64,000 bases of DNA, taken from contig JAOPTT010000002.1 in assembly GCA_051531975.1 (NCBI GenBank), forward strand, positions 32,001-96,000, in the 5' to 3' direction. This document shows, piece by piece, positions 1 through 64,000 of the stretch. The DNA comes from Spirochaetaceae bacterium (lineage in GTDB: Bacteria > Spirochaetota > Spirochaetia > DSM-2461). Each line of letters starts with the position of its first letter. Within the stretch, counting starts at the first letter, position 1. The notes under the pieces were generated by a model. That model was given only the letters and a program-made list of their open reading frames with translations, was not told the origin of the DNA and searched no databases. The translations under genes and the position numbers were made by a program.

Positions 1-2123
1 TACTCATTTCCTGTTAACTTCCAAGGAGTAATAAAGACTTTTAGACTTCTATTTAAATCGGGGTAGTTAATAGGGTCATTTTTCCCTAAAACAGAGCTCG
101 CAATGTCGTAGGTATCGGCATTAGAAAGTAGCAGATCTGATACTTTTAAATCCCCACCGGAGTCTATTTCTTTTACCATCATTATTGGATGAACTCGACC
201 AGTAGGAACTAGAACTTCCCCAGAATCGTTAAGTAATTCAGTAAAGTCAAAAAACATATCGCTTGTTCCAGAAACACCATGATCTGAGACAATTATTATT
301 TTACTATTATTATATACATTGTTCTCTTTCATCCAATTAAACCAGTCTACAAGTAGGTTAAAAGAGGTCCTATATGTATCTAATACAACTTTAGGATTTA
401 TATAGTTTGTATTATTATCTCTATTTAATATCTGCTGTGGATTAGAACTCATATATGTTTTTGTAACTTTACCATCTTCATCTAATCCAAAAGGCATATG
501 TGTTAAGTTATTTGCAAAAAACTTAACTGTTTTAGTTTTTGAATCTGTAGTGGATAATTCAGGTAACATTTTTAGTACAGAAAAATTTTCTAATATATGA
601 GTAATAGTACTGCCACCATTATTTGTTTTTAGCCACTTACCCTTAGAGTATATTCTTGATTTAAAAATATGAGGAGATGATTTAAATAGACCAATAGCCA
701 TAAATAGACCTCTATAATCAATTGATTCTGTTAATTTATTAACTTCATTAACGTTTTTACCGAGAGACTTCCATTTTGAAAATATATCCTTGTTGGTATA
801 ATAATTTATATCATTGTCTTCAAAAACTGATTTATCCCAAATATAGTAGAGTCCACCAAATGAGATATCATATCCTTTTTTACCAAAGTCCTTAGAATAT
901 TGAGTATAAGCTAAGTTATATTGTTCTTTTATATCGATACCCTTTTTATTTATACTGTCCGGTGTAAAATCTCTACCACCTATAAGACTAGGCATGGATG
1001 TATATGTATTATTGGATATTGATATTGTATTAGGGTACCAGGTAAAACCTTTTAACTCACTTTCTAATTCAGGATTATCTAATAGCAGTTCTGGAATATA
1101 ACCTGCACAAAACATATCTAACATTATAATTATTACATTTTCTTCTTTAGAGAATTTAAATGCACTTAAATCTGAACTTTGGGTATTAGAGAAGTTTTGT
1201 TTAGTAGATTTTTGTTTAAATGTAACTATATTTCCAACTGTTTGTCCAAAACTCATTAGGTTAAGAATAACTAATATTGGTAATACTATTTTTGTTTTGT
1301 ATATAAACAGTAAAATAAAAGCCACAAATGATATAAAAATTAAAAACAACTCCAATAATTGTCGAACTTTTCCAAGTTTTAAGTTTTCTGCTTTAGTTAA
1401 TATTACACCATCTAAATTTCCAAAATCACCTGGTAGTAGATAGGAATAAACCCATGTCATTAGGGCTAAAAAAGTTATAAGCAGTAATAATAGGACCTTT
1501 CGGTTAAAACTAAATATTTTAACTATCCAATATAAGGCAGTAATAACTATAGCTGAAAATAGAATTAATGATATTACTATTTTTAAGCTCTCATCATATG
1601 TTTTTGCAGATGAAAAAAGTACATTAAGTGGTGAATATAAAAATGTATTGGCAATTAAAAGAATCAGGGATAAAACTGCAATTTTGTTAAAATTATCAGA
1701 AACATTTTTAGTTAAACTTTTTATCTTATTAACATAGTTATCAGAAAAACAGTAGAACAAGGATATAACCATTGAGATAAATGCTTTCAATGAACCAGAC
1801 TTGATAAAACCAAGGACATAAGAGTTAGAAGTTTCTGACTTCATATCAAATGTAAATGTAACAAATAACATCTTAAAAATTAAATATCCAGACAAAATAA
1901 GGGTTAATATTGAAAGTGATAAAAATATAAAGTATTCGATATTTTTTTCCATAAGTTTAAGTAGCTTAATTAAAAATAGGGCAGCAACTATAAATAGAAT
2001 TAAAAACAGACCTTCTCTTACTAATAAGATATCCCTGTGAATAAAAGAAGCATTCGCCCCTAAAAAGCAGAAGAGACCTAATATAAACTGTATTAGATCT
2101 CTATTTTTTGATATTTTAAACAT
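1..2123 (-). CDS. Membrane-anchored sulfatase-like / LTA-synthase-family hydrolase-transferase (3' end runs off the window)
   Basis: Not in the ORF track. Read by hand from ATG at 2123 (MFKISKNRDLIQFILGLFCF...). Many hydrophobic N-terminal segments, then alkaline-phosphatase-superfamily motifs ENVIIIMLDMF, FTWYPNTISISNNTYTSMPSL and IIIVSDHG. Confidence 0.75.
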   Translation of the reverse strand, partial: MFKISKNRDLIQFILGLFCFLGANASFIHRDILLVREGLFLILFIVAALFLIKLLKLMEKNIEYFIFLSLSILTLILSGYLIFKMLFVTFTFDMKSETSNSYVLGFIKSGSLKAFISMVISLFYCFSDNYVNKIKSLTKNVSDNFNKIAVLSLILLIANTFLYSPLNVLFSSAKTYDESLKIVISLILFSAIVITALYWIVKIFSFNRKVLLLLLITFLALMTWVYSYLLPGDFGNLDGVILTKAENLKLGKVRQLLELFLIFISFVAFILLFIYKTKIVLPILVILNLMSFGQTVGNIVTFKQKSTKQNFSNTQSSDLSAFKFSKEENVIIIMLDMFCAGYIPELLLDNPELESELKGFTWYPNTISISNNTYTSMPSLIGGRDFTPDSINKKGIDIKEQYNLAYTQYSKDFGKKGYDISFGGLYYIWDKSVFEDNDINYYTNKDIFSKWKSLGKNVNEVNKLTESIDYRGLFMAIGLFKSSPHIFKSRIYSKGKWLKTNNGGSTITHILENFSVLKMLPELSTTDSKTKTVKFFANNLTHMPFGLDEDGKVTKTYMSSNPQQILNRDNNTNYINPKVVLDTYRTSFNLLVDWFNWMKENNVYNNSKIIIVSDHGVSGTSDMFFDFTELLNDSGEVLVPTGRVHPIMMVKEIDSGGDLKVSDLLLSNADTYDIASSVLGKNDPINYPDLNRSLKVFITPWKLTGNE

Positions 2124-2125
2124 AT

Positions 2126-3193
2126 TTAACCTACTATCTCTTTGATTATTCCATTAAATCGATCTTCTAAACCATCTAATTCATTTTTATAAATGTTAAA
2201 AGCGTTGTCTATAATATTTTCTCTTTCTGTTTCATTTTCTAGATAATAACTACCTTTAGAAACCATATCAGAGAGATCCCATTTAAAGGGAACGTAGGTC
2301 TCTCCTGGAATAAATATATCAGGCCATGTTTCTAAGTGGGACATATCAGGTTTAAGCAGTAGAGATCTATTATATACAGCTTCAAAATCTCTTTTACAAA
2401 GTTCTCCCCAGCCAAATGGGCTAAGAATTATTTTAGACTCTTTAATCTCTCTATTAAACTGTTTCTGGTCTACCCTACCATTTAGAAAATCTGGGTTATC
2501 TTTAATAATTTCAACAATTAATTTTCTTTGATGATGTATACTTTTTTTTGCTGGGAAACCAAGTCGACCATGTATTTTATATTTTTTTACAGAACCAACA
2601 ATACCTGCTCCATCCCAGAAGTTTCTATGATATAAAAACTTAACAAATATAGGCCCAAAAGCTCTAGCAATAACAACTCCAATTCGCTGTCTTAATTTAG
2701 TATTAGGGAAATCTGTTACACCAATATTCCAGGATAGTCTTAATTTATCTAATAAAGATTCATCGGTTAGAACTTCTCGAATTATAGGTTCTGGATCAGT
2801 AACTCCATGCTTTTCATGATGATATTCAGAGAACATCTCATCTCCATAAAAAGTTTTTTTATACAAAGAACGGTCTTTAAAAAGTGCTTTATTATAAAAT
2901 AGATCTACATAGGGTAAAACTTCAGGTCTATGAATAGCTCCACCTGCATTTCCATTAAAGAAAGCAATTCTTTTATACTTTGAACGAAGCTTTTTCATAA
3001 ATTCTAAATCGACAACATCAGGTTTCAAAAACCACCGAACCATAATAAGTATACTATTTTTATCTTTATTCAAAACATATTCACTACTATTAGTAAACTT
3101 AAATCTTTTACACTGCTTCGAAAAAAGAAATGGCTTTAAACTGTGAAAAAGAGACAATCTATCATAAAATGCTAAAACTGTTATATCTTTCAT
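2126..3193 (-). CDS. Glycosyltransferase-family protein (GT-B-like C-terminal domain)
   Basis: C-terminal SKIILSPFGWGELCKRDFEA...YVPFKWDLSD motif typical of GT-like proteins in polysaccharide loci. Confidence 0.65.
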   Translation of the reverse strand: MKDITVLAFYDRLSLFHSLKPFLFSKQCKRFKFTNSSEYVLNKDKNSILIMVRWFLKPDVVDLEFMKKLRSKYKRIAFFNGNAGGAIHRPEVLPYVDLFYNKALFKDRSLYKKTFYGDEMFSEYHHEKHGVTDPEPIIREVLTDESLLDKLRLSWNIGVTDFPNTKLRQRIGVVIARAFGPIFVKFLYHRNFWDGAGIVGSVKKYKIHGRLGFPAKKSIHHQRKLIVEIIKDNPDFLNGRVDQKQFNREIKESKIILSPFGWGELCKRDFEAVYNRSLLLKPDMSHLETWPDIFIPGETYVPFKWDLSDMVSKGSYYLENETERENIIDNAFNIYKNELDGLEDRFNGIIKEIVG

Positions 3194-3349
3194 TAAACTC
3201 TCTTTATAAACCCAATTATTTGTTTATTATTAATATCTATCTTGAATCCTATTCTTGTTGTGTTATAAGTCATTCTGGCACTTCCATTTAATTTTTACAA
3301 CAGTTACGTATTATGGATATTTCTTATTTAATTAAGAATAAGCAATGTT

Positions 3350-3643
3350 TTAAACACTAAGTTCTATATGATTTTTCTTAATATTATCCTGAAACTCTTT
3401 TGGTAAATCAGCCCAGATAAATAGATCCACTCTAAATGTTATATCACTCTCTTGTAAAGATTCACGAAGATTAAAAACATTATCATTATTATTAGTAAAA
3501 ACAACCATATCTAGATCAGAGTAGTTACTATACTGTTCTGTTATCCGAGAACCATAAACCCACACGACCACATTAGGAATATTATCTTTAATAAGTAATT
3601 TTAATATATTTTGATCTTTTGTAGAGATACCTAATTTATTCAT
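3350..3643 (-). CDS. Minimal nucleotidyltransferase (MNT) antitoxin
   Basis: GSR-x7-SDLD motif (YGSRITEQYSNYSDLD) and VDL. Start moved to ATG 3643, which overlaps the upstream HEPN stop. Confidence 0.85.
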   Translation of the reverse strand: MNKLGISTKDQNILKLLIKDNIPNVVVWVYGSRITEQYSNYSDLDMVVFTNNNDNVFNLRESLQESDITFRVDLFIWADLPKEFQDNIKKNHIELSV

Positions 3644-4049
3644 GATACTCAATAATCTTAGAATATAATAATTTAGCATTTTTTATAAAGTCTTCCATTA
3701 AACCGATAGATTCCAGGGCCTTTTCTCCATTATAGTCGTGGGATGTACTTATTCTGGCACTTGCATAACTAAACCACTGTTCAAGGGAACTGTCTAAAAG
3801 AGAGTTTTCAGCTGCAATTCTAAGTATAGGTTTAGGACTATTTGGAACATCAGGTATACCAAGTTCATGTATAAGATATTTTTTTAACAGCTTCCATAGT
3901 GTATCCCAACATGTCTCAAAACGCTGTATAACAGACTCTTGTACAGCCTCTTGAATCAATATATCCAAAGAGGGGTTAAGTGTTCTATAGTTATTATACT
4001 GTAATTCTAAGTTATTTAATGACTTAATAAACTTACTATAATCAATCAT
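3636..4049 (-). CDS. HEPN protein, HI0074-type nucleotidyltransferase substrate-binding family (putative RNase toxin)
   Basis: IQRFE...WKLLK, SPK and R-x4-H-x-Y (RISTSHDY) motifs; paired with the downstream MNT. Confidence 0.85.
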   Translation of the reverse strand: MIDYSKFIKSLNNLELQYNNYRTLNPSLDILIQEAVQESVIQRFETCWDTLWKLLKKYLIHELGIPDVPNSPKPILRIAAENSLLDSSLEQWFSYASARISTSHDYNGEKALESIGLMEDFIKNAKLLYSKIIEYHE

Positions 4050-4117
4050 AGTTAATGTTACTATCTATTAGAGCTATCGTCTAGAGAAGTTTAAAGCTTC
4101 TTTTTTAAGGGTTATAT

Positions 4118-4414
4118 TTATAACTTAAGAAGCACAGAGCTATTTTCAACTTCTGTGGATAACAGTGAGTCTGAAGAGTGATACTGAACAAAATCAACTT
4201 TTAAATCAAAATCTCTTATTGCTAAATAAGTAATAACTTCTATCCTCTTCTTTTTAAACTCTGCAGAGCTAATGTTTGTATCAATCGCAATATCAATATC
4301 TCCGCCTCTTTTACTATCGTCTACTCGACTACCAAATAGATATATATTGACATCATCAAAATAGGTATTTATAGCATTGACTAGAGTTTTAATAATACGT
4401 TTTGATACTCTCAT
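4118..4414 (-). CDS. Minimal nucleotidyltransferase (MNT) antitoxin
   Basis: YLFGSRVDDSKRGGDIDI motif and KVD; ATGA overlap with the upstream HEPN gene. Confidence 0.88.
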   Translation of the reverse strand: MRVSKRIIKTLVNAINTYFDDVNIYLFGSRVDDSKRGGDIDIAIDTNISSAEFKKKRIEVITYLAIRDFDLKVDFVQYHSSDSLLSTEVENSSVLLKL

Positions 4415-4887
4415 GTTAAATACCTATTTGCAAATTGAATGCTGTTTAGATAATAGAGCTCTATCTTAGAAAAATTATCTATACAAAATTTTAAGTCTTT
4501 TAAAGCTTCAGTAAGGTTTTCAGGATAATCGTGTTCAAGTTCATTTCTAACCTCTCTGAGTTCTATCCAACTGTTTAATGAGTCTATAATTTCTTCATTT
4601 TCGATATTATATAAAACTTCACTCATTTTAGAACTATTAACTCCTGCAACTTCAAGTAGCAGAGGGAATACCTTTGCACCTAAAAAGTCCTGTATAGAAC
4701 TAAATCTCTTAAGATAAGCATCTAAAACAGCTCTATCTGTAACACCTAAAGCTTTGAATATATTAGGTTCATAAATATTAGTAGTAGAAGTCATCTCTTG
4801 AATATAAATATAGTAATCTTTAATAGCGATATAATGTTTCTCTAACTTACCTAATCTTTTTTTAAGAATTTCTTTGCTATTTATCAT
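4411..4887 (-). CDS. HEPN-domain putative RNase toxin
   Basis: DAYLKRFSSIQD...G and W-x2-LREVRNELEHDYP (R-x4-H-x-Y). Likely start is ATG 4887, after a GGGGTG SD-like sequence. Confidence 0.8.
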   Translation of the reverse strand: MINSKEILKKRLGKLEKHYIAIKDYYIYIQEMTSTTNIYEPNIFKALGVTDRAVLDAYLKRFSSIQDFLGAKVFPLLLEVAGVNSSKMSEVLYNIENEEIIDSLNSWIELREVRNELEHDYPENLTEALKDLKFCIDNFSKIELYYLNSIQFANRYLT

Positions 4888-4932
4888 AATTAAAATACAC
4901 CCCAATACCATATTTACAACACATCTATAGGA

Positions 4933-4961
4933 ATTATAGCCAACCTAAATTTAAAAGGCAA
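4933..4961 (-). promoter_or_regulatory. Putative sigma70 promoter TTGCCT-N17-TATAAT for the HEPN-MNT pair
   Basis: Perfect -10 box, 17-nt spacer, 3/6 -35 box starting with TTG, about 45 nt upstream of the HEPN start. Confidence 0.55.
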
Positions 4962-4994
4962 GATAAACAAATGCTATAGATAATGTAAAAGTTA

Positions 4995-5843
4995 TTACCG
5001 CTTTTGTAGTTTGATACATTCTATTTTACTAATTGGTAGTCCAGATATTTTAGATACTTCTTTAATATCCATACCATTGTTAAGCATTTTAACTACTAGT
5101 TCAGTAATTCCTTCCTGACGACCTTCCTGGCGACCTTCCTGACGACCTTTTTCCACTGAAGACTTCTGAATATAGTTATACTCTTTCCTCTTATGCTGTG
5201 CTTCCAGCTCTTCTTCTGTCATTCCAGCTTCATTTACACTATCCAGTGCATCTTTTACATAACAATCAAGGGTTTGTGGTATATACTCCAGACTTCCGGC
5301 ATTCTTAATAAAATATATCCACTGATCCTTAATATTCTCTAATTCTGATAGATCTTTATTAAATTTAGTAAGTTCTATAAATATTAACTCTATATCATCG
5401 GAATACTGTATAAATGAGTCCTTCTCCAATAGTTTAAACCTACTAATAGCATTCTCAGAATCGGGAAACATATTAAAATCAACTATAGTTAATGCAATTA
5501 CAGGGTTTAACAGAGAGTATTCATCTTTTCTTTTTAACTGTAACGAATAATTTTTTGCAGCATTATACAGTATACGTTTCTCAAAACCCTCATGGTTTAA
5601 AACTTGCATCTCTATTATAACTTTCGTTCCATCATCTAATATCGCCTTAACATCTACATATGTATCCTTCATACCCTGAATCATAGGTATATTGTATGGA
5701 TCAACAATATCTAAGTCCTGAATAGACCTACCATTAGGAAAATCAACTAGGGCATTTAAGAAACTAATTAATATTTTTTTATTCTTGGTACTTCCAAAAA
5801 CTTTTTTAAAAGCAAAATCTGTCTTAACATCTAAAAAATGCAT
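4995..5843 (-). CDS. Rpn family recombination-promoting nuclease / PD-(D/E)XK putative transposase
   Basis: DFAFKKVFG, VDVKA...IIEMQ (PD-(D/E)XK with Q), FIEL.KF, C-terminal EGRQ repeats and HTH-like tail. Confidence 0.9.
   Translation of the reverse strand: MHFLDVKTDFAFKKVFGSTKNKKILISFLNALVDFPNGRSIQDLDIVDPYNIPMIQGMKDTYVDVKAILDDGTKVIIEMQVLNHEGFEKRILYNAAKNYSLQLKRKDEYSLLNPVIALTIVDFNMFPDSENAISRFKLLEKDSFIQYSDDIELIFIELTKFNKDLSELENIKDQWIYFIKNAGSLEYIPQTLDCYVKDALDSVNEAGMTEEELEAQHKRKEYNYIQKSSVEKGRQEGRQEGRQEGITELVVKMLNNGMDIKEVSKISGLPISKIECIKLQKR
5110..5149. repeat. 12-bp in-frame tandem repeat x3 (CCTTCCTGRCGA) encoding GRQE repeats
   Basis: ccttcctgacga ccttcctggcga ccttcctgacga cctt seen directly; typical of Rpn C-termini. 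Confidence 0.9.
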
Positions 5844-5900
5844 TTTATCCTCCAGTTAATTATTTAGTAGTAATATTTATATAAATTCAGATAATATGAT

Positions 5901-5952
5901 AAATATTATAGTTTCTTTTTATATTTATTCCCATACATCTCATATAGTATTT
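5901..5952 (-). repeat. Degenerate copy of the rfbB 3' end plus downstream flank (direct repeat of 8362-8414)
   Basis: aaatattatagtttctttttatatttattcccatacatctcat-atagtattt aligns with aaatagtatagattctttttttatctgtttccatacatctcttgatagtattt. Confidence 0.8.
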
Positions 5953-5985
5953 ATAACATCCACTAAAGTTTTAATAATACGTTTT
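5947..5985 (-). pseudogene. 39-bp fragment of an MNT gene 5' end (35/39 match to 4365-4403)
   Basis: Encodes KRIIKTLVDVINT versus KRIIKTLVNAINT in the intact MNT. Confidence 0.8.
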
Positions 5986-6008
5986 CTCCTACCCTTTTGT
6001 GTCTAATA

Positions 6009-7514
6009 TCAAAATTTACTTGCTAAAATAGACCAAAGTTCTTTTGTCTCTAAAAAATGTCTTCGCCACCTTGAGAATACAAGTTCATTATTATCAATTG
6101 ATACAAGAACAAAAAGAGCTTTAAGTACTTTAAAATCAGTCTCATGGTCAATATTTACCCAAGCTTCTTCAGAAAGAGCAATGCTTCGGTGACACAAATC
6201 TATTATTTTTAAAATCTTATCATTACTACTTAAAGGATCAAATGTTTCTTTCAAATATTCAGAATGTTCTTCTGACATCTGTTCCATAGAAGTTGCAAAT
6301 ATTTCAGTATTCTTATAATTTTGATCATCATCAGGAAGGTCCGAGGATATTATATCCATATGATCTTGATGCTCATCTATTATTGTCCCATTCAAATTAT
6401 TTAAAATTTCTTCATTTTTTTTGTGCCATTTATTTACAATATCTCTATAAGTATCTTTTTCTCCAGGATCAAACGAGCTAAAAGCTTCAATTAGTTCAAC
6501 CTGCTCTATAAAATAATTAATATCAGAAGGCTTTCTGTTAAACATAGAGATGATACTAGAAAGTTGATCTTCTACTGTATTCAACTTATTTGAATTTACT
6601 GAAAAATTTAATAATGAAGATCTTTTTTCTATGGGAATAGTAATAAATTTGGAACATAAAAGCTCCAGAAGTTCATCTAATTTAAAAACTTCACTTTTAC
6701 TAAGAACAAAAATTTCAATAACTCTTCTAACATCTTTCAAAACTACCAATGCTTCTTCAATAATTCTTGAAGCACCTATCTGAGTTATAGATTTATAATT
6801 GACAATTTGCGTCTTTAAATTTTCCTCAAAATCATTATTATTAGTGTTTTTATATATAATTTCACTTTGTGTTATATTATCCTCTCTACTTAGAACCTTA
6901 AACCGATTAATAACACTATCAATATTATCATACAAAGGATAAATTCTATCCCATAGCTTTTGTCCATCCATAGTTAGGGGCATCTGAACAGTTTTTTTTA
7001 GAAATCCATTCATCCAATTAACAACTGCTCTGCATTCTGAAGTTGTTATATCCCCTAAAACAAATGCTTTATCCCCAAGTCTATTTTCAATTAAAATAGC
7101 AACGGATAAAATAGCTAGATGATAGGGATACCCTTGTGTTTTACCACCCAATATTTGCGTTCCATTACAATCTACATAAACTAAATCATCTTCGTTAGCA
7201 AAAAGGACATCTTTTGAATTATTAGTAAAACAATGTTTATTGACTTCAAATTTGTAAAGTTCGAATGTTTCAGCCTGTTTCAATGATTTAAGATCACCAG
7301 ATATTTGCCAGTTCTCATCATCCGTTCCTATATTTTCACAAATTTGTTTAGATAATACATACCTTTCATGTCCTGCCACATTGTCCAGTGTCAATCTTAT
7401 TAAATCAACAGGAAAGTTCTTTAGTACTAATTTAGATTCTTCGTAAACACGACTCCACTCTTCCTGAGTAACCCCAGAATCAAAATTAACATATAAATTT
7501 ACAAAAATACCCAT
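6009..7514 (-). CDS. Hypothetical protein (501 aa)
   Basis: Long ORF with a GAGGG SD; soluble; no family recognised with confidence. Confidence 0.8.
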   Translation of the reverse strand: MGIFVNLYVNFDSGVTQEEWSRVYEESKLVLKNFPVDLIRLTLDNVAGHERYVLSKQICENIGTDDENWQISGDLKSLKQAETFELYKFEVNKHCFTNNSKDVLFANEDDLVYVDCNGTQILGGKTQGYPYHLAILSVAILIENRLGDKAFVLGDITTSECRAVVNWMNGFLKKTVQMPLTMDGQKLWDRIYPLYDNIDSVINRFKVLSREDNITQSEIIYKNTNNNDFEENLKTQIVNYKSITQIGASRIIEEALVVLKDVRRVIEIFVLSKSEVFKLDELLELLCSKFITIPIEKRSSLLNFSVNSNKLNTVEDQLSSIISMFNRKPSDINYFIEQVELIEAFSSFDPGEKDTYRDIVNKWHKKNEEILNNLNGTIIDEHQDHMDIISSDLPDDDQNYKNTEIFATSMEQMSEEHSEYLKETFDPLSSNDKILKIIDLCHRSIALSEEAWVNIDHETDFKVLKALFVLVSIDNNELVFSRWRRHFLETKELWSILASKF

Positions 7515-7562
7515 ATATCCCTCATTACAAGTTAATAGTACTACATAATAATAAATATTATA

Positions 7563-7982
7563 TTAAGGAACTATTTTAATACCTATTTCACTACAGAAAG
7601 AAATAATTGATTTATACTCTTTTGTAGCTATTGCTTTTAATATTTCTAGATTAATCTCTTGATATTCATGTATGGCGATATTTCTAAAACCTGTCATACT
7701 AATCATAGATTTGGATACTGAGCTTGAAATGATCGAATTATTACTTAAAAGAGTGAAAGCCTCTCCACTATTCTGAGGTATACCTAAATGTTTTACAGAT
7801 ACTATATGACCAGCTAAGTCGATTACAGCTTGGCAAGCTCTCTCAATATTTAAAATCATGGCATCAACATGTGTAAAATTATCCAGACTAGGATTAGATG
7901 AAAATTCTTCTAACATACGCCGAAGAGATCTCTCAATTATGGCACCTTTATTAAAAATAATATTATCAGGCTCTATATGCAT
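7563..7982 (-). CDS. hepT: HepT family HEPN RNase toxin (DUF86)
   Basis: ERACQAVIDLA.H and MTGFRNIAIHEY (R-x4-H-x-Y). Confidence 0.92.
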   Translation of the reverse strand: MHIEPDNIIFNKGAIIERSLRRMLEEFSSNPSLDNFTHVDAMILNIERACQAVIDLAGHIVSVKHLGIPQNSGEAFTLLSNNSIISSSVSKSMISMTGFRNIAIHEYQEINLEILKAIATKEYKSIISFCSEIGIKIVP

Positions 7983-8358
7983 CTAATATCTCCTTCCGAT
8001 CAATATTAAGTTGAAAATACATTCCTATAAGTGATGAACTATAAATATCGCACTTAGAGACATCTTTTTTATAGATACTTTCACCTCTAAAAAAAGCTTC
8101 GGCAGCATAAACAAGATTCTTAGATGATAATATACCAATATCAACAGATCTACCTAATAAAATCTCTAATTCCCCAGACAAAGTGACTTTATCAAAAGAA
8201 GAAAATTCACAACCATTCTCAAAAAGAATAGCAAGATCTATATCACTATCAGATCTCATTTCACCTCTATAAGCACTTCCAAGAAGATAAACTCCTAAGA
8301 TTCGATTATCATTAATAAAATGAGCTGTAATAATATCTCTAATTTTATCTACATTCAT
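7966..8358 (-). CDS. mntA: MntA family adenylyltransferase antitoxin
   Basis: GS-x10-DxD motif (GSAYRGEMRSDSDID) and GRSVD; directly upstream of and overlapping hepT. Confidence 0.92.
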   Translation of the reverse strand: MNVDKIRDIITAHFINDNRILGVYLLGSAYRGEMRSDSDIDLAILFENGCEFSSFDKVTLSGELEILLGRSVDIGILSSKNLVYAAEAFFRGESIYKKDVSKCDIYSSSLIGMYFQLNIDRKEILDAYRA

Positions 8359-8365
8359 ATTAAAT

Positions 8366-8394
8366 AGTATAGATTCTTTTTTTATCTGTTTCCA
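8366..8394 (-). promoter_or_regulatory. Putative promoter TGGAAA-N17-TATACT, 7 nt before the mntA ATG (leaderless-type)
   Basis: Spacing counted by hand; no SD before mntA; the -35 box lies inside the rfbB-tail repeat. Confidence 0.5.
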
Positions 8395-8450
8395 TACATC
8401 TCTTGATAGTATTTTTGGTAATCTCCACCTGCACCCTCATATACCCACCA
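8382..8450 (-). pseudogene. Orphan copy of the last 22 codons plus stop of rfbB (59/69 nt identical to 10867-10935)
   Basis: Translates WWVYEGAGGDYQKYYQEMYGNR* versus WWVSEVASGDYQKYYQEMYGNR* in rfbB; ungapped alignment. Confidence 0.92.
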
Positions 8451-8494
8451 GCATTTCTATTAAAAAAAAGCTTAAATAGTTATGTCTTTCACTG

Positions 8495-9757
8495 TTATAA
8501 AGTCTCATCGGATTCAGGCAGAACCGATTTGATATCATAAACAACACAATTCTTATTTTTGTAATTTTCAAAGTTTATATCTATAAACTTATTATGTGCA
8601 ACAGCAAGAATTATTGAATCAAACTTATTAGAAGATTTTAGTTCTGATAACAGATCTAAATTAAATGCTTTTTTTACATCATTGGCACTAGCCCAAGGAT
8701 CATAAACTGAAACATTACAACCAAACTCTTTTAGCTCTTTTATTATATCAATTACCTTTGTATTTCGAATATCAGGACAATTTTCTTTAAATGTAATCCC
8801 AAGAACTAATACTTTGGAATCCTTAATTGTATGTCCTTTTTTTATCATTAATTTAATGACCTGGTTCCCCACATAGAAACCCATCTGATCGTTAACTCTA
8901 CGACCTGCTAATATAATTTGTGGGTGATACCCTACTTCTTCAGCTTTATGGGTTAAGTAGTATGGATCGACACCTATACAGTGACCACCAACTAAACCAG
9001 GTTTAAAAGGAAGGAAGTTCCACTTTGTACCAGCTGCTTCTAAAACATCTTTGGTATCTATGTTCATTTTATTAAAAATCAGAGATAGTTCATTTACAAA
9101 TGCAATGTTTATATCTCTTTGGGAGTTTTCAATTACTTTTGCTGCTTCTGCAACTTTAATTGAGGGCGCAAGATGAGTTCCTGCAACAATAATACTCTTA
9201 TATAGATCATCTACAACTTTTCCAATTTCCTTGGTAGAACCACTGGTTACTTTTTTTATCTTTGTAACAGTATGTTCTTTATCTCCTGGATTTATTCGTT
9301 CAGGGCTATAACCACAGAAAAAATCTGTATTGAATTTTAATCCAGAATAAGCCTCTAAAACAGGAACACAATCCTCTTCGGTGGCACCTGGATATACTGT
9401 ACTTTCATAGATAACAATATCATCTTTTTTTAAAATCTTTCCAATTGTCTCACTAGCTTTAATTAGTGGCGTTAAATCGGGTTTTCTATTTTTATCTATA
9501 GGAGTTGGAACAGTTACTATAAATATTTGGCAATCTGCAATATCGCTGGTATCACAAGAAAATATCATACCATTGTTTAAAGCTTCCGATACTTGTTCAC
9601 TAGATAGTTCAAGGGTTTTATCAAGACTAGAATTAAGTTCTTTAATTCTAGTTTCAGAAATATCAAAACCAACTACTGAATATTCTGAAGAAAATGCGTG
9701 AGCTAAGGGCAATCCAACATATCCTAAACCTATTATACAAATTTTACTTTTTTTCAT
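8495..9757 (-). CDS. UDP-N-acetylhexosamine 6-dehydrogenase (TviB/WbpO-like)
   Basis: GLGYVGLP, ESTVYPGATE, SPERINPGD, GGHCIGVDPYY, TFKENCPDIRN. Confidence 0.9.
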   Translation of the reverse strand: MKKSKICIIGLGYVGLPLAHAFSSEYSVVGFDISETRIKELNSSLDKTLELSSEQVSEALNNGMIFSCDTSDIADCQIFIVTVPTPIDKNRKPDLTPLIKASETIGKILKKDDIVIYESTVYPGATEEDCVPVLEAYSGLKFNTDFFCGYSPERINPGDKEHTVTKIKKVTSGSTKEIGKVVDDLYKSIIVAGTHLAPSIKVAEAAKVIENSQRDINIAFVNELSLIFNKMNIDTKDVLEAAGTKWNFLPFKPGLVGGHCIGVDPYYLTHKAEEVGYHPQIILAGRRVNDQMGFYVGNQVIKLMIKKGHTIKDSKVLVLGITFKENCPDIRNTKVIDIIKELKEFGCNVSVYDPWASANDVKKAFNLDLLSELKSSNKFDSIILAVAHNKFIDINFENYKNKNCVVYDIKSVLPESDETL

Positions 9758-9786
9758 TTTAATCCACCTAACTATAATTTATTTAT

Positions 9787-10845
9787 TTATTTATTTATTT
9801 TAAAAAAATCTAAATACCAGTCTACAAAATTATTAACACCAACTTTAATAGATGTAGAAGGTTTATAACCTAAATCATCAACTAAATCTGTTACATCAGC
9901 ATATGTTGCTGGAACATCCCCAGCTTGCAATGGCATAAAATTCTTTTTAATTGGTATTTCTAATTTCTCTTCTATGGCATCAATAAAATCTAATAACTTT
10001 ACAGGGTTATTATTTCCAATATTATATATTTTATATGGAGCAGATGATGTGGAACTTTTTCTATTATCTCCAGTCCATTTTTCGTCTTTTTTAGCAGGAT
10101 TTTTAATAACTCGAAGAATACCTTCTACAATATCATCTATATATGTAAAGTCTCTTAGCATGTTTCCATTATTAAAAACATCTATAGTTTTACCTTCTAA
10201 TGCTGCCTTTACAAACAGAAACAGAGCCATATCAGGTCTACCCCATGGTCCATAAACTGTAAAAAATCTTAGCCCTGTAGTTGATATTCCAAAAAGATGG
10301 GAGTATGTATGAGCCATAAGTTCATTTGATTTTTTTGATGCCGCATACAGAGATATTGGATGATCAACACTTTCATCGGTACTAAATGGTAGACCTTCAT
10401 TAAGTCCATAAACAGAAGATGATGAAGCATAAGATAGGTTTTTAACATCAAAATTTCTACATGATTCTAATATATTTAAAAAACCTGTTATATTTGAATC
10501 TATATATGCTTCTGGATTAGTTAAAGAGTATCTTACACCAGCTTGAGCAGCTAAATTACATACAGCATCAAATTTTTCTTCTCTGAACAGAGTCTCTAAA
10601 TTAACTTTATCTTCTAATTTTAATTTTATAAATCTGTAATTTTTATCAGTTTTAGATTCAATTATTTTATTGTAATCTATGGATTTTGAATCTATACCTG
10701 CTCGATCCAGACGACCATATTTAACATTTATATCGTAATAGTCATTAATACAATCTAAACCAACAATATTAAAATCTTCTGCTAATAACTTTTTAACTAA
10801 ATGACTACCAATAAAACCAGCAGTTCCAGTAACTAATATCTTCAT
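9787..10845 (-). CDS. UDP-glucuronate 4-epimerase (NAD-dependent epimerase)
   Basis: GTAGFIG, NLAAQAGVRYS, YAASKKSNE, RFFTVYGPWGRPDMA. Confidence 0.9.
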   Translation of the reverse strand: MKILVTGTAGFIGSHLVKKLLAEDFNIVGLDCINDYYDINVKYGRLDRAGIDSKSIDYNKIIESKTDKNYRFIKLKLEDKVNLETLFREEKFDAVCNLAAQAGVRYSLTNPEAYIDSNITGFLNILESCRNFDVKNLSYASSSSVYGLNEGLPFSTDESVDHPISLYAASKKSNELMAHTYSHLFGISTTGLRFFTVYGPWGRPDMALFLFVKAALEGKTIDVFNNGNMLRDFTYIDDIVEGILRVIKNPAKKDEKWTGDNRKSSTSSAPYKIYNIGNNNPVKLLDFIDAIEEKLEIPIKKNFMPLQAGDVPATYADVTDLVDDLGYKPSTSIKVGVNNFVDWYLDFFKINK

Positions 10846-10866
10846 ATTTTATATCCTTTTGTGAAA

Positions 10867-12078
10867 TTATCTATTTCCATACATCTCTTGATAATATTTC
10901 TGATAATCACCACTAGCAACTTCAGATACCCACCACTGGTTATCTAAATACCACTGTATTGTTTTTTTTATACCAACAGTAAAGGGAGTTTCAGGATAAA
11001 AACCTAACTCTTTTACTGTTTTAGTAGGATCAATTGCATACCGTGCGTCGTGACCAAGTCTATCTTGTACATATGTAATTAAGTTATATGAACAATCGGC
11101 ATAGCTCACTGTTACAAAGTCTGAATATTCAGGTTTAACAACTCCATCGATAAAAACTAGCTCTCTAACAATATCAATTGTCTGTTTTACAATATTGATA
11201 TTTAACTCTTCGTTAAATCCACCAATATTATATGCTTCTGTTAACTTTCCTTTTCTAATTACCATATCGATACCTTTACAGTGATCGTCTACATATAACC
11301 AGTCCCGAACTTGTTTACCATCTCCATAAACAGGTAGTTTTTTACCAGATAGTATGTTTTTAATAATAAGTGGAATTAGTTTTTCAGGAAAATGAAAAGG
11401 ACCATAGTTATTACTACATCTAGTTACATTAACTGGAAAATGATATGTGGCAGCATATGCCCGAACTAACATGTCAGCTGCAGTTTTAGATGTGGCATAA
11501 GGTGATCTTGGTTTCAGCGATGTCTCTTCTGTAAAAAACTCAGTTCCAAATGCTTTTGGCATTACGTATCTATCTTTTAAAACTGATTTTAAGGCATCGT
11601 TTGTAGCTTCTAAAGTTATTCCATCTGGTATATCTTTTTCTAGATCTCCATATACTTCATCAGTAGATACCTGTAAAAACTTCTTACCAGAGATAAAAGT
11701 AGGATACCCTTGTTCATCTTTGCCATTGCTCCAGTGATCTTTTGCAACGTCCATTAAGGTTTGAGTACCAATTATATTAGTTTTTAAAAAGATACCTGGG
11801 TCTTCAATTGATCTATCAACATGGGATTCTGCAGCAAAGTTTACAACAGTATCAATATCATGGCTCATAAAAATATTTTCAACTAATTCACTGTTACAAA
11901 TATCACCTTTATAAAAAGAGACACGACTATCAGCTATATCTTCTTTAATAGTTCCTAAATTACCTGCATATGTTAATTTATCTAATATAATTACTTTACA
12001 ATCTGAGTGTTTGTTAAGTATGTATTTTACAAAGTTTGCTCCGATAAAACCTGCTCCACCTGTTACTAAATATTTCAT
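10867..12078 (-). CDS. rfbB: dTDP-glucose 4,6-dehydratase
   Basis: GGAGFIG, AAESHVDRS, VSTDEVYG, RCSNNYGP, RDWLYV. Confidence 0.95.
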   Translation of the reverse strand: MKYLVTGGAGFIGANFVKYILNKHSDCKVIILDKLTYAGNLGTIKEDIADSRVSFYKGDICNSELVENIFMSHDIDTVVNFAAESHVDRSIEDPGIFLKTNIIGTQTLMDVAKDHWSNGKDEQGYPTFISGKKFLQVSTDEVYGDLEKDIPDGITLEATNDALKSVLKDRYVMPKAFGTEFFTEETSLKPRSPYATSKTAADMLVRAYAATYHFPVNVTRCSNNYGPFHFPEKLIPLIIKNILSGKKLPVYGDGKQVRDWLYVDDHCKGIDMVIRKGKLTEAYNIGGFNEELNINIVKQTIDIVRELVFIDGVVKPEYSDFVTVSYADCSYNLITYVQDRLGHDARYAIDPTKTVKELGFYPETPFTVGIKKTIQWYLDNQWWVSEVASGDYQKYYQEMYGNR

Positions 12079-12080
12079 GA

Positions 12081-12923
12081 CTAACCCCTATATTCTTTTA
12101 AAAATCTATCAATACCACTCTGCCAACTAGGAATTTTTTTACCTATAACAGATTCTAACTTACTACTATCTAATTTTGTATATTCTGATCTTTTAGCTGG
12201 CAATTTGAAGTCGACCGTTTTTGCAGTTCCTAACTCACCTTTCCATCCAATAGAGTCTAAAACATACTTAGCCTGATCAAACTTACTACACTCTCCACCG
12301 TTACTTAGATGATATAACCCAAAAGCATCAGTTTTAATAAGTTCCCATGAATATTCTGCCAAATCCCATGAATATGTAGCAGAGGACTTCTGATCATCTA
12401 CTATATTTAATTTATCTCTGTTCTCTGACCAACCAATAACCTGTTTATTAAAGTTATTATTTCCCATTCCAAATACCCAGGAAGTTCTAATTACAAAACT
12501 TTTATTATAGGAATCAAGAACACCTTGCTCACCCTGATATTTACTATCAGCATATACAGATATTGGGTTAGGAATATCAGACTCAACATAAGCCAGCCCC
12601 TTTGTCCCATCAAATACAAAGTCTGTTGAATAAGTAATATAAACAGCACTGATCTCTGATGCAATATTGGCCAATAAAACTGGAGCATCCCTATTTAATA
12701 AAAATGCCTTATCTGGTTCACTTTCAGCCTTATCAACATCATTATATGCAGCACAATTTATAATATATTTAATATTTTTACCAGTAACAAATTCCCTAAC
12801 AGCATCAATATAAGTAATATCAAGGTCCATATAGTCAGTAGCTATATAATCTAAATCTAAACCACTAAATAGTTTCTGAAAATCCTGCCCTAGTTGACCA
12901 TTTGCTCCAGTTAATAGAATCAC
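12081..12923 (-). CDS. rfbD: dTDP-4-dehydrorhamnose reductase
   Basis: GANGQLG, NCAAYNDVDKAE, STDFVFDG, YxxxK. Confidence 0.95.
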   Translation of the reverse strand: MILLTGANGQLGQDFQKLFSGLDLDYIATDYMDLDITYIDAVREFVTGKNIKYIINCAAYNDVDKAESEPDKAFLLNRDAPVLLANIASEISAVYITYSTDFVFDGTKGLAYVESDIPNPISVYADSKYQGEQGVLDSYNKSFVIRTSWVFGMGNNNFNKQVIGWSENRDKLNIVDDQKSSATYSWDLAEYSWELIKTDAFGLYHLSNGGECSKFDQAKYVLDSIGWKGELGTAKTVDFKLPAKRSEYTKLDSSKLESVIGKKIPSWQSGIDRFLKEYRG

Positions 12924-13486
12924 TTTTTTGCACCTATAGAAGCATCTTTAAAGTCTTTAAAACTCTTTAAAACTAGGTCTTTATCAGAAAAAGAGAGATC
13001 ATCTACTAAAGGCCACTTTATATTAATATCAACATCATTCCAAATAATTCCAGAATCATGAATTGGATCATACTCTGCAGTGCATTTATATAAAAAGTGA
13101 GTATTGTCTTTTAAAGTAACAAAACCATGTCCAAAACCAGCAGGCACATAAAGCATAGTATTGTTCTCTTCTGTTAGCTCAATACCATACCACTGTCCAA
13201 AAGTAGAAGAGTTTGGTCTTAGATCTACAACAACATCCCAAACAGCTCCTTTAATAACTCGTACAAGTTTACCTTGAGCAGAATTCCCTGTCTGAAAATG
13301 AATACCTCTTAGAACCCCTCGAGAAGAGAAAGAGTGATTATATTGCACAAATTCGTCATTTATTCCAACAGCGATAAAGTCACTTTTTTTATAAGTTTCC
13401 ATAAAAAAACCTCGCCCATCAGCAAAAACTCTAGGCTCAATTATTAATAAATCTTTAATGGATGTTTCTACAAAATTAAAAGGCAA
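12920..13486 (-). CDS. rfbC: dTDP-4-dehydrorhamnose 3,5-epimerase
   Basis: [29 protein letters not shown]. Confidence 0.95.
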
Positions 13487-14357
13487 AATGAGACTCCTTG
13501 GCTATTAGATTCAGATATTTACCATAATTATTTTTTTTATACTTATCTGCAAGAACCAACAGTTGATCTTTATCTATAAATCCCATTCTATAAGCTATTT
13601 CTTCTATACAAGCTATTTTTAATCCCTGCCTATCTTCTATTAATTTAACATAGTTAGAAGCTTCTAATAGAGAGTCATGGGTTCCAGTATCAAGCCAAGC
13701 GTGACCTCGACCCATTATAGAAACACTAAGATCACCTCGTTTTAAATACTCCTGATTAACAGTAGTAATCTCAATTTCACCACGTTTTGAAGGTTTTACA
13801 TTTTTTGCGATTTCAATAACACTATTATCATAAAAATATAGACCAACAACAGCATAATTTGATTTTGGATTAGTAGGTTTCTCTTCTAAAGAGATAGCTT
13901 TACCAGCTTTATCGAACTCAACAACACCATATCGTTCTGGATCCTGAACATAGTAACCAAAAACCTCAGCACCACTTTTTAATTTAGCAGCATTTTGTAA
14001 CATAACGGAGAGTTCATGACCATAAAATATATTATCGCCTAGAACTAGACATACATTATCTGATCCAATAAATTCAGCACCTATAATAAATGCTTCTGCT
14101 AATCCATTTGGTGCATCTTGTATCTCGTAAGAGAACTTCATTCCTAAAGCACTACCATCTCCTAATAGAGACTCAAACCTAGAGGTATCCTCTGGTGTTG
14201 ATATTATTAAAACTTCTTTTATCCCTGCTAACATTAAAGTTGATAATGGGTAGTAGATCATAGGTTTATCGTAAACTGGTAATAACTGCTTACACACTGT
14301 CTCTGTCGCGGGATAGAGTCTAGTTCCACTACCACCTGCTAATATAATTCCTTTCAT
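13476..14357 (-). CDS. rfbA: Glucose-1-phosphate thymidylyltransferase
   Basis: [43 protein letters not shown]; start set at ATG 14357. Confidence 0.96.
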
Positions 14358-15136
14358 TTTATCCCCTTTATAAACCAAGTTATGATTGTATCCATTCTTC
14401 TTTTAAAAGATCCTGGTATATTTACTTTATATCCCAGTACTTTTTTAATCTCAGGTTCTTCTTTTATCTCTGCTAATGCATAAAATATTAGTTTATCGTC
14501 ATAATTATATATAATAAAATTTGCTCTCTGCCCCTCTTCTTCTATTGCTTTAAAAAGAGATAAAACTGTCATATTGGTTAAGTTTTGCATCTGCAACCAG
14601 ATAGTATCAGAAGTTGTCTTTGTCACTAACTTGTACTTATTAGACCCAAATGTACTATCTTTTTGGTAATAATACATAACTTCTTTCAATGGTAATGATG
14701 TAGCTATTGGATCAGGTAGTTTTTTCTTTAAGTTTTCACCTAAATAATAAGATTTTTTAATAAGTGGATACATTTTTTTTCTGTTAGATGAATAATACTC
14801 TAAACCTTCTTGTTTTGAGAATGCCCGAATATTATTTAATAATGTAACCATCAGATCACTTTCTGGGATATTAGGTTTATCAAAAACAAATAACATCTCT
14901 ACACATAGTTCTGGATCATATTGCTTAATAGTATTGATAATATCATCGGTTAATTCCATCCCTACCGGTAGTAGCTCAAATCCATTTTTATAATCAACTC
15001 TTAATCTATCAGTATATTTCCCTTCTTCTAATCGCCTAATGTCAGTATCAGTTAAACCTGGAATAACAGTTTTCCAACTATCTGCAGCTAAATTGAGTGT
15101 AATAAAAGTTAAAGTTATTAAAATAATCTTATTCAT
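14354..15136 (-). CDS. Secreted spirochaete protein, DUF6675-like
   Basis: Signal peptide; [13 protein letters not shown] and QKDSTFG motifs; paralog of 16339-17133. Confidence 0.6.
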
Positions 15137-15138
15137 AA

Positions 15139-16302
15139 TTAATCCCTTTTATACAGGTCTCTAGTATAAACTTTATCCTCTACATCAGCTAAATCTGAAC
15201 ATAGTCTATTTGTAACAATGACATCGGAAATATTTTTAAAATCGGATAAAGATTTTATTACTTTAGAATGGTAAAATTCATCATCATCAAAAGTGGGCTC
15301 AAATATAACTACAACGATACCTTTTGCTTTAATTCTCTTCATTATACCCTGAATTGCAGAAGCTCTAAAGTTATCGGAATCCATCTTCATGGTAAGTCTG
15401 TATATTCCAACAACAGATGGGTTTTTACTTATTATCATATCTGCAATGTGGTCTTTTCTGGTTGTATTTGCATCAACAATTGCACTTATAATATTATTAG
15501 GTACATTGTTGTAATTAGCCCGTAGTTGTTTGGTATCTTTTGGTAGACAATAACCTCCATAACCAAAGGAAGGGTTATTATAATGGTCACCTATTCTTGG
15601 ATCTAGACAAACACCTTCTATAATCTGCTTACTATTTAAACCTCTATGCTCAGCATAGGTATCTAACTCGTTAAAATATGATACTCGAAGGGCTAAATAT
15701 GTATTAGAAAAAAGTTTAACAGCCTCTGCTTCAGTACTATCTACAAATAGAGTATCTATATTCTCTTTAATAGCACCTCCTGCTAATAGTCCAGCAAATA
15801 CTTTAGCACGTTCTGAAATCTCACCTACAATAATTCTAGATGGGTGTAAGTTATCGTATAAAGCACTACCTTCTCTAAGAAATTCGGGGCTAAAAATTAT
15901 ATTATTTGTATTAAACCTAGCATTTACAGATTTGGTATAACCAACAGGAACAGTAGATTTAATAACCATAGTTGCTGTAGGATTTATAGCTAATACATCT
16001 TCTATTACACTTTCGACAGTAGAAGTATTAAAATAGTTTTTCTCTTCATCATAATCAGTAGGAGTCGCAATAATAATATATTCTGCATCAGCATACTCAG
16101 CTTTATTTAAACTTGCTTTTAAATTAAGGTTACCACTTGCTAAATATTCAGAGATTTCTTTATCCACAATTGGAGATTTCCCACTATTAATTAATTCAAC
16201 TTTAATTGCATCTATATCTACTGCTACAACTTCATTATTTTGTGCTAATAAAACAGCGTTTGATAATCCTACATATCCTGTTCCAGCTATACAAATTTTC
16301 AT
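15139..16302 (-). CDS. ugd: UDP-glucose 6-dehydrogenase
   Basis: [39 protein letters not shown]. Confidence 0.95.
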
Positions 16303-16338
16303 CTTATTATCTCCTGTACCACTTAATGTTCTTTTATG

Positions 16339-17133
16339 TTATTTTACTCTTCTAATATACCATTTTGCAATAGAATCCATTCTTCTCTGAAAAGAGTATG
16401 GAATATTTACCTTGTATCCTAATATACTCTTAATTTTAGGTTCATCTTTAATCTGTGCAATAGCATAAAACAGTACTTTATCACCTATTGGGTGAACTAT
16501 AAAGTTAACTCTTTGTCCTCCAGCATCTAAAGCTTTAAAAAATGTATAAACTTTTAACTTTCCTAAATTTTCCATCTGTAACCATATTGTTTTTGAAGTT
16601 GTATTAGTTGTTAACTTATACTTATTAGCTCCAAAGGTAGTATCTTTTTGATAATAAAAATCTTCCTGTACTGGAATAATTGAGTTATTTACTGGATCAG
16701 ATATAGTTTCTTTACTATTAGGATCAGATATAAAAAAAGAATCCTCAACTAAAAGTGACATAGCCTGCTTTCTATTAGAAAAATATTCTATACCAACTTG
16801 TTCTGAAAATGCTCTTAAATTATTAAGTAGATACAACATATAATCATCTGATGATGAAAAAGTCTTAGTAGGCTTATCTAATAGATATAACATCTCGACA
16901 CATAGTTCAGGATCATAATTTTTAATGTCTGCTAAAAAATCGGCAGAAATATCTATCCCAATAGGTAATAAACTTAAACCTTTAGAATAGTCAATCCCAG
17001 ATTTTACAACAAACTCACCACTTTCTAAAGTAGAAACATCGGAGACACTTGCTCCTGGAACCAAACTTTGCCAATCAGTTGCACCAATATTTATACATAA
17101 TAATAAACTAATAACTGTTAATAAAAATTTCAT
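16339..17133 (-). CDS. Secreted spirochaete protein, DUF6675-like
   Basis: Signal peptide; shares [24 protein letters not shown] and [14 protein letters not shown] with 14354-15136. Confidence 0.6.
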   Translation of the reverse strand: MKFLLTVISLLLCINIGATDWQSLVPGASVSDVSTLESGEFVVKSGIDYSKGLSLLPIGIDISADFLADIKNYDPELCVEMLYLLDKPTKTFSSSDDYMLYLLNNLRAFSEQVGIEYFSNRKQAMSLLVEDSFFISDPNSKETISDPVNNSIIPVQEDFYYQKDTTFGANKYKLTTNTTSKTIWLQMENLGKLKVYTFFKALDAGGQRVNFIVHPIGDKVLFYAIAQIKDEPKIKSILGYKVNIPYSFQRRMDSIAKWYIRRVK

Positions 17134-17247
17134 CCTTTCTCCTGGAATAAGAACAACGTCCTCAATATTTTTTATAAATTAGGTTTTATTTATTTTGAAA
17201 TTCAACGACCCCAATCATCATTAAGGCTCCTATGTCCACTGGATATA

Positions 17248-18585
17248 TTAGTCCTCACCAAAATAAGTACCTATTTGTGTTTCTATTATAATTAATGGAA
17301 CTTGACCTATATTTTCTAATCGATGTTTAGAACCTGTAGGAATATAGACAGCTTCATTTCTGCTTAAATTCAGAATTTCATCATCTAATATAACCCGAGC
17401 AAGACCTTCAACAACAGTCCAGTGTTCTTGTCTTTTTTGATGATATTGTAAACTTAATTTTTTACCTGGTTTTACTTCTAATCTTTTTACTTTATAGGTA
17501 GGTTCATCTTGTAATACAGAATAATTACCCCAAGGTCTAATAACTCTAACTGGTGTATGTAACAAAGATGAATTATCTTTCTGCAAATTAGCAACAACCT
17601 CTTTTACTTTTTGGCTACTACCTCGTTTAGTGACCAAAAGAGCATCTTCTGAATCTATTATGATTAAATCTGAGACATCGACAATTGCCACCTTCCTTTT
17701 ATCTGACATTACAAGGTTGTGTGTACTATTAATTATTATAGGATCTTCTGCACCTAATATAGCGTTCTCTTTTGATGGATTATACATTTCATCATATAAA
17801 GAATCAAATGATCCCAAATCTGACCAACCTATATCAGATGGTATTACTTTAACTCTGTCTGACTTCTCCATTACTGCATAATCTATACTAATAGATGGTA
17901 TATTCATCATTAATTCATAACTTGGTTCTATTAAAGAACCATTACAAGAGTTATATACAGCTAGACATGTATCATAAACATTCGGACTATATTTCTTTAA
18001 TTCCTCTAGAAAAACACCTGCTTTAAAACAGAAAATTCCACTATTCCAATAATAATTACCTTTAGCTACATATTCCTCAGCTATAGACAAGATAGGTTTC
18101 TCTTTAAAGCTTACAACGTCCTCATTTGATGCTTCGATATAACCAAAACCAGTCTCTGGAAATGTTGGCTTAATCCCAAATGTTACTAAATTATTATTTG
18201 AAGCTAACTCTTCAGCTCTTAATAGGACTTTTTCATACTCTTTTTTATTAGAAATAAGATGATCCGATGGAGATACTAAAAGTACATCATCAAAGTCTAG
18301 TCCCATACATACAAGGGCTATTGCAGGGGCAGTATTACGACCACAGGGCTCTATAACTCCACCGGAATCAGACAGATCATGAGCCAGTAACTGGTCGGAA
18401 GCTAACATATACTGGTCTTTGTTTGTCGCTAATAAAACATCAGTGCATACTGACTTGTTTCTAAGTACAGTATCTTCAAAAAGAGACTTCCCATTTATTA
18501 GAGGATAAAACTGTTTTGGCATAAGTGTTCTACTTAGAGGCCATAACCTACTTCCTACACCACCACAAAGTATTAAGTTTTTCAT
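17248..18585 (-). CDS. manC: Mannose-1-phosphate guanylyltransferase / mannose-6-phosphate isomerase (C-terminus slightly truncated)
   Basis: GGVGSRLWPLSR..PKQF, EPCGRNTAPA, SIDYAVME, RPWG, LSLQYH...EHW cupin; ends abruptly at YFGED. Confidence 0.93.
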   Translation of the reverse strand: MKNLILCGGVGSRLWPLSRTLMPKQFYPLINGKSLFEDTVLRNKSVCTDVLLATNKDQYMLASDQLLAHDLSDSGGVIEPCGRNTAPAIALVCMGLDFDDVLLVSPSDHLISNKKEYEKVLLRAEELASNNNLVTFGIKPTFPETGFGYIEASNEDVVSFKEKPILSIAEEYVAKGNYYWNSGIFCFKAGVFLEELKKYSPNVYDTCLAVYNSCNGSLIEPSYELMMNIPSISIDYAVMEKSDRVKVIPSDIGWSDLGSFDSLYDEMYNPSKENAILGAEDPIIINSTHNLVMSDKRKVAIVDVSDLIIIDSEDALLVTKRGSSQKVKEVVANLQKDNSSLLHTPVRVIRPWGNYSVLQDEPTYKVKRLEVKPGKKLSLQYHQKRQEHWTVVEGLARVILDDEILNLSRNEAVYIPTGSKHRLENIGQVPLIIIETQIGTYFGED

Positions 18586-18638
18586 GGTTTAAAGATATAA
18601 TATCTGTATAAAACAGTCTATAGGTGTATAATAAATCT

Positions 18639-18854
18639 ATGAACAGTATAGGGGTTTGTAGAGGAATAGCTTGCCAAGCAAAAGGTGCAGGAGAAATATA
18701 CCAATATTTGATAGAAACTTTAGGTGAAAACTCAAAGCAGATTATTCCAGTAAGATGTTTAGGAGATTGTGGAAATGCTCCTATAGTAATATATAACTGT
18801 AAAACATTGATAAAACAAACTTTAGAGGATGTAAAATCCCTGTCATTAAAATAA
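18639..18854 (+). CDS. Thioredoxin-like (2Fe-2S) ferredoxin
   Basis: C-x4-C (CRGIAC) and C-x3-C (CLGDC..AP) as in NuoE-type ferredoxins. ATG 18639 lies 6 nt after a perfect TATAAT. Confidence 0.8.
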   Translation: MNSIGVCRGIACQAKGAGEIYQYLIETLGENSKQIIPVRCLGDCGNAPIVIYNCKTLIKQTLEDVKSLSLK

Positions 18855-18944
18855 TTAAGTCTTGCAACATAGCAATTATAAACATAAAATAATATAGACT
18901 AATAATATATTAAGAAAAATTAAGTAACTAAAAAAAGGATTTCC

Positions 18945-19979
18945 ATGAGAATCATATATAATAGTTTAAGTATAATTTTACCTTTAGCTTTAAACCTAAT
19001 ATTTACACCGATAATTATCACCATTGCACATAAAAATAAGTTGTTTGATGCAAAAGATCACCGAAAAACCCATATTGGAGATATTCCAAGACTTGGTGGT
19101 ATAGGTTTTTTCTGTTCAATTATTGTTTCTGCTATTATCATTAATATTTTGACTAAAGAGAGTGTCTCTGTATCTTTTTATATAGCAATTTCACTTATAT
19201 TTATTAGTGGTGTTGTAGACGATTTTAAGCCAATAAGGGCATTTGTAAAATTAATAGCTCAACTTGCTGCTGGTCTAACTTTAATAGTTGGGGGACATAC
19301 ACTTTCCCATGTTCTTATTCCATTTACAGATACAACTATATTCTTTGGTTATTTCCAATACCCATTAACTCTTCTTTGGGTAATAGGTGTTACAAATGCA
19401 ATAAACCTATTAGATGGTATGGATGGACAAGCAGGTGGTTTAAGCACTATTGCCGCTACAACTTTAGGAATAATTGCCCTACTATTAGGTCAAACACATA
19501 TAGCAATGGCATGTTTTATATTAGCCGGTTCATTAGCAGGATTCCTATACTTTAATTTACCACCAGCAAAAATATTTATGGGAGATAGTGGAAGTCTTAC
19601 TGTAGGATTCTTTTTAGCAACAATCCCACTGTTATACAGCACTCCTGAAATAAAAGGTAAAATGATATTGGCAGCAGTTGCAGTACTGCTAATACCAATA
19701 TTTGATGTGTTTGCAGCAATGATTAGAAGAACAAAACTAAAACAATCTTTCTTTAGTCCAGACCGAGGTCATATACACCACAAGTTTCAAGACTTCACAA
19801 GTTTAAATACTAAACAAACATTGGCGGTTATCTATGTAATTACAATTATTTCTGGAACATTTGCTACTCTATTCATAATAAAAACAAATACAATTACACA
19901 ATTAGGTCTATTTCTAAACCTAATAATACATTCAGTTCTATTTGCATTTTTACATGGTAGGAAAAAAAGTAGATCATAA
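18945..19979 (+). CDS. wecA: Undecaprenyl-phosphate alpha-GlcNAc-1-phosphate transferase (MraY/WecA family)
   Basis: RKTH...PRLGG, GVVDD, NAINLLDGMDG, FNLPPAKIFMGDSGS, DRGHIHH; polytopic membrane protein. Confidence 0.9.
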   Translation: MRIIYNSLSIILPLALNLIFTPIIITIAHKNKLFDAKDHRKTHIGDIPRLGGIGFFCSIIVSAIIINILTKESVSVSFYIAISLIFISGVVDDFKPIRAFVKLIAQLAAGLTLIVGGHTLSHVLIPFTDTTIFFGYFQYPLTLLWVIGVTNAINLLDGMDGQAGGLSTIAATTLGIIALLLGQTHIAMACFILAGSLAGFLYFNLPPAKIFMGDSGSLTVGFFLATIPLLYSTPEIKGKMILAAVAVLLIPIFDVFAAMIRRTKLKQSFFSPDRGHIHHKFQDFTSLNTKQTLAVIYVITIISGTFATLFIIKTNTITQLGLFLNLIIHSVLFAFLHGRKKSRS

Positions 19980-19985
19980 TTAAAA

Positions 19986-21140
19986 TTAGCTGATAAACTC
20001 TTTTCGTCTTACTTTTATAGCAATAGTACCTGGGATAGGTTTTTCAGATACCAAAATCAAGTATCCTCCTCCACCTGCACCAGCTAATTTCCATGCTAAA
20101 GCTCTCTCTTTGTATCCATCAATTACTTGCTGAATATCGTGGTTTACCATGGAAGGGAACATTTTAGTTTGTGCTTTGAAAGATTTTAAAAAAGATTTGC
20201 TAAATTTAATTAAATCTCTATCTTTTATAGCATCCCAGGTCTCATCAGTAGCTCTTGCAAGATCTTCTACATTAGTTTTATTTATATACGTATCTGATAA
20301 TAGATCCAACCCTTGTTTTCTTGGCCATAATAGAACCATAGAGATATGCTCTTCTAACCAATTTATAATAGTTTCATCGTGAATAGATTCAAACTTTTTT
20401 GGCCAATATGCATTATCATAATAATGTCTATTTAACCCTGGCATGCAAATTCCTATTGCATCCTGGGCGCCAGATATTAATTCTGAACCAGGAGTGTTTT
20501 CAAACTTAAACAACATTTCTGCAAGTTTTTCAGGTCTATCCATCGGTAAATAATAAGGCCATATTTTTTTAGCTGCATTTCGCGTAGAAGTAGACATTCC
20601 ACATCTTTCATTATATTCAATAATGGGTTCCAAAGACAGTGTAATAGCCCATCCAGGGTGATATTTTGAAACATAAGGCTGATCTATCCATGTCCCTGCT
20701 AAATCAATCCTATATGGTAGGGTGCAGTTATCCGAGGATCTTATAGAGGTTGTAGATCTTACAGGTAGACCTGCATCTGGAATTCTCTCTAGTACTTTTA
20801 GTTCTATGTTTAGTTCTTTGCATAATGATTCTTTAGTAGGAGAGAAACCATCTTCATTAACAACAAAATAATCAGGCTCTAATTCCAGAATATCTTCTTT
20901 AAAATCCATCATTCCTGATCCACAGTTTACAAATGCATCATGAACATATTTTATAGATTTAATCATATAAAGACGTTCCTGCTCACAATTTATTGTTTTA
21001 CGACCCTTTAACTCTTCTATAGTATGATCAGATCCAATGCCAACATAAAGATCACCAAACTTTGATGCTTCTTTAAAAAAAGCTACATGACCACTATGTA
21101 ACATATCGTAACAACCTGAAACAAAGACCTTTTTATTCAT
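19986..21140 (-). CDS. Cytidylyl/adenylyltransferase fused to a GHMP-kinase-like domain
   Basis: N-terminal GCYDMLHSGH (HxGH) and RSTT; C-terminal PYRIDLAG and KLAGAGGGG. Confidence 0.8.
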   Translation of the reverse strand: MNKKVFVSGCYDMLHSGHVAFFKEASKFGDLYVGIGSDHTIEELKGRKTINCEQERLYMIKSIKYVHDAFVNCGSGMMDFKEDILELEPDYFVVNEDGFSPTKESLCKELNIELKVLERIPDAGLPVRSTTSIRSSDNCTLPYRIDLAGTWIDQPYVSKYHPGWAITLSLEPIIEYNERCGMSTSTRNAAKKIWPYYLPMDRPEKLAEMLFKFENTPGSELISGAQDAIGICMPGLNRHYYDNAYWPKKFESIHDETIINWLEEHISMVLLWPRKQGLDLLSDTYINKTNVEDLARATDETWDAIKDRDLIKFSKSFLKSFKAQTKMFPSMVNHDIQQVIDGYKERALAWKLAGAGGGGYLILVSEKPIPGTIAIKVRRKEFIS

Positions 21141-21196
21141 TTATTATATCTCCAAATAATTTAGTAGTAGTATTAATCAAAAAATAACTTTATGCC

Positions 21197-21862
21197 TTAA
21201 AACAGCTTTTCTAGTTGTTCTTCAGCCTTTGGTAAAGTCTTAAATCTTGATCTTGCATCAAAGTCAGATTTGAATACTGCATAAGCTGTTAAGAATATAA
21301 TTTTTATGTATAGAGTTATGTTCCTATTTGAATAGTACCAACACTCTAAATCACCTTTATATTTAGCGATTATGGTATCATGAATTACGTTATAATCCAT
21401 CCCGGATTTTTCCATAATAGATTCTTCATCTCTAAATACTAAAGAACCAATTCCAGTTAAACCTGGAGTTAGTTTAGATATAATTTTTTGTTGTTCCTCT
21501 GAATAATTATAAAACTGATCAGGAGTTAATGGTCTAGGACCAACAACACTCATCTGCCCTAGCCAAATATTAAAAAGTTGTGGTAATTCATTAATTTTAC
21601 TTTTTCTAAGGAATTTACCAAAGGGAAGAACTCTTGGGTCATCTCTTTTTGTAACGCTTGCTCCAGTCATATTTGGACTATTTTTTAACATAGTTGCAAA
21701 TTTTAATACTTTAAAAGTCTTAACATTTTTACCCATTCGTTCTTGAGCATAAAAAATATAATGTTCACCAGTTAACTTTAATATTATAATAATTGGAATT
21801 AAAAGTGGTGATAAAATTATTATAGCAATACTTGAAAGTAAAATATCAATAAATCGTGTCAT
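21197..21862 (-). CDS. Monotopic phosphoglycosyl transferase (bacterial sugar transferase, PglC-like)
   Basis: KFATM, DDPRV, LRKSKINELPQL.N...GQMSVVGPRP, PGLTG. Confidence 0.9.
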   Translation of the reverse strand: MTRFIDILLSSIAIIILSPLLIPIIIILKLTGEHYIFYAQERMGKNVKTFKVLKFATMLKNSPNMTGASVTKRDDPRVLPFGKFLRKSKINELPQLFNIWLGQMSVVGPRPLTPDQFYNYSEEQQKIISKLTPGLTGIGSLVFRDEESIMEKSGMDYNVIHDTIIAKYKGDLECWYYSNRNITLYIKIIFLTAYAVFKSDFDARSRFKTLPKAEEQLEKLF

Positions 21863-23046
21863 TACATTCTCCCATCTAAATACTTACCTGTTTCTTTATG
21901 TCCAAATTCTGGTAACATATGAAAAAACAGTTTAACTAAATCATCTTTACACCATTTACTGTTTTTCAATTTACCAATTTCTTCTAGAAAATAAGTTAGT
22001 TTATCTTCTGATACACTATTAGAGTTTTTTACAATACCAAGATTATTAAACCTATGCATATCAAGTTCTTCACCGTCAGTAAAAAATTCTTCAAAATCTT
22101 TTTCTCCAGTTGTATCACTTGAAAAGAAATAACATGGCCACCTATTATCACCATTATTTTTACTAGCTAACTCTCTAGCCTCATCTTCAGATTTACATAT
22201 TTGTGGCTCTAAACCTCTAGCAATTAAGTATTTTTCAGCTATAGATGAAAAAGTTACTAGGTTCAATTCTTGACTTAATTTAGGGAAGAAAATGTCTTTA
22301 CTTTCACCTAAAAGAGTAGACATCAAACAGAGTTGACCTGCTTCCTCAGGTACAACAAAATACCTTCGAACATCATTTGGTGCAGATATTGGTTGATGCT
22401 TTAAAATTCTCTGATTAAAACCATGTAATAAACTACCATCTGAAAATGCTACATTTGCAAACCTAGCTGTTGATATAGCAATCTTATCACTATATTTCAT
22501 TAGATACATTTCCATGATTCTCTTTGATGCGCCCATCATATTAACTGGATTTGCAGCTTTATCGGTTGAAACACAGAAATACTTCTTTACACCCTTTTTT
22601 ATAGATAGTTCAATTGTTTTTATTGTATTAAGAATATTAACATTAACCATTCTCATTAATGTATAAGGGTCTTTTTCACTACGTACATGCTTAAGTGCAG
22701 AGAGATTAAGAACGTAATCAAATGATTCCTCATTTAAAAAATATTGTTCATACTCTGTACTACCACAATCTATTGCAAAAGTTTTAAATTCTCCATCAAT
22801 ATATCCCAATGAAGATCTTATATCTCTTACCAATTCAACCATATTGTTTTCTGATATATCAACAACATGTAACCTTTGAGGTTTTCTTTTAAATATCTCT
22901 TTAACAACTGCTTGACCTATAGAACCTGCACCACCAATAACAAGAAAACTAGATTGGGATACTTGAGAGTCTAATATATTACTATTATGTGTTATATCTT
23001 CTTCTAATAAAGCATGTTTTCTACCAACTAAATTTAAAATATTCAC
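21862..23046 (-). CDS. UDP-GlcNAc 4,6-dehydratase-like polysaccharide biosynthesis protein (Polysacc_synt_2)
   Basis: GGAGSIG, SALKHV, STDKAANPVNMMGASKR, RFANV. Confidence 0.88.
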   Translation of the reverse strand: MNILNLVGRKHALLEEDITHNSNILDSQVSQSSFLVIGGAGSIGQAVVKEIFKRKPQRLHVVDISENNMVELVRDIRSSLGYIDGEFKTFAIDCGSTEYEQYFLNEESFDYVLNLSALKHVRSEKDPYTLMRMVNVNILNTIKTIELSIKKGVKKYFCVSTDKAANPVNMMGASKRIMEMYLMKYSDKIAISTARFANVAFSDGSLLHGFNQRILKHQPISAPNDVRRYFVVPEEAGQLCLMSTLLGESKDIFFPKLSQELNLVTFSSIAEKYLIARGLEPQICKSEDEARELASKNNGDNRWPCYFFSSDTTGEKDFEEFFTDGEELDMHRFNNLGIVKNSNSVSEDKLTYFLEEIGKLKNSKWCKDDLVKLFFHMLPEFGHKETGKYLDGRM

Positions 23047-24002
23047 TTTTTCTCCTTTTTTAGAGCATAATACTCATAAGAATCTTTTAACCCATCTTCA
23101 AAGTTGTATTTAAATGCATTAATCATCAGTTGTTTAATTTTGCTATTATCGACTTCAAAGTCACTTTTTAAAGTTATCAGTTTGCCAAATATTCCCGATT
23201 TAAGTCTAAATAATTCCAATATAGATATAATAAAGTTAGGAATTATAATTGTTACAACCTTCTTATTGAAAATATTTTTTATTGTATATATTAAATTTCT
23301 ATAAGTATAATTATTTTCTGAAACAATATAAAGGTTTCCAATCATATCATTATTTAAAATCGTTTCTACAATTACTTCAGCAGCGTCCTCAACATAAACA
23401 ATTGGTTTGAAATTTTGTCCACGTCCAATCATTGGTATTATACCTTTCTGAACAGCCTTAATAAGTTTGCCATAATTACCTCTGTCATATTTTCCAAAAA
23501 CTGTTGCTAACCTAAATACGGTTATTGGAAATCCTTTAGATTCGTATAAATCAAAACCTACTAATTCTGCCATATGTTTACTTTTTGCATAGTCAGAAAT
23601 AGGGTTACATTCTGACATTTCATCAACCATACCTACAGTTTTTTCTCCATAGACAGAAAGAGTACTAATAAATATAAAATGTTTAACATTTCTGTTAATT
23701 CCAAAAGTATAAAGATCTTTAGTTGCTTTATAATTTACTTTATAAAATTCTTCCTTTTCTTCTTCATTAATTGGTTTAACATGAACTTTAGCAGCAAGGT
23801 GTATAATACAGCCTATATCAACCTTAATTTTGTTTGAATAATCAGTATTGGTTATATCAGATTCAATAAGGATAACGTTATCACTTGATCTATATCTGCT
23901 TAGACTTCTATCAAGTAGAAATAATTTATGATCCATTTGTAATAATTTTGAAACAACAGCAAATCCTAAACTTCCATTTGCACCTGTTATTATTATATTC
24001 AT
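23043..24002 (-). CDS. NAD-dependent epimerase/dehydratase (probable 4-keto sugar reductase or epimerase)
   Basis: TGANGSLG, IHLAA, YAKSK. Confidence 0.85.
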   Translation of the reverse strand: MNIIITGANGSLGFAVVSKLLQMDHKLFLLDRSLSRYRSSDNVILIESDITNTDYSNKIKVDIGCIIHLAAKVHVKPINEEEKEEFYKVNYKATKDLYTFGINRNVKHFIFISTLSVYGEKTVGMVDEMSECNPISDYAKSKHMAELVGFDLYESKGFPITVFRLATVFGKYDRGNYGKLIKAVQKGIIPMIGRGQNFKPIVYVEDAAEVIVETILNNDMIGNLYIVSENNYTYRNLIYTIKNIFNKKVVTIIIPNFIISILELFRLKSGIFGKLITLKSDFEVDNSKIKQLMINAFKYNFEDGLKDSYEYYALKKEKK

Positions 24003-24784
24003 ACTTTATTCTCTCTTTTTCTTAGAAATATTTGTTTAACTTTTAATAATTTATAAAATACATATTTAAAAGTATTAAACTTACCACCATTAGAATTAAT
24101 CGAATCTTTTAGCTCTCTAATAATTATAAACAGATTTTTAAAACCTCTTTGACTTATCCCACCTTCTCTCATGGTAACTATAAATCTATCCATATAATAA
24201 GGCTTAATTTTAAAATTTTCCAAAAAACGATACATTAATTCCTGATCGGAAGCTATGATAAAATCAGTTCTATATAACCCATATTTATCATATTTTTCTT
24301 TTTTACAATAGAAAGTAGGATGACCAGGTGTCCAACTCTTTTCAAAGAGACCACTTTCATACATTTTAGGATCATATATCCTTGTTATTTTATCAACATT
24401 ATCCTCTTCAACATATTTTAGTTTACCGTATAAGCAATCAATTTGTTCATTAATAAATGTATCATTTATATCGGACAGAACATTATTGTCATAATAGAAG
24501 TCATCGGAATTTAATATTCCAACAACATCACCATTTGCGATATTAATACCTTTGTTCATTGCATCATAAAGACCATCATCATTTTCTGAAATCCATGAAA
24601 AATCAATATTGTTTTTCTTAAATGTATTTTCATAAGATTTTATGATATTAACTGTATTATCTGTTGAATTACCATCAACAATAACATATTGAATGTTTTT
24701 AAAAGTCTGGTTCAAAACAGACTCAATAGTATCACTAATAGTTTTTTCACTATTAAAAGATACTGTAATTATAGAAATTTTCAA
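23999..24784 (-). CDS. Glycosyltransferase family 2 (WcaE-like)
   Basis: KISIITV, VDGNSTD, GLYDAMNKG, LNSDD; TTG start after an AAGGA SD. Confidence 0.9.
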   Translation of the reverse strand: MKISIITVSFNSEKTISDTIESVLNQTFKNIQYVIVDGNSTDNTVNIIKSYENTFKKNNIDFSWISENDDGLYDAMNKGINIANGDVVGILNSDDFYYDNNVLSDINDTFINEQIDCLYGKLKYVEEDNVDKITRIYDPKMYESGLFEKSWTPGHPTFYCKKEKYDKYGLYRTDFIIASDQELMYRFLENFKIKPYYMDRFIVTMREGGISQRGFKNLFIIIRELKDSINSNGGKFNTFKYVFYKLLKVKQIFLRKRENKV

Positions 24785-24978
24785 TCCTTGCCCTCTTTAT
24801 ATCATAATATATTTTAATTAATAATAAAACTTTCATCTGAACTTAATTATATTACTAAGATACTTTATCAAGATAAAATTAACAATATATTAACATGATA
24901 TGATACTGTAAATCTTAAGTTGTTTAACAACCCATTAAAATAGCATATTATCATTATATGATTAACTAATAAAATATT

Positions 24979-25746
24979 GTAACCCTCAATTATATAAGGG
25001 TAGCATAATCCTGACGATCTCATCTGGAGTGATATTCCAAGATTCTAAGAGCTCTATACCTTAACCTTCCTCAAATAGATGAGTTTTTCAAATAGCCATC
25101 TAAGACAAGCATAAGAATTTATAACATTCAACTTCACTGTATCAATTAAATAATAATAAATACACATTGAATCTGGACTCTCAGTACTTCCAGCGAATAA
25201 GAAGTTTCATTTGCCACATACAGTACCATTTCTATCCCAATTGATACATTCTAGTGTTTTCTTGTATCTCCTACAAAAAAAGGAAAAGACTTATTAATCA
25301 GGAATCCAGGACCATTTATTCTTTAGTAAATATAGTTATACCATTTATCTGTTCTCTAATATCCGTAATTCATGGTCTTACTAATATAGAAATCTATAAG
25401 AAATCTATAAGAAATCTATTATCATCATAGAACCTCTTAAATAACAGTAATTAGTTAAATTATTTTATCTAGTGACATAGTTTCTGGTATTTCCAATTTG
25501 ATTTGATTGATAGTAATTTGTATGTTTCCGACTGTTAAAATTTGCTTTAATGGTAATTTAATTAATTTATGTACTTTAGTCACAGATGTATTGAAGTTTC
25601 AAACCTAGTCAATAAATGCGGTGGCTTTAAAATCCAAGACCAATCTTTTCCACTCATCGTGACTTTTGTTACTTTTCATATTGCTTCTAGATCTAGAGGG
25701 TAACTTTAGTTTAAATTATTTAATGAGTGGTTTAATTTACGGTGAC
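24979..25746 (-). mobile_element. Decayed, internally deleted IS66-family element (tnpA, tnpB and tnpC remnants, both terminal IRs)
   Basis: IRs GTAACCCTCAATTA (24979, +) and GTCACCGTAAATTA (25746, -). Minus-strand remnants: TnpA MKSNKSHDEWKRLVLDFKA...IQITINQIKLEIPETMSLDKII (25679 to about 25425); TnpB VRP*ITDIREQING...LFLFC...WDRNG (about 25425-25212); TnpC C-terminus LFAGS...LIDTVKLN..NSYACLRWLFEKL...WNI (about 25200-25000). Confidence 0.88.
25388..25420. repeat. 11-bp tandem repeat x3 (AGAAATCTATA)
   Basis: Seen directly; lies in, and disrupts, the 5' end of the IS66 tnpB remnant. Confidence 0.9.
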
Positions 25747-26036
25747 AACCAAGTTGCAATAAATAGTGGGAAGGTTTGTTTTTGATCCACAACAATTGAC
25801 CTTATCTCTTCTGATTATTGTATGATTCTTGTTAAGTTACTTTATTTTTTGTACAATATTACATACGAAACATCCAGTATTTACTTGGGTAATATACAAT
25901 TATTGTCTAAAATAATTAAAGAGTTACTTGTTAATGTTTTTCAGCAAAGTTGGTTTTAACGAATAATGTTCATTTTTGTCATTCTTAGAGATAATTAAAC
26001 TTAGTAAAAATATTTAATAAGCCAGTCTTAAAGAGG

Positions 26037-27044
26037 TTGAATTATATGGGTTATATAAAAAAAATTGTGCATACTATTATTAAAATATTGGGTTTAGGAT
26101 ATGTCTTATGGATTTATAGAATGTATAAAAAATTGAATTTTAAAATTAAAGCATTATATAATGGAGTAAAATTAAATCAAGAATCAAAAGATAATATTTT
26201 TAACTTTCGTAGAAATATTCACCGTTTAGAAAAAGGTTTAACTTACAAAATATTAAAAAGTGAATTTGCAGAAAGTTATATATATGAAACAGTTAAGTCA
26301 CTGGATTATGGAAAAAACCGTTTTGATGAAGATACAATGAATTGGGGTAAAGCAGTTTTAAAGTTGTACTTTACCAAGGTAACTCATACAGAAGTAATAA
26401 CAAAAGCATATAATCATTTTAAAAAAATTGACCAAACTTTTGATAATAACTTTATACCCTATTCTTCTATAAAAAGACCCGAATCAAATATAACTTATGA
26501 TGACCTATTTCAATTATCTTTAAAAAGAAGAAGTGTTCGGTATTTTAATGAAATCGAAATAGATGAAAAAATCATAAAGAAAGCATATAATATTGCAAAA
26601 TATTCTCCAAGTGCCTGTAATCGTCAGGCTTTTACCTTCTATTTTTATAATGACAAAAAAGTAGTAAAAGCTTTATCAGCTATTCCTGGGGGTGTACAAG
26701 GTTATACACTACCAAGCATCATTGTTATTGTAGGTAACTATGCAGGATATTTCGATGAAAGAGATATTAATGCACCTATAATTGATGCAAGTCTTACTTC
26801 AATGTCATTTATGTATGCACTTGAAACATTAGGATTATCATCTGTATGTATAAATTGGCCAAATCTACCAAATAGAGAAAAAAAAATTAGAGAAGTGATT
26901 AATTTAAAACCATATGAATTTGTCATAATGATGCTTGGAGTTGGTTACGCTTCTTTAGAAGGTAAAATACCTTATTCAGCAAAAAGAAGTGCAAATGAAG
27001 TGGTACTTGTAAATAAAAAAATAAATAATACTAGTGAATATTGA
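26037..27044 (+). CDS. Nitroreductase family protein (polysaccharide-locus type with N-terminal extension)
   Basis: RRNIHRLEKGL extension; RRSVRYF, SPSACNRQ, GLSSVCINW. Confidence 0.88.
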   Translation: MNYMGYIKKIVHTIIKILGLGYVLWIYRMYKKLNFKIKALYNGVKLNQESKDNIFNFRRNIHRLEKGLTYKILKSEFAESYIYETVKSLDYGKNRFDEDTMNWGKAVLKLYFTKVTHTEVITKAYNHFKKIDQTFDNNFIPYSSIKRPESNITYDDLFQLSLKRRSVRYFNEIEIDEKIIKKAYNIAKYSPSACNRQAFTFYFYNDKKVVKALSAIPGGVQGYTLPSIIVIVGNYAGYFDERDINAPIIDASLTSMSFMYALETLGLSSVCINWPNLPNREKKIREVINLKPYEFVIMMLGVGYASLEGKIPYSAKRSANEVVLVNKKINNTSEY

Positions 27045-27196
27045 TATTTCGGGAAAATGCAGTATTGATTTTGATCGAATATTCTAATAGTTATTCAAAC
27101 AGTCCTTACGGAAATAGGTACTTTCTACTGTATTAAAATTCTGAGGTTATGCATGCTTTCTCATCCTTGTTATATAATTATTGTGTAATGCTTTTG

Positions 27197-27225
27197 ATTT
27201 AATGGGTGATTTAATTGACGGTTAC
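27197..27225 (-). mobile_element. Solitary IS66-type terminal repeat
   Basis: Reverse complement GTAACCGTCAATTAAATCACCCATTAAAT; 25/29 match to 25718-25746 and 13/14 inverted match to 24979-24992. Confidence 0.75.
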
Positions 27226-27294
27226 ATATATACTTGGATATCATTATTGATAAGGTTACTTTTACGCAATAAAAGATCTATTAGACATAAATTA

Positions 27295-28491
27295 TTACAT
27301 GTCATTATTAGATTTTTTAGTATATTTTTCTTTTAGAAGATAAATAGCAATTACAACAAATAAAATATTAGAAGGGAATACTTCAAACATTATGGTGGTT
27401 ATCATAAATGGAAAGAAAACCATAACATATAGAATATTATTTTTCTTAATTTTGACAGGTTTTAAAATAAAATAAAATAAAAATATAAACCCAATAAAAC
27501 CAACGTTAATAAGTACTGAAATTATTAATGAATCAGCAATAAATGATTCAGTAACTAAGCCTAAACTATTACTTAATAATACGCCTGTATTTGTTCCAAT
27601 ACCAAAGTTATCAGAAATAATTTTGACACTATTTGAGAGTCCTTCAAAAAACATATCAACTCTAATAAAAAGTGAATCATAAATAGACTTACGACCTGAG
27701 ATTATAGGTAAATATATTACAAAAGTAATCATTACTAATAATAATTGAGTAAAAATAAGTACTTTTCTCTTACTTTTGAAAAACTTTAATGTTAAAAAAC
27801 ACATAAATAAACTTATAATTCCACTACCAGAAGCAGTAAAAATAATACTGATTGGACATATAAAAAAAAGAAGAAATTTTTTGAGAAATTTATTCTTTTC
27901 AAACATACTTGTAAATAGAAAAAAAGTCATTGTAAAAAAAGCACCAGTCGATGGGATCATAAAAATTCCAGGATTTCTAAGACTAAATCCCAACAGTCCT
28001 ATTCCATGAAAACTTTTCATAAAAAAAAATTCATAAAACTGAAACATAAAGTGTGTAAAAAATACAATTTTTATAATTTTGAACAATCTTTTTAAATTAG
28101 ATTCATCAATAATATCATAAATTGAAAAAAACAATAATAATGGTAATAGCCATCTAATCCCAGCAGCAATAATTATTATGTTGCTTTTATCAATTATTGT
28201 GAACAAACCTGAAAGGATAACCGCAAGCATGAAGAATAATAAAGAAAAGTATTTATATATTTTGTTAAAAAAAAAGATTCTATGACTGCCAATTAATATT
28301 ATAAATATTATTAGAATATCTTTTATACCTTTAATATAAACAGGGGTAACATTAGTCGATTGATTTAAGGTCCCGAGATATAAAATAGAGTATAGCTCAC
28401 CGTAATTAAAAAATGGTGTTAATAAAATTAGTATCATAAGTAATTTAAATTTTGTTTCTCTGAGATTAACTATCAAGTAATATACCACCAT
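27295..28491 (-). CDS. Putative O-antigen/polysaccharide polymerase (Wzy-like)
   Basis: About 10 hydrophobic segments, F/I/L-rich, R-NPGIF loop, lies among GT genes. Start moved to reduce the overlap with the upstream GT. Confidence 0.65.
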   Translation of the reverse strand: MVVYYLIVNLRETKFKLLMILILLTPFFNYGELYSILYLGTLNQSTNVTPVYIKGIKDILIIFIILIGSHRIFFFNKIYKYFSLLFFMLAVILSGLFTIIDKSNIIIIAAGIRWLLPLLLFFSIYDIIDESNLKRLFKIIKIVFFTHFMFQFYEFFFMKSFHGIGLLGFSLRNPGIFMIPSTGAFFTMTFFLFTSMFEKNKFLKKFLLFFICPISIIFTASGSGIISLFMCFLTLKFFKSKRKVLIFTQLLLVMITFVIYLPIISGRKSIYDSLFIRVDMFFEGLSNSVKIISDNFGIGTNTGVLLSNSLGLVTESFIADSLIISVLINVGFIGFIFLFYFILKPVKIKKNNILYVMVFFPFMITTIMFEVFPSNILFVVIAIYLLKEKYTKKSNNDM

Positions 28492-29650
28492 ATATTTTCT
28501 TATATTTCTCCACCATAATTTTACTAGAAAATATATTTGCTCTATTAATATATTTAGTAGGGTTGTCATTAGTAGTATTTTTTACTTCTAAGATCTTTGA
28601 TTTTAAATCATTAATATCTTTCTCTTTTGCAAAATAACCAAGGTCGGATAGGATTTCTCTCATAATGGGTATATCAAAAGAAATAACTGGGATACCATGG
28701 TAGAATGCTTCTATGCTTGTACGACCAAAAGTCTCTGATAGACTTGGATTTATATAAACATCAGATCTATTGTATATTTCCCCAAGTTTTATTTGATCTT
28801 TAATATATCCATACTGTATAACTTCATATGAACCTAAATATTTATTTACAACCTCATTATCAATTTTATTACCAACAATATGTATAGTAGTATTAGATAA
28901 TTTTAAATCAAGTAGAGCATTTAATAAATATTTGATTCCTTTTCCTGGATTATTTACATCTGAAGCTATAAATAAAATATTGAAGTCGTTTTCAGTAAAT
29001 TTCCTGTTGACGATATATTTCTCTTCTGAGAATCCATTATATATAACACTGATATCAAAATCTTTTAATAATCCTTTTTTTAAAAGATTTTTAGATGATT
29101 CAGAAATTGTTATTAGTGATATATTAATACTATTTAGTAACGCTAATTTTTTATTATACATTTTAGAAGCTTTATCTATAAACACTTTTGGATATTTATT
29201 TAGATCTGGACAATTATTACAACCATTTACATATCCATTACAATCTAAAGGGACACAACACCTTCCAGTGGTAAGCCAAGAGTCTCTAAGCGTCCAGACA
29301 ACCTTTTTCCCTTGCTTTTGAATCTCTTTTAATAACCATATCCAATCAATAAAATAACCATGTAAATTATGTAAATGAATTATGTCTGCTTTTGAAATTT
29401 CACGTTTTATTCTTTTTCTACTCTGTATTGGGTAAAATAAAGAATCCCATCCAGTAATTCTTGTAAACATGGCATTTATATATTTTGTGAAAATATTATA
29501 TAACGTTCTATCACTTTTCTTTTCAGAAAAACCAACTAATACAGTTGAATTATAATCTTCATCATTATTTAATAATGAGGATAACTCCATAGTAGATTTA
29601 GCAGCACCAGCTTTATCAAGATATGTATTTACATGTAGTATATTTATCAT
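28466..29650 (-). CDS. Glycosyltransferase family 4 (WcaC-like)
   Basis: IIHLHNLHG, VVWTLRD.W..TGRC, KG, ETFGRTSIEA. Confidence 0.9.
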   Translation of the reverse strand: MINILHVNTYLDKAGAAKSTMELSSLLNNDEDYNSTVLVGFSEKKSDRTLYNIFTKYINAMFTRITGWDSLFYPIQSRKRIKREISKADIIHLHNLHGYFIDWIWLLKEIQKQGKKVVWTLRDSWLTTGRCCVPLDCNGYVNGCNNCPDLNKYPKVFIDKASKMYNKKLALLNSINISLITISESSKNLLKKGLLKDFDISVIYNGFSEEKYIVNRKFTENDFNILFIASDVNNPGKGIKYLLNALLDLKLSNTTIHIVGNKIDNEVVNKYLGSYEVIQYGYIKDQIKLGEIYNRSDVYINPSLSETFGRTSIEAFYHGIPVISFDIPIMREILSDLGYFAKEKDINDLKSKILEVKNTTNDNPTKYINRANIFSSKIMVEKYKKIYGGILLDS

Positions 29651-30672
29651 AAATCTCTCTTTATATCCTCAATATTACTCAGTATTTTATTATATAAATC
29701 AATGTTTTCATCACTATAATATACGACATCAATATCTATATCTTTTATTTGGTAAAATTCGGGAATAAATAATTTTTTACCATATTTATATGCGTCGAAT
29801 TCTGCACCTGATGCCTTAGTCTCTCCATAATACTCCTCAACTAATCCATATTGTGTAATTTGTCTATTAATTGGAGCTAAAATAAAATCTGATTTTACGA
29901 TATATTCATAATAATGGTTTTGACTAATGTAATAATCAAACCAGGTAAATTTTTCTTTATATTCAATTGGAAGTAGATTTAGAATTTCTATTATATTATT
30001 AGATACAACTTTACCTAAAAATACAAAAGAAACATTATTATGAATATCTATGATTTTTTTTAACATCTCTATTAGATCTACATAATTACGTCTTTTATCG
30101 TTTACAGTACCTGGTATTACTATTGATAAGGAACTTCCACTTTTATTGTTGAAAACATCTTTTAATTTTTCTTTGAATTTTACAACATGTACAGGCTTAT
30201 CAACACGCTGTAGTAGATTTTCTTTTAATGTAGAATTTAAGACTATAAACTTATCCACTTTACAATTTATGAATCTCTTTAATTTGTCTTTAAAAAATCC
30301 AAGATTTATATCTTGAAAGTTTGAATTCAAATTATGAACTGTGAGGGATAGATTTCTTCTTAATACTATAAATAGTGCCTGCAAATACATGTCTTTACTA
30401 TAAAAAGGGGTATTCCAATATATATGACCTTTAGCATGTAGTAATAATTCAAAAAAAATGACAAGGGAGTTTTTAGATTTATAAGTGTAGATTTGATCTA
30501 ATTTTAATTCAGAATTAATTTTAGATATTTCACTCTTAATATTTTCATATCCTTGCTGTGTAATATAAATTTTAATGTTTGAATCAGCATTATTCTTTTT
30601 TACATAATTAAATAATGATATACAATAATCAAAGTGATTAGGTTCTAACTCAATGATACTTATATTATTTCT
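29647..30672 (-). CDS. Putative glycosyltransferase (GT-B-like hypothetical)
   Basis: IVIPGTV...RRNY and YGETKASG...DA motifs; context among GT genes. Confidence 0.55.
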   Translation of the reverse strand, partial: RNNISIIELEPNHFDYCISLFNYVKKNNADSNIKIYITQQGYENIKSEISKINSELKLDQIYTYKSKNSLVIFFELLLHAKGHIYWNTPFYSKDMYLQALFIVLRRNLSLTVHNLNSNFQDINLGFFKDKLKRFINCKVDKFIVLNSTLKENLLQRVDKPVHVVKFKEKLKDVFNNKSGSSLSIVIPGTVNDKRRNYVDLIEMLKKIIDIHNNVSFVFLGKVVSNNIIEILNLLPIEYKEKFTWFDYYISQNHYYEYIVKSDFILAPINRQITQYGLVEEYYGETKASGAEFDAYKYGKKLFIPEFYQIKDIDIDVVYYSDENIDLYNKILSNIEDIKRDL

Positions 30673-31660
30673 CATAAGATCTACCATAAGATATAAACAA
30701 CGGTTTCATAACGGTTGTAACATAACTTTTCCTTAAAATATTAATTAAAAACATATAACGAAATCTATTTTTAACCATGTAAAATAAATTTATATAAAAT
30801 TTCATAGAATGTTGTATACCCCTAAGACAAAAGAAAACCTTTTTCATCTCTTTACTTTTTAGTGAATTATAGAAAAATCTCTCTTTCATATAAAAAATAT
30901 ATGCAGTTCTTATATATCTTGGAAAACCTAAAAAAGAAGAATCATCAAAGTAATTATCCCAAATACTAAAAGAGTTTGTAAGTTTGTTTAGTCTATCAGA
31001 ATAATTTGTAGTCATTCTGTCGTCATCTATACTAATATTTGGCATAGAGAATGCTTCCTGAGAAGTTACAACTCTTTTGTTATTGGCTGCTAATTTAAAC
31101 CATAAATCATGATCAACGCCACTTTTTATATTTTCATTATATCCACCTAGATCACTTAGCATTTCTCTATTATAAAACTGAGAACCTACTGGAGGAGTAA
31201 AACCTTTTTTAATTATATCTAGTAAAAATCCATCAAAGAATGGAGGTGTAATTCTCACAAAGCTATCACCTTTTTTGAATATATTTCCACCAAAACTTGA
31301 ATACTGCTCACTATATTTATCACATAAGATAACCATATTGTTAATAAAATCTTCATGCCATACATCGTCATCATCAATAAAAGTAAAATATTTGCCAATT
31401 CCATTTTTGATAACATAATTTCTATTATATGCTAACTTTCTATTGGTTTTATTTTTTGTATATTTAATTCGCTTATCTGAATTTACATATTCTAAAACAA
31501 CCTCATCTGTGCAATCAGTTGAATTATCATTAATTATATAAATTTCCAAATTTTTATACGTTTGGTTAATTACAGAGTTTATGCATTTTCTAAGAGATTT
31601 TTCTCTATTATAAGTTGCTATACATATTGTAACTAAGTTTCTATTATCAAGCAAAGCCAA
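30665..31660 (-). CDS. Glycosyltransferase family 2
   Basis: ICIATYNR, INDNSTD, FIDDDD. Confidence 0.9.
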   Translation of the reverse strand: MALLDNRNLVTICIATYNREKSLRKCINSVINQTYKNLEIYIINDNSTDCTDEVVLEYVNSDKRIKYTKNKTNRKLAYNRNYVIKNGIGKYFTFIDDDDVWHEDFINNMVILCDKYSEQYSSFGGNIFKKGDSFVRITPPFFDGFLLDIIKKGFTPPVGSQFYNREMLSDLGGYNENIKSGVDHDLWFKLAANNKRVVTSQEAFSMPNISIDDDRMTTNYSDRLNKLTNSFSIWDNYFDDSSFLGFPRYIRTAYIFYMKERFFYNSLKSKEMKKVFFCLRGIQHSMKFYINLFYMVKNRFRYMFLINILRKSYVTTVMKPLFISYGRSYEK

Positions 31661-31677
31661 ATCCCTCTAAAATGTTT

Positions 31678-32607
31678 CTAAAATAATGCGTAATATATAA
31701 ATTTAATTACTAATTTTAATTTAAATCCACCTAATTTTAAGGAGGCTTTAATATAGTTAATTGAATTAATTTTATCCTGCTTATCTTTGGATATTCTATT
31801 TTTTTTAAAATATAAATGGCCTAGTTTTTCAAGATAAATACACTTAGCTTTATCATATATACTATAAAGATCATTAAACTTCTCTAAATTATATTCCATA
31901 GCCGATATGTGTCTATTTATTGATAAAACACTATGTTTGCCAGTCATTCTTTCATTTGCAGTTCCAACGTATATTTTAGCAAAAAATTCAGGTATGATAT
32001 GAATATTATAACCTTGAAAGACTATTCTTCGAAAGAGATCAGAGTCGGTTCCACGTAACTGCTTCTCGTCAAAACCTCCAACTTCAAGCCAACATTTTCT
32101 TGGAATCAGGCAAACAGAACCACCAATTACGCCTCCTCCACTTAGCATTTTCTCAATTAAGTTATTTGGTAATACAGGTTTATCTTCAGTATAATTCTTG
32201 CCATCAAAGGATTTCCACCAAGCACCAACAATGCCTATATTATCAGATTCTGAACTTGAATTGAAAACTTCTATTTGTTTCTTTAATCTATCTGGATCTG
32301 TCCATTCATCATCATCACCAAGTAGGGCTATATATTCTCCTGTCGAATGTTTAAATCCTGTATTACTAACAACAGCTATACCTTTATTAGTATCATGATG
32401 AATACAAATTACCCTCTTATCTTTAATTTCATCCATTTTAATTTTTGTATTATCTGGCGAAGCATCATTAACAAGAATAATTTCTAGGTTTTCATATGTC
32501 TGTTTAAGAACACTATTTATTGATCTCATAAATACTTTTTCTCTTTTATATGTACCAATAATAATGCTTACTTTTGGTTCTTTATTTAACCCTGTGTCAC
32601 TTAACAT
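31678..32607 (-). CDS. Glycosyltransferase family 2
   Basis: VSIIIGTYKR, VNDASPD, LGDDDEW, VGGFDE. Confidence 0.9.
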   Translation of the reverse strand: MLSDTGLNKEPKVSIIIGTYKREKVFMRSINSVLKQTYENLEIILVNDASPDNTKIKMDEIKDKRVICIHHDTNKGIAVVSNTGFKHSTGEYIALLGDDDEWTDPDRLKKQIEVFNSSSESDNIGIVGAWWKSFDGKNYTEDKPVLPNNLIEKMLSGGGVIGGSVCLIPRKCWLEVGGFDEKQLRGTDSDLFRRIVFQGYNIHIIPEFFAKIYVGTANERMTGKHSVLSINRHISAMEYNLEKFNDLYSIYDKAKCIYLEKLGHLYFKKNRISKDKQDKINSINYIKASLKLGGFKLKLVIKFIYYALF

Positions 32608-32810
32608 ATGTATTAATTATTCTCCTTAAAAATTAGATTAAATGTTAACATTAATTTAATATTATTTAAATAGTGTAATTAAGGAATTACCTCTAAGAAA
32701 AATCTTAATATGATCCACTTACACTGTACCTTACAACAATTAAAAGTGGCTTATAATGTGTATTTCTTACAATTAAACATATGGATGTCCACAGTTTTTA
32801 CTTTTTTAAT

Positions 32811-34124
32811 CTAGAGTTTATATATATTCTCTGAAGAATTATTAGTCATATTTCTCAAATCCACAATTAACTTTGACTTAGAAACTATATCTTCAACATC
32901 AAAACAGCTATGATTAGTTGTAAATACAATACAATCCACATTGCTTAATAATTCATCTGTCAATTCAGAACTAATAAAATTATAACCTTTAGGTGTCTTA
33001 CAAGATTTAACAAAGGGATCATGATATATAACCTCTCCCCCTTTTTTGATCACTTCATCGATTATTTTTAATGCAGGAGACTCTCTTGCATCATCAATAT
33101 CTGATTTATATGCTACCCCTAAGAACAATATTTTTGAACCATTAATTGGTTTCTTAAACCTATTAAGAGCTGTAGATATTTTTATTTGCATACGATGTGC
33201 CATCATGTTATCTATATGACCAGCAGTCTCGATCATTTTTAAATCAAAATTGAATTTCTTTGCTATAAACTCAAGGTAGAAAGGATCCAATGGAATACAA
33301 TGACCACCGATACCTGGTCCAGGATAAAATGCTTGAAAACCGAAAGGTTTAGTCTTTGCTGCGTCAATAACCTCCCATATATCCACGTCCATTTTACCAG
33401 ATAACAATGCGAGTTCATTTACAAGTGAAATGTTTATTAATCGATATGTATTTTCTAGTATTTTAACCATTTCAGCAACTCTTGGAGAAGATACTGAATG
33501 TAAGTTTTTAATAGCTTTTCCATATAGAGACAAAGCTATTTTCTGACCATCTTCACTTAATGAGCCAACAACTTTTGGTGTATTTTCAGTTTTAAATGTT
33601 TTATTACCGGGATCAATTCTTTCAGGTGAATAACATAACCAAAAATCTTTGCCTTCTACTAATCCTGAAACCTTTTCAATTATAGGTCTCATTAAGTCTT
33701 CTGTTGTTGTTGGGTAAGTAGTACTTTCTAAAGAAATAAATGTTCCTTTTGTCATGTATTGACCTATATCGTTACAAGCTGATTCGATAAAACTCATATC
33801 TGGTTTTTTAAATTTATCAAGTGGAGTTGGTACACACATTATAGCAGCATCACATTCAGATATTCTGCTAAAATCTGATGTCGCAGATAAATTACAACTG
33901 TTAACTGCTAAAGTAAACTCTTCTTCTGTTATATCACCTATATAGTTTTTACAATTATTAATATTATCAACCTTAGTTTGATTTTTTTCAAAACCAAGAA
34001 CACGAACACCTTTATTTGCCATTAAAACAGCTAAAGGTAAACCTACATATCCTAAACCTAAAATACCAACTTGAACTGTATCATCTTCAATCTTTTTTAA
34101 TATATCATCTACTAAACTATTCAC
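32811..34124 (-). CDS. UDP-N-acetylglucosamine 6-dehydrogenase (WbpA-like)
   Basis: GLGYVGLP, ESTTYP, SPERIDPGN, GPGIGGHCIPLDP, AYK.DIDDARESP. Confidence 0.88.
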   Translation of the reverse strand: MNSLVDDILKKIEDDTVQVGILGLGYVGLPLAVLMANKGVRVLGFEKNQTKVDNINNCKNYIGDITEEEFTLAVNSCNLSATSDFSRISECDAAIMCVPTPLDKFKKPDMSFIESACNDIGQYMTKGTFISLESTTYPTTTEDLMRPIIEKVSGLVEGKDFWLCYSPERIDPGNKTFKTENTPKVVGSLSEDGQKIALSLYGKAIKNLHSVSSPRVAEMVKILENTYRLINISLVNELALLSGKMDVDIWEVIDAAKTKPFGFQAFYPGPGIGGHCIPLDPFYLEFIAKKFNFDLKMIETAGHIDNMMAHRMQIKISTALNRFKKPINGSKILFLGVAYKSDIDDARESPALKIIDEVIKKGGEVIYHDPFVKSCKTPKGYNFISSELTDELLSNVDCIVFTTNHSCFDVEDIVSKSKLIVDLRNMTNNSSENIYKL

Positions 34125-34222
34125 TAATTCTTCCTTTTCATGACAGTACTAATTACAAATATTATTATCTATTTAGATATATCAATATATACTTTCTAAA
34201 TATTAAACCATAATTTTATTTA

Positions 34223-34765
34223 TTATCTACGTTCTCCAATTTTTTTTGCTGGAACTCCTGCCCAAATCTCATAAGGTCCTGGATTTTTTGTTAATACAGA
34301 GTTTGCACCAATAACTACACCATCAGGAATATTTGTAACATTCTTAGTTACTGTCGTATAAATACCAAAATACACATCAGATCCTATAGTAATTGAAGAC
34401 CATAGGACTCCTTTTTTTTCATCTTCAGATAGAATTAGATTCTTGGTTTTAATCTGATGGTCATGGGTAAATATAGATACATGATCAGAGAATATGGTAT
34501 AATCACCAATTGAAATATCACCAACCATATCAAGAGTTATAGATTTTCTAATACTAATATGTTTACCAAATTTTAGTTCACCAACTCGTGTTTGTGGGTG
34601 AGCAACCCGTGCTATACTTCTAATTTGATCTACACTAGTACCTTTGTAACTAACTAATTTAAAATCTTCCTCTGCTGTTTTAGTTATAGAAACTACAATT
34701 TTGCTAATTTTCAGAATACCAACAAATTGTAATATTTTTTTAATAAAAGACTTAATATATTTCAT
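34223..34765 (-). CDS. Hexapeptide-repeat acyltransferase
   Basis: Left-handed beta-helix repeats; IGANSVLTK...WAGVPAK. Confidence 0.85.
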   Translation of the reverse strand: MKYIKSFIKKILQFVGILKISKIVVSITKTAEEDFKLVSYKGTSVDQIRSIARVAHPQTRVGELKFGKHISIRKSITLDMVGDISIGDYTIFSDHVSIFTHDHQIKTKNLILSEDEKKGVLWSSITIGSDVYFGIYTTVTKNVTNIPDGVVIGANSVLTKNPGPYEIWAGVPAKKIGERR

Positions 34766-35736
34766 ATAATAACATCCTCATTTACACTGTGTAATTTTTC
34801 AACTTGGCTAGTATGATGAGAGAGAATATCTATACCGTTATAGTCATATCCTGTTAATTTATAGTTTATCCATTTCCCAAAATTTTGCCTATCTTTTGGT
34901 ATTATACCAGCCAAAGCATCAATACCACTACCTACATCAATTATTACACAACCAATAACATCTCTTATCATTGATTGAAAATACAATTTTGAAATTCCAG
35001 TACCTAAAATATACAAATCACACGGGTTAGACTTACATTGGTCTATAATATCTTTACATAATTCATCAATATTATTGCAAGCACCTGTTTCAGGAATCAG
35101 AATGTAGTCATCAAATTTCTTTAATCCTAAATAATCCTGATATTCTTTGTGTTTCATAAGTTCTTCAATAATACCCAGTTTAGTCTCTGCACCAATTAAT
35201 CCAACTTTATAATCTTTTGAAATTCTTAATAGATCTCTTGTTGCTATTAATGAATAAACTACATGAAGAGGATAATATTCACGTTTAATCATTTTTCCTT
35301 CTATTGGAATCCATAACTTTCTCAGATACCAATTTATATCAAAAGACTTAATATCATTTTTCCTATAATTATCCAACCATAAGTTTAAATCAATATTATT
35401 CACATCACCTTTAGTAAAATGCCTACGAACAACATTACCTATAAATTTACCTTGTAAAAAATAAGCCTCACCATCACCACATCTAATAATTGAAAGTGGT
35501 TCCTTATTTTTTAATTTATCTTCAATATTTTTTAATAAGTCGTCATAAATGTTTTGCATGGATCCATAAAATGCAAAAGGATTTTTCATTTCTACAAGAT
35601 CTCCGTGATTATAAGTTTTACAATCACCGATTTTATATTTTGACCAAATCCAATCGCTAGATCTTAAAAGAACATAAAATGTCTTATTTAATAATGCAAA
35701 CAAACGATGTTGTACTTTGCTTATAAAAATTTTCAT
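34762..35736 (-). CDS. Hypothetical protein, possible GT-D-fold glycosyltransferase
   Basis: SIIRCGDGE and IDVGS.ID motifs resemble the GT-D fold (DUF1792-like). Confidence 0.5.
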   Translation of the reverse strand: MKIFISKVQHRLFALLNKTFYVLLRSSDWIWSKYKIGDCKTYNHGDLVEMKNPFAFYGSMQNIYDDLLKNIEDKLKNKEPLSIIRCGDGEAYFLQGKFIGNVVRRHFTKGDVNNIDLNLWLDNYRKNDIKSFDINWYLRKLWIPIEGKMIKREYYPLHVVYSLIATRDLLRISKDYKVGLIGAETKLGIIEELMKHKEYQDYLGLKKFDDYILIPETGACNNIDELCKDIIDQCKSNPCDLYILGTGISKLYFQSMIRDVIGCVIIDVGSGIDALAGIIPKDRQNFGKWINYKLTGYDYNGIDILSHHTSQVEKLHSVNEDVII

Positions 35737-35760
35737 AAAAATGAATCCCCTTAAATAGTA

Positions 35761-37032
35761 TTAACTTAATAACCTATTAATTATTGCACCTGTAATAACA
35801 CTAAAACGATGTAGTTTTTTTAGATTGTTTGTGGAAAATTTGCTTAAAGCTGAAACTATACTTTTTTTTCTGCATAATTTAAGAAAAAAGATATCTTTTT
35901 TATATATATAATAACTTGAGTTTTTTTTTCTTTTACGAACTTTTGCTTTTTTATATAATATTATATCATTTGGTAAAAATTGAGAGTCCAAGATGTTTTT
36001 CTTTTTGTTAATATATTTCTGACTTTTAAATATCTCGGAATAATCAATATCATCTATATCAAATCTATTAAGATTTAATTCATTAAAATAATCCAATCCT
36101 TTTTTTGTTCTAATAATTATATTAGATTTTCCTTTAAATGAAGTTCTATTTTTTATATAACAATCACCAAATGAAATATCACTATATTTATTTAACTTGT
36201 CTCCGCAATAATAGCATCTTTCCAACTGCAAGAATTTTTTAAGATACATTCTGTGTTTACTATCAAACCCTTCGACACCGTCTTTATACTGAAATTCTAG
36301 TTTTCCTGGCCACCCACTAGTTAATTTTCCTCTATAACTGAACTTAACAAAATCTCTATTACTATTCATCAGCTTAATTTTTAATATATCAATTATAGCA
36401 TAATTAAGTATTTGATCACAAAAAAGTCCTAAATATAATATATTAGAATCATCAATATTCTTAAGATCGCAATATTTTTTTATAGATTGAATATGGCAAG
36501 GTATTGAGACAAGAATATATTTTTTATCACTCCCTAAATATTCTAAAATATTTTCAGTACTATATACTACATACTTAGATCCAGCAGTATCTAAAACATC
36601 TTCTTTTTTCTTATATAATTCTAACCTTTTGTCCTCATAATTTAGATCTTCTGAAGGTGCCAGAAAAGCACCTTCGTGGGTTCCACTTGCTAATGACTGA
36701 ATAATAAATTCACTTATTGCACCACCACTTTGAGCTGTGAGTAAAATATCGTTATCTTTAACAGATAAGGTAGTACACCTTTTAATATTGGAAGTATTAA
36801 TATAGTCAATTGGATCGTATCCTTCATCAAGCCCCTCTTCGTAGACATTAATACCAGAACATACTTTAAGACATATACCACAGTTAGTACATTTCTCTTT
36901 ATTTACATTAGGTATCTTCATATAGCTTTCAACTTTTAATTTAATAGCATTATGAGGACAAGTTGAAGGACACACACCACATCCTGTACATAGATTATTA
37001 TTGACAGTAATTTGTACGGAATTATGCTTCAT
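35761..37032 (-). CDS. Coenzyme F420 hydrogenase/dehydrogenase beta-subunit family protein with a 2x[4Fe-4S] N-terminus
   Basis: CTGCGVC...CP, CTNCGIC...C, SGG, GSKY, IPC, GLFC, RCYYC, DISFGD. Confidence 0.88.
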   Translation of the reverse strand: MKHNSVQITVNNNLCTGCGVCPSTCPHNAIKLKVESYMKIPNVNKEKCTNCGICLKVCSGINVYEEGLDEGYDPIDYINTSNIKRCTTLSVKDNDILLTAQSGGAISEFIIQSLASGTHEGAFLAPSEDLNYEDKRLELYKKKEDVLDTAGSKYVVYSTENILEYLGSDKKYILVSIPCHIQSIKKYCDLKNIDDSNILYLGLFCDQILNYAIIDILKIKLMNSNRDFVKFSYRGKLTSGWPGKLEFQYKDGVEGFDSKHRMYLKKFLQLERCYYCGDKLNKYSDISFGDCYIKNRTSFKGKSNIIIRTKKGLDYFNELNLNRFDIDDIDYSEIFKSQKYINKKKNILDSQFLPNDIILYKKAKVRKRKKNSSYYIYKKDIFFLKLCRKKSIVSALSKFSTNNLKKLHRFSVITGAIINRLLS

Positions 37033-38221
37033 TTATATTTACCAAATTTTCTAAAACTTCATTTATACATAATTCTGACTCTATTTTAATTTTGTCAATT
37101 TTATTTAATATAAGATTTTTTTCTTGAGTATAGTTTACATTTATCGTATTTATACTATTTTCAAGAAGTTTTAGATCTATATCTGAATCAAACTTTAATA
37201 AATATTGCTCCTGATTGAACATCTTAGCAATTTCAAGATATTTCTCAGCCCAACCTAAAATCAGGGATGGTGTTGCCACAGAATAAGCTAATACTAAAGA
37301 GTGGAATCTAGATGAGATAATATAATCAAATTGAGATACTATCCTTTCCATCTCAAAACAGTTGTATTCTTCGAAAAGACAATGAACCTTATGCGGTGAT
37401 AAAAGGCTTATTTTGTCACAAAGCTCTTTATCTTGTTCACTACAATGATTTAAAAGATATACATTTTTACCTAGTTTATTAAGATAGTCTATAATATGAA
37501 TATATGCCTCAAGAACTGTTTTCTCACCAATTCTTTTACACACCTGTAAATTAGGAACGATACATACACTATTATTCATTATCTCATAATTATAGTGTAG
37601 TTTTGTATTAAATATTTGATTTTCTAGTTTAATATCCAATGAAAACCCGGTATCATAACAAACTCTATGATTTGAAAAACCAATACTTTTAAGATAAATG
37701 GAACTTTGTTCATCCCTTACAAATACTTTTTCAGCATTGTTTAGTGTCTTCTTTATTCTTTTGATAACATCTGCTTTAAATTCAAATGGACCCATTGATT
37801 GAGGCATTAAATAATACTTCTTTTTTAACTTAATGAGTAAATTCTTATTTTCAATAAAATACTCATTTGCAACCATGCTAAATTTTGATGAATATGAAAA
37901 TCCAGTAACGTCAATAAATAAGTCACACTTATTTAGCGCATCAAAATATGATGTTATATTTCCTCTAAATCTACGAACTATATTTCTAATTACAGGAATT
38001 TTTAATAAACCTAAATATTTATATACAAAAGACTGTATTTTTTGTGAAAAATAGATAACTTCAACATCTATATCAGGATATCTCGTTAAGTTACTTTTAT
38101 TAGATACGAATACATTTATGGTAGAATTGGGATATTTTTCTTTGATTCTAGATGAAACATTGAAGACCATAGTCTCCGCACCTTTGTTTGTAAATCCTCC
38201 ACCTATTATTCCTATTTCCAT
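37022..38221 (-). CDS. Polysaccharide pyruvyl transferase family protein
   Basis: NKG.E.M, PQSMGPF, VRD..S, SRFHS...A, WAEKY. Confidence 0.9.
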   Translation of the reverse strand: MEIGIIGGGFTNKGAETMVFNVSSRIKEKYPNSTINVFVSNKSNLTRYPDIDVEVIYFSQKIQSFVYKYLGLLKIPVIRNIVRRFRGNITSYFDALNKCDLFIDVTGFSYSSKFSMVANEYFIENKNLLIKLKKKYYLMPQSMGPFEFKADVIKRIKKTLNNAEKVFVRDEQSSIYLKSIGFSNHRVCYDTGFSLDIKLENQIFNTKLHYNYEIMNNSVCIVPNLQVCKRIGEKTVLEAYIHIIDYLNKLGKNVYLLNHCSEQDKELCDKISLLSPHKVHCLFEEYNCFEMERIVSQFDYIISSRFHSLVLAYSVATPSLILGWAEKYLEIAKMFNQEQYLLKFDSDIDLKLLENSINTINVNYTQEKNLILNKIDKIKIESELCINEVLENLVNINEA

Positions 38222-38232
38222 TATTAACCTTC

Positions 38233-39570
38233 CTATTTGATTTGATTTGATTTGATAGATTGTATCTTTTTATAGATATATCTTGGTATAAAAAATATTG
38301 ATTTCAACATTAAAAAACATATTTCTTTTGTTTTCTTATAAAACATGAACAAAATAAAATGAGTAAATCCATATGCTATTAGCGTAGCTATAGCTGCACC
38401 AATTCCACCATAATTTGGAATTAGCACAATATTTAAAATAATATTTACGATTGCTCCAGCAATACTTCGTATTAAAATAAATCTAGAATGTTTCTCTAAA
38501 ATTAACCACTTACTTGAAACAATTCCCCAAAATACAAATATTCCTGAAAAAATATGTATTGATAGTATTTTGTCTGCACCAGAAAATTCATCTCCATATA
38601 ATAGCTGAATTATAAATCCAGCTGAGAACATTATGATTATAGCTAAAAGACATGATATGCTGAACATTAAATCAAAACAGAATTGTAAATGTTTCATATA
38701 TAACTTTTTTGATTCTTTTTTTGATTTTATTAGAAGTGGATATAATGATGCCATAAGAATACTTGGAATAAAATAAATCTGTTCAGATAGACGCACAGAT
38801 GAAGAATAAATTCCTAAAGTTTCTAAACCTAAAATATTCCCCAACATAATTTGATCAATCTTAATATAAATAATTGATGAAAATGCTGAAAAGATTATCC
38901 ATTTTGACTCTTTTAAAAGGGTTTTTACTAACTTAAAATCAAAATCTTTTCTAGAAAATTTTATACTAGAAACTTTTTTGAATAGAAGACTTGAAACTAA
39001 AGCAGATATAAACTTAGATAAGACTTCCAAAATTGCAAAAAAAACCAAAGAGAACTTTGAAACTACTCCAATCACCTTAAAGAAACTATTTGTGATTATT
39101 AATGCACCATTTGAGAATACACTGTATTTAGCTAAGATCTGAGAACGAAACCATGAACCGGAAACACCTGTTATAGGTGCAAATAATAGAGTAACAGAAA
39201 CAATTGGTAGAAGCTTTGAGATTCTTTCATCTTTAAAATCGTAGAAGAAAGAAAATAAACATATAACTGTAACACATATAACACCAACTATTAGCTTCAT
39301 TACAATTACTGTGAATAATATTTTATTATGATTTTCAGGATTATCAATTAACTCTCTTTGTAATAATCCATTTAATCCCAGATGTACTAATGGCGAACAA
39401 AAGGATATTATTGAAAGAACGTAACTTAAAGCACCCAGCCGCTCAGGACCAAGGTACCTGATAGTAATAATACCAACTGTAAAACCTAATACAACCGACA
39501 ATATTTTTTCGAGCAACAACCAGCCAGAATTAAGAATATATTTTTTATACTTGTATAATACGGTTTTCAT
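38233..39570 (-). CDS. wzx: Oligosaccharide flippase (Wzx)
   Basis: MOP family: NSGWL, RYLGPE..G, KIDQIML, NI.LIP.YG..GAAIAT. Confidence 0.9.
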   Translation of the reverse strand: MKTVLYKYKKYILNSGWLLLEKILSVVLGFTVGIITIRYLGPERLGALSYVLSIISFCSPLVHLGLNGLLQRELIDNPENHNKILFTVIVMKLIVGVICVTVICLFSFFYDFKDERISKLLPIVSVTLLFAPITGVSGSWFRSQILAKYSVFSNGALIITNSFFKVIGVVSKFSLVFFAILEVLSKFISALVSSLLFKKVSSIKFSRKDFDFKLVKTLLKESKWIIFSAFSSIIYIKIDQIMLGNILGLETLGIYSSSVRLSEQIYFIPSILMASLYPLLIKSKKESKKLYMKHLQFCFDLMFSISCLLAIIIMFSAGFIIQLLYGDEFSGADKILSIHIFSGIFVFWGIVSSKWLILEKHSRFILIRSIAGAIVNIILNIVLIPNYGGIGAAIATLIAYGFTHFILFMFYKKTKEICFLMLKSIFFIPRYIYKKIQSIKSNQIK

Positions 39571-39647
39571 TTATTAGCCTAATTTTCCCTTTTTTCATTA
39601 TACCACTTATTAATTCTATAATTATATTATGAGTAGTTTATTTGAAG

Positions 39648-40784
39648 TTATTTAATATTATAGTTTTGACATACATTCTTTAGCACACCAATAACATGGT
39701 CTTGCTGTTCTAAACTCATCTCAGGCCAAAGAGGTAAACTTAAACAGTTTTTTGAATTAAGTTCTGAATTGGGGAAATCTCCAATTTTGTAATTTTTATA
39801 CTCATAAGCAGGTTGTAAATGGAGAGGTACAGGATAATGTATACCAGAAGATATTCCTTTATCTCTTAATTTTTCTTTAATTAAATCTCTAAACTCAGAA
39901 TGTATAACATATAAGTGAAAAACGTGACTCTTCTGATCACCTTCCTTTGGGAGTGTTATTTTATTTAAAACAGATAACTGTTCACTATATCTTAAAGCTA
40001 ACTGAACTTTTTTATCAGTAGATTCTCTTAAAAACCTAAGCTTTATCCTTAAAATTGCCGCTTGAATTGTATCAATTCTGAGGTTTGCACCTTCAAATGC
40101 ATGCTCATATTTTTGTCCAGGAAATCTACCATGATTAACATAAGCATGAGCAATTTTGTAAATTTCTTCATTATTTGTAACTAAAGCACCTGCATCTCCA
40201 AATGCTCCAAGATTTTTCCCTGGATAAAATGAAAAAGTCGCAATATCACCCCAACAACCAGGTCCTTTACTCTCTAATATGGCACCATGAGCCTGAGCTG
40301 AATCCTCAATAACTCTAATATCATGTTTATTTGCAATCTTCATGATATCTGTCATATTAGCCATTTTCCCATATAAATGAACTGGAATTATCGCTTTCAC
40401 ATTTGTGTCTTTATTTTTATTTAGATATTCTTCTAACTTAATTGGATCCATGGTCCACGTATCATCATCCACATCAATAAAATCCACAGTAGCACCAACA
40501 AATGTAACAGCTTCAGAAGTTGCTATAAATGTATTTGCAGGTACTAAAACAGTATCGCCATGACCAATATTGAGCACTTTTAATGCTAATACAATTGCAT
40601 CAGTACCATTTGAACAACCAACAGCGTGATTAACATCACAATAGTCTGCAAACTCATCCTCGAATAAAGAAACTTCCTCTCCACCAATAAAACTTGTGTT
40701 CTTAATTAGATTCTCTATTTTTGCCATTACTTCATCATAAATGGGTGATATACTTTCTTTTAAGTTCATAAAAGGAACATTCAT
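39648..40784 (-). CDS. DegT/DnrJ/EryC1/StrS aminotransferase (WbpE/WlbC-like)
   Basis: SNGTDA, PVHLYG, IEDSAQAHGA, FSFYPGKNLGAFGDAG. Confidence 0.9.
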   Translation of the reverse strand: MNVPFMNLKESISPIYDEVMAKIENLIKNTSFIGGEEVSLFEDEFADYCDVNHAVGCSNGTDAIVLALKVLNIGHGDTVLVPANTFIATSEAVTFVGATVDFIDVDDDTWTMDPIKLEEYLNKNKDTNVKAIIPVHLYGKMANMTDIMKIANKHDIRVIEDSAQAHGAILESKGPGCWGDIATFSFYPGKNLGAFGDAGALVTNNEEIYKIAHAYVNHGRFPGQKYEHAFEGANLRIDTIQAAILRIKLRFLRESTDKKVQLALRYSEQLSVLNKITLPKEGDQKSHVFHLYVIHSEFRDLIKEKLRDKGISSGIHYPVPLHLQPAYEYKNYKIGDFPNSELNSKNCLSLPLWPEMSLEQQDHVIGVLKNVCQNYNIK

Positions 40785-41398
40785 TATTTGTACTCCTCAA
40801 TATTTTCTACCATTGATATTTTTTTTCCTGGATTACCAATAATAACTGTATTTTCTTCTACATCTTTAGTTACAACACTTCCTGATCCAATCAAAGCATT
40901 AGCACCAATAATTTTCCCTGGTAAGACAGTTACATTTGCTCCGATTTTAGCATCTTTACAAACTTTTACTCCATCTAATAACTTCTTTACATTATTACCC
41001 TTTGGATAACGTGCATTAGTGAGTACAACATTGGGTCCAATCCAAGAATTTTGTTCCAGCTTTGTAAATTCTGGGATGAATACTTGAGAGTGGATTCTAA
41101 CACCATCAGCAATTGATATTTGATGTTCAATACAACTACCAGTCCCAATACTAACCTTATTTCCTATAATATTATTTTCCCTAATTACAACATGATGTCC
41201 TGTATTAAATGAATTTCCGATTTTATTTCCACTATAAATAATAGTATGACTTCTAATAATAGAATCATGTCCAATTACAGTTTCTAGTTCTCCCAATTTA
41301 GACCCCATAGGGGGTTCACCAATTATGCAAAATGGACCGATTTCAACATTATTTCCAATTACTACATTTGGATAAATTATCGCCGACGGATGAATCAT
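40784..41398 (-). CDS. Hexapeptide N-acetyltransferase (WbpD/WlbB-like)
   Basis: Left-handed beta-helix repeats; WIGPNVVLTNARYP, GSGSVVTKDV. Confidence 0.85.
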   Translation of the reverse strand: MIHPSAIIYPNVVIGNNVEIGPFCIIGEPPMGSKLGELETVIGHDSIIRSHTIIYSGNKIGNSFNTGHHVVIRENNIIGNKVSIGTGSCIEHQISIADGVRIHSQVFIPEFTKLEQNSWIGPNVVLTNARYPKGNNVKKLLDGVKVCKDAKIGANVTVLPGKIIGANALIGSGSVVTKDVEENTVIIGNPGKKISMVENIEEYK

Positions 41399-42456
41399 TG
41401 TTTTTGACCTAATCGACTTTGCCGTGGTTGAAAATGTAAGAAAACTTCTTTCCCGGTCTCAGCAGATTCATATATTGCATTAATTAATTCAATAGATTTA
41501 CGACCCTCGAGACCATCAACAAGAGCTTGTTTATTATTTTTAATACAATCAATTACATGTTCTATATATCTTTGATGTCCAAAACCATATACATTTGGAG
41601 GCATTTCAGCAAACTCATTTAAGACGGATTCGTTTTCACCTTCTTTAGAGTCTATAAAATTCCATGTCTTCATCTGATTAACGGCAAATCCACCAATAAC
41701 TACACTTCCAGCCTCACCAAGAATGGATAATGAGCCTTCTAAATCTTTTGGTCTAGTCGCAGTTGTTGCTTCAACTACACCAAAAGCACCATTTTTAAAT
41801 TGAATGATTGCAACTCCAGTATCCTCAACTTCTATATCTGCAAGAAATGTATTTGTTTTAGCCATTACTGAGACAGGCTCACCCATCATCCATTCAAGTA
41901 AATCGATATGATGGGAGGCTTGATTTGTTAAAGCACCACCATCTAATTCCCAGGTTCCTCTCCAATCATCTTGGTCATAATATGCCTGAGGTCTACACCA
42001 TCTTACACGAACAGTCCCCATAACCATTTTACCAAATCGATCTTCTTCAATAGCTTCTCTTAACTTCATTACAGGTAGATTGTACCGGTTTTGCTTAACA
42101 ACAAATAATCTAACACCATTTTCGTCACAAGCCCTAATCATAGCATCCGTATCTTCAAGTTTAAGTGCCATTGGTTTTTCTACAATAATATTCTTCTTAT
42201 ATTTTTTTGCGATATCAATCGTATGTTGAGCATGTAAACCACTTGGAGTTAATATATTAACAACATCTACATCTTCATTTTTAAGCATCTCATCATAAGA
42301 TGTATAGTATTTTACCCCACTAGCATATTCTGATTGTTTTTTTGCTTTATCTTCATCTAAATCACACATTGCAACTAATTCTGCACCTTTTATAGATTTT
42401 ATTGCATCAATATGTTTTTTCGAAATTCTTCCACAGCCAACTATTGCAAAGTTCAT
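41395..42456 (-). CDS. Gfo/Idh/MocA oxidoreductase (WbpB/WlbA-like UDP-GlcNAcA 3-dehydrogenase)
   Basis: GCGRIS, TPSGLH, EKPMA, VVKQNRYN, WRGTW..DGG...NQASH. Confidence 0.88.
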   Translation of the reverse strand: MNFAIVGCGRISKKHIDAIKSIKGAELVAMCDLDEDKAKKQSEYASGVKYYTSYDEMLKNEDVDVVNILTPSGLHAQHTIDIAKKYKKNIIVEKPMALKLEDTDAMIRACDENGVRLFVVKQNRYNLPVMKLREAIEEDRFGKMVMGTVRVRWCRPQAYYDQDDWRGTWELDGGALTNQASHHIDLLEWMMGEPVSVMAKTNTFLADIEVEDTGVAIIQFKNGAFGVVEATTATRPKDLEGSLSILGEAGSVVIGGFAVNQMKTWNFIDSKEGENESVLNEFAEMPPNVYGFGHQRYIEHVIDCIKNNKQALVDGLEGRKSIELINAIYESAETGKEVFLHFQPRQSRLGQKQ

Positions 42457-42486
42457 ATATTAATCTCCTAATTATTTAATTATTAC

Positions 42487-44058
42487 TTATTTCTTATTTC
42501 TTACCCAAATTTCAGTTTGAAATCCATCCGGATTTTTTGGAGCAAGCCCTTTGTTATGTCTATAAAATTTGTTATAAACAGAACCTGCTAATATAAATTC
42601 ATCTTTAAGAATAATATCCCAATATCTATACCACTCTTTACCTATCCCAAACTCATCTTCACCTTTCATTCTTAATCGACTTCTTTCGCCAACTAAAACA
42701 TAATTTACATTATTATCTTTTAATAAACAAGAAAACTCTTCATCGGATTTTATATCTATAAAAGAAATAGTTTCCATATAGAATTTGTCATTACCTTCTA
42801 ATGCCCATGAAAAATCAAAAGATGTAAAAACTTTTCCTTCTTTTTCTGAAAAATATCCCTTAATGTCTTTTGAATATTGATTATACACCACCCATTGACC
42901 TTTATTATTATTTATATATATAGAAGTATTAGCTGTTATAATTAAACAATACAGCACAACATATATTGATGGTAACAAGACATACCATTTTTTATTATAA
43001 TCTTCTCTCAATTCACCTAAAATAAAAAGTAAAATAAAGTATAATAAAGGAATTAAAAAGTATAAAAATCTAATTCCTCCACCTCTAAATATAATGACTA
43101 GAATATAAACTATAACCCATAATCCCACATACAATAAATTAGAAATAAATTGCTGTTTTTTTGATTTACAAATAAGCACAAGAAATAAAAAGAATACTAA
43201 AATAGAAACACTTCCAATCATAAGATTATATTTTGAAAATTTAAATATTTCAGAAAGAAGATTTATAAATGATGCTAAATATAGTTTAATAGTATTTCCA
43301 GAAGCTAAACTACTAGTCTGAAGACCATCATTTTGAAACAATGAAATCGTTTCGTCCTTGTAAAATAACAATGGTAAAATAAAGAAAATAAAAACAGAAA
43401 GAAATGATATAAACAAAACTTTGATATAATCTATTCTTAATATTTTTTTATTAATTAAAAGTAACGTAATTATAACATAAAATGCAGCGACTGCTGCTAA
43501 TCCATTCCAATATATACCTACAGAAAAACCCCCAAGAATAGATATAATATATAAATATTTAATCTTATGTTTTTCTAAATAATCAAATAATAGTAGAATA
43601 GATATAACTATTGTAGTTTCAAAAATCCAATCAGGGCGGAGAATATGAGATTGCTTTGTGACCACAGTGTCAAATAGAATTAAAATTAAATAAATAAATA
43701 GCCAAAAAATAGAAATATTTCTTTTAAAAAGAAAAGAACCTACACAAACAATTAATAATAAACCAAAAACAAGATTTAAAAAACGTAAACTAAAAATATT
43801 TTTACCAAGAATATTGATGTTTGCTCTTTGCATCACTCTAAATACAACAGGAAATGCACTTTGATGGAGATCATACTCAGTTATATGCCTTATATCATTT
43901 GTTTCTGTATCATTAAACTTTACAGAATAATCGGTATACCACATTTCGTCTCTACTAATCACAAATGAATCATTTTGAATAATCCAGATAGTTGTAAAAA
44001 ATATAATCAGACAGGTTATGGTTATTATTTTTTTTAATTGACTTTTTTGTATGTTCAT
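42487..44058 (-). CDS. GT-C fold membrane glycosyltransferase (ArnT/PMT-like)
   Basis: DE motif after TM1 (SRDEMWY), SLR, RPD, many TMs and a soluble C-terminal domain. Confidence 0.75.
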   Translation of the reverse strand: MNIQKSQLKKIITITCLIIFFTTIWIIQNDSFVISRDEMWYTDYSVKFNDTETNDIRHITEYDLHQSAFPVVFRVMQRANINILGKNIFSLRFLNLVFGLLLIVCVGSFLFKRNISIFWLFIYLILILFDTVVTKQSHILRPDWIFETTIVISILLLFDYLEKHKIKYLYIISILGGFSVGIYWNGLAAVAAFYVIITLLLINKKILRIDYIKVLFISFLSVFIFFILPLLFYKDETISLFQNDGLQTSSLASGNTIKLYLASFINLLSEIFKFSKYNLMIGSVSILVFFLFLVLICKSKKQQFISNLLYVGLWVIVYILVIIFRGGGIRFLYFLIPLLYFILLFILGELREDYNKKWYVLLPSIYVVLYCLIITANTSIYINNNKGQWVVYNQYSKDIKGYFSEKEGKVFTSFDFSWALEGNDKFYMETISFIDIKSDEEFSCLLKDNNVNYVLVGERSRLRMKGEDEFGIGKEWYRYWDIILKDEFILAGSVYNKFYRHNKGLAPKNPDGFQTEIWVRNKK

Positions 44059-44114
44059 ATTGGATATATTTCCCCTTTTTACTCTTTAATATATCTATTA
44101 TTCTTTTGATATAT

Positions 44115-44462
44115 TCAACTTCCAAAACTGTACAAAAGAATTCCGGCAACTGTTATACTCATACCAACAACACGATTTATGGAAATTTGCTCTTTAAAAA
44201 ATATTTTACCTGATATGAAAACTAAAACATAAGTACTCGAAACAATAATATTCGCAATACTAAGTGGTAATATTGAAAAAACTTGTACATTTAATATCGT
44301 CACAGATCCATACAAGATGTATGCACTAATAACAAAAGGATTCAAATATTGATGAAAAATATTTCTATCACTATTATGTAAAGCACCAATCTTTAGTAAT
44401 AATTGGCTAATTGTGAGAAAAAGTGGTAGTAATATTATTATTACAATAAAATCAATTCTCAT
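44115..44462 (-). CDS. Small EamA/SMR-type flippase subunit (ArnE/ArnF-like)
   Basis: About 115 aa, 4 TM, SQLLLK.G, LPLSIA, FFKE. Confidence 0.8.
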   Translation of the reverse strand: MRIDFIVIIILLPLFLTISQLLLKIGALHNSDRNIFHQYLNPFVISAYILYGSVTILNVQVFSILPLSIANIIVSSTYVLVFISGKIFFKEQISINRVVGMSITVAGILLYSFGS

Positions 44463-44853
44463 TTTTACTTCCAATATTCATAACAATAGTACCTACTAAT
44501 ATTAAAAAAGTTCCTACAACCTGTAGAAAAGTTACATTTTCTTTAAAAACTAAAAATGATAATAGTAATATCACAACAAATACAAGACTCATCATAGGAT
44601 AAGCAATTGATAGTGGAATTCTTTTTAAAGCCTGTTGCCATACAATAGCTTGTATCCCTAGTGTAACTATAGATCCAACAAAAAATACATTAATATAACG
44701 ATATATTCCATGTCCATATAAAGCAGCTGATTTACCCAAAAATAGACTTGCAGATTGTGAAAGCACAGCAATTAAAACAAAAACATAGTCTAATTTCCTT
44801 ATCATTATTTTGTCATCAACATTCTTTTTAACTCTAGATATTTTGTTAAACAT
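44452..44853 (-). CDS. Small EamA/SMR-type flippase subunit (ArnE/ArnF-like)
   Basis: W..ALKRIPLSIAYPMMSL, FKE.V; 4 TM. Confidence 0.82.
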   Translation of the reverse strand: MFNKISRVKKNVDDKIMIRKLDYVFVLIAVLSQSASLFLGKSAALYGHGIYRYINVFFVGSIVTLGIQAIVWQQALKRIPLSIAYPMMSLVFVVILLLSFLVFKENVTFLQVVGTFLILVGTIVMNIGSKNEN

Positions 44854-44900
44854 TACAAATCCTTTTTAAGATAACTGTATAAATTTTAATTATTATAGTT

Positions 44901-45443
44901 TTATCTAATTGAAATATTTCTTGACTTTATTATTTTAGCAGGAATACCAGCTACTATACTGTAAGGAGGGAAATCTTTAGTTACAACACTATTTGCAGAA
45001 ATGACACAACCTTCTCCAATAGTAATTCCTTGCAGAATTATTGAATTAGCACAAATCCAAACATCTTTTTCGATTATGATATTACCTGCGGTATCAGGTA
45101 TATCTAAATATTTGTAGTCATGTCCAGCACCATAGAATTTTACATTAGGAGAAATTACTACATTATCCTTTATTATAATATTACAATTAATATTTAAAGA
45201 GGTATAAAGTTCAGTACCTCTATTAATTGATACATTATCTCCAATACTAATTTTTTTCATGTAACGAAAATATGTTTTGTAGTCAATTTGTGTGTTTTTT
45301 CCTACATGTGAAAAGCAGCTTTTAAAAAATAGAAGTCGAATAAAATGAGGTAGTAAATCCAGTAATCCAAAAAAAATATTATGGAAATATGAAAATAAAA
45401 GAAAAATATCTTTGGGGAATTTTCTTATTAAAAATTTTAACAT
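44901..45443 (-). CDS. Hexapeptide acyltransferase (maltose O-acetyltransferase-like)
   Basis: DVWICANSIILQGITIG...VVTKD.PPYSIVAGIPAK. Confidence 0.88.
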   Translation of the reverse strand: MLKFLIRKFPKDIFLLFSYFHNIFFGLLDLLPHFIRLLFFKSCFSHVGKNTQIDYKTYFRYMKKISIGDNVSINRGTELYTSLNINCNIIIKDNVVISPNVKFYGAGHDYKYLDIPDTAGNIIIEKDVWICANSIILQGITIGEGCVISANSVVTKDFPPYSIVAGIPAKIIKSRNISIR

Positions 45444-45445
45444 GC

Positions 45446-46375
45446 TTAATTCCTTTTACTCGTATCTTCACTTATGATAAATATAGGTCTATTTTTCGTC
45501 TGCTCAAATATTTTTGATATATAAAGTCCAACAACTCCAAGTATTAAAATAGTAAGACCACCTAAAAACCACATTGATATAACCATTGTAGCCCATCCTT
45601 GAACTAAAAACAGGCCTTTTAATGCTCCAATAAAATAAAACAGTCCAATAATTACAGCCACTACAGACAAAAAAAGACCAATGTTTACAGTTATTTTTAA
45701 TGGCTTATTTGAAAAAGAAATCATACTATTTAATGCCAAAGATACTGACTTTCTGAAGGTGTAAGTTGTTTCACCTATTTCACGCATTGAATGTTCTACA
45801 TCTACTTTTGCAGTCTTGAATCCAACCCAGTTTACAAATAATTGAAATGATCGAGACATATCTCCCATTGAAAGTACTGCTTCAATGACTTTTTTGTTAT
45901 AACATCCAAAATTTGCAATAGTTGAATCGTATTTCTGCCCGGTTAATTTACTCATCGTATAATAAAATAATCTTGAAGACATTTTCTTTATTATATTATC
46001 TTTTCTATCAACACGTCTTGCTAAAACAACATCAAAACCTTCGTTTGATTTTGCTATCAATTTAGGAATTTCCTCAGGTCTATCCTGTAAGTCTCCATCC
46101 ATTACGACAACTTTATCACCTTTAATAACAGACAAACCAGCTGTAATTGCGGCATGTTGACCAAAATTTCTAGAAAGATTCAAACCTCTAACATTTACAA
46201 AATCATTAGTTAGCTTTTGTATGATTTCCCAAGAGTTTTCTGGGCAACAGTCGTTAACAAGAATCAACTCCCAAGAGATATTTTTATCAGTTAAAGATTC
46301 ATCTAATCTCTCCCGTAAAATTTCTATGGTTCCAGCACATTTATAAACGGGAACAACTATTGATAGATCATACAT
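45446..46375 (-). CDS. Polyprenol-phosphate glycosyltransferase, GT2 (GtrB/ArnC-like)
   Basis: LSRNFGQHAA, MDGDLQDRPE, two C-terminal TMs, K.RP.F. Confidence 0.9.
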   Translation of the reverse strand: MYDLSIVVPVYKCAGTIEILRERLDESLTDKNISWELILVNDCCPENSWEIIQKLTNDFVNVRGLNLSRNFGQHAAITAGLSVIKGDKVVVMDGDLQDRPEEIPKLIAKSNEGFDVVLARRVDRKDNIIKKMSSRLFYYTMSKLTGQKYDSTIANFGCYNKKVIEAVLSMGDMSRSFQLFVNWVGFKTAKVDVEHSMREIGETTYTFRKSVSLALNSMISFSNKPLKITVNIGLFLSVVAVIIGLFYFIGALKGLFLVQGWATMVISMWFLGGLTILILGVVGLYISKIFEQTKNRPIFIISEDTSKRN

Positions 46376-46422
46376 ACCGATTTCCTTCTTTAATTAATGT
46401 TATTTTAGTGTTAAATATGTAA

Positions 46423-47556
46423 TTAAAATGAGCTTAAAACATCTTTTATTTCTTCAATTAAACCTTCAAGTCCATTTTCAAAAAGTTCATAGTAAAGAGG
46501 TAGCCTAACCAATGTGTCAGTATATCTATCTGATTCTATCAACTTCCTTCCATCATGTTTTGAATTATAATATTCACTGCTATGTAGAGAAATATAATGA
46601 AACACTGTTGATATATTTCTTTCTTTTAATCTTGAAATAAATTCTGTTCTCTGGTTATTACTATTAAATGTTAAATAAAACATATGTGCATTATTAGTAC
46701 TAAAATCCGGTATAATTGGTAATTCAATAACACCTTTACCATCAAAGACCTTTAAAGATTCATAATACTTATTCCAAATATTTATACGTGTTTGTTGTAT
46801 ATTTTCTATTTCTTCTAGTTGAGCAAATAGAAAAGCTGCTACTATTTCAGATGGTAAAAATGATGAACCAGTATCAACCCAACCATATTTATTTATTTCT
46901 CCACGGAAAAACTCTGCACGATTGGTTCCTTTCTCCCAAAGAATTTCAGCTCGTTTAATAAAACGATCATCATTAATGATAAGAAGACCACCCTCACCAC
47001 ACTGAATATTTTTAGTTTCATGAAACGAAAATGTTCCTAAATGTCCGATACCACCAAGAGATTTATTTTTATATTTACCATCTATAGCTTGAGCTGCATC
47101 CTCAATAACAAAAATTTCATTTCTGTTAGCAATTTCCATTATTTTGTCCATATCACAAGCTATACCAGCATAATGAACTATTACTATAGCTTTAGTTTTC
47201 TCTGTAATAAGTTCCTCAATAGTTTCTTCATCAATACCTGGTCTATCTTTTCTACTATCAGCAAATTTAATAATAGCTCCTTCTCTTACAAAAGCTAAAG
47301 CTGTAGAAACAAATGTATATGAGGGAATAATCACTTCATCCCCCGGTTTTATATCTAAAAGCAATGCACACATTTCGAGAGCGTCAGTACACGATGTTGT
47401 TAACAATGTTTTGTTAAAACTATATCTATCTTTAAAGAATTCTTGACACTTATTTGTATACTTTCCATTTCCAGAAATATGACCAGTAAGAACACTTTGT
47501 TCTATATTATATAATTCTTTTCCTGCCAAGTAAGGCTTATTAAATGGTATAAACAT
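46423..47556 (-). CDS. wecE: dTDP-4-amino-4,6-dideoxygalactose transaminase
   Basis: IPFNKP, TSCTDALEM, FSFHETKN, EKGTNR..F.RG...KY.W, NAHMFY, VFHY. Confidence 0.92.
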   Translation of the reverse strand: MFIPFNKPYLAGKELYNIEQSVLTGHISGNGKYTNKCQEFFKDRYSFNKTLLTTSCTDALEMCALLLDIKPGDEVIIPSYTFVSTALAFVREGAIIKFADSRKDRPGIDEETIEELITEKTKAIVIVHYAGIACDMDKIMEIANRNEIFVIEDAAQAIDGKYKNKSLGGIGHLGTFSFHETKNIQCGEGGLLIINDDRFIKRAEILWEKGTNRAEFFRGEINKYGWVDTGSSFLPSEIVAAFLFAQLEEIENIQQTRINIWNKYYESLKVFDGKGVIELPIIPDFSTNNAHMFYLTFNSNNQRTEFISRLKERNISTVFHYISLHSSEYYNSKHDGRKLIESDRYTDTLVRLPLYYELFENGLEGLIEEIKDVLSSF

Positions 47557-48252
47557 TTATTTCTCCTTTTCAACCCACAAATGATGAATATATTCTTTTT
47601 TCACTTCTAAAAAACCATTTTTTTCATAAAAGTTGCATGCGGCTTTATTATTTCCTTGAGTTACCACTTCAACATGAACAATACCTTTACTTATAAAATA
47701 TTCAAAAGATTTGTTTAATAAATCTCTAGCAATGCCATAACCTCTCCATTGTTCATCAATTGCTAATAACCCAATTACTCCTTCTTTATCTTTTGCTTTA
47801 AGAGTAATAAAACCAACAATAATTGATTTTATTTTTACAACATATACAATATCTGCCAATACTTTATTTATAGATTTTAAAAACCATTGCTTGTACATCT
47901 CATAATATTTTTCATTAGATATGTTAGAATCTAAATAGAAACGAGAATAAACACCACTTTGATAAACTAAAGGCAATATACTCTCATTATAGTTGCTGAT
48001 ACCATATTCTTCAACATTTGAGTTTAGGGTTGATTTTGTGGGTAATAAAAGTCTTTTATAAGTTATCTTTATATCATTTGTTATTACATCTGCCCCGAAT
48101 GGAAAGTTAGAATATAAATAAAGAAGCTGAACTCTATTAATAATTGCATTTGATAAAATTAATGAATAGCTTTTTTGGTCAGTTAATTCTTCTTGTGCAA
48201 CTTTCATACCAAAAAAATCACTATCCCATTCCAGAATATTCATTATAATCAC
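47557..48252 (-). CDS. wecD: dTDP-fucosamine acetyltransferase (GNAT)
   Basis: LEWDSDFFG, SRF, IGLLA, RG.G, VVTQ..N..A..FY; adjacent to wecE. Confidence 0.8.
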   Translation of the reverse strand: MIIMNILEWDSDFFGMKVAQEELTDQKSYSLILSNAIINRVQLLYLYSNFPFGADVITNDIKITYKRLLLPTKSTLNSNVEEYGISNYNESILPLVYQSGVYSRFYLDSNISNEKYYEMYKQWFLKSINKVLADIVYVVKIKSIIVGFITLKAKDKEGVIGLLAIDEQWRGYGIARDLLNKSFEYFISKGIVHVEVVTQGNNKAACNFYEKNGFLEVKKEYIHHLWVEKEK

Positions 48253-48341
48253 CTCTTTAATTTTATATTATTTTTCTCATATATATTTTCATAGTATCTC
48301 TAATAACCAGTAGAAGCTATTCCATAAAATACACTTTCTTT

Positions 48342-49268
48342 TTATATATTATCCAAATACCAATTATAGACTCTTTTTATACCATCTTTAAGATTAATTT
48401 CATGCTTCCAGTTTGTTCCGTGTAGCAATGAGACATCTAATAATTTTCTTGGGGTTCCATCGGGTTTACTTGTATCATTAATGATCTTCCCTTGATAACC
48501 AACAACTTTTTTGATTATTTCGGCTAATTCTCTAATTTCTACATCTTCACCAGTTCCGACATTAACATGAATCTCAGCTGAGTATGTTTTAATTAAATGA
48601 ATGCAAGCGTCTGAAAGGTCATCAACATAAAGAAACTCTCTTTTAGGTTTACCAGTTCCCCACATTACGACTACAGGTGTTTTATTAATTTTTGCTTCAT
48701 GAAACTTTCTAATCAGGGCAGGTAAAACATGAGATGTTTCAAGATCAAAATTATCATTTATACCATAAAGATTAGTAGGCATTGCAGATATAAAATCACA
48801 TCCATACTGCTTTCTATAGAACTTACATAATTCTATACCCGTAATTTTTGCAACAGCATATGCCTCGTTTGTTTTCTCTAGTAGCCCAGTTAACAAAGAC
48901 TCTTCCTTTATAGGCTGTTCAGCAAATTTAGGGTAAATACACGAACTTCCTAAAAAGAGTAACTTTGTAACTTTATTTAAGTAGGAAGCATGAATAACAT
49001 TAGCTTCTATCATTAGGTTATCATATAAAAACTCAGCAGGATATGTATCATTAGCATATATACCACCGACTTTAGCTGCGGCTAAAATAACATAATCGGG
49101 TTTTTCTTCCTCAAAAAAAATATTTACAGCTGCTTGATTCCTTAAATCCAACTCTTTTGAACTTCTAAAAACAAGATTATCGTACCCTTGTGCCTTAAGT
49201 CCACGAACTAATGCAGAACCAACCATACCATTGTGCCCTGCTATATATATTTTACTATTAAAATCCAT
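48342..49268 (-). CDS. fcl: GDP-L-fucose synthase
   Basis: [42 protein letters not shown]. Confidence 0.95.
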
Positions 49269-49283
49269 TTTTTTTCCTAATTC

Positions 49284-50363
49284 TTAATCGAAGTTCTTTT
49301 TTATAGTCTCTTCTTTCTTCGCGAGTTTTAAATCAGAAGTAACCATTATCTTAACTAATTCATCAAAAGATGTAGCTGTTGGGTTCCAACCAAGTACATC
49401 TCTTGCTTTTGATGGGTCACCTAGTAGTTGCTCAACTTCAGTTGGTCTAAAGTATTTAGGATCTACTTCCACTAAAATCTTACCAGTTTTGATATCAATT
49501 CCCTTTTCATCAACACCTTTTCCTTCCCATTTTAATTCTATACCAGCTTCTTTAAAGGCTGAAGTTACAAATTTTCTAACAGTATGCATTTCTCCAGTCG
49601 CTATTACAAAATCTTCAGGTTTATCATGTTGCAACATTAACCACATACATTCTACATAATCTTTTGCATAACCCCAATCTCTTTGGGCATCCATATTTCC
49701 TAAATAAAGTTTATCTTGCTTACCTAATGAGATTCTTGCAACTGCTAAAGTAATCTTACGTGTTACAAAAGTTTCACCACGTCTTTCTGACTCATGATTA
49801 AAAAGAATACCATTTACAGCAAACATATTGTATGCTTCTCGGTAATTTTTAGTTATCCAAAAACCATACATTTTTGCCACAGCATATGGACTTCGCGGAT
49901 AAAAAGGAGTTGTTTCGGATTGAGGGACCTCTTGAACTTTACCATAAAGCTCTGATGTAGATGCTTGGTAAATTCTGGTTTTCTTTTCAAAACCTAAAAA
50001 CCTCACAGCTTCTAGCAATCTCAAAGTACCAATACCATCGGTATCAGCCGTATATTCAGGAACCTCAAAGGATACTTGAACATGTGATTGGGCAGCCAAA
50101 TTATATATCTCATCTGGTTCTATTTCTCTAATAAGTCTAATTAAGTTAGTAGAATCAGTCATATCACCATAATGCAATTGAACTTTTCTTTTACCATGCA
50201 TATCTTTAATAAGTTCATCTATATATAAGTGTTCAATTCTACCAGTATTAAAACTTGAACTTCTTCTAATAATTCCATGAACCTCATACCCCTTCTCCAA
50301 CAGAAATTCTGCTAGATATGAACCATCCTGACCTGTGATACCTGTAATTAACACTACCTTCAT
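49284..50363 (-). CDS. gmd: GDP-mannose 4,6-dehydratase
   Basis: [41 protein letters not shown]. Confidence 0.96.
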
Positions 50364-50375
50364 TTACTATCCTCT

Positions 50376-50876
50376 CTAAAATGTGGCTGTTACTAAATAC
50401 GAGTCTAAAACTTCTATATTTAATTCATCAGCATATATATTTTTAGTTTCTTTATTATTAATTTCTTTTCTATCTGTTGTTAGCACGATGTTATTAATCC
50501 CACAACTATATTCTAATAAAAACAAGAGATCACTATCCCCAATAAGATTTATAGATGTATAATTTTCTTCTTTTAGGTTTTTTACAATTATATTTATTGA
50601 TTCGTTAAAAACAATTACGTTTTTAATAGTACTTTTTAAGAAATCACTTCCCCTTTTTTTTATAGCGGATAATCCTTTTATGGTCAAAAGATACCTAATA
50701 TGTTTAGGAGATATTTGCTTTGTTTTTAAAAGCCCTTTATCTATCATTTTTTTAATTATAGTGTTTGTCATACCTAGAGATACACCAGCTATTTTTGCAA
50801 TATCTCGTTGTCTAATAGTATCTTGACCATCTTTAATAGATTTTAATATTAGGTATTCTCTCTCTTCTTTTGTCAT
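50376..50876 (-). CDS. MarR-like winged-helix regulator (EPS-associated type)
   Basis: QRDIA...GVSLGMTN..IK...KG...YLLT.KG. Confidence 0.85.
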   Translation of the reverse strand: MTKEEREYLILKSIKDGQDTIRQRDIAKIAGVSLGMTNTIIKKMIDKGLLKTKQISPKHIRYLLTIKGLSAIKKRGSDFLKSTIKNVIVFNESINIIVKNLKEENYTSINLIGDSDLLFLLEYSCGINNIVLTTDRKEINNKETKNIYADELNIEVLDSYLVTATF

Positions 50877-50891
50877 TATATCTTCTCATTC

Positions 50892-50953
50892 GGACGTTTC
50901 TATTCCATTAACACTTAAATTGTGAATTGTATAATTATTATGGAATATCGCCC
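50892..50953 (-). promoter_or_regulatory. Putative structured RNA leader (interrupted stem-loop)
   Basis: On the minus strand GGGCG/CGUCC and UAUUCCAU/AUGGAAUA pair in register, with an A versus GAAA internal loop. Confidence 0.45.
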
Positions 50954-50980
50954 TGTAGCCGTAACATACTAGAGTAATTA

Positions 50981-50996
50981 TGTTCAATATTGAACA
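50981..50996. promoter_or_regulatory. Perfect 16-bp palindrome TGTTCAATATTGAACA, putative operator
   Basis: Exact dyad directly after the antiterminator stop codon and about 105 nt upstream of the MarR-like gene. Confidence 0.6.
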
Positions 50997-51518
50997 CTAT
51001 ACATTGGATTCTAAATCTTGAAAAGAGAAATCTATTGTATGAGACTTATTATAAATTGATAATTGCACTTTTGCTCTTTTTTTACGTTTATCTACTTTTA
51101 TAATTTTTCCTTCGAATTCCTTTAAGGGACCGTCTTTTACAACTATTTTATCATTTTTATTAAAAAAAACTGTTGAAACTGTAGCTTTATACCCTCCAGT
51201 TAAAAAATTTCCCAATAGCTCTACATCCTGCTCTCTTAATGGAATAATATCCTTATTTGAATTAAGGAATTTATAGAAACCTTTGATAGTTTTTATTTTG
51301 TATAACAATTCTGGTGTTATATATTTTACTTCAAGAAATAAATATCCGTTAAACATTGGGCATGTTTTTAATTTGGTGTGACCATTTTTCTTTATATAAA
51401 GTTCTCTTGTTGGTAAAAGTACAGTTATTTGATTATCAAGTAAACATTCTATTTCATTCCTTATATTAACTTCTTTTCCACTCTCTACAAGCAGTACATA
51501 GTAGTTCTGTTTATTCAT
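50997..51518 (-). CDS. loaP: NusG-paralog transcription antiterminator (LoaP/UpxY/RfaH class)
   Basis: NGN domain (YVL.V.SGKE, PMFNGYLF) and KOW domain (V..GPLKEFEGKIIKVDKRKKRAKV); lies at the head of a polysaccharide operon. Confidence 0.8.
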   Translation of the reverse strand: MNKQNYYVLLVESGKEVNIRNEIECLLDNQITVLLPTRELYIKKNGHTKLKTCPMFNGYLFLEVKYITPELLYKIKTIKGFYKFLNSNKDIIPLREQDVELLGNFLTGGYKATVSTVFFNKNDKIVVKDGPLKEFEGKIIKVDKRKKRAKVQLSIYNKSHTIDFSFQDLESNV

Positions 51519-51581
51519 ATTATATATTTTATACTACTTTTAAATATTTACAAAAGGATAGATTTAAACTATTTTATTTGT

Positions 51582-52799
51582 ATGTCTGAAAATGAAGCGA
51601 TAAAAGAACAAGAAATTGACTTACTGAAATTAGTAAGTATATTACTCAAGAATATAAAATACGTTGTAATAATAACATCATTATTTATGATAGGAATTGT
51701 AATAATATCAGTAATGAGCATAAAACTTCCACCAGAAAAAAGTTTTTCACCAAATTTTTTCTCACCAACTACAACTGTAATGTTAAATAATAGTAGTAGC
51801 AGTGGTGGACTTGATTCTTTGCTTAGTAACTCAGGAATGGGTGCCCTTGCAGGTTTAGCTGGATTATCCGGAGGGGGAAGTGAAGTCACTGACGCATCCT
51901 TAGCAAAAAAGTTGATTACAACTAATCGATTTATAAATAAAATATCGGATGAGTTTAATTTAGCAGTAATATATAAGATTACTGATGTAGAATATCCCAA
52001 GACGACTTTAAAAAATATAATATTAGCAAAATTAAAAATAAGTGAAGAAAGTGATACAGGTATGTTGTCTATATCATATACTGATATAGATAAATACTTA
52101 GCTACAAAAATTGTGAATGGTGTAACTGAATTATTAGAAGAACAATTTGCAGAAATTGATACGATTAGAAACGAAGATCAGTTTTCAGTTATTACTGAGA
52201 AAATTAGCAATGTTAAAGCTGAACTTTATAGATTACAAAATGAGATAATTAAATTTCAAACTAAAAATAATATTATGGATGTTGGGTTAGTATCTGCTGC
52301 TTTATTAGGGCAAATGTCTGATTTTCAATCCCAATTATTACAAAAAGAGGTAGCTATTGAGAGTTATGGGGCTACATCTGCAGTTAAAGATCCAGGATAC
52401 ATTAGGTTAATTAATGAAAGAGACGCAATTTTAAATGCTTTACAAAAGCTTGAAAATGGTGAAGTAGGAAATTATCCTCCTGTTAAGGATTTACCTAAAC
52501 TTGCACTTGAACTAAAGAAGTTAGAATTGGAAGCAGGAGTTCAGTTGGCTGGTTATACTGCTTTGGTTCAACAGTCAGAAACATTAAAAATTACAGCAGA
52601 AGGAACAGGTTCAACTTTTCAGGTACTTGAGTTAGCAGAAGTTCCAGAGATGAAGAGTGGCCCCGGTCGTGCTAAATCATGCATTATAGTTACTTTTGTT
52701 GGGTTCTTTTGTAGTATATTTTTTGTATTCTTAAAAGAAGTTTGGCTAAATATTAAAAATGATCCAGAGAAGATGAAGAAATTAAGAGGTGAAGTATAA
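51582..52799 (+). CDS. Polysaccharide chain-length determinant (Wzz/GumC-like, no kinase domain)
   Basis: EIDL, N- and C-terminal TMs, coiled-coil middle, PEMKSGP.R. Confidence 0.85.
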   Translation: MSENEAIKEQEIDLLKLVSILLKNIKYVVIITSLFMIGIVIISVMSIKLPPEKSFSPNFFSPTTTVMLNNSSSSGGLDSLLSNSGMGALAGLAGLSGGGSEVTDASLAKKLITTNRFINKISDEFNLAVIYKITDVEYPKTTLKNIILAKLKISEESDTGMLSISYTDIDKYLATKIVNGVTELLEEQFAEIDTIRNEDQFSVITEKISNVKAELYRLQNEIIKFQTKNNIMDVGLVSAALLGQMSDFQSQLLQKEVAIESYGATSAVKDPGYIRLINERDAILNALQKLENGEVGNYPPVKDLPKLALELKKLELEAGVQLAGYTALVQQSETLKITAEGTGSTFQVLELAEVPEMKSGPGRAKSCIIVTFVGFFCSIFFVFLKEVWLNIKNDPEKMKKLRGEV

Positions 52800-54250
52800 T
52801 GAAAAAGTTTATTGGAATTGTACTGTTTGTTTTTATGTTTGTTTCTTTATCATTAGTTTATAGTGTTGATGTTGAACAGGTTATTGTTAACCAGTACCCT
52901 GATTACCCTGCAACACCTGGAGATGTTTATGAGATAGCATTTTCTAGAGCTGGTAGTGTTGCGATGACTATGATGAACGGGTTTGTTGATAACGATTATA
53001 TTATTGATTTATCCTTTTTAGGAACTGTTAATGTCCGAGGATTAACCTATGTAGAGATACAGGATGTACTACGGACTAAATTTACTAAAGCTTATCCAGG
53101 GTCCTTGGTTAATGTATCAATTAAAGTACCTGGAAAGTTTAAAGTTACCCTAATTGGAGAGGTTAAATCATCTGAAATTATAGAGGTGAACAGCCTAACA
53201 ACTCTTGCTTTGGTTTCTGTAGGTAAGACTACGGCTTATGCTGATTATAGAGCGGTAGAAGTAAGTTCTGAGGATGGAACTGTTAAAAGTTACGACCTGT
53301 TTAAATATAGTAGATTTGCTGATTTAAGGAATAACCCTTTCTTGAGACCAAACGATGTAATTACATATAGACCATATAATAAGATGGTTACAATATCTGG
53401 TCAGGTTAAGAGACCTGGAGTTTACCAGTTATTGGATACAGATACTTTAGATACTGTTATTAACCTATATTCAGACGGTTTTACTAAGCTTGCAGAGACC
53501 TCTAATATCTCTATAAAAAGAACATTAGAAGCTGATGGTTCTTACCAGGATACTACACTTTATATTGATGCTGTTAAGCAGAATCTGTCTATTATTAAAC
53601 TAAGTGATTACGATGTTATTAATATTGAAAACAGAGTGCAATATAACCCTAAAGTTGTAGTACAAGGTGCTATAACAACTACAGAAGGTGGTGCAACTGT
53701 TGGTAGTACTGTTTCTAATAAACTACCTGTTGTTATTACATCTGGTAGTAAAGTTTCTACTGTAATAAGCCAGATGGATGGAAGTTTTAATTTAACTTCA
53801 GACTTAGAAAATGCTTTTATTTTAAGGGGAACAGAGAGAATATTAGTCGATATTTCTGATGTTTTAAATAACCCTGCTAGTGAATATAATGTTGAAGTAA
53901 AAGATAAGGACATGATTGTTATACCATTTAGACAGTTACACGTTTACGTTGCTGGGTCTGTAAATAGTGCTAAGGCTGTCCCTTTTATTGAGGATAGAAC
54001 TGCAAATTATTACATTGGAATTGCTGGTGGTGTAAATAAAACAGAGAACCTATTTGGTAGTTATTCTGTTAAAGATATGTATGGAAATAAGTTAAAAGAT
54101 GATGTTATTATTAGCCCAGAGGATCTAATTTGGGTATCTAGAAACCATCCAATGTCGTATATAACAGAATATGGTGGTTGGTTAATTACTGTGGCCGCAA
54201 TTTTAACTGCTGCACAGAGTGTTGATACAATAATTGAAGCACTTCAATAG
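52799..54250 (+). CDS. SLBB-domain polysaccharide export protein (Wza/KpsD-like)
   Basis: Signal peptide; PGDVY, repeated V...G.V..PG SLBB motifs, YYIGIAGG. Confidence 0.82.
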   Translation: MKKFIGIVLFVFMFVSLSLVYSVDVEQVIVNQYPDYPATPGDVYEIAFSRAGSVAMTMMNGFVDNDYIIDLSFLGTVNVRGLTYVEIQDVLRTKFTKAYPGSLVNVSIKVPGKFKVTLIGEVKSSEIIEVNSLTTLALVSVGKTTAYADYRAVEVSSEDGTVKSYDLFKYSRFADLRNNPFLRPNDVITYRPYNKMVTISGQVKRPGVYQLLDTDTLDTVINLYSDGFTKLAETSNISIKRTLEADGSYQDTTLYIDAVKQNLSIIKLSDYDVINIENRVQYNPKVVVQGAITTTEGGATVGSTVSNKLPVVITSGSKVSTVISQMDGSFNLTSDLENAFILRGTERILVDISDVLNNPASEYNVEVKDKDMIVIPFRQLHVYVAGSVNSAKAVPFIEDRTANYYIGIAGGVNKTENLFGSYSVKDMYGNKLKDDVIISPEDLIWVSRNHPMSYITEYGGWLITVAAILTAAQSVDTIIEALQ

Positions 54251-54256
54251 ATAGTT

Positions 54257-54279
54257 GGTGCTAGTTATCTGCTAGCACC
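54257..54279. terminator. Hairpin between convergent genes (GGTGCTAG-N7-CTAGCACC)
   Basis: Perfect 8-bp stem in the 36-nt gap between two stop codons; no clear U-tract on either side. Confidence 0.45.
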
Positions 54280-54286
54280 TACAAAA

Positions 54287-55138
54287 TTATTTATTTTTCG
54301 AAACCTTAATAGATTTAACTTCCTGTACAGTTAATTTGGTAGTTTTTGCAATAAGTTCTACAGGTAAATTTTCTTTTAACAATTCTAAGGCTATAAGTTC
54401 TTTTTCTTGTTCTCGACCTTGTTTTAATCCTTTTTCGATACCTTGTTCCACTGATGACTTCTGGATATAATTATACTCTTTTCTTTTATGCTGGATTTCT
54501 AGTTCATCCTCGGTTAAACCAGCCTCATTAACACTATCTAAAGCCTGAATTACAGTTGGATCAAAATTAGTGGGAACATATTCTAAACTACCAGCATTTT
54601 TTAAAAAATATATCCATTGATCTTTAATATCTTCTAAATCATCTAATTGATTTGTAAATTTAGGTAGTTCAATAAAAATAAGTTCTATATCGTCAGAGTA
54701 ACTAATAAAGGACTCTTTTTCTAATAGTTTAAATCTATTAATAACCTCTATTGATTCTGGAAACATTTCAAAATCAACAATTGTTAAAGCGATAACAGGG
54801 TTTAATAGAGTATACTCATCCTTTCTTTTTAGTTGAATAGAGTAATTTTTTGCAGCATTATAAAGTATTCGTTTCTCAAAGCCCTGATGGTTTAGAACCT
54901 GCATCTCGATAATAACTTTAGAATTATCATCTAGTACTGCTTTTACATCTACGAAAGAATCTTTCATACCTTGTAACATAGGAATATTATATGGGTCTAC
55001 AATTTCTAAATCTTTTATTTGTCTATTATTAGGAAAATCAACTATTGAATTTAAAAAACTAATTAATATTCTTTTATTCTCTACACTTCCAAAAACTTTT
55101 TTAAAAGCAAAATCTGTTTTAACATCTAAAAAATACAT
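54287..55138 (-). CDS. Rpn family recombination-promoting nuclease / PD-(D/E)XK putative transposase (paralog of 4995-5843)
   Basis: Same motifs as the other copy (DFAFKKVFG, IIEMQ, FIELPKF); different C-terminal tail. Confidence 0.9.
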   Translation of the reverse strand: MYFLDVKTDFAFKKVFGSVENKRILISFLNSIVDFPNNRQIKDLEIVDPYNIPMLQGMKDSFVDVKAVLDDNSKVIIEMQVLNHQGFEKRILYNAAKNYSIQLKRKDEYTLLNPVIALTIVDFEMFPESIEVINRFKLLEKESFISYSDDIELIFIELPKFTNQLDDLEDIKDQWIYFLKNAGSLEYVPTNFDPTVIQALDSVNEAGLTEDELEIQHKRKEYNYIQKSSVEQGIEKGLKQGREQEKELIALELLKENLPVELIAKTTKLTVQEVKSIKVSKNK

Positions 55139-55202
55139 AAAGCCTCCTATATTGATATATGAATAAACTAAATATAAATTCAGATTATATGCTAATAATT
55201 TA

Positions 55203-57152
55203 TTATAGCAGTGATATCGGGTCGACGTCTATCTCAATGTAGATGTAGGCCGGTTTCTTAGTCTGCTCCAGGTGGGCATATGTTAGGCCGTGGGTTTTGT
55301 TTAAGTTATTGGTTCTTATTAGGATCTGGTGACGGTAGTTTCCTGCAATTATACTTAATGGGCACTCGGAAGGACCTAGAAGTTCTGCAGTGTTATTTAA
55401 TTTAGGTTCTAAATCTTTAGCAAACTGGTTTATAAATGTTAGGAGTTCTCCAAGTCTTTTAGACCTAAAAACTAATCTTATCATTCTAGTATATGGGGGG
55501 AACTCTAACAGTTCCCGTGTTTGTAACTCTTCAGTATAAAAGGTTTGTAAGTCGTTTTTAGCAGCTAATGTTATGGCTCTGTTCTCTGGCATGTAAGTTT
55601 GTATAACTACTTCACCATCTGGGGCGTATCGCCCTGCTCTTCCTGCTACCTGGACTATTAGACCAAAGGAACGCTCCCCTGCCCTAAAGTCCGGCATTTT
55701 AAGGCCTGTATCCGCCATTATAATCCCAACAAGCTTAACACCTGGGAAGTTTAGACCCCGGGCTACCATCTGAGTACCTAATAACAGATCAATTTTACCC
55801 TTCTGGAAACTGTTTAAAGTCTTTTTTAATATGCCCTTTTTAGTAATAGTATCACTATCTAACCGGGCTATTGTAAATGTAGGGAAGAGTTTTTCTACCT
55901 CCTCCTCTATATGCTCAGTTCCAAAACCACTGGAACCAATATCTAAACTTTTACAATCTGGGCATACTTTTATAGGGTAAGTCTGGAATCCACAGTAGTG
56001 GCAAACCATTCTGTTTTTATTTTTATGATAGGTTAGTGATACTGAACAGTTCCTGCATACCATCTCGTACCCACAACTATTACAGTGGAAGAAGTAGGAG
56101 AAGCCACGTCTATTTAAAAACAGGATTGTCTGCCTTCCCTCATCATGTGTCTGGTTTATTTTATCAACTAATGTCTTGCTTAAAACATGTTTCTCCCGTT
56201 TCATATCTACAATTGTAGCTTTTGGCATGGCACCACCAGATAACCTTTTAGATAGAGTGAGTTTTTTGATTATTCCATCTTCCATCAGTTTCCATGACTC
56301 AACCGATGGCGTTGCACTACCTAAAACAAGTTTAGCATTTTGCATTTTAGCTCTTTTCATAGCAACCTGCCGTGCAGAATACCTTGGAGTATTAGAGGAT
56401 TTATAAGAGTTCTCGTGCTCTTCGTCTATAATAATTAGACCAAGGTTACTACAGGGAGCAAATATTGCACTTCTAGCACCAATTATTAGTGGAGCTTCCC
56501 CACTTTGTATCCGACGCCACTCTGTTAACCTTTGGGATGGTGTTAAATGAGAGTGAAGAATTGCTACACCCTGGGTGAACCTGGATTTTAATGTATCTAC
56601 AACCTGATGGGTTAGAGATATCTCAGGTACCAGATATATTACCGATTGTCCTAACTCTAAAACCTGCTTTGCTGCCTGTAAAAAGACCTCAGTCTTCCCA
56701 CTTCCTGTTATTCCATAGAGATAAAATATAGATTCTTTGTCATTAATTATGGCATCTATTGCTGTTTTTTGTTCATCGGATAATATTATATTTTTAGGGT
56801 CAGGAATGTCCTCTATTGCTAGATCAGGCAGACCTTTCTCTCTCTTTCCCCCAGGTAACATGGTACTTAGGGCCTCCCCTACACTGCACATTGTAAAATC
56901 TGCAACCCAGCTAGCTAACTTTAGGGTAATATCGTCGTATAAAGGTTCTTTATCAATAACTCTAATTATAGGGTTTGCCTTAAATTCTGTAGGTTCATTA
57001 TCTGTCTTACCTATTACAAAACCAATTAGTTTTCGTCTACCTAACATAACTTCTACTCTAAAACCTAGATCTGTCTTATTATCCTCTAGGTCTTTATAGG
57101 TATAGGTCGCTTTTACTGGAATATTAAAAACAACCAGTAGGTAATTATCCAT
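55203..57152 (-). CDS. priA: Primosomal protein N' (replication restart helicase)
   Basis: GITGSGKTEV, DEEHE.SYK, LNRRG, four CxxC motifs, QVAGRAGR, IDVDP. Confidence 0.96.
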   Translation of the reverse strand: MDNYLLVVFNIPVKATYTYKDLEDNKTDLGFRVEVMLGRRKLIGFVIGKTDNEPTEFKANPIIRVIDKEPLYDDITLKLASWVADFTMCSVGEALSTMLPGGKREKGLPDLAIEDIPDPKNIILSDEQKTAIDAIINDKESIFYLYGITGSGKTEVFLQAAKQVLELGQSVIYLVPEISLTHQVVDTLKSRFTQGVAILHSHLTPSQRLTEWRRIQSGEAPLIIGARSAIFAPCSNLGLIIIDEEHENSYKSSNTPRYSARQVAMKRAKMQNAKLVLGSATPSVESWKLMEDGIIKKLTLSKRLSGGAMPKATIVDMKREKHVLSKTLVDKINQTHDEGRQTILFLNRRGFSYFFHCNSCGYEMVCRNCSVSLTYHKNKNRMVCHYCGFQTYPIKVCPDCKSLDIGSSGFGTEHIEEEVEKLFPTFTIARLDSDTITKKGILKKTLNSFQKGKIDLLLGTQMVARGLNFPGVKLVGIIMADTGLKMPDFRAGERSFGLIVQVAGRAGRYAPDGEVVIQTYMPENRAITLAAKNDLQTFYTEELQTRELLEFPPYTRMIRLVFRSKRLGELLTFINQFAKDLEPKLNNTAELLGPSECPLSIIAGNYRHQILIRTNNLNKTHGLTYAHLEQTKKPAYIYIEIDVDPISLL

Positions 57153-57792
57153 TTAGGCTACTAATTACTAGTTTTAGATCGTCCCAAACTGGGGCTCTAA
57201 GTGCTTCGTAGTTCTCTAATGCAACTTCTGGGTGGTATGTATTTACTACAGGAATGCCTTTAAATAAGTGTACATGACCTCTTAAATGTTCTAAACCCTG
57301 GGTTGAATCGGTTAAAACCTGGGCAGGCCTCTCTCCTAGGGTTAAAATAACCTTTGGTTTAAGACGTTTTATCTCCTCTTCTAGGTGATTAAAACATGTG
57401 GAGATCTCCTCTTCTAGGTTATGAGCACCGTTAAAGCCCCGTTTATTCCAACCTGTTTTACACTTTAAAAGATTAGTTATGTAACAGTCTGCAAAGGCTG
57501 AGAGTTTTAAAGCACCAATCCACTTATTTAAAAACTCTCCACACTCACCAGCTAAGGGTGAATTCTCCTCTTCATCCTGGTTTATAGGCCATGTTCCAAC
57601 TATTAAAAGTTGTGGATTATCAGAACCTTTACCATAAACAATGCTATTTCTAATCAGATATAGGGGACAATCCCTACACTCTGTATCTTTTTTATCAGTT
57701 GCTAGATTAAATTCTGGTACTGGATGTTCTTCTTTGTAACCATAGTTAATTTTATCTTCTACTAAGTTTAATAAATCCCAAAATTCTTTCAT
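57145..57792 (-). CDS. Uracil-DNA glycosylase family 4
   Basis: C..C.L...R, YITNLLKC, TYHP; adjacent to priA. Confidence 0.85.
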   Translation of the reverse strand: MKEFWDLLNLVEDKINYGYKEEHPVPEFNLATDKKDTECRDCPLYLIRNSIVYGKGSDNPQLLIVGTWPINQDEEENSPLAGECGEFLNKWIGALKLSAFADCYITNLLKCKTGWNKRGFNGAHNLEEEISTCFNHLEEEIKRLKPKVILTLGERPAQVLTDSTQGLEHLRGHVHLFKGIPVVNTYHPEVALENYEALRAPVWDDLKLVISSLNG

Positions 57793-58532
57793 GCTGGGTA
57801 TTCTACCTTATTAAGGAAAAGACCTCTAGCAGGAGCTGTAGTTCCAACTAAACTTCTGTCTTTAGATTCTAAAATCTTTTTTAACTGCTGTGGAGTTTGG
57901 TTTTTCCATGCCATATCTAACAATGTTCCTGTAACCGAACGTACCATACGTTGTAAAAAGGCGTTTCCACATATTTTAAAAACTATAAACTCACCTTCTG
58001 GGTAGAATATAGCACTATAAATTGTTCTTATTTTTGTTGGAGCTTGATCCCCTGCTGCTGCAAAAGTAGTAAAATCGTGTTCACCTATTAGCTCTCTTGC
58101 TAATTCGTTTAACAGTTTAAGATCTAGTGGTTTCCGAACTAAATAACAAAAATCCCTATAACGTGGGTGACCTACACTGCCTAATTTTAGATAATATTTA
58201 TATGTTCTTCTATATGCAAGGAACCTGGAGTGAAATGTTAAATCCACCTCCTTACTACTTGTAATTCTAATGTCTAAGGGTAGTAGAGAGTTTATAGCCT
58301 TTCTATAATTTTCTGCTGGAATAGAGTCTATATCAGATAAAAAGTTAACTACCTGCATATCGGCATGTACTCCACTATCTGTTCTACCGGAACCTATAAT
58401 ATCCACATGTTTTTTATGCATTTTGCTAAGGGCGTCTTCGATTACCCCCTGTACAGTTGTTTCATTTGGCTGAATTTGCCACCCACAATAGTTTTTACCA
58501 TCGTAGGCTATATCCAGTCTAATATTACGCAT
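57789..58532 (-). CDS. truA: tRNA pseudouridine(38-40) synthase
   Basis: YDG....GWQ.Q, GRTDSGVHA, GEHDF, FLQRMVR, TAPARGL.L. Confidence 0.96.
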   Translation of the reverse strand: MRNIRLDIAYDGKNYCGWQIQPNETTVQGVIEDALSKMHKKHVDIIGSGRTDSGVHADMQVVNFLSDIDSIPAENYRKAINSLLPLDIRITSSKEVDLTFHSRFLAYRRTYKYYLKLGSVGHPRYRDFCYLVRKPLDLKLLNELARELIGEHDFTTFAAAGDQAPTKIRTIYSAIFYPEGEFIVFKICGNAFLQRMVRSVTGTLLDMAWKNQTPQQLKKILESKDRSLVGTTAPARGLFLNKVEYPA

Positions 58533-59397
58533 TAAGTTCTTCCTCTAATGTTTTTAATTCATTTTTAATTTGGCTATGCAGATCTCTTGCATTTTCTACA
58601 AAGTCAGATGGTTTTGATTTTGAAGATTTACCCATACCTACAATTCTAGATATTGTTATTTTAGCACTACCTAAGGATTTTAATCTGGCTTTTTTATTAT
58701 CTTTAGGGCCATATTTATACTCTAAAAGTCCTGCTAAAAACAGAGCTCCATCGTAACCGTGGTTATGGTCTATATCTGGGCCAAAGTTTGGTATATCTTC
58801 GTAGAATTCCCTCTCATCAGCTTCAGCTAATACAACTTCGGTGTAAAAAAACTGGGCTTTTCTGTAAAAGATACCACTTAGGTAATCAAAGTTTTCACCT
58901 GGATCATTTAGGTGGTAGTCGTGACATAACCAGGCGGCTCTTAGGGCACTTAAGCCCTGTCTAAAAAGAGGCTGATGGCTATGTTCCATTTTATCGTAGC
59001 ACATTATTGCTAATATATAACTTAGGATACCTTCTTGTATTGTTCTATTTTGGTTAAATTTATACCTTGGAAAGAGGTTTTTTGCTTCACCTTTCCTCTC
59101 TGCTTTAGAGTCTGCTAGCTTATGTACTGCCTCTGTGGATATATTCTCAAAGTCTGATAAATAAGCTGAATATAGGCACTCGGGACAAACTGCTACAGTA
59201 TATATTAAAGGGTGAACATCTCCATATTTTATGGTTGGGATATAGAGTCTGTGTAACTCCTCTGTTAAATTCCCGGCATTCATCCGTCCACCACCACTTA
59301 GTAGTTCCTCTTTAGCAAAAGAGTGACTACAAACAGGGCACACTGTATTGTTTTTTGCATAAAAACTGATTTTACCTTTTTTTACTTCATCTGACAC
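58525..59397 (-). CDS. DUF2225 family protein (putative zinc-binding)
   Basis: CPVC...P.IY.V.VCPECLY and LRAAW motifs. Confidence 0.75.
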   Translation of the reverse strand: MSDEVKKGKISFYAKNNTVCPVCSHSFAKEELLSGGGRMNAGNLTEELHRLYIPTIKYGDVHPLIYTVAVCPECLYSAYLSDFENISTEAVHKLADSKAERKGEAKNLFPRYKFNQNRTIQEGILSYILAIMCYDKMEHSHQPLFRQGLSALRAAWLCHDYHLNDPGENFDYLSGIFYRKAQFFYTEVVLAEADEREFYEDIPNFGPDIDHNHGYDGALFLAGLLEYKYGPKDNKKARLKSLGSAKITISRIVGMGKSSKSKPSDFVENARDLHSQIKNELKTLEEELNA

Positions 59398-59772
59398 TTA
59401 GGCCTCCAATATAACTTGGGCTATGGCATACTCTTTTTCGTGGCTTATAGAAAGGTGTATGCTCCATTTCTCTGCCATTAAGTCTAGTTTATCTTTAACC
59501 TTCTGATTAGGTTCTATATGAGGTTTTCCATTAGAATCGTTAATAACTGTGATATCTTTAGAGTTAAATCCGTTAAAACCTGTTCCTAGGGCTTTATAAA
59601 AGGCCTCTCTTGCAGCAAATCGACCTGCTAAACTCTGGGCAGCACCAACTCCCCTGCTTTTTACATACTCTATTTCGGAAGTATTAAAAAACTTATCTAA
59701 AAAACTTTGGTTATTTATTAACTTTTTAAATCTGGATATTTTTGTTAAATCTATACCTGTACCTAATATCAA
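59398..59772 (-). CDS. acpS: Holo-[acyl-carrier-protein] synthase
   Basis: GTGIDL, AGRFAAREA..KALGTG, GKP, LSISHE..YA.A. Confidence 0.95.
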   Translation of the reverse strand: MILGTGIDLTKISRFKKLINNQSFLDKFFNTSEIEYVKSRGVGAAQSLAGRFAAREAFYKALGTGFNGFNSKDITVINDSNGKPHIEPNQKVKDKLDLMAEKWSIHLSISHEKEYAIAQVILEA

Positions 59773-60713
59773 TTAGAGGCTCCTGTTTTCCTTTTAACCA
59801 CTATAGTTACAATATCTACAGATTTATCGTATACATGGGCGTATTTAGGAGTCCAATATGTTAATGGAACATCGTAAATCCCTGGGGCTGTTATATCTGA
59901 TAGGTATAGGGTTAGGGATATATTACTTTTTGTAAAGTTTTGCAGACTCAGTAATTTACCCTCAACGTTTACACTAACCTGGGGAAGTTCGCTGGTTACT
60001 TCTAAACTTGCTGATAACTCTTTAATAGCGATATTTACATTTTCTAGAATCTTAATTGAACTTGTCTCTGTTATTATACCCTGAAAATCTACAAATTCAC
60101 CTTCGGGAAATGATAACCTGGAATCAGACCGGCTTAATTTAACTCTAGTGGTAAAATCTGTATCCTTACCTGTAACATCCACGGGCTCTGTCTGTATGGT
60201 TTCTAAATCCTGTAAGTGGCTTTTAGGCCCGGTTACACTAATAACTTTAGGATGAACAAAACGACTACTAATTTCATAACCATGGGCAGGGATTCCAGTA
60301 ATAATACTCTCGACCCTTAGATATTTAGTCATTTTTTGCTCTATTACTGCGGTAATAAATATAGGACTAACTGTAATTTCTACATTTTGTGTCTGACCAA
60401 ATACTTTTTCTTGTCTTATTAATATAGGTAACTGATAGGTTCCATCTTCAACAATATCGCTTGCATCTATATACGCTATAATATCGCTTATTGGTACTTT
60501 CTGAATCTCAGACTCTTCACCTTTTAATATAAGTGTAACCCGCTCTGGTAGTGGATTTGTAAAGGTATAATTATTATTTGTAATAGCTTCTAAAAAGACT
60601 ACAACAGGTTCCTCTTTTAGAGCATTAGCCCTAGTAAAAAACACTAATAACATAGCTATTATTAGACAGAGAACCTTAACATGCCAATTATGAAGTATTC
60701 TAGTTATTCTCAT
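59769..60713 (-). CDS. cdaR: CdaR/YbbR-domain protein
   Basis: NW..K.L N-terminal TM, YbbR repeats (G.PA.GY...V.P...V.GP); follows dacA. Confidence 0.85.
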   Translation of the reverse strand: MRITRILHNWHVKVLCLIIAMLLVFFTRANALKEEPVVVFLEAITNNNYTFTNPLPERVTLILKGEESEIQKVPISDIIAYIDASDIVEDGTYQLPILIRQEKVFGQTQNVEITVSPIFITAVIEQKMTKYLRVESIITGIPAHGYEISSRFVHPKVISVTGPKSHLQDLETIQTEPVDVTGKDTDFTTRVKLSRSDSRLSFPEGEFVDFQGIITETSSIKILENVNIAIKELSASLEVTSELPQVSVNVEGKLLSLQNFTKSNISLTLYLSDITAPGIYDVPLTYWTPKYAHVYDKSVDIVTIVVKRKTGASN

Positions 60714-61510
60714 ACTAGTCCTCCATCAACATCGATAGACCCGGAACTTTGTATCTTATTAATAATAGAGGTAACTTCGTCTACTGGAAGGTTGTAATAG
60801 ATATTTGAATCGTATGCAATAGATAGTGCTCCAGTCTCCTCGGAGGCTATTAAAACAATAGAGTCTGATTCTTCTGATAGACCTAAAGCAGCTCTGTGCC
60901 TTGTTCCAAAACTCTGTTTTATATCATCCTGTTTAGATAGAGGTAAAAAACAACCTGCTGCAATTATTTTATTCCCACCTATAACAATTGCTCCGTCATG
61001 TAGTGGGGTATCGTATTCAAATAGGGATATTATTAGGGACGCTGTAACATCTGCATTAATTGTTGTTCCTGTCTCTATTATGCCTTTTAAATTCATGGAT
61101 CTTGAAAATACTATTAAAGCACCTCGCCTTCTATCGGCTAAGATATGGGCTGCAGATACTGCACTTTCTACATTATTAGACGATACCCTAGCTCTTAAAT
61201 TAAAAAGACCACTAATACCTATTTTATTAAAAATCTTTCTTAGTTCTGGTTGAAAAACTACAACAATTGCCATCATGATTACCTGGGTTAGGTTTCTCAT
61301 AACCCATAAAACTGTATCTATTTGAAACATTAATGCAAATAGAAATAGTAAAAACATAGATAACATACCTTTTACAAGGTGGACTGTTTTTGTCTGTACG
61401 AGGATTTTATATACTTGGTATAAAATAAATGTAATTATTGCTATGTCTATTAGAGGTCTTAAAACATCTTTGATAAACCAATAGTCAATAATCCAGTTTA
61501 AATAATTCAT
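60710..61510 (-). CDS. dacA: Diadenylate cyclase (CdaA/DacA)
   Basis: 3 TMs, VFQPELR, GALIV, TPLHDGA, GTRHRAALG.SE.SD. Confidence 0.95.
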   Translation of the reverse strand: MNYLNWIIDYWFIKDVLRPLIDIAIITFILYQVYKILVQTKTVHLVKGMLSMFLLFLFALMFQIDTVLWVMRNLTQVIMMAIVVVFQPELRKIFNKIGISGLFNLRARVSSNNVESAVSAAHILADRRRGALIVFSRSMNLKGIIETGTTINADVTASLIISLFEYDTPLHDGAIVIGGNKIIAAGCFLPLSKQDDIKQSFGTRHRAALGLSEESDSIVLIASEETGALSIAYDSNIYYNLPVDEVTSIINKIQSSGSIDVDGGLV

Positions 61511-62808
61511 TATTCCTCTGTAAGTTCCCCTTTCACTTTAAAATCATTAGCCCTAACCAGCTTCTTTGCCAGTAATTTAGATAATAATATTGCGTAATGT
61601 GGGTACTTTTTAATTGCATTAATATATGAGTTTCTAGATATCTTTAGAAGTTTACCTGGGCAGTTTGCATATACAGTTGCACTTCGGTGATTTTGCAGTA
61701 AAAATGCCATTTCACCCATAAATACATCCGAGGGTGTAATTCTTCCAACTAGAACCTCTTCTACATAAACGTCGTAGGTTCCAGCAATAATATAGTATAA
61801 AAAGTCACCTATTTCATCTTCCTGGAATACTAGGTCACCTTTATTTAGGTTTAGAACCTCTTCGTTACCAAAACCTTCTGGAGTATCTTTATGTATACTA
61901 ACTTCGTTATCAAAAACTAGTTTTAGTCTATTACCTTTTTTATTGTACCGGATCTCTTTAGCAATTTTTACAGCCATTTTAATTCCACGGCCATGTAGTG
62001 CCATTGAACCTTCAGCTTCTATTCGGGCTTTTAATTTATCAACATCAAATCCCTCACCTTCGTCACGGATTACAAAAATGGTCTCGTCATTATTTACAGA
62101 CCACTCAAAATATACACGTTTTCTTGCTACAGCTGGATCTTTACACTTATGGGCAATTAGATCCACAATATTTAGACCTTTTTCTAAGAACTCAGACTTT
62201 TCATCGTATGATATTCCACAGTTACCATGTTCTATACCGTTTACTATCATCTCTGATAAAACTAGTTGTAGGAACATTTTTCTTTCAGAAGATATTACAC
62301 CTCTCTGACTTAGTGCTGTAGTTATAATACTTGAATATATTGATGCTATAAATACATCGGACTCTATTAAAAATGTACCAGAAGCATTTTCCATTAAGTT
62401 ATCGATTAGAACTTTTTGGAATATTATATGTCTCTCACGGCTAATAATATCAATACTTTTAATTAGATGAGATCTTAATCTTCTCTGGTTCATCATAACC
62501 ATTATATTAACGTCTGAGTATTTTTTTAATAGTTCCTCTTCGTTATCTTTGTCATTATAAATTCCGATAATACCAAAACTATGTAACCAGGAGTCCTCCT
62601 GAATTTTATGTACAACCGTCTTGATAAGTGCTTCGCTTGTATCTGAGAAGTTTATAATTATAATCTCAGAGAGTTCATAATCTAGGAAGTCTGAAACACC
62701 ATCCTTGTTATCTAAGTGTAAAACTTCAAAATTATCGCTTGTATTAAATAGTTCAGATACGCTTTCTTGTAACTCTATATCACTATTTATAAAACCAACT
62801 GCACCCAT
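61510..62808 (-). CDS. RsbW-type ATP-binding kinase domain fused to a C-terminal cyclic-nucleotide-binding domain
   Basis: EMIVNGIEHGN, IRDEGEGFD and GRGI (HATPase); GDFLYYI..G, MGEMAFL...RSATV.A (cNMP). Confidence 0.82.
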   Translation of the reverse strand: MGAVGFINSDIELQESVSELFNTSDNFEVLHLDNKDGVSDFLDYELSEIIIINFSDTSEALIKTVVHKIQEDSWLHSFGIIGIYNDKDNEEELLKKYSDVNIMVMMNQRRLRSHLIKSIDIISRERHIIFQKVLIDNLMENASGTFLIESDVFIASIYSSIITTALSQRGVISSERKMFLQLVLSEMIVNGIEHGNCGISYDEKSEFLEKGLNIVDLIAHKCKDPAVARKRVYFEWSVNNDETIFVIRDEGEGFDVDKLKARIEAEGSMALHGRGIKMAVKIAKEIRYNKKGNRLKLVFDNEVSIHKDTPEGFGNEEVLNLNKGDLVFQEDEIGDFLYYIIAGTYDVYVEEVLVGRITPSDVFMGEMAFLLQNHRSATVYANCPGKLLKISRNSYINAIKKYPHYAILLSKLLAKKLVRANDFKVKGELTEE

Positions 62809-64000
62809 TATGACCTCTTTGTTTTAATAAATTTTGCCGATGTAAACTCTTTTGGACTAAGTCTTACCCCACGAGCTTTAACACCTTTAATTAGATAGTT
62901 ATTAACATCGTAATTATCATCTGCTACCCGTATTAATCTTTTTTGTTTAAAATCTACTGTTACAGATATATCCTGTTTAGTAGACATCTTAATAAGTTTA
63001 CCACCCTCTGGTATTAAGTGGTCGTAATCTTTATCTAATATAAACTTCTCTATTTTACACCGTTTTAGATAAACACAGTTCTCAGGACTTTTATATAAAA
63101 TATTAAAAACTATACTTTCCATGATTTTGGTATCAGCTAAACCTATATAATGTATTCCTTTGCCTAAAAATAGCTTGTCCTGAACATTAGTCACGTAGTA
63201 GTTAGTATCTTTTTTAATAATAACTACTCTATCGTATTCAGAAACATCGCAGATAATATCCCCAGTTGTTACACCGGTTCCTAGATATCCACTCTCTTTG
63301 TCGTATCTTAGTTTAAGATTTCGAACAGCAGCTTCCCTTACATCTGTTTTATTAAAAGATATAATTTCTGACTGTCTTTCAAAGTGCTTAGACCGTTTTT
63401 CCAGAATACCATCAATAAATCCTATAGCATAGGATATAATGTTTTTTAAGTGGAAATTTATCTCTTTTATACGGTCTTTAATCTCTTTCATCTCTTTTTG
63501 TACTTTGTTTATATCGTACAAAGATATTCTTCTAATAGGTATCTTTAATAGTCTCTCTATATCTTCTTCTGTAATCTCTCTTTTTATCTTATCCATAAAG
63601 GGAATAAAACCGTTTTGAACAGCTGTAACAACACCGGCTCTGGTTTTTTGTTCCTCTATAAACTTGTAGATTCTCTCTTCTATAAATATCTGCTCTAGAG
63701 TTCTAGCATGTAACCTGTCTTGTAGGTTTCTTTTTTCATTTTCAAGTTCTTGTTTTAAGATAGAGACTAACTGTTTAGCGTGGTGCTCAATAACCTGTGT
63801 CAGTGTCATAATTACAGGCATACCCTTGTTAATTAACAGAAGGTTTACACTAATAGATGATTCACAGTCTGTAAAAGCATATAAAGCGTCTTCTACATCC
63901 TTTGAATGAACACCTCTAGGTAGTTTAATCTCGATTTCTACATTCTCAGTTGTAAAGTCGTTAATAGCTCCAATTTTTATCTTATTCTTTTTAGAAGCGG
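62808..64000 (-). CDS. parC: DNA topoisomerase IV subunit A (5' part outside the window)
   Basis: Frame stays open to the window edge (KIKIGAINDFTTENVEIEIKLPRG...ALYAFTDCE.SIS); LEQIFIEERIY and LLKIPIRRIS.YD are typical of the spirochaete/chlamydial GyrA/ParC family. Confidence 0.85.
   Translation of the reverse strand, partial: ASKKNKIKIGAINDFTTENVEIEIKLPRGVHSKDVEDALYAFTDCESSISVNLLLINKGMPVIMTLTQVIEHHAKQLVSILKQELENEKRNLQDRLHARTLEQIFIEERIYKFIEEQKTRAGVVTAVQNGFIPFMDKIKREITEEDIERLLKIPIRRISLYDINKVQKEMKEIKDRIKEINFHLKNIISYAIGFIDGILEKRSKHFERQSEIISFNKTDVREAAVRNLKLRYDKESGYLGTGVTTGDIICDVSEYDRVVIIKKDTNYYVTNVQDKLFLGKGIHYIGLADTKIMESIVFNILYKSPENCVYLKRCKIEKFILDKDYDHLIPEGGKLIKMSTKQDISVTVDFKQKRLIRVADDNYDVNNYLIKGVKARGVRLSPKEFTSAKFIKTKRS

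Follow-up and report, generated by a model that had tools for sequence, protein, structure and literature searches.

How did three copies of the 3′ end of rfbB come to lie in series where a gene cluster for cell-surface polysaccharide ends, with sugar and toxin-antitoxin genes between them? The locus belongs to a Spirochaetaceae genome, and the window analysed here is a 64,000-nt stretch of it (contig JAOPTT010000002.1, here C2; positions 32,001 to 96,000). An earlier note on this DNA took the rfbB end for an integron-like hotspot of recurrent integration, where the orphan copies form promoters.

Three rfbB ends and the blocks behind the gene

The anchor protein RfbB scores 429.7 bits against TIGR01181 (cut-off 365.1) and shares 86% identity with RfbB of a congener. 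Copy B matches the live end, copy A, ungapped with an E of 2.9e-16 (BLAST, 5.46-Mb genome). Copy C matches copy B at 8361-8414 with one gap (E 7.9e-10, genome-wide), and copy A alone only weakly (E 0.13). The stretch 5793-11235 lies on one assembled contig of the source sequencing run with zero differences, a check on the assembly only, the run being probably of the same sample. The three copies are thus confirmed, as the earlier note had it, together with the stronger decay of the third and the flank that it has in common with the second.

Table 1. Features of the rfbB locus, in window coordinates.
Feature	Position	Strand	Family or match
rfbB, dTDP-glucose 4,6-dehydratase, anchor gene; terminal gene of rfbACDB	10867..12078	-	TIGR01181
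Copy A, rfbB's own live 3′ end	10867..10935	-	
Block A: NAD-dependent epimerase (9787-10845) and TviB-like nucleotide-sugar dehydrogenase (8495-9757)	8495..10845	-	Pfam, NCBIfam
Spacer, 44 nt, dehydrogenase stop codon to copy B	8451..8494	-	
Copy B, 69-nt orphan rfbB end of another allele	8382..8450	-	59/69 to copy A
Copy B post-stop flank; TATACT (8366-8371) 7 nt before mntA ATG, predicted leaderless toxin-antitoxin promoter	8359..8381	-	
mntA (7966-8358) and hepT (7563-7982), predicted type VII toxin-antitoxin pair	7563..8358	-	NF047752, NF047751
501-aa protein, unnamed family, conserved KTQGYPYH motif	6009..7514	-	
Scrap of MNT gene 5′ part, 39 nt, fused with copy C	5947..5985	-	35/39 to 4365-4403, E 1.8e-8
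Copy C, decayed 33-nt rfbB end (5921-5952) and about 21 nt of B-type post-stop flank with TATAAT (5905-5910)	5900..5952	-	46/54 to copy B
rpn gene	4995..5843	-	TIGR01784, over cut-off
Four further HEPN-/MNT-type genes, distal stack (4411-4911, 4118-4414, 3636-4049, 3350-3679)	3350..4911	-	Pfam for 3/4

The differences between copies B and A are mostly silent. All five in the last 15 codons including the stop are so, as the earlier note had observed for the final codons, while the preceding 8 codons have two silent and three amino-acid changes (S>Y, V>G, S>G). Overall 7/10 are silent, a share with P = 2e-4 for neutral change if sites are counted and P = 0.02 if third positions are. Hence copy B is, judged from its codons, the 3′ end of a different working rfbB allele, and the earlier view of it as such a tail and not a decaying duplicate holds. 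In the last 15 codons, 4/5 of its silent states, few sites as these are, are common to the congener's orphan end and found in neither live gene.

The MNT scrap, absent from the earlier note, resembles the MNT gene at 4118-4414. It overlaps copy C by 6 nt common to both, AAATAC.

As to the cargo, the TviB-like protein falls just under its NCBIfam cut-off (572 of 592 bits), and the genes 3′ of rfbB in the congener differ from block A. The spacer has no significant match elsewhere in its own genome. HepT/MntA pairs are defined, in parts of PMC7641770, by neighbouring MNT and HEPN proteins that carry GSx10DxD and Rx4HxY, respectively. Our pair carries both motifs and exceeds both NCBIfam cut-offs, so by sequence it belongs to type VII, with toxicity and neutralisation by adenylylation predicted.

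The 501-aa protein has six relatives at 28-54% identity, look-alikes all named 'hypothetical' and zero family matches in Pfam, PADLOC and NCBIfam. Its predicted structure, of middling confidence (pLDDT 64.5), has no fold match at E ≤ 0.001. The rpn gene and about 59 nt of its upstream DNA match a paralogue at 54287-55138 (76% over 5145-5902). In the distal stack, 4411-4911 and 3636-4049 have Rx4HxY, and for 4281-4725 the congener has a 69% homologue behind its rfb cluster. Toxin-antitoxin-type genes follow immediately after copies B and C.

The hexamer pairs of the alleged sigma-70 promoters are present as the earlier note wrote them (8389-8394/8366-8371 in copy B and 5928-5933/5905-5910 in copy C), but the claim that the copies form promoters does not stand. 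Promoter-like sites number 68 versus 64.4 ± 8.9 in shuffles, and the copy C site fails the promoter scan. Among 20,000 random positions, a −35 match of at least 4/6 occurs at 15% and of at least 3/6 at 52%. We rejected a promoter built from the orphan end, its −35 match being neither above chance nor tied to the tail.

The −10 box by itself fits a leaderless promoter predicted for the toxin-antitoxin unit. A box 6-7 nt before the ATG is a leaderless signal throughout this genome, with 60 and 32 genes versus a background of 3-20. The same placement also precedes other MNT genes, and the congener's mntA homologue has a −10 box in front with no rfbB end there. The single RNA run from the source sample contains next to none of the stretch.

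The layout in other genomes and its frequency

The congener, G001, has a 106-nt orphan rfbB end 7 kb behind rfbB with other genes between. Its rfb locus also holds many rpn copies and scraps, and orphan rfbD, rfbA and manC scraps occur as well. G624, a spirochaete of another family, has a live rfbB and four orphan ends that bound AlbA/RecG, MNT-HEPN, AAA-DUF4143 and AbiE blocks. All four are clean and in frame, 1-58 nt behind cargo stops, and the silent to changed codons in three of them are 31:15, 12:7 and 41:15. Its best promoter (12/12) sits entirely 3′ of the stop codon.

Two relatives carry only the last G624 block, directly behind the live rfbB. In G632, of the same genus, 1261 nt that run from the live rfbB end across the AbiE block align at 96.6% with the third G624 orphan and block; G671, of a different genus, has the same short state at 82%. 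The third G624 orphan sits exactly where both relatives have their live rfbB end. The G632 end is equally like the G624 live end (125/144) and third orphan (124/144), so only flank and cargo place it on the latter. The two rfbB genes are mosaic, with 89-90/90 per alignment window in the centre, 78-85/90 elsewhere and 68/81 at the end. The difference may also be a loss in G632 and G671 instead of a gain in G624.

In Fusobacteriota, a 165-nt end (G072), a 1198-nt end (G096) and an internally deleted copy (G091) lie behind defence-type cargo. Near-full and internally deleted second rfbB copies occur in G096, G091, G015 and G075. Counted back from the last base of the stop codon, the starts of the orphans in the various genomes lie at 33, 69, 106, 144, ~156, 165, ~270, 477 and 1198 nt. 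Of seven junctions measured, six have their rfbB or MNT scrap beginning at most 60 nt from the cargo stop codon, a tighter spacing than random breakage would lead one to expect and a point against displacement by homologous recombination.

Gene order behind rfbB is thus variable among relatives, several with orphan ends, and the invariance that would have spoken against the earlier note was not seen. Its serial accumulation of blocks behind rfbB agrees with the orphan-bounded blocks here and in G624.

Several matches were set aside. In G062 and G063, rfbB is interrupted at one residue by a reverse-transcriptase insertion (group II intron-like), and both were excluded from the count. The G422 double match is a single gene with a frameshift, those of G254 and G070 are separate clusters, and that of G104 is a decayed piece with no live gene adjoining. 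A test for decayed 5′ and clean 3′ parts in 8 orphans (p = 0.03) was left unused, being inflated by alignments entering unrelated DNA, with no slope in the two longest orphans.

Orphan ends are not peculiar to rfbB in this genome. Of 3488 genes, 12 have such an end on the same strand 0.5-20 kb downstream and one has it upstream (p = 0.003). Internal gene fragments in the same survey are 7 downstream and 5 upstream. A like-for-like survey in 21-kb tiles gives a weaker bias, 9 ends downstream versus 5 upstream.

Arrays of rfbB ends are rare. No orphan end occurs beside 80 distant rfbB loci or beside 56 usable metagenome ones, and two other congeners (71% and 81% complete) give no match of this type. 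The search for a close strain of the window's species found none; the best metagenome RfbB is at 81% and cut before the gene end. The open-access literature yielded no description of arrays of rfbB/rmlB ends.

How the ends may have been displaced

Copies B and C are orphan 3′ ends of other rfbB alleles, which we consider likely to have been displaced by incoming DNA through homologous recombination in rfbB. Foreign DNA with an rfbB 3′ part and its own downstream genes would recombine into the resident rfbB by homology, leaving this gene whole and pushing the old end downstream. The route may be a RecA-type single crossover of a circle carrying the 3′ part and cargo, or else a homologous crossover at one end and a microhomology join at the other. 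The genome encodes RecA and ComEC. Stretches of 69 or 33 nt at ~85% identity are short for RecA, and a longer or closer overlap at the outset has to be assumed.

By such displacement, the newest blocks would adjoin rfbB, block A having arrived after block B, and later deletions would have trimmed the orphans. Only end-bearing fragments would survive because rfbB is kept intact. Each block would bring its own promoter in the post-stop flank, and toxin-antitoxin cargo may slow the loss of old blocks. The before-state of the window's own locus, whose absence goes against displacement, was not seen among the genomes searched.

The orphans are, as far as sequence tells, allele-like, variable in length, block-bounding and without a linked recombinase. 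The earlier note rightly saw no integrase in the window, and none is linked on the whole of C2; TIGR02249 is over its cut-off only on contig C8, where the genome encodes a true integron integrase. An attC HMM built from the 4 attC sites of the C8 integron gives 19 genome matches at E ≤ 1, none on C2 or in the window. Per base, the folding energy of copies A-C is −0.03 to −0.09 kcal/mol, that of true attC −0.12 to −0.22. Tyrosine or serine recombinases are found neither on the window's contig (own genome, 98% complete) nor on the array contigs of G624, G632 and G072 (5 other genomes searched each time).

With orphan lengths of 33-1198 nt, recombinases unlinked and copies unlike attC, the array appears to be neither an integron nor a fixed att site, and the recurrent integration site of the earlier note fails in that sense. 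A recombinase in trans (tyrosine, large serine or integron integrase), inserting at a fixed rfbB point with deletions blurring the ends, is unlikely. In its favour, the genome has the C8 integrase, tandem islands do leave displaced gene ends (according to parts of PMC3146451), the comM locus has two orphan copies whose starts lie 858 and 843 nt from the end, and the junctions are close behind cargo stop codons. One fixed site would nevertheless need much trimming for such varied starts, no shared motif is seen by eye at 15 left edges, and the recombinase and attC searches also go against it. So do the zero matches of copy B in 50,697 phage records and the absence of the exact tail pattern from viral contigs; metagenome contigs lack it too. 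The single 'plasmid' match of copy B is an intact Fusobacterium rfbB.

Improbable as well is that whole rfbB genes or rfb clusters arrived or duplicated in tandem and deletions spared the ends at the toxin-antitoxin promoter, the left edges being deletion end points. The near-full or internally deleted second copies, the congener's rfb and manC scraps and the position of B and C right before toxin-antitoxin-type genes favour it. However, it still requires homologous entry at rfb and differs from displacement in timing only, and the clean G624 orphans would need four precise deletions. Metabolic neighbours, which are not addictive, adjoin many of the 12 cases found genome-wide.

Local duplication in one genome without horizontal transfer, the copies being decaying junk or retained promoters, is very improbable. 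The flank common to B and C implies that one B-type unit was duplicated or arrived twice, but neutral decay predicts mostly amino-acid changes, and the silent states in common with the congener's orphan and the chance-level −35 matches also disagree. Barely credible is a RecA-independent capture at the rfbB spot driven by the neighbouring Rpn nuclease, for which speak the rpn gene behind copy C, its many copies at the congener's locus and a paper whose title ties Rpn to RecA-independent transfer (PMC5350276), while the six proteins inside the G624 array include no Rpn. Parts of PMC10400941 treat Rpn as a defence system of the toxin-antitoxin kind and not as a transposase.

A wider extension of displacement is conceivable but doubtful: the rfbB 3′ part would be a cross-lineage, integrase-free landing pad. 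End-bounded blocks would excise as circles and enter related rfbB genes by host recombination, so that the event reshaping a surface-polysaccharide (phage receptor) locus would also stack anti-phage and toxin-antitoxin modules; these would in turn act as a ratchet that keeps the array from being lost. The source-run contigs, which drop rare forms, contain no excised circle or alternative joint.

The build-up of defence and toxin-antitoxin genes at integrase-free chromosomal spots has so far been mostly inferred. The rfbB arrays leave a readable scar per step, and the genome trio shows short and long states of one array, which makes it possible to trace where the blocks came from and in what order, and to test the circle model of rhs arrays on an ordinary metabolic gene. 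They also tie defence-gene gain to a polysaccharide locus in two phyla. The mechanism is already known in kind, and the genome has about a dozen such patterns.

Comparison with known systems

Integrons keep the newest unit nearest the anchor, in compact units with toxin-antitoxin cargo. The rfbB array resembles them in these three respects but has no attC and no linked intI, and its boundaries are copies of coding sequence. The tandem ssrA islands of Dehalococcoides similarly stack foreign blocks behind a restored gene but, in the part of PMC3146451 concerned, insert at a fixed point and carry an integration module; neither feature was found here.

In E. coli, recircularised fragments and single crossovers give gene-end duplications of 109-950 bp, and the joints of homology-facilitated illegitimate recombination (HFIR) typically have 3-10 bp of microhomology, as partly described in PMC3240628. 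The 6 nt at the joint of copy C and the MNT scrap may be such a microhomology. That work, in the same portions, is laboratory conjugation with a perfect homologue, and HFIR proper usually deletes and seldom duplicates.

The serial displacement in Vibrio cholerae T6SS arrays likewise has an upstream homologous anchor, a new module beside it, and old genes with the effector 3′ end moved back; HFIR was proposed and integrons compared, with no integrase (sections of PMC5361080). The Vibrio arrays lose the old effector and retain immunity genes, whereas the rfbB anchor end is duplicated at each step.

The rhs C-terminal displacement also shows an intact gene, then variable-length end fragments of other strains, genes between and no integrase, and the model put forward for it, with homologous excision to a circle and entry by single crossover, resembles the one proposed here (Jackson et al. 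2009, PMC2935791, in part). At rfbB, the same-strand 3′ fragments of variable length follow an intact gene and, from their silent-change excess, stem from other alleles, not local decay. An orphaned unit attached to a live gene elsewhere is seen for G624, G632 and G671 and was not found for the window's blocks.

The swapped part in rhs is a new toxic tip, in the portion of PMC2935791 on this point, whereas the sugar enzyme end keeps the same protein sequence. What varies at rfbB, unlike rhs, is the free-standing cargo behind the anchor (toxin-antitoxin, defence and sugar genes). The rfbB array likely works like rhs displacement but is no member of it, its anchor being RfbB and not an Rhs or polymorphic toxin with a toxic tip and immunity gene.

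Orphan rfbB ends in the window

The minus strand carries every gene in 2126-24784. The final 69 nt of rfbB, the dTDP-glucose 4,6-dehydratase gene (copy A), recur ungapped as copy B with 59/69 matches and an E value of 2.9e-16 against the genome, as the earlier note had claimed. Copy C matches copy B at 46/54 (E 8e-10); 33 nt belong to the tail and 21 nt to the flank, which agrees with the some 20 nt of post-stop flank said to be shared. The left side of copy C joins a 39-nt MNT gene fragment across a common AAATAC, and this fragment matches 4365-4403 at 35/39. A single assembled piece, probably from the source run, spans 5793-11235 with 0 differences.

Copies A and B differ at 10 positions and 7 of them are silent, while silent sites make up 16% of the stretch (P = 2e-4; P = 0.02 in a third-position test). 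The last 15 codons of copy B carry silent changes only, consistent with the earlier reading of its final codons, and all three amino-acid changes lie upstream of them. Two of the three hit well conserved positions (V/I in 156/158 and S in 126/158 homologues). The silent excess and the changes at conserved positions together argue that copy B is the 3′ end of a working allele in which decay has already begun, so the proposal of another allele's tail is upheld.

The 403-aa RfbB is 74% identical to Fusobacteriaceae proteins versus about 50% to those of the other genera of its own family, which suggests a cross-phylum transfer.

Features of the window, its genome and the compared loci
Feature	Location	Details
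rfbA-C-D-B, epimerase, TviB-like dehydrogenase, mntA-hepT, 501-aa gene, rpn, four HEPN/MNT-type genes	minus strand	gene order
rfbB	10867-12078	
Copy A	10867-10935	live 3′ end
Copy B	8382-8450	orphan end
Copy C	5900-5952	orphan end
501-aa gene	6009-7514	small unnamed family, invariant KTQGYPYH motif; 0 matches in family and fold searches
rpn paralogues	4995-5902; 54287-55195	upstream DNA in common (76%); bracket entire 49-kb polysaccharide locus; first with three GRQE four-residue repeats close to C-terminus
DUF6675 paralogues	14354-17133	46% amino-acid identity, either side of UDP-glucose dehydrogenase gene; "gene, cargo, gene copy" layout, here at full gene length
Gap in locus	24785-26036	1.25 kb; minus strand without open frame of ≥60 codons
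Chromosomal integron	G000:C8:31744-40590 (L231)	integrase over cut-off, attC sites of about 110 nt
Further attC-like matches	contigs C3, C5, C22, C25	one on C22 adjoins displaced hisS end
comM/yifB-type gene	G000:C6:150725-168522 (L225)	3′ part displaced in two copies, which begin 858 and 843 nt ahead of the gene's end; possible fixed insertion site
G+C-richer repeat, congener G001	L032 7490-7665, 9447-9597, 17081-17215	110-150 nt, three copies at gene-scrap junctions
Weaker copies of this repeat	G000:C2:524709 and 526592	two
Spirochaete G624		live rfbB and four orphans (about 270, about 156, 144 and 477 nt); blocks bounded by orphans: AlbA/RecG, MNT-HEPN, AAA-DUF4143, AbiE
Spirochaete G632		one block and one orphan
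Fusobacteriota G072		165-nt orphan, downstream of AAA_21 block
Fusobacteriota G096		1198-nt copy, downstream of methylase, GmrSD, HEPN genes
Fusion gene, G096	L243 7723-9480	displaced near-full rfbB copy in frame behind uracil-DNA-glycosylase domain, 585 aa
Fusobacteriota G091		deleted copy, downstream of Abi, OLD, UvrD, ToxN genes
Genome G075		second full rfbB gene
Split rfbB, Fusobacteriota G062 and G063	G062: L237 2397-4860, L238; G063: L239, L240	split at residue 347/348, twice per genome, by reverse-transcriptase/HNH element, group II intron-like

Orphan ends in other genomes and at other genes

The earlier note had pointed to the genes behind rfbB in relatives, and these do vary. The congener has rfbACDB at 76% DNA identity to the window, then different sugar genes, and its own decayed 106-nt rfbB end 7 kb downstream of rfbB. 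This orphan is surrounded by rfbD, rfbA, manC, rpn and ATPase scraps and by toxin-antitoxin pairs.

The last 46-47 RfbB residues as query matched 199/401 spirochaete genomes (59 matches beyond those listed), 151/401 genomes in the class (14 beyond those listed), 61/122 genomes of one order and 137/190 Fusobacteriota genomes (150 matches listed, 21 beyond these). From the matches listed, those loci were examined where two matches lay close together or the open frame was short; from the class search this was G751 alone. The array counts are lower bounds because protein queries overlook decayed ends such as the congener's and copy C; by these counts the layout is still rare, a few in a hundred. 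An internally deleted second rfbB copy occurs in one of 14 other spirochaete loci (G015). No orphan end was found in 80 distant genome loci, of which 70 extend 2.5 kb or more past the gene, or in the 56 usable metagenome loci of 80.

The RfbB proteins of G632 and G624 are 96.6% identical, and in G632 the AbiE pair adjoins the live rfbB directly. Its gene end, flank and block match the third orphan, flank and block of G624 at 96.6% over 1261 nt. The short state and its flank recur in G671, which belongs to another genus. Most simply read, G624 gained three blocks (4.1 kb) between rfbB and the AbiE block, and these displaced the old end. The rfbB genes of G632 and G624 are mosaic: the central stretch is identical in both and the end diverges, a pattern expected if the crossovers occurred inside the gene. 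Against this reading, the live end of G632 matches the live end and the third orphan of G624 nearly equally (125/144 and 124/144), and a loss in the short-state genomes instead of a gain in G624 is a possible alternative.

The pattern is not special to rfbB in the window's genome. Among 3488 genes, an orphan end on the same strand 0.5-20 kb away lies downstream of 12 and upstream of 1 (p = 0.003), internal scraps are balanced (7 and 5) and nearby inverted copies number 0. An initial survey with looser criteria counted 18 and 3, and a tiled survey a weaker bias of 9 and 5. The anchors include a DEAD/DEAH helicase, whose cargo is a HigB-type pair, hisS, a peptidase, a sulfatase and an AraC regulator. 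The tiled survey of foreign loci (160 loci, 1471 genes) yielded 3 matches, all within one locus.

Promoters at the orphan ends

Both orphans had been read as sigma70 promoters. The hexamers are present, but a promoter built from the rfbB tail is not borne out and the -35 matches are at chance level, as random positions match the consensus at ≥4/6 in 15% and at ≥3/6 in 52%. The region holds 68 promoter-like sites versus 64.4 ± 8.9 in shuffles, and the copy C site falls below the pass in the same scan. The -10 box before the ATG is also present at three further MNT genes in the genome, and the congener's mntA homologue has the same box, yet no rfbB end upstream. Since the box occurs at other MNT genes and the -35 is at chance level, the predicted promoter would be part of the cargo unit, to which the rfbB tail need contribute nothing. 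The best promoter in the G624 array (12/12) lies entirely downstream of the stop codon.

TATAAT/TATACT peaks 6-7 nt upstream of the ATG (60 and 32 against a background of 3-20, in 2625 genes), and we infer that this marks leaderless genes. About 110 long genes have it genome-wide, which suggests that leaderless transcription is frequent in this spirochaete.

Origin of the array and its kinship

Foreign DNA that brings an rfbB 3′ part together with downstream genes of its own likely pairs with the rfbB already in place. It would enter through one crossover of a circular molecule, or through a homologous crossover at one side plus a microhomology join. The product would be a whole rfbB followed by the new block, behind which the old end lies with its old flank. 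In the window a C-type unit would have arrived first, then the block of mntA-hepT and the 501-aa gene, and then that of the epimerase and dehydrogenase. The MNT fragment shows at least one further join or deletion, so this history is not unique. Selection would retain only the end-bearing fragments, and toxin-antitoxin cargo may slow the loss of old blocks. The genome encodes RecA and ComEC.

Both entry routes are already documented. Recircularised fragments gave gene-end duplications of 109-950 bp and HFIR joints have microhomologies of 3-10 bp (PMC3240628), circles excised between orphans were proposed for rhs (PMC2935791), and HFIR was proposed as the route of serial displacement (PMC5361080).

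The recurrent integration site suggested at the rfbB end, taken in an att-type sense, is not supported by the orphans, whose start points, counted back from the end of the stop codon, range from 33 to 1198 nt. The integron-like origin fares no better: the window's genome does have a true integron, on contig C8, but the attC profile of that integron has 0 matches in the window and the copies fold unlike attC. The lack of an integrase in the window is confirmed and holds for its contig, where no tyrosine or serine recombinase is present; neither kind was found on the contigs that carry the arrays in G624, G632 and G072, nor a large serine recombinase in the window's genome. The array is neither an integron nor an att-type array.

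No account of an array anchored at rfbB/rmlB was found in the open-access literature searched. The displacement mechanism is known in kind. The window array works like rhs displacement, yet is not an rhs member.
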